Shown piece by piece: positions 1-32,159 of a stretch of DNA of 32,159 nt. This DNA is from Patescibacteria group bacterium. Its GTDB lineage: Bacteria > Patescibacteriota > Microgenomatia > UBA1400 > PJMF01. How positions within the stretch are numbered: the stretch's first letter is position 1; the number at the start of each line of letters is the position of its first letter. The translations under genes were made by a program, and so were the position numbers. A model generated the notes under the pieces. It was given only the letters and a program-made list of their open reading frames with translations, was not told where the DNA came from and did not search any database. The DNA lies in NCBI GenBank assembly GCA_018813375.1, contig JAHJBU010000049.1, forward strand, positions 1-32,159, given 5' to 3'.

Positions 1-4
1 AGAT

Positions 5-886
5 TTAATTTAGTTGCTGCTTAATATCTTCCAAAGCCTCATCAATAGTCATTGGTTTGATCCCTAATTCTCGCTGAATTTTTTCATTGCTCATTTTCAT
101 AGTTTTTTGATATGGTCGACTAGTAGTCTTGAGGTATTCAACCAAACTACCTTCTTTAACAGTTGTTGGGTCAAAGCCAAAAGCAGTGGCTACTTTTTTA
201 GCCAGCTCATAAGTTGAAAGTGAGGTTGAACCATTAAGTTGATAGATTCCTTGGGGTTGTTTTTCAATCATGGTGTCAATGGCACGAGCAATGTCGTCAA
301 TATAGGTGGGTGTAATGATCATGTCGGAAAATTGTGGATAAAGAGTGCCGTCGGATAATCCTTGTTTGGTTTTAGCCACAATATCTGGCTTGGCTTCAAA
401 TTGAGCCCGGAAAGGATAATCAATGCGCGCAATTGCATAATGATTTAGAATTTTTTCTACTTCATCTTCTGCCCAAGCCTTAGTTTGACCATACCACTCA
501 ATCGGATCTTTAATATCAGTTTCAATATAAAAATCAGTTTTAGTACCACTAAAAACAAGTCCAGTAGAAATATGAATGAAGTAAATATTATTTTCTTTAC
601 AAATCTCTGCAATATTTTTTGTTCCAACTACGTTAACTTGGTAACACAAGCCCTCTTTATTATCAGTTTGCTCAAAAGCTCCATTAACATCAGTATAAGC
701 AGCCAGATGAATCATAACTTTAGCCGGGTGTTCTTTAACAAATTTTTCAATTTTATTTTTATCAGTAATATCAACTCCCACAGTTAAATCCATATTAAAG
801 AATTCAAATTTATCACCTAACATTTTAGCAATGCGTGAACCAACTAAACCAGTCAGACCAGTAGTTAAGATAGGTGTTTTTTGCAT
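5..886 (-). CDS. rmlD: dTDP-4-dehydrorhamnose reductase (RmlD, extended SDR)
   Basis: N-terminal TGLTGLVG nucleotide-binding motif, HLAAYTDV, HIST catalytic Thr, YGQTK (YxxxK), TPTYIDDIA; follows rmlB and rmlC. Confidence 0.9.
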   Translation of the reverse strand: MQKTPILTTGLTGLVGSRIAKMLGDKFEFFNMDLTVGVDITDKNKIEKFVKEHPAKVMIHLAAYTDVNGAFEQTDNKEGLCYQVNVVGTKNIAEICKENNIYFIHISTGLVFSGTKTDFYIETDIKDPIEWYGQTKAWAEDEVEKILNHYAIARIDYPFRAQFEAKPDIVAKTKQGLSDGTLYPQFSDMIITPTYIDDIARAIDTMIEKQPQGIYQLNGSTSLSTYELAKKVATAFGFDPTTVKEGSLVEYLKTTSRPYQKTMKMSNEKIQRELGIKPMTIDEALEDIKQQLN

Positions 887-896
887 GAGTTATTCC

Positions 897-1502
897 TTAA
901 AATTTTTGTGGATATTTTTCTCTAAGAGTAATGGTATCAATATCTCTTTTCGAAATAATCATTTGTTTTTTATCAATGGGCCAATTAACGCCTAGATCTG
1001 GGTCAAACAATGAAATAGCTATATCACCAGCTTGATCGCGATCCTTGTAGAGCCTATCTACTGCATATGAGTAAAGCGCTGGTCCTTCTAAGACTAAAAA
1101 TGAGTTAGCAATACCTTGAGGAATATACATACTTCCAAAATGAGTTTCTTCACCTTGTCCTAATTTAATCATTATTACCTGACCAAAAGTTTTTGATTCA
1201 GGTCTAATGTCTGCGAATGCACATAAAGCAATGCCAGTGGTGACAGTAACTAATTTATTCCAACCCTCTGAGTGAAAGCCGCGGATAGAATTAGTTACAG
1301 AGGAGCTAAGATTAAGTTGTGCAATAGAAAAAGGTTGACCAATAAGCTCTTCAATTTCTGGCACTCTACCAATCTCAGTAAAAAATCCCCGTTCGTCTTT
1401 AAAAACTTTTAGAGGCATATAGAACGTTCCTGAAAAAGGAGTTTCTAGAAAAACATCGCTGATTGGCTTGGCTTTAGTGGGATCATATTGGATTGTACTC
1501 AT
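897..1502 (-). CDS. rmlC: dTDP-4-dehydrorhamnose 3,5-epimerase (RmlC)
   Basis: FKDERGFFTE, IRGFH (catalytic His), DIRPESKTFG, YIPQGIANSF, DPDLGVNWP motifs. Confidence 0.92.
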   Translation of the reverse strand: MSTIQYDPTKAKPISDVFLETPFSGTFYMPLKVFKDERGFFTEIGRVPEIEELIGQPFSIAQLNLSSSVTNSIRGFHSEGWNKLVTVTTGIALCAFADIRPESKTFGQVIMIKLGQGEETHFGSMYIPQGIANSFLVLEGPALYSYAVDRLYKDRDQAGDIAISLFDPDLGVNWPIDKKQMIISKRDIDTITLREKYPQKF

Positions 1503-1517
1503 AATTAGTTTTTGTTG

Positions 1518-2552
1518 TTAGTTTCCATGTTGATAATTAATATTGAAAAATTCTTGAGACTTTTTTTTAAGTGGTTGCCACCATTGTTGGTTTTTTTGAT
1601 ACCAGGAAATAGTCTTTTTAAGACCCTCCTCTAGAGTAACTGAGGGTTTCCAACCTAATTTTTTATTTATTTTGCTCCAATCTACACTATAACGTCGATC
1701 ATGTCCTAGTCTATCTTTAACAAAATTTATTTTATCTTCAGATTCATTCATGAGTTTAATAATCATTTTAACTAGTTTTAAGTTGGAAACGTCTTCTGTT
1801 AACCCTCCTACTAAGTATGTTTCACCATCATTGCCTCGATGTAAAACTGCATCAATGGCGCCACAGTGATCTTGAACATAAAGCCAGTCTCTGATGTTTT
1901 TGCCATCTCCATAAACAGGAATATTTTTACCTTCAATTAAGTTTGTAATAGCTAGTGAGATTAGTTTTTCTGGAAATTGATACTCACCATAATTATTGGA
2001 ACAATTAGTGATTATAAATGGTAAACCAAAAGTTTCGCCATAGGCTCTCACTAAATGATCTGATGAAGCCTTGCTAGCCGAGTAAGGACTATGAGGATCA
2101 TATGGGGTATCATCATGAAACTGCTCATTAGAATCAAGTTTTAGTGAACCAAAAACCTCATCGGTAGAGATATGATGAAAACGTTTCACTTGATGTTTTA
2201 GGGCAGCCTCTAATAAAACTTGAGTTCCGATGACATTGGTTTCTAAGAAAATTGCTGGTTCTAGAATTGATCGATCTACATGAGACTCAGCGGCAAAATG
2301 AATTACTGCGTCTATGCCAACCATAATTTTATCTACTAATTGACGATCTAGAATGTTACCTTTAATAAATTTATAGTTAGGTAGGCTTTCAACCTGGTGC
2401 AAGTTTTCTAGATTGCCAGCATAAGTTAGAGCATCTAGATTAATTAAATTAGTATCAGGATATTTTTTAAGCCAATAGTGAATGAAGTTTGAGCCAATAA
2501 AACCAGCTCCGCCAGTAATTAAAATTGTTTGATAAAGACTTGAATTTAACAT
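1518..2552 (-). CDS. rmlB: dTDP-glucose 4,6-dehydratase (RmlB)
   Basis: ILITGGAGFIGSNF, LTYAGN, HFAAESHVDRSI, HISTDEVFG, SPYSASKA, NCSNNYG, GHDRRY. Confidence 0.97.
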   Translation of the reverse strand: MLNSSLYQTILITGGAGFIGSNFIHYWLKKYPDTNLINLDALTYAGNLENLHQVESLPNYKFIKGNILDRQLVDKIMVGIDAVIHFAAESHVDRSILEPAIFLETNVIGTQVLLEAALKHQVKRFHHISTDEVFGSLKLDSNEQFHDDTPYDPHSPYSASKASSDHLVRAYGETFGLPFIITNCSNNYGEYQFPEKLISLAITNLIEGKNIPVYGDGKNIRDWLYVQDHCGAIDAVLHRGNDGETYLVGGLTEDVSNLKLVKMIIKLMNESEDKINFVKDRLGHDRRYSVDWSKINKKLGWKPSVTLEEGLKKTISWYQKNQQWWQPLKKKSQEFFNINYQHGN

Positions 2553-2559
2553 AAGCGCA

Positions 2560-3702
2560 TCATTTTATTTTTTGATCTAGTAATTTCTGCTGAATTTCTT
2601 TTTTGAAATTCTGCCCATTTCTAATTGTATAAACCCATTGCCCATCATAAAGATATTGTGGCGGATGTTCAATTGCACCTTCGGGATCATCGGGGTAAAT
2701 ATCTAGGTAGACATTCTTGAGTTGTAAAGATTTTTTGATAGGTAAAAGCTTTTTTCCTGTAGAGATAATTTCTTCAGGAGGCAGATTGCTTGCGAAGTTA
2801 TTCAAGTAATATTGATAGAGTTTTCCTAGAAGCCTAGTGTTTAACATAGTTTTTTGGCTAAGAATGCTTCTAGCTAAAGCATTAATCACTGCCTGTTGTC
2901 TAATTGAGCGTGCATTATCTGTATTTTGCTCATTGTTGCCATGACGGCTACGTATATATTTTAAAGCAGTTTCTCCGCTCATAATTTGCTTTCCAGCCTT
3001 AAACTCGATAGTTTCATACAACTCATTTGGATTAGTAGTTATAGTGACATCTACATCAACTCGCGGAAACTGTTCGTCTACAAATCCTTTCTCTACTTTT
3101 ATCTCCACGCCACCAACTAAATCAATTAAATCTGATACTTTTTTCATTGATATCACCATAGTGTGATGGATTGGAACAGAAGTAATGTCAGAAATTACTT
3201 CCTCTGGGAATTTCTCAGGGTTGTTGGGATATTTGTCTATCCCGTAGGTGTACAGAGCATTGATTTTAGCTTGGTAATCTTCACTCCAGAGATCGCGAGG
3301 TAGTGGTAACGTATTTACATCTCCTGTTTTTAGATTTATTGAAACAAGCATAATGCTATCTGTTAGGGGAGTAGAGTTGCCTCTAGTTTCTAATGAATCT
3401 AGCCCTAAAATTAATAAGTTTTTATGATTTTGAGTTTCAGTTGGAATTTGTTGCCAGCCAGTTTTCAAAGTTTGAATAATGTCTTTTTTTTCAATACCAG
3501 CTGAATCGGCAAAAACGGTGAGTTTGTAGTTAGCAATGGCAATGAATGTGGCTGCTAACATGGCAACTACTAAAATTAAGGCTAGCACAGTTGATCTTAT
3601 TAAGATTTGCTTTTTATTTATTACTAGAAAACTTGCACGAGGCTGTTTCTCCTCTGAAACTAGTTGTTTTTTTTCTAAAATTTTATTTTGTATATTTTCC
3701 AT
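2560..3702 (-). CDS. LytR-CpsA-Psr (LCP) family glycopolymer-peptidoglycan ligase, single N-terminal TM
   Basis: TM at ~aa 39-58; NLLILGLD, TDSIML, LPRDLW, KINALY, ALKYIRSRH, RSIRQQ motifs. Confidence 0.92.
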   Translation of the reverse strand: MENIQNKILEKKQLVSEEKQPRASFLVINKKQILIRSTVLALILVVAMLAATFIAIANYKLTVFADSAGIEKKDIIQTLKTGWQQIPTETQNHKNLLILGLDSLETRGNSTPLTDSIMLVSINLKTGDVNTLPLPRDLWSEDYQAKINALYTYGIDKYPNNPEKFPEEVISDITSVPIHHTMVISMKKVSDLIDLVGGVEIKVEKGFVDEQFPRVDVDVTITTNPNELYETIEFKAGKQIMSGETALKYIRSRHGNNEQNTDNARSIRQQAVINALARSILSQKTMLNTRLLGKLYQYYLNNFASNLPPEEIISTGKKLLPIKKSLQLKNVYLDIYPDDPEGAIEHPPQYLYDGQWVYTIRNGQNFKKEIQQKLLDQKIK

Positions 3703-3768
3703 AATTTATTATCTCACAAATAAACTTTGTGTGGTTTGTGTCGTGTTTATTGAGTACAATAAGCTAGA

Positions 3769-5472
3769 ATGAAAAATTTTCTCGTAGGATTATCATTACT
3801 GGCAATAATAATTGCCTCATCATGGGCTTTAGCTCATGACCAATTTTTTCGAGTTCATGATTATGTCCATGCTGCTAGAGTAATTGAAATGCATCGTGCA
3901 TTAGGAGACGGCCAGTTTCCAGTTAGGTGGAGTGAAAATTTTGGCTATGGCTACGGGATGCCTTTGTTTGAATTTTATGCACCCCTGCCTTACTATCTTG
4001 GGGCTGTTTTACACTGGTTTGGTTTTAGTGTATTAACAGCTGTTAAATTACTATTTTTATTTTCAGCTATTTTTACCACCTGGGGATCATATAAATTAGG
4101 TAGTAAATTATTTGGCAGGACAGCTGGAGTTTTGACTGCAGCCGCGATTACCCTAGCTCCTTATAGAGCGGTGAATCTTTTTGTTAGGGGGGCTTTGAGT
4201 GAAGCCTGGGGAATCATGGCTATGCCTTGGGTTTTACTAGGCATACTCCAGGTTATTAGACAAAAAAAGAATGGATGGAAAACTCTAACTCTTTCTTTAG
4301 TAATGTTGATGTTAAGTCATAACATTATGACTATGCTTTTTGTACCGCTTAGTTTATTATTTACTGTGTTGTATTTGGGTTATTATAAATGGGTTATCCA
4401 TAAAAATAAAAATAGTGAGTTAAAGACTTTACTCAAGGTGAGCGGATCCTTGTTGCTTGCAGCCGGTTTGTCTAGCTTTTACCTTTTCCCAGCCTTATTG
4501 GAAAAAAATTTAACTAAAGTCGGTAGTATTTTTTCTGGGTATTTTCATTATTCACATCATTTTTTATATATACGTCAGTTTTTCCAACTTAATTGGGGTT
4601 TTGAGGGGTCTGCGTGGGGGCCAGATGATGGTATTTCATTTTTTTTGGGCTGGGGACAATGGTTAGGGCTGGGAGTTTTGGGACTATTGTTTCTAGTGCG
4701 AGTTTTTAAATATAAAAAATGGCAAAAAATCATTACTGATAAAAAATTAGTGTTAGCAGTTTTATTAGCTTTACTTTTTGGCTTGTCATTATTTATGGCA
4801 ATCCTTAAATCTAAATCTCTCTGGGATGCTTTACCTGGACTATCATTTGCGCAATTTCCCTGGAGGTTCTTGGGAGTGGGGATAATTTTTTTGGGTTTAT
4901 TAGTCGGTATGAGTGCTAGTTTAATTAAACAAAGGTGGCAGAGGTATTTATGGACAGTGGTGTTATTAGTGATATTACTGTTTAATGCTAAGCTTTTTGC
5001 ACCTAAGGAGTTTTTAACTAATGCTCAAGATTTTTACTACACACAAGAAGATCTTATTGAGCGAGAAATGAGCGGTATTTTGCCAGATTATATTCCAGCA
5101 CAGATGGCAGAAAAATTAATTCCCCCAAAAAAATTAGCTTGGTGTGAGGCAGGTTGCCAAGAGCAGATCGAGGTCTTGATAGACAGAAGTCATGAGAATT
5201 TAATTAAAACTAAATTTAATCAAGAACAAATAGTTGAATTTGCGGTTGCAGATTTTCCTGGTTGGAAAGTTGAGTTAGATGGTCAAAGGTTTGAAAAACA
5301 ACAAGGAGAGTTGGGTAATATTGTGGTTAAAGTTCCAGGTGGAGAGCATTTGGTGGGATTGCTGCTTACACAAACTCCAACTCGGTTATTTTTTGATGTG
5401 GTTAGCATAATTAGCCTGTTAATTTTTGCTTATTTAACTATAGAAATTAGAGAAAAATCTAATTTACATTAA
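3769..5472 (+). CDS. Polytopic membrane protein, YfhO/PTPS-related (GT-C-like glycosyltransferase)
   Basis: Many TM segments; DYVHAAR...GQFPVRW...GYGMPLFEFYAPL; QFPWRFL; C-terminal FPGWKVELDG domain typical of YfhO-like proteins. Confidence 0.75.
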   Translation: MKNFLVGLSLLAIIIASSWALAHDQFFRVHDYVHAARVIEMHRALGDGQFPVRWSENFGYGYGMPLFEFYAPLPYYLGAVLHWFGFSVLTAVKLLFLFSAIFTTWGSYKLGSKLFGRTAGVLTAAAITLAPYRAVNLFVRGALSEAWGIMAMPWVLLGILQVIRQKKNGWKTLTLSLVMLMLSHNIMTMLFVPLSLLFTVLYLGYYKWVIHKNKNSELKTLLKVSGSLLLAAGLSSFYLFPALLEKNLTKVGSIFSGYFHYSHHFLYIRQFFQLNWGFEGSAWGPDDGISFFLGWGQWLGLGVLGLLFLVRVFKYKKWQKIITDKKLVLAVLLALLFGLSLFMAILKSKSLWDALPGLSFAQFPWRFLGVGIIFLGLLVGMSASLIKQRWQRYLWTVVLLVILLFNAKLFAPKEFLTNAQDFYYTQEDLIEREMSGILPDYIPAQMAEKLIPPKKLAWCEAGCQEQIEVLIDRSHENLIKTKFNQEQIVEFAVADFPGWKVELDGQRFEKQQGELGNIVVKVPGGEHLVGLLLTQTPTRLFFDVVSIISLLIFAYLTIEIREKSNLH

Positions 5473-5474
5473 CT

Positions 5475-6968
5475 ATGCCACATCAAACATCTTTAGATAC
5501 TACCCCTGATTTAGAAGAGGCACTTGGCCAGGAAGAATTACAAGAAATTAAACAAAAATCTATTGTGGGTGCAGTTTCTTATGTAGGCAGAACAGCTGTT
5601 TTACAAGCAATTGGGCTAGTTGCGTCATTGTTTTTAAGCGCCTTTTTTTCTCCAGAAGATTTTGGAATTTATGGGTTTGTAGTTCAGATCATTGGTCTGT
5701 TGGTTTTCTTTTCTGATATTGGACTAGCTGCAGCTTTGGTTCAAAAAAAGAAGCAGCCGTCTTTATGTGAGTATCGGACCGCTTTTACAGTTCAGCAATT
5801 ATTATCATGGTTGATTGTGGCGGTGGTGGGGGCAATTTTGGCTACTGGTATTGTTCAACGAAAAACTGGTCAAGCTGGAGTTTGGGTGTTGCTCAGTCTA
5901 GCTTTTTCTTTTCCTTTGGCAACGCTTAAAACAATTCCCTCAATTATTTTAGAGCGAAAACTAGAATTTTCTAAACTTGTTTTACCTCAAATTTTTGAGC
6001 AAGTTACTTTTTATAGTATTTTGGTTTTTTTAGCCTGGAAAGGTATGGGAGTTCTAGCTTATGCGTATGCAATTTTATCTCGTTCAGTTATTGGGGTATT
6101 AGTCATGATGATTGTTCAACCTTGGAAAATTGGTTTGACATTAAATAAATCTGCCTTGAAAATTTTAATTAGCTATGGGGCTAAGTTTCAATTAGTTGAC
6201 TTTTTAGCTAGAGTAAAAGATCAACTTTTCTTTTTAGCCTTAGGTCTGGTTTTGCCATTGAGGGAATTTGGATATGTTCAGTGGGCAAAAACTTGGTCGC
6301 AGTATCCATATAATTTGACAGTCCAAAGTGTATTAGCAGTAACCTTTCCTACTTTTTCTAGATTGCAAAATAATAAAGATGCACTTAAAAAAGCAATTGA
6401 AAAATCAATCTTTTTTATTACTTTATCTATTTTTCCAATTTTAGTAGGAATGAGTGTTTTTATTAAACCTTTAATTACAGTAGTGCCTAGTTATGCTAAG
6501 TGGCAGCCAGCGGCATTAGGCTTTATATTGTTCACATTGAGTATTGGCTGGGCGGCATTATCAACTCCACTGGTAAATACCCTAAACGCAATTGGTGAAA
6601 TTAATTCCACTCTTAAGTTAATGATGATTTGGACAATTTTGACTTGGATTCTAACCCCAATTTTTATGATGTTTTTTGGTTTTAATGGTGTGGCAGTAGC
6701 CGCTATGGTGATTGCATTCACATCATTTTTACCAGTAATTTATGTTAAAAGATATGTAAAGATAAAAGTTTGGGAAAACATTTGGCGTCAGTTGGTGGCG
6801 ATGGGCGTGATGGCTGGAGTAGGCATTTGGGGAATGTCTCTATGGAGTCAAAGTCTTTCTTTATTATTAATGGGAATATGTGTAACAGGAGCGCTATACG
6901 TTTTAACACTATTAGTGTTAGGATGGAAGAAAATATTGACCGAAGTAACAAGCTTAAGATCTAAATAA
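5475..6968 (+). CDS. Wzx-type oligosaccharide flippase (MOP superfamily)
   Basis: ~13-14 hydrophobic segments; FSPEDFGIY, SDIGLAAALVQ, LERKLEF, FPTFSRLQ. Confidence 0.9.
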   Translation: MPHQTSLDTTPDLEEALGQEELQEIKQKSIVGAVSYVGRTAVLQAIGLVASLFLSAFFSPEDFGIYGFVVQIIGLLVFFSDIGLAAALVQKKKQPSLCEYRTAFTVQQLLSWLIVAVVGAILATGIVQRKTGQAGVWVLLSLAFSFPLATLKTIPSIILERKLEFSKLVLPQIFEQVTFYSILVFLAWKGMGVLAYAYAILSRSVIGVLVMMIVQPWKIGLTLNKSALKILISYGAKFQLVDFLARVKDQLFFLALGLVLPLREFGYVQWAKTWSQYPYNLTVQSVLAVTFPTFSRLQNNKDALKKAIEKSIFFITLSIFPILVGMSVFIKPLITVVPSYAKWQPAALGFILFTLSIGWAALSTPLVNTLNAIGEINSTLKLMMIWTILTWILTPIFMMFFGFNGVAVAAMVIAFTSFLPVIYVKRYVKIKVWENIWRQLVAMGVMAGVGIWGMSLWSQSLSLLLMGICVTGALYVLTLLVLGWKKILTEVTSLRSK

Positions 6969-6969
6969 T

Positions 6970-7878
6970 ATGTCTCTTTCAGCTATCGTTTCTACCAAAA
7001 ATCATGCCGAGATCGTAGAAAGGGCTTTAAAATCTGTTAAGTTTGCTGATGAAATAGTAGTTGTAGATATGTATAGCGATGACAATACTGTGGAGATCGC
7101 TAAAAAATATACGGATAAAATTTTTCAACATAAAGATTTTGGATACATTGAGCCAGTGCGTAATTTTTCTATTAAAAAAACCACTGGTGATTGGATATTA
7201 ATAATTGATGCAGATGAGGAAGTCTCACCCGGGTTAAGCAAGGCGCTTGCGAGTATTGCTCGGGCTAAAAACCAAGCAGAGTTACCTGATTGTTTTTATT
7301 TACCCCGGAAAAATATTATTTTTAATAAATGGATACAAAAAACTGGCTGGTGGCCAGATTATCAATTAAGATTTTTTAGAAAAGATCATGTAGAGTGGTC
7401 TGATCAAATTCACAGTGTCCCGATTACCAGGGGAGAAGTTAAGGAATTCCCTGCTAAACAAGAGTACTCTTTGATTCATCATAATTATCAATCAATTTCT
7501 CAATTTATTAAGCGATTAGACCGGTATAGTGCTATTCAGGCAGAAGAAAAAAAAGATCATCAGCTATTTTGTTCTCAAGATATTTTAGATGAATTTAGTA
7601 GCTCTTTATTACGACGGCTATTTGCTCAAAAAGGCATTGAAGAAGGCATTCATGGTGTAAGTTTGTCGATTCTACAATCAGTTTCAGATGCTGTGGTAAA
7701 AATGAAGATTTGGGAATCTCAAGATTTTCCACAAATGAATAAAGATAACACTTATGTTTTAAAACATTTATCTCAATTTAAAAAAGAATTAGCTTACTGG
7801 ATTGCTAATTCACAAGTTAGTCACAGTAAAGGTTTGAAAAAACTATCATGGCGTTTGCGTCGGAAACTAATGATTTAA
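6970..7878 (+). CDS. GT2 glycosyltransferase (WaaE/KdtX-like)
   Basis: DEIVVVDMYSDDNT, WILIIDADE (DxD), GWWPDYQLRFF. Confidence 0.9.
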   Translation: MSLSAIVSTKNHAEIVERALKSVKFADEIVVVDMYSDDNTVEIAKKYTDKIFQHKDFGYIEPVRNFSIKKTTGDWILIIDADEEVSPGLSKALASIARAKNQAELPDCFYLPRKNIIFNKWIQKTGWWPDYQLRFFRKDHVEWSDQIHSVPITRGEVKEFPAKQEYSLIHHNYQSISQFIKRLDRYSAIQAEEKKDHQLFCSQDILDEFSSSLLRRLFAQKGIEEGIHGVSLSILQSVSDAVVKMKIWESQDFPQMNKDNTYVLKHLSQFKKELAYWIANSQVSHSKGLKKLSWRLRRKLMI

Positions 7879-7920
7879 TAATTTAATGACAGATTTTCTC
7901 AATACGATATAATAGAACAC

Positions 7921-8841
7921 ATGGATCACATTTCAATTATTCTGGTTAACTATGATTGCGCGCAACTAACCAAGATATGTCTAAAGTCTTTGCAGGATAT
8001 TAAGGCCAAAAATTTTAATTATTCGGTTATTATTGTTGATAATGCATCGCAGAAACCTCTTAAGCTCTCTAAGTCTTTACAAGCCAGCAATATAGAAGTT
8101 ATTAGAAGTGAATCTAACTTAGGTTTTTCTGGAGGTAATAATTTGGGAATTACTTATGCTGCTGAGCATTATAATCCTGATTATATTTGTTTATTAAATA
8201 ATGACACTACAGTTGAACCTAATTTTTTGGAGTATCTCCACGACTGTATTAAAGATAAAAATCCAGGTGGAATGGTATCTCCAAAAATTTATTTTGCCAA
8301 AGGATTTGAGTATCACCAAGAAGCCTATCCTAAAAATGAATTAGGTAATATTATTTGGTATGGAGGAGGAAGCATTGATTGGCCCAACTTAATTGCATTC
8401 CATCGTGGGGTAGATGAGATCGACCGCGGACAACTAGATATTGAAGGGTCTACGGATTTTTGTACTGGTTGCTGTATTTTGATTTCTAGAGAAGTTTTGG
8501 AAACAGTCGGGATGCTGGATGATAATTTGTTTTTATATTACGAAGATGTAGATTTGAGTCTGAGAGCCAAAAGAGAGGGTTTTCAAGTTTTATATTGCCC
8601 CGATGCTGTTATTTGGCATCACAATGCTGGTTCTAGTGGTGGTGTAGGATCACCTCTTCATACATATTATCAAACCCGCAATCGAGTTTTCATGGGTTTA
8701 AAATATGGGTCACCAAGAATTAAGATAACTAGTATTAGCTATGCCCTGCGCACACTGTTTAATGGTGATCCCATCGAGCGTAAGGCAGCAGCACATGCTT
8801 TAATAGGTAAAATGGGCAAACAACCATATGACAAAATCTAA
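7921..8841 (+). CDS. GT2 glycosyltransferase (WbbL-like, possible rhamnosyltransferase)
   Basis: IILVNY, IIVDNAS, NLGFSGGNN, LLNNDT, TGCCILI, FLYYEDVDLSLR. Confidence 0.88.
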   Translation: MDHISIILVNYDCAQLTKICLKSLQDIKAKNFNYSVIIVDNASQKPLKLSKSLQASNIEVIRSESNLGFSGGNNLGITYAAEHYNPDYICLLNNDTTVEPNFLEYLHDCIKDKNPGGMVSPKIYFAKGFEYHQEAYPKNELGNIIWYGGGSIDWPNLIAFHRGVDEIDRGQLDIEGSTDFCTGCCILISREVLETVGMLDDNLFLYYEDVDLSLRAKREGFQVLYCPDAVIWHHNAGSSGGVGSPLHTYYQTRNRVFMGLKYGSPRIKITSISYALRTLFNGDPIERKAAAHALIGKMGKQPYDKI

Positions 8842-9661
8842 CCAAAATCGTCCAAGTATCACAGCTATTATTTTAGCTAAAAATGAGGCTGAGATGATTG
8901 TGAACTGTATTAATACTCTCTGGTGGTGCAATGAGATTTTGGTGATTGATTGTGCTTCCAGCGATGAGACTGCTAAATTGGCAGAAACTGCTGGAGCTAG
9001 AGTAGTTAGTTTTTCTCATCGCAGTATGGCTAAAACTAGAAATGAATCTTTAAAAAGAGTTAAAACTAATTGGGTTTTTTATGTTGATGCTGATGAGCGA
9101 GTTACGCCTACATTAGCTAAAGAAATTATGGTTCAGTTAGAAACTTCTTGCGCTACTGCTTTAAAAATTTCTCGCCAGAATGTTCATTATGGAAAAATTA
9201 TGCACCATGGTGGATGGGAAAAAGATTATGTGACGCGCGTATTTAATAAGGAGTATTTTCAAAATTGGTTTGGAGATATTCATGAAAGCCCTAAGTTTAA
9301 AGGGAAGTTATTAGAACTACAATCGCCATTAATTCACCTCACGCATCGTAACACCATAGATGGATTGACAAAGACTATTTCTTGGACACCAATTGAGGCA
9401 GATTTATTAGCCAAAGCAGGCTCAGGATCAGTTAGAGTTAGAACAATTTTGCGTAAGGGAATAATGGAGTTTGTGCGTCGAGGAATTTTTAAATTTGGTT
9501 TTAGAGATGGAGTCGAGGGTTGGATAGAGGCGATGGTGCAAGGGATTAATAGAATGTTAGTTTATATCCAGCTTTGGGAGAAACAGCGCAAGCCTTCTTT
9601 AGAGGATACCTATCAACAGATCGAACAAAAAATTTTAAAAATGTGGCAGGATGAAAAATGA
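8828..9661 (+). CDS. GT2 glycosyltransferase (WaaE/KdtX-like)
   Basis: IILAKNEAE, EILVIDCASSDET, WVFYVDADE, DIHES. Confidence 0.9.
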   Translation: MTKSNQNRPSITAIILAKNEAEMIVNCINTLWWCNEILVIDCASSDETAKLAETAGARVVSFSHRSMAKTRNESLKRVKTNWVFYVDADERVTPTLAKEIMVQLETSCATALKISRQNVHYGKIMHHGGWEKDYVTRVFNKEYFQNWFGDIHESPKFKGKLLELQSPLIHLTHRNTIDGLTKTISWTPIEADLLAKAGSGSVRVRTILRKGIMEFVRRGIFKFGFRDGVEGWIEAMVQGINRMLVYIQLWEKQRKPSLEDTYQQIEQKILKMWQDEK

Positions 9662-10752
9662 AAGCTTGCCTTTATTCGCCCTATATTCCCAAGCACGTTG
9701 GTGGTGGTGAAAAATACATGCTAGATGTAGCCTGCGCTTTGGCTAAAAAATATACAGTTTCTATTGCTATACCTCAACAATATGCAGGCGATGCCTCAAT
9801 AGTTAAAAAGTATGAAAGTTTTTTAAATCGTTCTTTGGATGATATTTCATTTATCCCTTCACCCTTGGGTTCAAAAACTAATTTTTTACAAAAACTTTTT
9901 TGGACTCGCCAATTTGATGTAATGTATTATCTAACAGATGGAAGTTTATTTTTTAGTTTGGCTAAGAAAAATATTTTACACATCCAATTTCCTTTGAAAC
10001 TGGACAAAAGTTCTTTTCTAGAGCAATTTAAATTAAAAAATTGGCAAATTAAAAATACCAATTCGGAGTTTACTAAAAAAGTGGTTGAAAGTACTTGGCC
10101 AACAAAGATTGATTTAGTGCACCACCCATTGGTTGATGTAGATGAAATTAACCGTATCACTGCGTCAATTAAGAAAGAAAAAATAATTTTAAATGTCGGT
10201 AGGTTTTTCCGCCAGTTACATAGTAAGCGACAAGATGTACTGATCGATATTTTTCGTAAACTAGTTATCAAATATCCTCTTGAAACAAAGGGTTGGAAAC
10301 TAGTTTTAATTGGTGCGGTGGAAGATCAAAAATATTTATCTCAAATTAAGCGCAAGAAAAGAGGTCTTCCGGTTGAATTTTATCATGATCTAGATAGAAG
10401 GAAATTGTTGGAATGGTATGGTAAATCCAGCATTTATTGGCACGCTACAGGATATGGAGTTAATCCAGAAAAACATCCAGAAAAAGTAGAACATTTTGGA
10501 ATAAGTACAGCTGAGGCTATGGCTGCAGGTTGTGTACCAATTGTCCATGGAAAAGGTGGCCAGCTTGAGGTGATAGGGGATGAATTAAATGACCTTTTGT
10601 GGCTCAAGCAGCAAGAGTGTGTTAAAAAAACTAAGCAAATTATCAGTGATCATAAGTTAAGAATGGAGTATCAGCGCAAAGCTAAACAGCAGGTGAAATT
10701 TTTTGGCAAAAATATTTTTGAGCAAAAATTATTTAAGATGATTAAATTATGA
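9658..10752 (+). CDS. GT4 (GT-B fold) glycosyltransferase
   Basis: GGGEKY, NSEFT, ILNVGRF, EHFGISTAEAMAAG (Ex7E motif). Confidence 0.92.
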   Translation: MKACLYSPYIPKHVGGGEKYMLDVACALAKKYTVSIAIPQQYAGDASIVKKYESFLNRSLDDISFIPSPLGSKTNFLQKLFWTRQFDVMYYLTDGSLFFSLAKKNILHIQFPLKLDKSSFLEQFKLKNWQIKNTNSEFTKKVVESTWPTKIDLVHHPLVDVDEINRITASIKKEKIILNVGRFFRQLHSKRQDVLIDIFRKLVIKYPLETKGWKLVLIGAVEDQKYLSQIKRKKRGLPVEFYHDLDRRKLLEWYGKSSIYWHATGYGVNPEKHPEKVEHFGISTAEAMAAGCVPIVHGKGGQLEVIGDELNDLLWLKQQECVKKTKQIISDHKLRMEYQRKAKQQVKFFGKNIFEQKLFKMIKL

Positions 10753-10770
10753 AAAAATAGGGTCCGTAAT

Positions 10771-11649
10771 ATGAAAAAGAAAAATTATACTGTGAGCGTG
10801 GTGATTCCAACATATTATGGTAGGAAGTTACTAGAGAAAAATTTTAGTTCAGTTTTAATATCGCTACGTGATGGCGATGAGGTGGTTATAGTTGATGACG
10901 GTGGGTTTAAAGAGACTTTGATGTGGTTGAAGAAAAGTTTCAAGTTAAAAAAAAGTGTTGAAAATAATGACTATGTTTTATATCTAGGAGAGTATCAACA
11001 AGCTAAGAAAAAAGTCGAAATTATTTATGTAGTTAATAAAACTAACCTTCGCTTTGCTGCCAATAGCAACCTGGGAGTGAAGTTAGCTAAGAACCCTTTA
11101 ATTTTTTTAGTTAATGATGACGTGAGTACTTATCCAGATACGATTAAAAAATTAGCTCCACATTTTAAAGATAAGAATGTTTTTGCAGTGGGATGCCTAG
11201 AGTTTGATCATGAACACAATGGGGCTAAAAGCGGCAAAAATAAACTTTGGTTTGAGAGGGGAATGTTTATTCATTCTCGTGGAGATGATTTTGAATTTGG
11301 TCCTACAGCTTGGGCAAGTGGAGGTAGTGCTATGTTTAGCAGAGATAAGTGGCTAAAAATTGGTGGGTTTGATTTAGCTTATTATCCAGCTTATTGGGAG
11401 GATATTGATTTATCTTATACTGCTCGTAAAAAAGGCTGGAAAGTTTTATTTAATCCAGAGGCTAAGGTAAGTCATAACCATGAAACTACCAACATTAATG
11501 TTTTTAAGCAAAGAAAAATAGAGCAGATGAGCTGGCGGCATGCTAATATTTTTACTTGGAAGTATGCTGATATCTGGCAAAAAATAGCCTATTTGCTGTG
11601 GAAGCCATACTGGTGGGTTCAACGCAAGCGCACTAAAATAAAATTATGA
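10771..11649 (+). CDS. GT2 glycosyltransferase (WbbL-like)
   Basis: VSVVIPTY, EVVIVDDG, FLVNDD, GGFDLAYYPAYWEDIDL. Confidence 0.88.
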   Translation: MKKKNYTVSVVIPTYYGRKLLEKNFSSVLISLRDGDEVVIVDDGGFKETLMWLKKSFKLKKSVENNDYVLYLGEYQQAKKKVEIIYVVNKTNLRFAANSNLGVKLAKNPLIFLVNDDVSTYPDTIKKLAPHFKDKNVFAVGCLEFDHEHNGAKSGKNKLWFERGMFIHSRGDDFEFGPTAWASGGSAMFSRDKWLKIGGFDLAYYPAYWEDIDLSYTARKKGWKVLFNPEAKVSHNHETTNINVFKQRKIEQMSWRHANIFTWKYADIWQKIAYLLWKPYWWVQRKRTKIKL

Positions 11650-13355
11650 CCTTAATTAAGCGCTATAGTAGTTTTTTATTGTTAGTTTTAGTTTTGTTTT
11701 CTTTTTCAATTCGTTTTTTGTGGTTGGATAGATCTCCCAGAGGTTTATTAATTGACGAAGCTCATTTTGGGTACATTTCTTACTCTTTAGTAGAGACGGG
11801 GAGAGACGAGCACGGAATTTCCTGGCCAATAGTATTCAAGGGTTTTGGTGATCAAAAATTACCAGTTCAAGCATATTTGTTAATGCCGTTTATCAAATTT
11901 ATCGGTTTAAATTCGGTTGCGGTGCGTTTGCCTTCGGCAATTGCAGGATCATTATTAGTGGTTGCAATCTATTGGTTATTGAGGGAATTTAAAATTAAGG
12001 AAGAATTAGCTTTATTTGGGGCATTAATTGTGACCCTAAGCCCATGGACTTTTATTTTGAGTCGCTTTGCATATGAGGCAAATATAGCTTTATTATTTTT
12101 TACTTTAGCAATAACTTTTTTATATAAAATTACACACAAAAAAGGCTGGCTATGGGCAATTATGTCAGCACTTTTAATGGCCTTAACTTGGTATACTTAC
12201 ATTGCTTTCCGTCCTATTACGTTGCTGTTCTCTACTGGATTTTTAATTTTTTTGTTAGCAACTAAGCAAATTAAATGGCAGAAGGCGATGCTGTTTGTGG
12301 TTATTTTTGGTGCCTTAGTAGCACCGCTTTTTCATTCTTCAATAGCTACTAGTTCAATAGCGCGATTTAACCAAGTCGGAATTGTAGCTGATGAGGGTTT
12401 AGTGATGGCAATTAATCAAAACCGGACTTTTTGTCATGATAAATTACCGCGCATCTTGTGCTATGGATTGTGGAATAAGCCACTTTACATTGGTAAAGAA
12501 TTAATCCAGCGTTTTGCAACCACTTATTCTTCACAGTTTTTGTTTACTGTCGGTGATGCTCAGCTTCGTTATCAATCAGTTGAGGATTTTGGGCAGTTCT
12601 ATTTAGTTTTATTACCATTGTTATTTTTGGGGACAATAGGGATTTTATTTAGGGTTGAGGCGCAATCAACCGCTAATAATGCGCGGGTGTTTGTGATATT
12701 GGGCTTATTGATTGCGCCTATTTCATCTATTTTAGCTGGGCAGCCACAGATGGTACGGTTGACGCCACTATTGCCTTTTTTGATTTTTAGCATGGCTTTA
12801 GGGCTACAAGTTTTTTGGCAGTTTTTACCAAAAGTTAGCTGGCAAAAAATTATTTGCGGAGGACTAGTAGCTATTTTTATTTTTTCAAGTCTCCCCTTCT
12901 TAGTTAATTTTTACACCATCCACACAGTTAAACATGATGGGGTTTATCAATCATATTTACCAGAGCTATTTGAGGTTTTGGATTCTTATCCTAAGCAGAT
13001 TTCAATTTATATTAAACCATTTTTCTCTGATCCGATTATGGCTTATGCTTATTATGGAAAAATAGACCCAGATCATTACCAAAAAAGTGTCCAGTTAGGC
13101 AAAATGGAGGAATCTGGTTTTCAGCACGCGATAGGCTTAGATAATTTCAAGGTTTCTGAGGAACCAATGGTAAATTTAGGATGTCGAGCAGTCAAAGAGA
13201 ATAAAGAAGCATATTACGTGACAAATGAAGAATTTAAAAGACCACCGATTGAATATTTGTATAGAGTAGCATCAGAAAACGGCGCAGTTTATTATGCTTA
13301 TATTTATGATGCAGCTGGGTATGCAATCAAACATCCAGAGTTGTGTTTGGATTAA
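11646..13355 (+). CDS. ArnT/PMT-like (GT-C) polytopic membrane glycosyltransferase
   Basis: DE motif in first loop (LLIDEAHFGY), ETGRDEHG, FKGFGDQKLP, VRLPSA, SRFAYEA; multiple TM helices and a soluble C-terminal tail. Confidence 0.85.
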   Translation: MTLIKRYSSFLLLVLVLFSFSIRFLWLDRSPRGLLIDEAHFGYISYSLVETGRDEHGISWPIVFKGFGDQKLPVQAYLLMPFIKFIGLNSVAVRLPSAIAGSLLVVAIYWLLREFKIKEELALFGALIVTLSPWTFILSRFAYEANIALLFFTLAITFLYKITHKKGWLWAIMSALLMALTWYTYIAFRPITLLFSTGFLIFLLATKQIKWQKAMLFVVIFGALVAPLFHSSIATSSIARFNQVGIVADEGLVMAINQNRTFCHDKLPRILCYGLWNKPLYIGKELIQRFATTYSSQFLFTVGDAQLRYQSVEDFGQFYLVLLPLLFLGTIGILFRVEAQSTANNARVFVILGLLIAPISSILAGQPQMVRLTPLLPFLIFSMALGLQVFWQFLPKVSWQKIICGGLVAIFIFSSLPFLVNFYTIHTVKHDGVYQSYLPELFEVLDSYPKQISIYIKPFFSDPIMAYAYYGKIDPDHYQKSVQLGKMEESGFQHAIGLDNFKVSEEPMVNLGCRAVKENKEAYYVTNEEFKRPPIEYLYRVASENGAVYYAYIYDAAGYAIKHPELCLD

Positions 13356-13358
13356 GTG

Positions 13359-14594
13359 CTATTGCATGTGAGCATACAGAGTCATAGTTCCGTCTTCATG
13401 AAAAACTCTAGCATGATTGCCCAGAGAGGTTGCCCCTCGGTAAAAATAGGCCACTCCTTTTTTAACAGATTTAATGGCTAGATTATTAGAATCTGCCATA
13501 TCAACCCCACGATGAAAATTACCCTGATAAACAGAAGAGTAAGGAGTATTTCCATAACACTGAGTAATTCTAGGGTTATTCATAGGCCAAGTTGAGCCAC
13601 CACTACCAATTGATTTTGAGATACCAGATGAAATATCATTGCAAGAGCGAGATTCAAAATAAACATTTTTTGAAATCAAGACAGAAAATGGATCCTTATT
13701 CCTAGAGAAGTAGTAAGAATTGCCGGCAAATAAATCATCATTTTCATCCTCTTTTAGATTAAAGTAGCTGAAATGCAAGTGAGGACCGGTTGAGAAGCCA
13801 GTGCTACCCATAAATCCGAGCACTTCTCCTTCAGACACTTCTCTTTTACCAGCGAATTTGGCATTAACTAATGCTTGTAGCTCAGCTTGAGCTTCAGACA
13901 AAAGTTGTTGATATCTAGATTCATCGTGTTTAGTAACAACTAATAAATATTCTTTTTCCTGTTTTTGATTAGCCAGAGCAATTCTTTGTGTCTCTAGTTT
14001 TTTTTCAATTATTTCTAACTCGTTTTGTTTTTCCTCTTTAAGATTTTTTTGTTCATCGTAAATCAAGCGTTGAGATTCAGCCCGATGCATGGCTTCTATA
14101 GTTTGTTTTTTAGCTAATTTAATGTATTTATACTCAGATAAAAAATTATTAATGGAGTTGCCTTTGAATAATAAAAATATTGGTTCGATTTGAGTTCGTT
14201 TATATTGCTCACTAACTCTTTTTACTAAAATTGAGCTAAGCCTATCTAAAGAAATATTTAGACCACCAATTCTCTCAGTTAATTCTTTAATTTCTTGCTG
14301 TAACTTTTGAATTTGAAATAAGGTCTGATTTATTTGTAGCTGTCCAATTGCAATATTTCCATCAATAATGCCAATGGTAGTACTAAGTGATTGCTTTTCT
14401 TGCTGTTTCTGGCTAACTAAATTACTACATTCGCTAATCGTATCTCGAAGACATTGTTGTTTATCATCGACATTTTCACAAGAATTAGCATCACAGCTGA
14501 CTCCATAAGCAAATCTAGGACTTAAAAAAATACTCAACCCAATTAATAAAAAAAAGATGCTGATAAACGAATGCTGTCGAATTTTATTATGCAT
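13359..14594 (-). CDS. Secreted coiled-coil plus M23 (LytM-type) metallopeptidase, probable FtsEX-associated peptidoglycan hydrolase; motifs in permuted order
   Basis: N-terminal signal-like hydrophobic stretch, ~200-aa Q/E/K-rich coiled coil, GFMGSTGFSTGPHLHF, FHRGVDM, GNHARVFHEDGTMTLYAHMQ; immediately downstream of ftsX. Confidence 0.88.
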   Translation of the reverse strand: MHNKIRQHSFISIFFLLIGLSIFLSPRFAYGVSCDANSCENVDDKQQCLRDTISECSNLVSQKQQEKQSLSTTIGIIDGNIAIGQLQINQTLFQIQKLQQEIKELTERIGGLNISLDRLSSILVKRVSEQYKRTQIEPIFLLFKGNSINNFLSEYKYIKLAKKQTIEAMHRAESQRLIYDEQKNLKEEKQNELEIIEKKLETQRIALANQKQEKEYLLVVTKHDESRYQQLLSEAQAELQALVNAKFAGKREVSEGEVLGFMGSTGFSTGPHLHFSYFNLKEDENDDLFAGNSYYFSRNKDPFSVLISKNVYFESRSCNDISSGISKSIGSGGSTWPMNNPRITQCYGNTPYSSVYQGNFHRGVDMADSNNLAIKSVKKGVAYFYRGATSLGNHARVFHEDGTMTLYAHMQ

Positions 14595-14598
14595 AATT

Positions 14599-15465
14599 TC
14601 ATTTCATCATCCTTTTTACCGCGGTCATTCCGGAAAATCCTCCCAGTAAAATAGCAATTAGGGTTCCAGTACTTAGTTGAATGGCAAAGATTTCCCAGGG
14701 TACCGGCAGTAGAGAAATCGTACCTAAGAAATTTTTTAGCCAGGGAGTTAGATAGAGTAGAGCAACAAACATTATTCCCCACCCAACTAAAGATCCCACT
14801 AATCCATAAATGACCCCTTCAAAGAAAAAAGGTGCTTTAATAAACCAACTACTGGCACCTAAGAATTTCATAATCTGAATTGCATTTTTTCGTTGTGTGA
14901 CCTTCATACTCACCAGAGCAGTAATAATTAAAAATGAAGTTAGTCCTAGAACCATTACTGCAGCGATGCCAATATACCGCAGAGATGTTGTCCAGTTAGT
15001 TAATGAGTCAACAATGTCTTGTTGGAAAACTACTTCCTCAATTTCATCTAAAGTTTCTAAGTCATTCTTGATTTGTACCAAAGACGAAATTTCATCTGCC
15101 GAGACCTCTATGCTCGCGGGTAAAATATCAGCAGTCACTAGCTCTAGTAATAACGGATCATCCTTATTCTCCATGCGGTAAACAGATAAAGCCTCCTCTT
15201 GAGTAATAAGTTTAATGTCATTGACATAAGATTTTTGTTGTACTTGCTGACCCACTTGATTAATCTCACTGGTAGAAGCATCTAGTTCAAAAAAGCCAAT
15301 GACCTGAGGTCTAGTTTCAAAATAATTCAAGATTTGTTGAGTGCCTAAAATTATTAATGAAAAAAAGTAGGCTACAAATAAAGTCATTGTAGTTATCACT
15401 ATGGCGGTCAAACTCTGAAAAGGTGAGCGGCGAATATTGGTAAAAGCTGAGGAAAGAGGGTTCAT
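14599..15465 (-). CDS. ftsX: Cell division permease FtsX
   Basis: 4-TM layout with extracellular loop, IMKFLGASSWFIKAPFFFEG motif, overlaps ftsE stop. Confidence 0.93.
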   Translation of the reverse strand: MNPLSSAFTNIRRSPFQSLTAIVITTMTLFVAYFFSLIILGTQQILNYFETRPQVIGFFELDASTSEINQVGQQVQQKSYVNDIKLITQEEALSVYRMENKDDPLLLELVTADILPASIEVSADEISSLVQIKNDLETLDEIEEVVFQQDIVDSLTNWTTSLRYIGIAAVMVLGLTSFLIITALVSMKVTQRKNAIQIMKFLGASSWFIKAPFFFEGVIYGLVGSLVGWGIMFVALLYLTPWLKNFLGTISLLPVPWEIFAIQLSTGTLIAILLGGFSGMTAVKRMMK

Positions 15466-16214
15466 TCTTTAATTTTCCTTTTTATTTTTTTCAGATTAAG
15501 CTTTTTCTTCTCATCCTTGAGTTTTTTTGGTTTGCTTTTGATTTTCTTTTTATGACTGTCAGATATTAGCTCGCCATCTTTTAACTCAATTTTTCTGGTA
15601 TCTTTTAAATCATCTAAAACCACTACGTCATGGGTAGCTAATAAAACCGTAGTGCCCAGCTCATTGATTTTTTTAAGGAGTCTAATAATAGATAAAGTTG
15701 TTTCTTGATCAAGATTGCCCGTGGGTTCATCAGCAAATATTACTGCTGGAGCAGTTGCTAGTGCTCGAGCAATACTGACTCTTTGAGCTTCACCGCCTGA
15801 TAATTCTTTTAGGAAAAGATTTGCCTTGTTTTCTAAATGAACGAGTTTCAATAGATCAGTGACTCTTTCCTCGATGTTTTTTTGTGATTTACCAGCAATT
15901 AAAAGAGGTAGGGCGATATTTTCCCAAACATTGGACTCAGGTAAAAGACGATAGTCTTGAAAGATTACTCCTATTTTACGGCGGTGATCTGGGAGTAATC
16001 TAGGTTTTATTTTTTCTAGATAAGTATCATTAAAAAGAATTCGGCCTTCATCGGGTTGATATTCCTTAGTAATTAGTCTCATAAGAGTGGTTTTACCACT
16101 CCCAGTGGGTCCAGTAATTAAAACTAACTCACCATCTTCAATTAGAAAACTAACTTTTTTTACTCCGTAGGTATCGTTAAAAAATTTTTTGGAGACTTTG
16201 TCAAAAATAATCAT
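15462..16214 (-). CDS. ftsE: Cell division ATP-binding protein FtsE
   Basis: Walker A GPTGSGKTT, RRKIGVIFQDYRLL, LSGGEAQR, ADEPTGNLD, ATHD; upstream of ftsX. Confidence 0.95.
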   Translation of the reverse strand: MIIFDKVSKKFFNDTYGVKKVSFLIEDGELVLITGPTGSGKTTLMRLITKEYQPDEGRILFNDTYLEKIKPRLLPDHRRKIGVIFQDYRLLPESNVWENIALPLLIAGKSQKNIEERVTDLLKLVHLENKANLFLKELSGGEAQRVSIARALATAPAVIFADEPTGNLDQETTLSIIRLLKKINELGTTVLLATHDVVVLDDLKDTRKIELKDGELISDSHKKKIKSKPKKLKDEKKKLNLKKIKRKIKE

Positions 16215-16224
16215 AGGCAGATTT

Positions 16225-16254
16225 AGTGTAGCGTTTCTGTAGATGGTAATGCAA
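16225..16254 (-). promoter_or_regulatory. Sigma70-type promoter for ftsE-ftsX-M23
   Basis: Minus strand TTGCAT (16254-16249), 18 nt spacer, TACACT (16230-16225), 10 nt before the ftsE ATG. Confidence 0.6.
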
Positions 16255-16274
16255 GTTTACTTGGCGCCAACAGT

Positions 16275-16826
16275 TTACTTGGCGCTTGGTGCTTGGCCTT
16301 CAAGATTTGTTATTTCAATTCTACCCACATCCATTAGCCAGCCAGCCTTTTGACCTTTAAAAGTTTCACCCCAAATTTTAACATCCATGCCGACAAATTT
16401 ATCTAGATCAGTAATAGAAGAGGTTAGGTAGACTGTTTGAGAAACTCCACCAGGCCTGATTAGTTTATGAGAGCCTTCGCCATCAATTCCTCCAGCTTCT
16501 AAGTAGCCTTGGGCTGAATCTTTAAATGTGTTTTCGTCTTGAACTCCAAATACATCACCAGTTTTGACCTGACCTTCTTGAGCTATTCGTTGCAGGCTTG
16601 ATGGACTAGGGAATAAGGCACTAGATTTATTTTTAAGTTTATAACCACCATAACCAGTGGCTGCTCCGGCTATTACTGCGATCACTCCTAAAATAATTAT
16701 AAGTTTGGGAAAATGAGGTGTCATAGGATTGTCATTATTATCGGTTAACAAGCTTTCGTCAACAGCTTTTTCTGCTGAGATAGCTTCTTCTTGTTTTTCT
16801 TCTTGCTTAAGTTCAATTTTATACAT
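16275..16826 (-). CDS. Hypothetical single-pass membrane protein with small beta-rich (possibly OB-like) C-terminal domain
   Basis: Acidic N-terminus, TM at ~aa 43-62, Gly-rich globular C-terminal domain; fold assignment is a guess. Confidence 0.75.
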   Translation of the reverse strand: MYKIELKQEEKQEEAISAEKAVDESLLTDNNDNPMTPHFPKLIIILGVIAVIAGAATGYGGYKLKNKSSALFPSPSSLQRIAQEGQVKTGDVFGVQDENTFKDSAQGYLEAGGIDGEGSHKLIRPGGVSQTVYLTSSITDLDKFVGMDVKIWGETFKGQKAGWLMDVGRIEITNLEGQAPSAK

Positions 16827-16858
16827 GTTTATATCATACTCATTTTATTTCTGGTTGG

Positions 16859-17950
16859 CTAGAGTTTTATGATTTCTTCTCTAATGAATTGATCTAAGTC
16901 ACCGTCTAAAACGCCAGCAGTATCTGAGGTTTCATATTTAGTGCGTGTATCTTTAACTAGTTGGTAAGGATGAAGGATATAGTTGCGGATTTGAGTTCCC
17001 CATGAGGCTTGTATATGTTTGCCCTTAACTTGGGCTAATTCTTGCTTTTGTTTTTGTTCTTCTTGCTTAGCCAAGATGGCCCTGAGTTTTTTTAAGGCTC
17101 TCTCTTTGTTTTGAATCTGGCTTCGTTCTTCTCTGCATTTAACAATGATTTTAGTAGGAACATGAGTCAGCTCAACTGCCGTGTTAACCTTATTCACATT
17201 TTGACCACCTGCTCCCCCAGAGCGGCTAAACTGCCATTGTAAATCACTGTTTTTTATTTCAATCTCTTTATTGTCTGATTCTATAAGTGGTAAAACTTCT
17301 ACTAATGCAAACGAAGTTTGGCGCAAATTATCAGCATTGAAAGGACTCAAGCGTACCAAGCGATGAGTGCCAGCTTCATGTTTTAAAAAACCATATGCAT
17401 AATTAGTACCAATTTCATACTCACAGCTTTTAATCCCAGCCTCGTCTCCACGCGATTCCAAGATAAATTGATGCTTCCAATTTTGTCTTTCAAAGTATCT
17501 CAGATACATTCGTTGTAGCATTTCTGTCCAGTCCATGGCTTCGGTTCCACCTTGTCCAGCGTGAATGGAAAGAATAGCTCCGCATGCATCATATTTGCCA
17601 TTTAGGAATTGGTTAAGCTCTAGATTTTTTACTTTGCTATGAAATTTTGGTAATAAAGAGATAACTTCTTTTTCAATACTGGCGTCATCGGCCTCTGTTA
17701 ATAACTCTATCATTGTTTGTAAATCTTGAGCTTGTTTTTGTACTGTTGTGATTTGATCTAGCTTAGATTGCAACTGCGCAATTTGTTGGGTTATTGCTTG
17801 AGCATCTGATTTATTCCAGAAATCAGTCTGGTAAGTTTGTTTTTGTAGCTTTTCAAGCTCGATTTTAATTTGTTTAATATCAAGACCAGCTAATATTTTT
17901 TTAGCTCTAGTTATGAGTTCATTGGATTTTTCTTGAGTCTGCTGGGTCAT
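16859..17950 (-). CDS. prfB: Peptide chain release factor 2 (continuous ORF; likely start ATG 17950 rather than TTG 17971)
   Basis: GQGGTEAMDW, HRLVRLSPF (SPF = RF2 specificity), SGGAGGQNVNK (GGQ), WGTQIRNY. Confidence 0.97.
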   Translation of the reverse strand: MTQQTQEKSNELITRAKKILAGLDIKQIKIELEKLQKQTYQTDFWNKSDAQAITQQIAQLQSKLDQITTVQKQAQDLQTMIELLTEADDASIEKEVISLLPKFHSKVKNLELNQFLNGKYDACGAILSIHAGQGGTEAMDWTEMLQRMYLRYFERQNWKHQFILESRGDEAGIKSCEYEIGTNYAYGFLKHEAGTHRLVRLSPFNADNLRQTSFALVEVLPLIESDNKEIEIKNSDLQWQFSRSGGAGGQNVNKVNTAVELTHVPTKIIVKCREERSQIQNKERALKKLRAILAKQEEQKQKQELAQVKGKHIQASWGTQIRNYILHPYQLVKDTRTKYETSDTAGVLDGDLDQFIREEIIKL

Positions 17951-17967
17951 TGAGCGTATTGTAGCAG

Positions 17968-19488
17968 TCAAGGAGTTAATTCTACGAGCGTATCTTTATT
18001 TAGCTCAAATGATTGAGCTTGGCCTTGATAAGAGACATTGTATAGGGTTGGTGGCAAGCCAGCTTGTTTTTGGATCCAGATTGCTTTCTGCCCAGGCTGC
18101 TCATAATGAGTGAAGTTAATCAAGAGTTTTTTAGATGATTTCTCTGGAATAGTAATTAGAAAACCAATTTGTTTGAAAGATTTATTTTTAGAATTAGTAA
18201 TTAATTCCTCATTCCAGTTAGTGATTTTTGAATTATCAAAAATAATGTCTTGAACATTAAAATTTGTAGGAACAATAAAACGTTGATAGTTCACATAGGT
18301 TAGGTGATTGGCTTGGTCTTTATTTTCATTACTAGTTGTTGGTGGATAATTGTGATTGGTAAAATCAACCTTAATTTGAGTAGAGAATTTTTCTAAGTTA
18401 ATAGTCACAGCTCTATCTAGGTGTTGATTAGCTTTATTAATACCAACGTTTGATTCCACTAACATTAAAGAAGTAGTATGTGTGTGTTTAGATAATTGTC
18501 CAGCAATCTGTAGTTTTTCAAAAATTAATTGAAGTTCTGGATCATGCGAGAAAAACTGGAGATCTTTATGCCAAGCACTGTTGATAATTTCTTTTGCTAG
18601 AGATTTTTGTTTTAATGTATCCAAATCCCCTAATTTAATAATTAGTTGATTAAAGAAAGTAGAAAGAAAATGCTGTTTTTGTTGGCTGCCGGGGAAAAAT
18701 AGATTTCTATCAACTCTGGCAATATCTGCAAAATTTTTATCTGTAACAATTTGATCATAATCTTTTATATATATCGGTCCTGTTATTGCTAAGATTTTTT
18801 CAACTATAGGCAAATTAACAGCAATAGCTCCATCAATACCCGCTTCTTTTCCCCAAGCTAGATAGGTTAAAATTTGTTGAGCACTAGTTGGAAAATCGGG
18901 GTGCCAATTGGCATCACGCAGTCTCAAGCCATCTCCTCCACTTAGGTATTCTTTTGCGCCAGTTGGAGCTTGGATAAACCAATTAAATTGACCATCGGGA
19001 ACATAAATATCTTGGATTTCAAAAGAAGTTAGCACACCTTCATCTAACTCTAGTTTTGCATAAGAACCAAGAAAACCACCTGTTGCTCTAAGTTCTTCAC
19101 TATTTTGAAATAATAAAACATAATTTTGTTTTCCAGTTAGAATTTTCTCCGCAATAACGGCTAGGTCTTGTCCAATGGTGAGTTGGTCATATAGTTGATC
19201 ATATTGATTTTTAATAATTTTTTTAGCCAACCATGATTTCTGACTTTGATTAATAAAAGTATTAAGAGTTTGATCAAGTTTGATTAAATTAGTTTTTAAT
19301 TCAACTGCATTGGTTTGTTGTTTTTTTGGATTATCAATAAAGATATTTTGTCCATAATTAGTTGCGCTAATTAGAGTTTGCTGGGAAATTTTTATTAGTT
19401 TTAAACTAGTCAAAGCTAGCTTTAGAGTTGGAAGTGAAAATCCAACAAAAATTATCAATAAAAGAATAATAATCCACCTGGATTTCAT
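17968..19488 (-). CDS. DUF4012-type membrane-anchored protein (likely start ATG 19488)
   Basis: N-terminal TM; YVLLFQNSEELRATGGFLGSY, LRDANWHPDFP, VESNVGINKAN motifs. Confidence 0.85.
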   Translation of the reverse strand: MKSRWIIILLLIIFVGFSLPTLKLALTSLKLIKISQQTLISATNYGQNIFIDNPKKQQTNAVELKTNLIKLDQTLNTFINQSQKSWLAKKIIKNQYDQLYDQLTIGQDLAVIAEKILTGKQNYVLLFQNSEELRATGGFLGSYAKLELDEGVLTSFEIQDIYVPDGQFNWFIQAPTGAKEYLSGGDGLRLRDANWHPDFPTSAQQILTYLAWGKEAGIDGAIAVNLPIVEKILAITGPIYIKDYDQIVTDKNFADIARVDRNLFFPGSQQKQHFLSTFFNQLIIKLGDLDTLKQKSLAKEIINSAWHKDLQFFSHDPELQLIFEKLQIAGQLSKHTHTTSLMLVESNVGINKANQHLDRAVTINLEKFSTQIKVDFTNHNYPPTTSNENKDQANHLTYVNYQRFIVPTNFNVQDIIFDNSKITNWNEELITNSKNKSFKQIGFLITIPEKSSKKLLINFTHYEQPGQKAIWIQKQAGLPPTLYNVSYQGQAQSFELNKDTLVELTP

Positions 19489-19509
19489 ATATAGACATTG
19501 TGCCACAAA

Positions 19510-20175
19510 TTATTTAAAGATGACGGAAAGAATTTTATCACCTTGTTCAATCTGACCGAGCACTTCTAGGCCAGTTATGATTTCACCAAAAACAGCATGT
19601 TTGCCATCTAGCCAAGGAGTGGCTTCATAAGTAATGAAAAATTGACTCCCACCAGTATTGGGACCAGAGTTAGCCATAGAAAGAACGCCGGCTTTATCAT
19701 GTGTTAGCTCTGGATGAAATTCATCAGCAATTTGGTAGCCAGGTCCACCTGTACCCCAACGGGCTTCCTGACTTGGATCTTTAGTAAGAGGATCGCCAAC
19801 CTGGGCCATGAAATTTTCAATCACTCTGTGAAAAATAATTCCGTTATAAAAACCTTCTTTGGCTAAGGTTAAAAAGTTAATTGTAGTCAGAGGAGCTTTG
19901 TCCCTAAAAAGAGCAAAGGTCATATCTCCTTTTGTAGTTGTTAGTGTAGCTTGGGTAGCCTCAATAGGCTCAAAATCATTTAATGATTTCATAAGAGTGT
20001 TGTCTTTCTGTTCTTGATTATTATTTAAAGGGCTAGGGGGAGTTTGTTCGGCTTGGTTTTGATCAAGATCAATATTTTTAGTGAGTTTGATATTTTGATC
20101 AGAAGCTGTTTGATTGCAGCCAGCAAAAATAAAACTGCTAATTAATATTATAAATAAGAAGGAAAATTTTTTCAT
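19510..20175 (-). CDS. Cyclophilin-type peptidyl-prolyl isomerase, probable lipoprotein
   Basis: MKK + hydrophobic stretch + FAGC lipobox; [50 protein letters not shown]. Confidence 0.95.
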
Positions 20176-20255
20176 ATGAAGAGAAGTATAAACAAGAAGG
20201 AGGTGAAAACAAAGCCTACTTTTTGCAAAGAATTATTTAGCAATAAATATTTTAT

Positions 20256-20486
20256 CTAAATTCGTTTCAAAATTTCTAAATATTCGTCGTGGTTAATTCC
20301 CAGCGTGCGTAGATTGTTGCGGATAATAAAGACTGGTAGTTGTTTATAGGTGGGTAAAATTATTGGTCGTTTCAAGTTAGTTCGCCAGTAGACCCGATGA
20401 TCGCCTTTCTGTCTTTTAAATTCACAACCTATAAATAACAAAAACTTTTCAAATTTTTTCCAGCTAATCGGAACAATTTTAGGCAT
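20256..20486 (-). CDS. hicA: HicA-family mRNA interferase toxin
   Basis: 76 aa, basic; KFLLFIGCEFKRQKGDH with the conserved G-x-H; ends in I..NL..LGI..DEYL; overlaps upstream HicB-like gene. Confidence 0.85.
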   Translation of the reverse strand: MPKIVPISWKKFEKFLLFIGCEFKRQKGDHRVYWRTNLKRPIILPTYKQLPVFIIRNNLRTLGINHDEYLEILKRI

Positions 20487-20787
20487 ATGCGAATGGTAGG
20501 GGCTGATTAAGTGAGAATTGCTGCATTTGGCTAGATACTACTACTGGTGGAGTTAGGTTTTTCTTTTTCTTTTCCCATCCTAACTCAGATAGAACTTCTT
20601 CTAAAGTTCCTTTTTCGACCAGCTCTTCAAAAAAAATACTAATAATTTCTTTAAAATTTTCTTGTGCTTTCTCAAAGGATTCGCCTACAGCAGAAAGATC
20701 AACTGCGGGAGAATAGGCAATAAAATTCTCACCTTCTTTTAGGACCATCATTGGCAAGCTAAAGTTGATATTTGTTTTTTTAGACAT
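20479..20787 (-). CDS. hicB: HicB-like antitoxin (N-terminal partial RNase H-like domain only)
   Basis: KEGENFIAYSPAVDLSAVGESFEKAQENFKE matches the HicB N-terminal pattern; acidic; 8-nt overlap with hicA. Confidence 0.75.
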   Translation of the reverse strand: MSKKTNINFSLPMMVLKEGENFIAYSPAVDLSAVGESFEKAQENFKEIISIFFEELVEKGTLEEVLSELGWEKKKKNLTPPVVVSSQMQQFSLNQPLPFAYA

Positions 20788-20889
20788 ATATTAATATTCT
20801 AACAAAAAGTAATCTAATTGGATAGTCAAGAGATTAAATTGCAGTCATTGCTGGTGAAATTAAAGAGAAATTTTGGTATTATGAAGGAT

Positions 20890-21498
20890 ATGGCAGAAAA
20901 TTTAAGCAAAGGGGAACCAAGCAAAGAAAAAAAGCCCGGCTTTTTTGCTAGAATTAGAAAAAGTCTAGTAAGAGAAGAGACTGGTGCTCCTAAACTAGAG
21001 GCTGAATCTGAAGTGTCTCAAGCCGTAAATTTCAATACAGCTAGGTATGAAGCTGATTCAGGACTTCATACAGGATTAATTGGGCTGGAATATCTTACCA
21101 ATAAATTTCTTGAGCTTGCATTTAACAGACGTCAAAAAGATGCAGGGGTTTTTAATAACTTAGGGCAATATGATTATCTCCATCAAGTAGCTCAGGACTA
21201 TCTTAATAAATTTCCGAATCCTCAAAAATTTTTTCAGCAATTTATTTTTCAATTACTTGATGCTAAAGAAAATAAAGACTTTTTTCGAATTACTCATAAT
21301 ATGAATATGTATTTAAACGGGTATAAAAAAGCATGGACTGATTCTCAACAGACTTATGCAAAAATTCCAGAGATGTTTAGAATTCAAATGCAAGAGGCTG
21401 AGGATAGAAATAAAGAAGTTAAAGTTATTTTAGATACTATTGACGAGGCATTTACCACATTTGAAGCAGTAGCTCATGAAAAGGAAATGACTTTTTAG
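20890..21498 (+). CDS. Hypothetical helical protein (likely start ATG 20890 or 20881 rather than TTG 20818)
   Basis: Long ORF in AT-rich DNA; extended -10 TGGTATTAT ends 7 nt before ATG 20890; no recognised motif. Confidence 0.7.
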   Translation: MAENLSKGEPSKEKKPGFFARIRKSLVREETGAPKLEAESEVSQAVNFNTARYEADSGLHTGLIGLEYLTNKFLELAFNRRQKDAGVFNNLGQYDYLHQVAQDYLNKFPNPQKFFQQFIFQLLDAKENKDFFRITHNMNMYLNGYKKAWTDSQQTYAKIPEMFRIQMQEAEDRNKEVKVILDTIDEAFTTFEAVAHEKEMTF

Positions 21499-21514
21499 TT
21501 TTTAATATCAAGAT

Positions 21515-22162
21515 ATGAAAATCGAATCAAGCATGAACCCAAAATCAATTATTAAATCATCAGATGTTGAGCTGAGACAATTTCAAGAACTTCCTTCAAG
21601 GTTAAAGCAAGTAGCAGGCGAAGCGCTTCAAGGTATGGATTTTTTAAGAAGTTGCGGGGAAGAAATTATCCAACAGTTAGATAATCTTGTCGCTAATTTT
21701 TCAGATGTTCGGAAAAAATATCATGATCCAGCCATTGAAAATTTAAGAAGAAGAATTTCTAATTGGGATCAATCATTTGCTCAAGATTTAATAAAAGCGG
21801 TGACTGCTGGAAAATTTGAGAACTATGAAAAGACTCCGGGAGCTAAATTTTATTTAGAGAGCATGTTTCGCACTATAGTTGCTGTTACACATGAATTTGA
21901 TCTCTTGTTAAACAAATATGAAGAATCCCATAAGACAGCCCGAGAAGAACTGCAAGAGAAATATGGAAGTATTAGAGACACTAATGCCCGTCAATATACA
22001 GAACTTGCTGAAAAGCCAGTAGATGTTTACTGGGATGGTCTTGCTAGTATTCACGATAATGTAGTTCCAAAAGTAAGGCGAATAGGCGATGAGCTTGGTT
22101 CTAAAGTTATAAAAATCGAAAAAATGTTGGCAGATCAATTAGGAGATCGAGCTTCAAGCTAG
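21515..22162 (+). CDS. Hypothetical helical protein
   Basis: 215-aa ORF starting 16 nt after the previous gene; no recognised motif. Confidence 0.7.
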   Translation: MKIESSMNPKSIIKSSDVELRQFQELPSRLKQVAGEALQGMDFLRSCGEEIIQQLDNLVANFSDVRKKYHDPAIENLRRRISNWDQSFAQDLIKAVTAGKFENYEKTPGAKFYLESMFRTIVAVTHEFDLLLNKYEESHKTAREELQEKYGSIRDTNARQYTELAEKPVDVYWDGLASIHDNVVPKVRRIGDELGSKVIKIEKMLADQLGDRASS

Positions 22163-22207
22163 ATGGTTAATCGCTTTTTTTTCTTTGAATTGCAAAAAAC
22201 TAAAAAA

Positions 22208-23081
22208 TTACAAAGATAAAAGACTGTAGGTTTTTTGTACAGTCTTTTGATTGTCAGGATTTTGCCAATCTTCTTCATTTATTACAAAAGTTTCGAGATA
22301 ATGCAATGTGTCCTCGGCAATTTTTGTAAGTCCATATTGATGAGTAAGATCAGATTTTAGTATTTTTTTTATCTTGCCCAGTTTTTAAGTTTAGAGCAAT
22401 AAGACTAGCTGCTTCTCCAGCTGCCCAAGGACGATTCTGGAAAGTGTCGCAATTACCATAAATAACATAATCTTTATAAAACAGAAAGTCGAGAGAAGTC
22501 GCACAAAAGTTTGTTGCAACCAAATTTTCTTTTACTAGAGAAAGAGGGATAATCGTTCTTGACACGTTTGTCCCCGTGGATAGTAAGACGTACTCTCCTT
22601 TGTTGTCGTCAATTACAATTGTCGCACCAAAGATCGAAACAGTACCAGTAATTTTAATTACTGCTTGATTTTTTTTATCATAAACAATAATTTCACCTAT
22701 TTTTTCTGGCGTATCTCCTTTTTGATTTATCAAGTAAACAGAATAATTGTTATTCTCTCCTAATAACTCTTTATTTATAAAATCCTCAAGTTTTACATTG
22801 GTTGTTGGGGTAGTGGTGGGAATACTCGTTAGCTCTTGTTTAATAGCTGCTGGAGGTTGATTAGTTTCTGGTGTTGGACTTGGTAAATAAGATTGACTAT
22901 TTTTTGTTTTAAAGTAATTTGATGCAAATACTCCTATCATTATTATAAATAAAAGTGTGAGAATTGCAGTTGAAACCATCCAAAAATTGATTTTTGACTT
23001 GATTTTAATTTCAGTTGGCTTATCAGGAAATTGATCAATCTGATTAATGCTTTGATCACTAGAATTTATTTGATTTTCCAT
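22208..23081 (-). pseudogene. Single-TM surface protein with Pro/Thr linker, apparently frameshifted at an A8 tract (243 aa as read, ~290 aa if corrected)
   Basis: GGAG SD, TM at ~aa 33-55, PSPTP/PTTTPTT linker; stop 4 codons into/after the A8 (22363-22370); the shifted frame stays open for 51 codons to TAA at 22208-22210. Confidence 0.65.
22218..22248. terminator. Perfect 11-bp inverted repeat, possible bidirectional terminator
   Basis: AAAAGACTGTA (22218-22228), 9-nt loop, TACAGTCTTTT (22238-22248), between convergent genes. Confidence 0.45.
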
Positions 23082-23234
23082 TTTTTATCTCCAGATAAAA
23101 GCATATCACATTTTTAAAACCGGCAATTATGCAAGATTCAACAACCTCTTCAACACCTTTTTCCCAGATATGAAATCGCTTGGGTTAATGTATTCCTATG
23201 GGTTATTGAATCCTTTTAGTATAATAGCGATATT

Positions 23235-23801
23235 ATGAATATGACTAAAAACCTACTACAAATTGCCTTACTAGGGCATCCCGTTCTTAGAAAGAAAGCT
23301 CAAAGAGTAAAGTCTATAAAAGAAAGAGCTGTTCAAAGTTTGATTGATGACCTAATTTATACTGTTATGGATGCTAATGGAGTGGGTATTGCTGCACCTC
23401 AAGTTTATCGGTCGTTACAGATATTTATAATGGCGTCACATCCAAATGAGAGATACCCAAATGCACCCGAGATGCCTGCTACTCCAGTAATTAACCCTAA
23501 AATTACTCATTATAGTGAAGAAACTGAACTAGACTGGGAGGGCTGCTTAAGCATGCCCGGAGTAAGAGCTTTAGTGCCTCGTTCAAAAACAATAAAAGTA
23601 ACTTTTCAAGATAGAGAGGGTAATAAACATTGTGATGAATATGAAGGCTTTATCGCTCGCATATTCCAGCATGAGTATGATCATCTTAATGGTTTAGTTT
23701 TTTTTGATAGGCTAGATAGTTTGAAAGACATTTATATGGAGAAAGAATATAAAAAGATTATTTCTACACATAAATTAGTAAGGTATGATATTATCTGTTA
23801 A
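23235..23801 (+). CDS. def: Peptide deformylase
   Basis: GVGIAAPQV, EGCLS, QHEYDHLNG motifs. Confidence 0.97.
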   Translation: MNMTKNLLQIALLGHPVLRKKAQRVKSIKERAVQSLIDDLIYTVMDANGVGIAAPQVYRSLQIFIMASHPNERYPNAPEMPATPVINPKITHYSEETELDWEGCLSMPGVRALVPRSKTIKVTFQDREGNKHCDEYEGFIARIFQHEYDHLNGLVFFDRLDSLKDIYMEKEYKKIISTHKLVRYDIIC

Positions 23802-23804
23802 TAT

Positions 23805-24686
23805 ATGAACGAATACTTTCGCATGCCTGATTTTAGGAAATTCTTTATTAGTTATTTTACCCCTGCTATTGTTATAGTCTTGTTTTTATTGTCAATTAGA
23901 ATTATTTCTGCGGGTGAAGTTTCGGTTGTTGCTAGATTTGGAAGAGTAACAGGCAGAGTGCTTGATCCAGGTGCTCACCTTATAATTCCGCTTGTAGAAA
24001 ATACGAAGTCATACAACACCAAAAAAATAATTTATGAGACTTCTACAGTAGATAAGCAAAAGGCTTCTGAAGCAGACTATAAAGATTATCCTGTGGATAC
24101 CAATACTGAGGATGGACAACAAGTAAATATTTTTTACACAGTAAGATTCAGTATTGACTCGACAAAAGCAGCCTGGATAGCACAAAACATCGGTTCAGAA
24201 ATTGCTTTGGTTGAAAAAGTTGTAAAGACAGAGTCTAGGATTTGGGCAAGAAATGTTCCCAGAAGATTTTCTGCACACATGCTTTACACTGGTGACGGGT
24301 CAATTAAAGTTCAGAACGAAATATTTGACGCTTTAAAACCCACATTTGAGGAAAACGGGTTGGTTTTAGATTCTGTGGGAATTAGAGAAATTCAGTTTAC
24401 AGACCAATACATAAGCGCCATAGAAACTAAGCAGATTGAAGCTGTAAAAGTGGAAACCGAACAAAATATAGCTGAACAGGCAAAGCATCAGAAAGACGCC
24501 AGAATTACTCAGGCTCAAGGTGAGGCAGAGGAGCAAAGACTGCAAAGACTAACGCTTGATGCTCAAGTTTTACAAAAAATAAGCCTGGATAACCAAAAGT
24601 TATTTATTGAAAAGTGGAATGGAACAATGCCGAAAATTATCGGCTCAGAGGACATGTTGTTTGATGTTTCAAATATTATTGAGTAA
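23805..24686 (+). CDS. SPFH/prohibitin (band 7) family membrane protein
   Basis: N-terminal TM, GEVSVVARFG...PGAHLIIP, Ala/Glu-rich coiled coil (AIETKQIE...AQGEAE), IEKWNGTMP. Confidence 0.92.
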   Translation: MNEYFRMPDFRKFFISYFTPAIVIVLFLLSIRIISAGEVSVVARFGRVTGRVLDPGAHLIIPLVENTKSYNTKKIIYETSTVDKQKASEADYKDYPVDTNTEDGQQVNIFYTVRFSIDSTKAAWIAQNIGSEIALVEKVVKTESRIWARNVPRRFSAHMLYTGDGSIKVQNEIFDALKPTFEENGLVLDSVGIREIQFTDQYISAIETKQIEAVKVETEQNIAEQAKHQKDARITQAQGEAEEQRLQRLTLDAQVLQKISLDNQKLFIEKWNGTMPKIIGSEDMLFDVSNIIE

Positions 24687-24729
24687 ATAGCTTGTTCTCC
24701 CTAACGATTCCGCAACCGAACCCGGTAAA

Positions 24730-26040
24730 TCAAATAAGTTGCTTCCTTTGCCTTTCCCAATACCTAGTCTGCCTACATAAAATCTTTGAAGCTTGCTCTG
24801 GGTGAGCCATAATTGCTTTAACTACAATTTCTAAAAAGATAGTATTTTGTGAACCTTTGACTAAAATTAAATCGTGAGGCTCAATTATTTTTTTAACAGT
24901 TCCCAGCGCCTCATAGGAAGTGATAAAAGAATGAATCTTGGTCTTAGCAAATTTTAATTTTTTTAATTTAGGCAAAATATATTTAGCAGTGAGAGGGCCG
25001 ACTAAAATTATTTCATCAGCATTTTTAGAAACTACCTCTGCTAACTTTTCATGATCTTGTTTTTCTTGTTTACCGATCTCACGCATGTCACCTAAAATAG
25101 CTATTTTTTTACCCCTAGCAGAAATTTGGTTCAACATCCTCAGCGTGGCCGAGGTAGGTTCTAAAGAAGAATTATAGGAAGAATCTATAATTACTGAATT
25201 ATTAATTCCTTCTAAGACAGTCATCCTACCTGGCAATAATTTAAATCTTTTTTCTAGAGCATTAACTCCATCTTCAATATTAACTCCAAAATATTCTCCA
25301 GCTAGTAATGCAGAAGCAAACCCTCCAAATGCTTCCTTGAAATGAACCTGATTTGCTAAATTTAAGACAAACTGCTTGCCACCAGCTAAAAATACAAACT
25401 TAGTGCCATTTAAGCTGACATCGTATTTTAATAACTGCATATCAGAATGTTGATTGATAGAAAATTTTTTCTTTTTAGCCCTGATATTTTTTTCTAAATT
25501 AACAATACTGTGGTGATCTGCAGAAAATATAGCTAGGCCATTTTCTGGCAGTGAAGACAATAACTTGCCCTTTTCTGTAGTAATAGCTTTAATTGTATCT
25601 TTGCCTGAAAAATTTGCGCCATGAACATTATTAACATTTAGAAATATTCCCACCATAGGCTTAATAATTTTTAATAGATAAGTCATATTTTTAGGAATCT
25701 GATCACTATCAATTCCCATCTCAACTATTAGCAACTCATATTTGGGCCAATAAAAAATAACCTGCCAAATGCTGAGCAAAATGACCCCAATCCATCTCAA
25801 GCCAGTGTAGTTTTTAATCGGAATACCTAAAAGTTCAAGGGGAATGCCGGTTTCACTATTGCCCTTAAGAGTGCATTTAACTGAGTGCTTTGTTTTTAAA
25901 ACTTCACCAATAGCTTTAACAGTACTAGTTTTTCCAGCACTCCCAGTGACACCAATAATAGTGGGCTTATTTTTTTTGATTTGTAGTCTTGCTATCAAGC
26001 GCAACCACATAAGAATATATTTTTCAGCCTGTTTTTTCAT
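24730..26040 (-). CDS. murF: Mur ligase, MurF-like (UDP-MurNAc-tripeptide:D-Ala-D-Ala ligase)
   Basis: IGVTGSAGKTST, VEMG, PGRM, IIDSSYNSS, ILGDMREIG, ILVKGSQ; overlaps ddl. Confidence 0.88.
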   Translation of the reverse strand: MKKQAEKYILMWLRLIARLQIKKNKPTIIGVTGSAGKTSTVKAIGEVLKTKHSVKCTLKGNSETGIPLELLGIPIKNYTGLRWIGVILLSIWQVIFYWPKYELLIVEMGIDSDQIPKNMTYLLKIIKPMVGIFLNVNNVHGANFSGKDTIKAITTEKGKLLSSLPENGLAIFSADHHSIVNLEKNIRAKKKKFSINQHSDMQLLKYDVSLNGTKFVFLAGGKQFVLNLANQVHFKEAFGGFASALLAGEYFGVNIEDGVNALEKRFKLLPGRMTVLEGINNSVIIDSSYNSSLEPTSATLRMLNQISARGKKIAILGDMREIGKQEKQDHEKLAEVVSKNADEIILVGPLTAKYILPKLKKLKFAKTKIHSFITSYEALGTVKKIIEPHDLILVKGSQNTIFLEIVVKAIMAHPEQASKILCRQTRYWERQRKQLI

Positions 26041-27089
26041 GGCTGGTATTCATATGAAAGTTGCTGTTTTTCTTGCCATTGTTCCTCAGCAAGCTCTAGT
26101 AGTTTTGTGATTAAATTAGTGTAGGATAATCCAGTTGCATTCCATAGTTTAGGATACATACTAATGGAGGTAAAACCAGGAAGGGTATTAATTTCATTTA
26201 GAAAATATTTGCCAGTTTGTGATTGATAGAAAAAATCAACGCGCGATAATCCAATGCAGTCTAAGGCTTTAAATGTTTGAACAGCTGTGTTTCTAATTAG
26301 CTTGGCAGTTTTTTGAGGGATATTAGCTGGAATGGCTATTTTAATATCATCGGTGATGTATTTAGTTTCGTAGTCATAAAACTGTGTATTTGGGATAATT
26401 TCTCCGCAAACTGAAGCCTCGGGTTCGTGGTTTCCAAGCACTGAAACTTCAATTTCTTTAATATCATTTACACCTTCTTCAACGATAATTTTATGGTCAT
26501 ATTTGAGAGCTTCTAAGACAGCATCTTTGAGAGTTTTTTTAGAATTAACTTTACTAACGCCTACGCTTGAACCCATATTCGCTGGCTTAATAAATAAAGG
26601 GTATTTGAGTTGTTCGTCGATATTTTGAATTATTAAGTTAGGCACATTTTGCCATTGATAACTAGAAAAACCCACGTATTTAGTTTGAGGAATATTGTAA
26701 AAAGCACAGACCTGTTTCTGAATAATTTTATCCATGGCTAGTGCAGAGCCAAGCACTCTAGATCCAACATAAGCTACATTTAATAGTTCTAATAAGCCTT
26801 GCATAGTGCCATCTTCACCGTTTGGACCGTGCAAAATTGGAAAAATAATGTCAGAGTTTAAAATTTGTTTATTTGGGATAAGTGATGGATTTTCTGGCGA
26901 GACAACCTTTCCATTTTTAGTTATACCCTCTACTGTGGCGCCATAGTGCCAATATCCCTGATGAGTAATGCCCATGGCAGTAGTTTTATATAAAGCAGGG
27001 TTGATTTTTTCTTCAATGGATTTTGCAGATTTAACTGAAACTTCATGTTCTCCAGATTTTCCGCCAAAAATAATTAAAACATTTTTCAT
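26037..27089 (-). CDS. ddl: D-alanine--D-alanine ligase
   Basis: FGGKSGEHEVS, LHGPNGEDG, KPANMGSSVG, FYDYETKY (omega-loop Tyr, D-Ala-D-Ala type), NEINTLPG. Confidence 0.97.
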   Translation of the reverse strand: MKNVLIIFGGKSGEHEVSVKSAKSIEEKINPALYKTTAMGITHQGYWHYGATVEGITKNGKVVSPENPSLIPNKQILNSDIIFPILHGPNGEDGTMQGLLELLNVAYVGSRVLGSALAMDKIIQKQVCAFYNIPQTKYVGFSSYQWQNVPNLIIQNIDEQLKYPLFIKPANMGSSVGVSKVNSKKTLKDAVLEALKYDHKIIVEEGVNDIKEIEVSVLGNHEPEASVCGEIIPNTQFYDYETKYITDDIKIAIPANIPQKTAKLIRNTAVQTFKALDCIGLSRVDFFYQSQTGKYFLNEINTLPGFTSISMYPKLWNATGLSYTNLITKLLELAEEQWQEKQQLSYEYQP

Positions 27090-27121
27090 ATAGCTCTATT
27101 TTATATAGTTCTATTATAACG

Positions 27122-28525
27122 TTATTTCCTCTTAATCTCGTAACTAGTCAAATGTTTAAGAAAAATAGCTGGGGCGTCTTCTAATAAAAACTGTTGGAAT
27201 TCTTGATAAATAGCCCTACGCTCATTTTTTTCTGCAATTTTACGACCTTTTTCCAATAGAGCATCAATGCGGGTGTTTTTGTAACCAGTAAAATTAGTGC
27301 TTTGTTCTGAATGCCAGAGATTATATTGGTCTGGGTCAGGAGGAATTTCTTGACCAATTAAGAGAGCCTGGAAGTTACTTGTATCAGGAAAATTAGTAAC
27401 TCTAATGCTTACTTGAATTTGAGCATTTACGCATTGATCTTTATCTAAAACAATATCTCCTTCTAGACAAGCTTGATAAGTTTCTGCGCCCAATTTTTCC
27501 CAATCTTTTTTAATTTGTTCAGCTTCAGCCACAAAATTATCTGTGGTCGTCAGCTCAATGTGCGGTGGTTCAAAAGGAATTTCATCTAGGATTCTTTCAA
27601 TTGCACGCTCTGTGTCTAGAATATAAGATTTTCCACCTTCTAGGTATGCCCAAGAATCAGGATTAATAGGTCCCAGAGCTCTTTCTTTTCCCTCTGGCTT
27701 ATTAGTCACATATGATAAAGCTTGGCGAATATTTTTGGGGAAAAGTGGGTGAGAATTATTAAAAAAAACAGCTAAATAGCGGTTATTGTGCAGGCGTTGA
27801 CTAGCCTCAACGTTAGGCCAAGTAGCAATATCATGTGGTGAAGATAGGTCCGGGAGTTCGTCAACCTCCCCTCTTTTGAAAGCCAATATTGCTTCATCTT
27901 CGGTAAAGTAAAAACGATAAATTAATTTTTCTTCGGCACTACTTAGAACTATCTCAGTAATTTTTTGACCTTCTTGTTTGTAGTTTTCTAAAGTATATTT
28001 GCCAATTCCGATTAACATAGGTCGTTTAAAAAATACAAGGTATTTTTTTTGCACAGTTCTAAAAACTGGTTTTGAGACTACAGTGGGGAAAGGCACATAT
28101 TCGTCTGGAAGTTTAAAAATAATATCATTGGGAGTAGTTAAAATTTCTACTTCTTGCAAATTATATTCAATATCACTTGGCTTAAGCTCTTGACCATCTT
28201 GCCATTGGATTCCTTTTTTAACTACGAATCGATAAGTTTTACCACCATCTTCAATAGCCCAACGTTCAGCAAGATATGGGCTAATAGTGTTGTCATCATT
28301 TATTTTAGTCAATCCTGCACTAAGTTGGTTTTGAATATTAAGAGGAAGGCTATACAGGGTGTGTTTGCCAATTAGCCCGATATAACGGCTGGGCTTTTGT
28401 TCTAATTTTTGAGCAATTATAGAAATAAAAAAAGAAAATACTATTAAAGCTCCTGCAATAGAGGTAATCAACACCCAGCCATGTTTTTTAAAGTAAGTGG
28501 TGACGTACCAGTAAATCTTGCGCAT
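27122..28525 (-). CDS. Family-5 (OppA/DppA-like) extracellular solute-binding protein, TM-anchored
   Basis: PYLAERW...GKTYRF...WQDGQEL; IRQALSY; WHSEQ..NFTGYKNTRIDALLEKGR; YQEFQQFLLEDAPAIFL. Confidence 0.85.
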   Translation of the reverse strand: MRKIYWYVTTYFKKHGWVLITSIAGALIVFSFFISIIAQKLEQKPSRYIGLIGKHTLYSLPLNIQNQLSAGLTKINDDNTISPYLAERWAIEDGGKTYRFVVKKGIQWQDGQELKPSDIEYNLQEVEILTTPNDIIFKLPDEYVPFPTVVSKPVFRTVQKKYLVFFKRPMLIGIGKYTLENYKQEGQKITEIVLSSAEEKLIYRFYFTEDEAILAFKRGEVDELPDLSSPHDIATWPNVEASQRLHNNRYLAVFFNNSHPLFPKNIRQALSYVTNKPEGKERALGPINPDSWAYLEGGKSYILDTERAIERILDEIPFEPPHIELTTTDNFVAEAEQIKKDWEKLGAETYQACLEGDIVLDKDQCVNAQIQVSIRVTNFPDTSNFQALLIGQEIPPDPDQYNLWHSEQSTNFTGYKNTRIDALLEKGRKIAEKNERRAIYQEFQQFLLEDAPAIFLKHLTSYEIKRK

Positions 28526-28534
28526 GGCTTTATT

Positions 28535-28750
28535 TTAAACCATGATGATAGCTAGAGATACTGCGGCAAAGATTGTGATGGTTGCAATAGTTAAGTAGAA
28601 TAATACTTTTTCTAGCCCTCGTTTCGTGTGATAAGTTTCACCACCTCCGCCCCAAGTTGACCCCAAGCCTGTACCCTGAGCCTGTAGTAAGATTAGGGTG
28701 GCAATAAGAATTGATAAAACTATTTGTGAAATTAGTAAAATATTTTTCAC
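28535..28750 (-). CDS. secG: Preprotein translocase subunit SecG
   Basis: Two TM helices linked by ILLQAQGTGLGSTWGGG...TKRGLEK; GTG start. Confidence 0.92.
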   Translation of the reverse strand: MKNILLISQIVLSILIATLILLQAQGTGLGSTWGGGGETYHTKRGLEKVLFYLTIATITIFAAVSLAIIMV

Positions 28751-28776
28751 CTGTGCCCTTCGGGTATAATTATTTA

Positions 28777-30345
28777 TTACTTAGCCACTGCTTGAGATCT
28801 AGTTTCTCTAATAACAGTGACAGTTACTGTACCAGGATAAGTTAAGTTGTCTTTAATTTCATCTCTAATTTTACTTGCAAGTACTGTAACATCATCATCT
28901 TTTGATTGATTAGGTTTGAGTAAGACTCTAATTTCTCTGCCTGCCTGGATAGCATACGAATTTTCAACCTCTTCGTATTTATTAGCAATTTCTTCTAGTT
29001 TTTCTAATCTTTTTACATATTCATCATAGTTTTCATATCTAGCCCCAGGTCTTGCTCCTGAAATGGCATCAGCTACATAGACAGTCATTTGCTCAGGTCC
29101 TGAAAAAGGTTCATCTTCGTGATGCTGGGCGATACAGTCAACTACCTCTTGGGGTAAGTTGAATTTTTTTGCAATCTTTACTCCCAGTTCAACATGGCTA
29201 CCTTCTACTTCATCAGAAACTTTACCAATGTCATGAAGTAAGCAACCAAGCTTTACAATATTTACATCAAGTCCAAGCTCATGAGCTAGTTTAATCCCAA
29301 TTCGAGTTTCTTCCAGAGTATGTGCAATTAAGTTTTGGCCGTATGAAAAGCGGTATTTAAATTTGCCGATCATTTTCATCAAATCATTGGGGAGATTGTA
29401 AATCCCTATTTCGTGGCATAGTTCTTTACCTGCTTCAAAAGTGATTTTATCAATTTCTTTTTCTACTTTTTCTACGATTTCTTCAATTCTAGTAGGTTGA
29501 ATACGACCGTCTCTAATAAGCCTTTCAAGTGAAATTCTACCAATTTCTCTGCGAACTGGATCAAAGCAAGACAGTCTAACTGATTTAGGGTCAGCGTCTA
29601 GATCAACATCAACTCCAGTGCGTTGTTCAAAGGCGTGGATATTTCTACCTGATTTTCCAATAATTTTTCCTTTAACTTCTTCAGTAGGTAGCTCAACTGT
29701 AGAAATAGTGTACTCAGCCACGTAATCAGTGGCTCCATGCTTCATTGCATCAACAACAATCTCTTGAACCCGACTGTCCGCCTGTTGAGTAGCCTCTTCT
29801 TCTTTTTGACGAATCAGTTGAGCCATTTCTTTTCGGAGGCGTTTTTCTAAATCATCAAAAAGTTGTTTTTTTGCTTCTTGCGTAGTCATTCCAGATACAG
29901 CTTCTAGTTTTGTTAGAATGTTTTGTTCTTTATCAGCTAGTTTTTGTTTAGATTTTTCTAATTGCTGTTTTTGAAGATCAAGGTGTTCTTCTTTTCTATC
30001 AATACTACTCAAGCGATCCTCAATCTTAGATAGCTTGTCATCTAAAGACTGCTGCTGTCTCTCGAGTTTAATATTGAGCTCACGAGCGTTATTTTCAGCC
30101 TCAGATCTAACAGCTAAAGCTTCATCTTTTGCCTCAACAATGATCTCCCTAGCTTTGGCTTTAGCCTCCACAACAATTACTTGAGTATTAATAATTGGAG
30201 TAATTGGTTTAGGCTGAGCCTGTTTTTTGGGTGGTTTAGCTTCAGTTTTTTGATCCTGCTTAGATTTTATCTTGAGATTGCTTGGTTTAGAACCGCTTTT
30301 AGCCTGTGAATCAAATAAACTCGATAAATTACTAAAAAAAGACAT
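28777..30345 (-). CDS. rny: Ribonuclease Y
   Basis: Coiled coil, KH domain (KGKIIGKSGRNI), HD motif (LLHDIGK), ADAISGARPGAR, YAIQAGREIRV; AAGGAG SD. Confidence 0.97.
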   Translation of the reverse strand: MSFFSNLSSLFDSQAKSGSKPSNLKIKSKQDQKTEAKPPKKQAQPKPITPIINTQVIVVEAKAKAREIIVEAKDEALAVRSEAENNARELNIKLERQQQSLDDKLSKIEDRLSSIDRKEEHLDLQKQQLEKSKQKLADKEQNILTKLEAVSGMTTQEAKKQLFDDLEKRLRKEMAQLIRQKEEEATQQADSRVQEIVVDAMKHGATDYVAEYTISTVELPTEEVKGKIIGKSGRNIHAFEQRTGVDVDLDADPKSVRLSCFDPVRREIGRISLERLIRDGRIQPTRIEEIVEKVEKEIDKITFEAGKELCHEIGIYNLPNDLMKMIGKFKYRFSYGQNLIAHTLEETRIGIKLAHELGLDVNIVKLGCLLHDIGKVSDEVEGSHVELGVKIAKKFNLPQEVVDCIAQHHEDEPFSGPEQMTVYVADAISGARPGARYENYDEYVKRLEKLEEIANKYEEVENSYAIQAGREIRVLLKPNQSKDDDVTVLASKIRDEIKDNLTYPGTVTVTVIRETRSQAVAK

Positions 30346-30527
30346 ATTTCTCCTTGCCGTAGTTAGTTTAAGTCAAATAATATTACTACACACAACAGCT
30401 ACTAGAATTGAGAAGTTTAGTTGATTAATACAGCACCATCTGGTACTGAATGAAAATAAATGTTGCTAACTTTGTACTTCATATCTCTAATATTAATGCA
30501 CTAATTTTGCTGTTTGTGTGCAAGATA
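30346..30527 (-). ncRNA. Candidate structured RNA / 5' leader of rny
   Basis: Nested complementary segments found by eye: 30509-30520 with 30389-30399, 30491-30497 with 30424-30430, hairpin 30431-30448; lies between a consensus promoter and the rny SD. Confidence 0.45.
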
Positions 30528-30533
30528 AGCACT

Positions 30534-30562
30534 ATTGTACTTAGCGCCAGCGAGTTAGTCAA
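30534..30562 (-). promoter_or_regulatory. Sigma70-type promoter upstream of rny
   Basis: Minus strand TTGACT (30562-30557), 17 nt spacer, TACAAT (30539-30534). Confidence 0.75.
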
Positions 30563-30613
30563 TGCGGAGGGCTTTTGGCACGGAAGATTTTTAAGTGCTT
30601 TTAACGCGAAAGT

Positions 30614-31660
30614 TTAATCTATTGCCTTGACTTTTTCCCAGATTTCTTTTTCAATCTCTCGTAGTAATTTTGAGTTTTCCATTAATTTAACTTTAGTCGC
30701 CTCACGGCCTTGAGCAATGACTTCACCTTGATATTTATAGAAACTTCCAGATCTTTCAAGTACTTTTTTACTAACCCCAACATCTATTACGTCTCCCACC
30801 CAAGAAATACCATTTATATCCATATCAAACTCAACGACCTTAAAAGGTGGAGCGAGTTTATTCTTTTTAACCTTAACTCGATGTCTAGTACCAATAATCT
30901 CTTCTCCCTCTTGGATGTTGCCGATTTTTCTAATGTCTAGGCGTTGTGAAGCGTAGAACTTAAGTGCATTTCCACCACTGGTGGTTTCTGGGCTACCAAA
31001 CATGACGCCAATTTTCATTCGGATTTGGTTTGTAAAAATGACCAGAGTATTAGTTTTATTGATAGCTGCAGCTAGTTTTCGCATAGCTTGAGACATAAGC
31101 CTAGCCTGACGGCCAATAGAATGATCACCCATTTCTCCTTCAATTTCTGCTTTTGGCACTAAGGCTGCAACAGAATCTATAACTACCACATCAACTCCTC
31201 CAGATCTAATTAGTGTTTCTGCAATTTCTAAAGCCTGTTCACCATAATCTGGCTGGGAGATTAGCATGTCGTTTACATTTACTCCAATTTTTTCAGCTCT
31301 GATGGGGTCTAGGGAATGTTCTACGTCTATAAAAGCGGCAACCCCACCTTTTTTCTGGGCATTGGCAATACCGTGTAAACACAAAGTAGTTTTACCTGAA
31401 GCTTCTGGGCCGTAGACTTCAACAATTCTTCCCCTGGGAAAACCGCCAATTCCTAAAGCAAGATCTAAGGAAAGTGAGCCAGTAGAAATAGAAGGGAAAT
31501 TTTTATTAGCTTTAAGCGAATCTCCCATTTTCATAATCGAGCCAGAGCCATGTTGTTTATCTATTTGTTGCATAGCAATATTAACCGCTTGATTTTTTTC
31601 AGATTCTTTTACTGGGTTAGTGTCCTCGATTTTAGTACTTTTACTTTTGTTTTTAGCCAT
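30614..31660 (-). CDS. recA: Recombinase A
   Basis: [68 protein letters not shown]. Confidence 0.99.
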
Positions 31661-31757
31661 AAATTCCTTTCTTTGGGGCAGTGGGTTTTGGGTTTTTTAT
31701 TGTTTATATGAAATCATAGTACTGTATAATTAATTAGCTTAGAAGTATGAAATTGAT

Positions 31758-31784
31758 GTTTTATTACACAAAGTGTAGTAAAAC
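31758..31784. promoter_or_regulatory. Operator-like palindrome in the recA/tRNA divergent region
   Basis: GTTTTATTACAC-aaa-GTGTAGTAAAAC, 11 of 12 arm positions complementary. Confidence 0.4.
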
Positions 31785-31824
31785 TAAGAAATTGCTCTTA
31801 AAAATTTAAAATAAGTTTGAAAAA

Positions 31825-31897
31825 CGGGCTGTGGCGCAGTTGGTAGCGCGCGCGCATGGGGTGCGTGAGGTCGCTGGTTCAAGTCCAGTCAGCCCGA
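31825..31897 (+). tRNA. tRNA-Pro (anticodon GGG), CCA not encoded
   Basis: Acceptor stem CGGGCTG/CAGCCCG plus discriminator A; D arm GCGC-AGTTGGTA-GCGC; anticodon arm CGCGC-ATGGGGT-GCGTG; T arm GCTGG-TTCAAGT-CCAGT. Confidence 0.96.
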
Positions 31898-31898
31898 C

Positions 31899-32069
31899 AT
31901 GAGCCTAAAACAAAAACTAAACTCCATGTACTCTCAACAGCGCAAATTAACTGGGGCTAGGAATAGCGTTAATGATCCTCGTCTAAAAAGAACTTTAGAA
32001 TTAAAACAGCAGATGATGGGGCGAAGAATCGGTAGAATGCAGGCGGATCAAAGAGCAGGTAAAAAGTAG
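31899..32069 (+). CDS. Small basic hypothetical protein, 56 aa (not in the ORF track)
   Basis: Hand translation MSLKQKLNSMYSQQRKLTGARNSVNDPRLKRTLELKQQMMGRRIGRMQADQRAGKK*; fills the gap between the tRNA and the next gene. Confidence 0.55.
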   Translation: MSLKQKLNSMYSQQRKLTGARNSVNDPRLKRTLELKQQMMGRRIGRMQADQRAGKK

Positions 32070-32095
32070 ATAAAAATAGAAGGTAGGAGAAATTT

Positions 32096-32159
32096 ATGTC
32101 TAGGGTTGTAACTTCTATTAAAGCTCTAATTTTTAAAGATGATAAGTTTTTATTACTTA
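32096..32159 (+). CDS. Partial CDS running off the window, N-terminus resembles a NUDIX hydrolase
   Basis: AGGAG SD at 32085-32089; MSRVVTSIKALIFKDDKFLLL resembles the first strands of NUDIX enzymes; Nudix box not visible. Confidence 0.5.
   Translation, partial: MSRVVTSIKALIFKDDKFLLL

What the first reader, a model, noticed from the sequence alone, without database searches (positions are those of the whole stretch)
13359..13860. Circularly permuted, catalytically intact M23 peptidase domain as the FtsEX partner
Seen: after the coiled coil the motifs run VSEGEVLGFMGSTGFSTGPHLHF (HxH, H272/H274), then an ~85-aa segment containing two Cys, then WPM..ITQCYG..FHRGVDM (HxxxD, H361/D365), and finally GNHARVFHEDGTMTLYAHMQ-stop (H409). 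Established: in LytM/lysostaphin-type M23 domains the order is HxxxD, then YxH, then V..G..IG..GSTG..TGPHLHF. Here the normally last block comes first and the protein stops two residues after YAH, where the canonical chain would continue into that block. Inference: a circular permutation that keeps all Zn ligands (unlike degenerate EnvC) and attaches the FtsX-binding coiled coil at a new point next to the active site. This could be a distinct type of FtsEX-activated septal hydrolase, and standard HMMs would see only two half hits.
Basis: partly seen in the sequence, partly recalled or inferred. Interest (0 to 1): 0.85.

Follow-up and report, generated by a model that had tools for sequence, protein, structure and literature searches.

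The report
Circularly permuted M23 peptidase beside FtsEX
The gene after ftsE-ftsX encodes a secreted coiled-coil protein whose zinc cell-wall peptidase domain has its two halves in swapped order, a conserved and apparently undescribed variant of the enzymes thought to split the wall at cell division.

Summary
ORF 13359..14594 (-) encodes 411 aa: signal peptide, EnvC/PcsB-like coiled coil, then an M23 (LytM) domain in swapped order. The Pfam M23 profile hits it in two complementary pieces: positions 57-88 (HxH block) lie upstream of positions 2-58 (HxxxD..YxH). PDB alignments show the same swap.

It is not an artefact. Contigs from three other studies reproduce the gene without indels. At least 100 of 401 sampled Patescibacteria genomes carry the same order. 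In 65 of 70 fetched permuted ORFs, ftsX lies directly upstream.

H272, H274, D365 and H409 are invariant and H361 is at least 90% conserved across 47 diverse permuted domains. AlphaFold2 folds residues 225-411 as one compact domain (pLDDT 93.9, pTM 0.90). Paired cysteines bridge the two halves in relatives. I could not measure the Zn-site geometry because no coordinates were available.

No collinear permuted match was found in 782 genomes of two other phyla. Seven literature searches found no description.

An intact canonical-order M23 next to ftsEX is common elsewhere, so the novelty is the permutation. It is a new variant of a known kind. Activity and FtsX binding remain inferred.

The parts
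15462..16214 (-). ftsE (ABC ATPase), first gene of the operon; overlaps the ftsX start by 4 nt
   Evidence: ORF; Pfam ABC_tran 1.1e-35
14599..15465 (-). ftsX (4-TM permease with extracellular domain, residues about 48-160)
   Evidence: Pfam FtsX_ECD 5.1e-13 and FtsX 2.9e-11. It is one of 3 FtsX-family (PF02687) matches in the genome and the one adjacent to this gene
13359..14594 (-). Whole gene for the 411-aa coiled-coil protein with permuted M23 domain (P0001); starts 4 nt after the ftsX stop; TAG stop at 13359-13361
14502..14594 (-). Residues 1-31: N-terminal signal peptide or anchor (basic n-region, hydrophobic helix, ...AYG|VS)
   Evidence: Read from the sequence; AF2 helix 2-24; no signal-peptide predictor was run
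14427..14495 (-). Residues 34-56: four-Cys motif (C34, C39, C48, C56) at the mature N-terminus
   Evidence: Cys in 35, 41, 30 and 20 of 56 aligned homologs
13863..14423 (-). Residues 58-244: EnvC/PcsB/RipC-like antiparallel coiled coil (helices 70-134, 148-221) plus last helix 225-243 running into the domain
   Evidence: AF2; Foldseek top ranks are EnvC, RipC and PcsB (weak E); NCBIfam EnvC 28.1 bits on 47-240; complex prediction with FtsX ECD gave weak support
13758..13862 (-). Residues 245-279: the normally C-terminal third of M23 (V..G..LG..GSTG.STGPHLHF) with H272 and H274
   Evidence: Pfam profile 57-88; PDB alignments; invariant H272 and H274
13596..13757 (-). Residues 280-333: remnant of the canonical C-terminal end (..NKDP..) plus a lineage-specific insert that joins old C-terminus to old N-terminus; contains C318
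   Evidence: linker 14-55 residues across the family; C318 and C346 co-occur in 40 of 56 homologs and the other 16 have neither
13362..13595 (-). Residues 334-411: the normally N-terminal two thirds of M23 (WP..ITQCYG..H361xxxD365 ... YAH409), ending 2 residues after the catalytic His

Best explanation
The third gene of an ftsE-ftsX operon encodes a secreted, EnvC/PcsB-type coiled-coil protein. Its C-terminal catalytic module is a genuine circular permutant of the M23 (LytM/lysostaphin) zinc peptidase fold.

The strand-loop-strand carrying HxH (H272, H274) is fused directly to the end of the coiled coil. A linker then leads to the canonical start of the domain (WP..ITQ.YG, H361xxxD365). The chain stops two residues after the catalytic His of YxH (H409). 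The halves fold together into one domain with one Zn site.

By analogy with EnvC, PcsB, CwlO and RipC, the coiled-coil hairpin sits between the two FtsX extracellular domains. ATP binding and hydrolysis by FtsE moves the coiled coil, which releases or activates the peptidase to cut peptidoglycan cross-links at the division site.

Shown in silico: gene order, permuted order, conservation of catalytic residues, single-domain fold, wide and apparently lineage-restricted distribution. Inferred: Zn binding, endopeptidase activity, FtsX binding, autoinhibition and its release.

The most likely origin is tandem duplication of an M23 domain followed by loss of the outer halves. This may have happened once, within Patescibacteria.
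For: **Swapped order.** Two complementary Pfam hits break at profile position 57/58. PDB alignments show the same swap.

**Conserved terminus.** Of the 120 best homologs, 100 have HxH before HxGxD by regex and none the reverse. 18 missed the strict regex, and 2 carry a different domain. Nearly all end ..LY.H.Q.

**Catalytic residues.** H272, H274, H361, D365 and H409 are invariant in 56 homologs. In 47 diverse domains, four are invariant and H361 is at least 90% conserved.

**Contact between the halves.** A Cys in the HxH-half loop (262-269) always co-occurs with a Cys in the other half's loop (381-393): 28 of 28 in A4 and 9 of 9 in A1. Sequences without it have 0 or 2 Cys there. This implies a disulfide between the halves in relatives.

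**Domain size.** The minimal permuted domain is 127 aa, about the size I recall for a single canonical M23 domain (that size comes from memory, no call).

**Distribution.**
- 89 of 401 Patescibacteria genomes match the domain profile at E<=1e-18. 9 of these are N-part only, leaving 80 (one of the 80 is the unpublished G154).
- All 20 further genomes fetched are also permuted.
- ftsX ends <=900 nt upstream on the same strand in 65 of 70 permuted ORFs.
- There were 0 collinear matches in 391 + 391 genomes of two other phyla at E<=1e-16.

**No cognate amidase.** No Amidase_3 was found in the 99.4%-complete genome, so there is no EnvC-type target.

**Coiled coil.** Foldseek ranks 1-3 and 7 are EnvC (8tzl_E, 6tpi_A), RipC (8idc_E) and PcsB (4cgk_A), at weak E values of 3e-3 to 5e-2.

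**Complex prediction.** FtsX ECD x2 plus residues 58-250 gave weak support: score 0.42, best of 3 controls 0.01.
- The mark was reached by 58 of 80 solved complexes and 2 of 110 mismatched pairs.
- At 0.60 or under it was reached by only 7 of the 80, and by both mismatches that passed.
- The runs agree in >=77% of contacts, and the partner's pLDDT is >=72.
- Like complexes (EnvC-FtsX) are solved, so the pass may come from memory.

**Independent assemblies.** Contigs in runs X4 (13230-14433), X5 (13500-14700) and X6 (13528-14183) show no indel or joint.

**Single origin.** The tree with all 54 permuted rows held together has lnL 52 higher than the free quick tree, p-AU 0.919.
Against: - I had no access to model coordinates, so distances between H272/H274/H361/D365/H409 were not measured. 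No non-sequential superposition on LytM was made.
- Foldseek found no M23 structure for the domain model: nothing at E<=1e-3, and no M23 among the rows shown.
- The FtsX complex score is only weak support and may reflect memory of solved EnvC-FtsX complexes.
- 15 of 72 permuted ORFs lack strict HxxxD and have H-x(5-12)-D instead, so some family members may be degenerate.
- 5 of 70 permuted ORFs lack an adjacent ftsX.
- There is no biochemical evidence for any member.
- The tree has only 113 columns, and the blocks were aligned to HMMs built from permuted sequences.
Confidence: 0.75

Rival explanations
1. The permuted domain is a non-enzymatic regulator. Like EnvC, NlpD or DipM, it would use its groove to activate another hydrolase despite retaining the catalytic residues.
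For: The closest characterised FtsEX partner with a LytM domain, EnvC, is an activator (passages of PMC11627006). A divergent permuted subgroup has altered H-x(5-12)-D spacing. The genome has other M23 proteins.
Against: All five catalytic residues are conserved across the family, whereas the EnvC LytM lacks the Zn ligands (PMC11627006 passages). No Amidase_3 was found in the 99.4%-complete genome. The NCBIfam EnvC equivalog scores 28.1 bits against a cut-off of 270, and only on the coiled coil.
Confidence: 0.1
2. The active site is completed between chains. The HxH half of one protomer pairs with the HxxxD/YxH half of another, giving a domain-swapped dimer, so dimerisation on FtsEX would switch the enzyme on.
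For: PcsB crystallises as an intertwined, self-inhibited dimer (PMC11627006 passages). A permuted chain with a flexible linker could in principle swap. Nothing I ran excludes it.
Against: The monomer AF2 model is confident as one domain (pTM 0.90). Linkers as short as 14-19 residues are common. EnvC and RipC bind FtsEX as single chains (passages).
Confidence: 0.07
3. The two blocks are decayed leftovers of two tandem M23 domains (C-part of the first, N-part of the second). They would not form one Zn site, leaving a dead appendage on the coiled coil.
For: Tandem canonical M23 arrays are common, and their C1-N2 junction matches the permuted profile collinearly: 88 of the best 149 representatives. 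A tandem ancestor is therefore plausible.
Against: The catalytic residues are invariant over a family found in >=100 of 401 genomes. The fold is a single compact high-confidence domain. Cys pairs covary across the halves. The minimal domain is 127 aa. None of the 72 permuted ORFs has an extra N or C block.
Confidence: 0.05
4. The swapped order is an assembly or gene-calling artefact or a truncation.
For: None found.
Against: Contigs from runs of three other studies cover the junctions with no indel or joint. The exact protein was seen on 4 contigs. More than 100 genomes carry the same order. The convergent gene's stop is 3 nt from this gene's stop.
Confidence: 0.01

Closest known systems
EnvC (E. 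coli, V. cholerae, P. aeruginosa), the FtsEX-bound coiled-coil protein with a LytM domain
   Same: Gene next to ftsEX; signal peptide; long antiparallel coiled coil; a helix leading into a C-terminal LytM/M23-type domain. It is the top Foldseek rank for the full-length model (8tzl_E, 6tpi_A), and the NCBIfam EnvC model matches residues 47-240.
   Different: The EnvC LytM has canonical order and a degenerate site without Zn ligands, and it activates Amidase_3 enzymes (PMC11627006 passages). Here the order is permuted, the five residues are intact, and no Amidase_3 was found in the genome. The EnvC equivalog score is far below cut-off (28.1 vs 270).
PcsB (S. pneumoniae), CwlO (B. subtilis), RipC (M. 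tuberculosis): FtsEX-controlled coiled-coil hydrolases
   Same: The coiled-coil protein is itself the hydrolase, held autoinhibited and released by FtsEX (PMC11627006 passages). Pfam CC_PcsB (PF24568) is precomputed on many homologs and found on relatives that share the scaffold.
   Different: Their catalytic domains are CHAP or NlpC/P60 cysteine peptidases, not a Zn M23. Here the catalytic domain is joined to the coiled coil without a long flexible linker.
Canonical-order coiled-coil M23 proteins encoded after ftsEX in Bacillota and Actinomycetota (uncharacterised; e.g. loci L018, L023, L042, L082)
   Same: Same operon position, coiled coil, and M23 with intact HxxxD, YxH and HxH: 14 loci.
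   Different: The order is HxxxD..YxH..HxH, the usual one. The coiled coil attaches at the conventional N-terminus of the domain.
LytM, lysostaphin and other solved M23 catalytic domains (2b0p, 4lxc, 9gy1, 3slu)
   Different: The last third of those domains (the HxH block) is the first part here, so sequential aligners see only about 60% of the fold.
Circularly permuted NlpC/P60 families (YaeF/poxvirus G6R, LRAT)
   Same: A precedent for a peptidoglycan-peptidase superfamily with natural circular permutants that keep the catalytic residues (passage in PMC6403190).
   Different: An unrelated fold and chemistry (Cys-His papain-like). No such permutant is reported for M23 in the papers searched.

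Membership tests
Peptidase family M23 (Pfam PF01551; LytM/lysostaphin type) | Significant match to the family profile above the curated cut-off | tested here: met
   57.4 bits vs 28.7, E 1.7e-15, in two stretches
Peptidase family M23 (Pfam PF01551; LytM/lysostaphin type) | HxxxD motif (Zn ligands His and Asp) | tested here: met
   H361 and D365. Both invariant in 56 homologs. In 47 diverse domains D365 is invariant and H361 is >=90% conserved. The roles of these residues are recalled from LytM literature, not from a call
Peptidase family M23 (Pfam PF01551; LytM/lysostaphin type) | HxH motif (catalytic His plus third Zn ligand) | tested here: met
   H272 and H274 invariant
Peptidase family M23 (Pfam PF01551; LytM/lysostaphin type) | Catalytic His of the YxH strand | tested here: met
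   Y407 and H409 invariant in 47 domains
Peptidase family M23 (Pfam PF01551; LytM/lysostaphin type) | Linear order HxxxD, then YxH, then HxH, as in the profile and all solved structures | tested here: not met
   Profile 57-88 lies upstream of profile 2-58; PDB alignments are swapped. It is therefore filed as a homologous permuted variant, not a standard member
Peptidase family M23 (Pfam PF01551; LytM/lysostaphin type) | M23 fold with one assembled Zn site | tested here: inconclusive
Peptidase family M23 (Pfam PF01551; LytM/lysostaphin type) | Zn-dependent peptidoglycan endopeptidase activity | not testable with these tools
   Needs biochemistry
FtsEX-coupled coiled-coil hydrolase/activator class (EnvC, PcsB, CwlO, RipC) | Gene adjacent to ftsE-ftsX | tested here: met
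   Starts 4 nt after the ftsX stop; 65 of 70 related permuted ORFs likewise
FtsEX-coupled coiled-coil hydrolase/activator class (EnvC, PcsB, CwlO, RipC) | Exported protein with a long antiparallel coiled coil N-terminal to the catalytic or regulatory domain | tested here: met
   AF2 helices 70-134 and 148-221. EnvC, RipC and PcsB are at Foldseek ranks 1-3 and 7, with weak E. EnvC NCBIfam matches 47-240
FtsEX-coupled coiled-coil hydrolase/activator class (EnvC, PcsB, CwlO, RipC) | Coiled coil binds the FtsX extracellular domains | tested here: inconclusive
   Weak support: score 0.42, best control 0.01. Mark reached by 58 of 80 solved complexes and 2 of 110 mismatches; at <=0.60 by only 7 of 80 and both mismatches. 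Runs agree in >=77% of contacts; partner pLDDT >=72. May be memory of solved EnvC-FtsX
FtsEX-coupled coiled-coil hydrolase/activator class (EnvC, PcsB, CwlO, RipC) | Autoinhibition released by the FtsE ATPase cycle | not testable with these tools
   Needs structures or assays with and without ATP
EnvC proper (murein hydrolase activator, NCBIfam NF008644) | Equivalog score above cut-off | tested here: not met
   28.1 bits vs 270
EnvC proper (murein hydrolase activator, NCBIfam NF008644) | Degenerate LytM site and a cognate Amidase_3 to activate | tested here: not met
   The site residues are intact. No PF01520 match in the own genome, which is 99.4% complete

The most novel reading that the evidence does not exclude
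The permutation is not neutral rewiring. It would be a single ancient innovation of Patescibacteria that changes how FtsEX controls its hydrolase. In this reading the coiled-coil lever is fused straight onto the beta-hairpin that carries HxH, and the chain ends two residues after the catalytic His. The ATPase-driven movement of the coiled coil would then assemble or distort the Zn site itself, or swing the contiguous helix 225-243 out of the groove. This differs from releasing a tethered, pre-formed domain as in EnvC, RipC or PcsB. It would be a new allosteric mode for divisome hydrolases, and a natural design for a mechanically gated metallopeptidase.
Probability: 0.2. Interest if true: 0.8.

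Novelty: new variant of a known kind. Interest (0 to 1): 0.62.

Why it matters
M23/LytM domains are among the most studied cell-wall enzymes and regulators, and they include an antimicrobial enzyme, lysostaphin. I found no report of a natural circular permutant in the papers searched. Standard tools mis-see this one as two half hits (Pfam) or miss it entirely (Foldseek), and databases label it EnvC-like or a generic M23.

The permuted form occurs in at least a quarter of the sampled Patescibacteria genomes, almost always right after ftsEX. These are ultra-small, largely uncultured bacteria whose division machinery is poorly known. The permuted enzyme is therefore probably their main septal hydrolase.

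Because the coiled coil joins the domain next to the catalytic residues, the family is a natural test of how FtsEX transmits force to a hydrolase. It also documents, together with the abundant tandem M23 arrays, a likely duplication-and-trimming route to permutation.

In practice, genome surveys that score M23 domains by full-length profile coverage will undercount or misannotate these proteins.

Tried and rejected
**Searches that were too broad or blind to the permutation**
- The search for related loci in genome contigs picked the generic pattern S[TS]G[PAS]HLHF. It returned mostly canonical M23 genes. Only 3 of 80 loci (L006-L008) were family members. The rest served as canonical controls.
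- The single-protein search of 401 genomes split short-linker permutants into two pieces and its listing was truncated. I replaced it with profile searches.

**A misleading signal in the representative library**
- A collinear match to the permuted-domain profile is not by itself proof of permutation. In the 1.84-billion representative library, 88 of the best 149 hits are tandem canonical M23 arrays whose C1-N2 junction mimics the profile.
- I therefore counted as permuted only ORFs whose architecture I checked, or matches lying at the C-terminal end of frames of about 360-450 aa. I did not individually fetch the other genomes.
- I first wondered whether those tandem proteins were close ancestors. 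Pfam shows generic BlaR1-M56 + 2xM23 and lysozyme-CHAP-2xM23 proteins, so no ancestry is claimed.

**Considered and rejected**
- Alternative genetic code or stop read-through: the convergent gene occupies the downstream DNA, and homologs end at the same residue.
- Lipoprotein: there is no lipobox before C34 (by eye).

**Not done**
- Signal-peptide prediction.
- In-silico re-permuted fold (changed sequences are not accepted by the fold tool).
- 'Longer' and 'shorter' homolog searches.

**Literature**
- The searches that found no description of a permuted M23/LytM were made; one search covered FtsEX in Patescibacteria and one search covered EnvC in the Candidate Phyla Radiation.
- For these I saw only listings and abstracts, except passages of PMC6403190 and PMC11627006.
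- Supplements were not consulted. Subscription journals are not covered.
Full report
**What is there.** The window carries, on the minus strand, ftsE (15462..16214), ftsX (14599..15465) and a 411-aa ORF (13359..14594) that starts 4 nt after the ftsX stop.
- Pfam identifies ABC_tran in the first gene and FtsX_ECD plus FtsX in the second.
- In the third it finds Peptidase_M23 at 57.4 bits (cut-off 28.7), in two stretches.
- A release factor gene (PCRF/RF-1) and a 183-aa ORF lie upstream. Three glycosyltransferase-type genes converge from the other side.
- The protein ends ...LYAHMQ, then TAG. The stop of the convergent gene is 3 nt away, so no further coding sequence can follow.

Scanning the DNA with the Pfam M23 model gives two complementary pieces.
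- Window 13761-13868 (-) matches profile positions 57-88.
- Further downstream in the protein, window 13347-13517 (-) matches positions 2-58.
- phmmer against PDB sequences shows the same. Query 334-410 aligns to residues 219-295 of 3slu, and query 252-276 aligns to residues 304-328 of the same chain.
- The block that closes every canonical M23 domain (V..G..IG..G.TG..TGPHLHF) therefore comes first here. The chain stops two residues after the YxH histidine.
The two Cys in the spacer region are C318 and C346.

**Not an artefact.**
- The identical protein was recorded on 4 contigs.
- Contigs of public runs from other studies cover the gene with no indel or joint: X4 record 5 covers 13230-14433, X5 covers 13500-14700, and X6 covers 13528-14183. 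X2 covers everything but may be the source.
- Of the 120 best homologs, 100 show HxH before HxGxD by regex and none the reverse. 18 missed my strict regex, and 2 carry another domain. Nearly all end ..LY.H.Q.

**A large, lineage-restricted family.**
- A profile of the whole protein (A1) matched 336 of 401 sampled Patescibacteria genomes at E<=1e-10. The matches fell into three classes by where they ended.
- I fetched 90 loci and classified them with local HMMs for the coiled coil, the HxH block and the HxxxD..YxH block.
  - All 30 top loci are permuted. L086, one of them, is the window itself.
  - All 20 'coiled coil + HxH block' loci are permuted.
  - All 20 weaker loci are permuted.
- Linkers between the blocks run from 14 to 55 residues, and whole domains from 127 to 167 aa. 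The ~85-residue H274-to-H361 spacing in the window's protein is a lineage-specific elaboration.
- A domain-only profile (A4, 47 sequences) matched 89 of 401 genomes at E<=1e-18. 9 of these were N-part only, leaving 80 (G154, an unpublished genome, is one of them).
- Adding the 20 genomes verified gives at least 100 of 401.
- The same profile at E<=1e-16 gave 14 matches in 391 genomes of the phylum of a Dehalococcoidia locus, and 30 matches in 391 genomes of the phylum of a Lachnospiraceae locus. All began at profile position 34 or later, so they are canonical N-parts, with no collinear match. Divergent permutants below that threshold could have been missed.
- Against 1.84 billion representatives, 257 proteins score E<=1e-30. 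Of the best 149, 61 are permuted (54 with the coiled coil). The other 88 are tandem canonical M23 arrays whose C1-N2 junction mimics the profile. This is a caution for surveys, and it shows that the presumed precursor state exists in nature.

**One domain, one site?**
- The catalytic set is conserved. H272, H274, H361, D365 and H409 are invariant in 56 homologs. Across 47 diverse permuted domains, H272, H274, D365, Y407 and H409 are invariant and H361 is at least 90% conserved.
- AlphaFold2 with a 76-sequence alignment folds residues 225-411 as a single compact body (pLDDT 93.9, pTM 0.90). The HxH block is at pLDDT of about 97.
- Each of those rows aligns only model 106-187 to the first ~75-80 residues of the target. 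That is what a sequential aligner must give for a permutant.
- Foldseek found no M23 at all.
- There is independent sequence evidence that the halves touch. A Cys in the loop before HxH (262-269) is always accompanied by one Cys in loop 381-393 of the other half: 28 of 28 in A4 and 9 of 9 in A1.
- The window's own subfamily instead pairs C318 with C346. They co-occur in 40 of 56 homologs, and the other 16 have neither.
- I could not read model coordinates, so the Zn-site geometry itself is inferred, not measured.

**Link to FtsEX.**
- ftsX ends within 900 nt upstream on the same strand in 65 of 70 permuted ORFs.
- The full-length model has helices 70-134 and 148-221 forming a hairpin, and helix 225-243 running into the first beta strand.
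- Its Foldseek ranks 1-3 and 7 are EnvC in FtsEX-EnvC (8tzl_E), EnvC-FtsX (6tpi_A), RipC in FtsEX-RipC (8idc_E) and PcsB (4cgk_A). The E values are weak, 3e-3 to 5e-2.
- NCBIfam's EnvC model matches residues 47-240 at 28.1 bits, far below its 270 cut-off.
- A complex prediction of two FtsX extracellular domains (46-162) with residues 58-250 gave weak support.
  - The score was 0.42 against a best control of 0.01.
  - The mark was reached by 58 of 80 solved complexes and 2 of 110 mismatches.
  - At 0.60 or under it was reached by only 7 of the 80, and by both mismatches that passed.
  - The runs agree in >=77% of contacts, and the partner's pLDDT is >=72.
  - Since EnvC-FtsX complexes are solved, the pass may reflect likeness rather than binding.
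- No Amidase_3 gene was found in the 99.4%-complete genome. An EnvC-style amidase-activator role therefore lacks its target.

**How it most likely works.** The logic of the class comes from passages of PMC11627006.
- FtsX holds the coiled coil. The FtsE ATPase cycle moves it, and the attached hydrolase is freed from autoinhibition.
- The hydrolase here is itself a Zn endopeptidase, as with PcsB, CwlO and RipC and unlike EnvC.
- The coiled coil enters the catalytic domain at the strand that leads to HxH, and the chain ends two residues after H409. Both lie next to the active site.
- Whether this changes the regulatory mechanism is open. It is my most novel reading, at probability about 0.2.

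**Context and evolution.**
- The same coiled-coil scaffold carries other catalytic modules in close relatives. Same-order and same-class genomes have a Peptidase_C39_2-like domain instead (7 of the 8 fetched ORFs of this class scanned pass the Pfam cut-off). P0022 shares 78% identity with the window's protein over the coiled coil. One locus has a CHAP version.
- Five Patescibacteria loci and a Saccharibacteria locus have the canonical order.
- Outside the phylum, 14 loci have canonical, motif-intact coiled-coil M23 genes right after ftsX. An 'active M23 partner of FtsEX' is therefore not new in itself.
- A tree of the re-ordered blocks (132 rows, 113 columns) needs 3 label changes in the free quick search. 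The tree with all 54 permuted rows held together has a log-likelihood 52 higher (p-AU 0.919), so a single origin is not rejected. This is a weak test, because there are few columns and the HMMs were built from permuted sequences.
- 15 of 72 permuted ORFs have H-x(5-12)-D instead of HxxxD.

**Novelty.** Seven full-text searches combining M23, LytM, lysostaphin or Peptidase_M23 with permutation terms, or FtsEX/EnvC with Patescibacteria/CPR, returned no description of a permuted M23.
- I saw only listings and abstracts, plus the one passage in PMC6403190. That passage concerns permuted NlpC/P60 families.
- Source annotations call these proteins EnvC, CwlO-like or DD-metalloendopeptidase.
- I rate it a new variant of a known kind.

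Noticed in passing
L116-L130 (genomes of the same order and class as the window's); P0022, P0024: The same FtsX-adjacent coiled-coil scaffold carries a Peptidase_C39_2-like cysteine peptidase instead of M23. P0022 is 78% identical to the window's protein over 59% of its length. One ORF in L130 carries CHAP. The catalytic modules seem to be swapped on a conserved lever.
   Followed up: partly
L162 (G137) and L149 (G343): Tandem paralogs. G137 has two adjacent permuted genes after ftsX. G343 has a coiled-coil M23 gene with the N-block first, directly upstream of a permuted one.
   Followed up: no
window 14427-14495 (-), residues 34-56: Four-Cys motif (C34, C39, C48, C56) right after the signal peptide, conserved in many homologs (35, 41, 30 and 20 of 56). 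Possibly a disulfide-stapled cap on the coiled coil.
   Followed up: partly
P0121-P0269: 88 of the best 149 library hits to the permuted-domain profile are tandem canonical M23 arrays (N-C-N-C, some triple), e.g. BlaR1-type M56 + 2xM23 and lysozyme-like + CHAP + 2xM23. Their C1-N2 junction matches the profile collinearly.
   Followed up: partly
L156-L175 (divergent permuted subgroup): 15 of 72 permuted ORFs lack strict HxxxD and show H-x(5-12)-D spacing, with large inserts in the N-block. Some may be degenerate.
   Followed up: partly
G000:C72:4746-5690 (-) and G000:C23:18677-18967 (-): The same genome has a 1316-aa open frame with two separated M23 matches, and a 253-aa frame with a full canonical M23 (profile 2-96).
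   Followed up: no
window 9658-13355 (+): A run of glycosyltransferase-type genes (Glycos_transf_1, Glycos_transf_2, and a PMT/PMT_2-like 569-aa membrane protein) converges on the peptidase gene.
   Followed up: partly
window 16275-19506 (-): Upstream of ftsE lie a 183-aa ORF with no Pfam match, a class-I release factor (PCRF + RF-1) and a DUF4012 protein.
   Followed up: partly
model m15a390767555: Foldseek against PDB returned no M23 structure for a confidently folded permuted M23 domain, while an exhaustive VIA-align search did. This is an example of a permutation blinding a standard fold search.
   Followed up: yes
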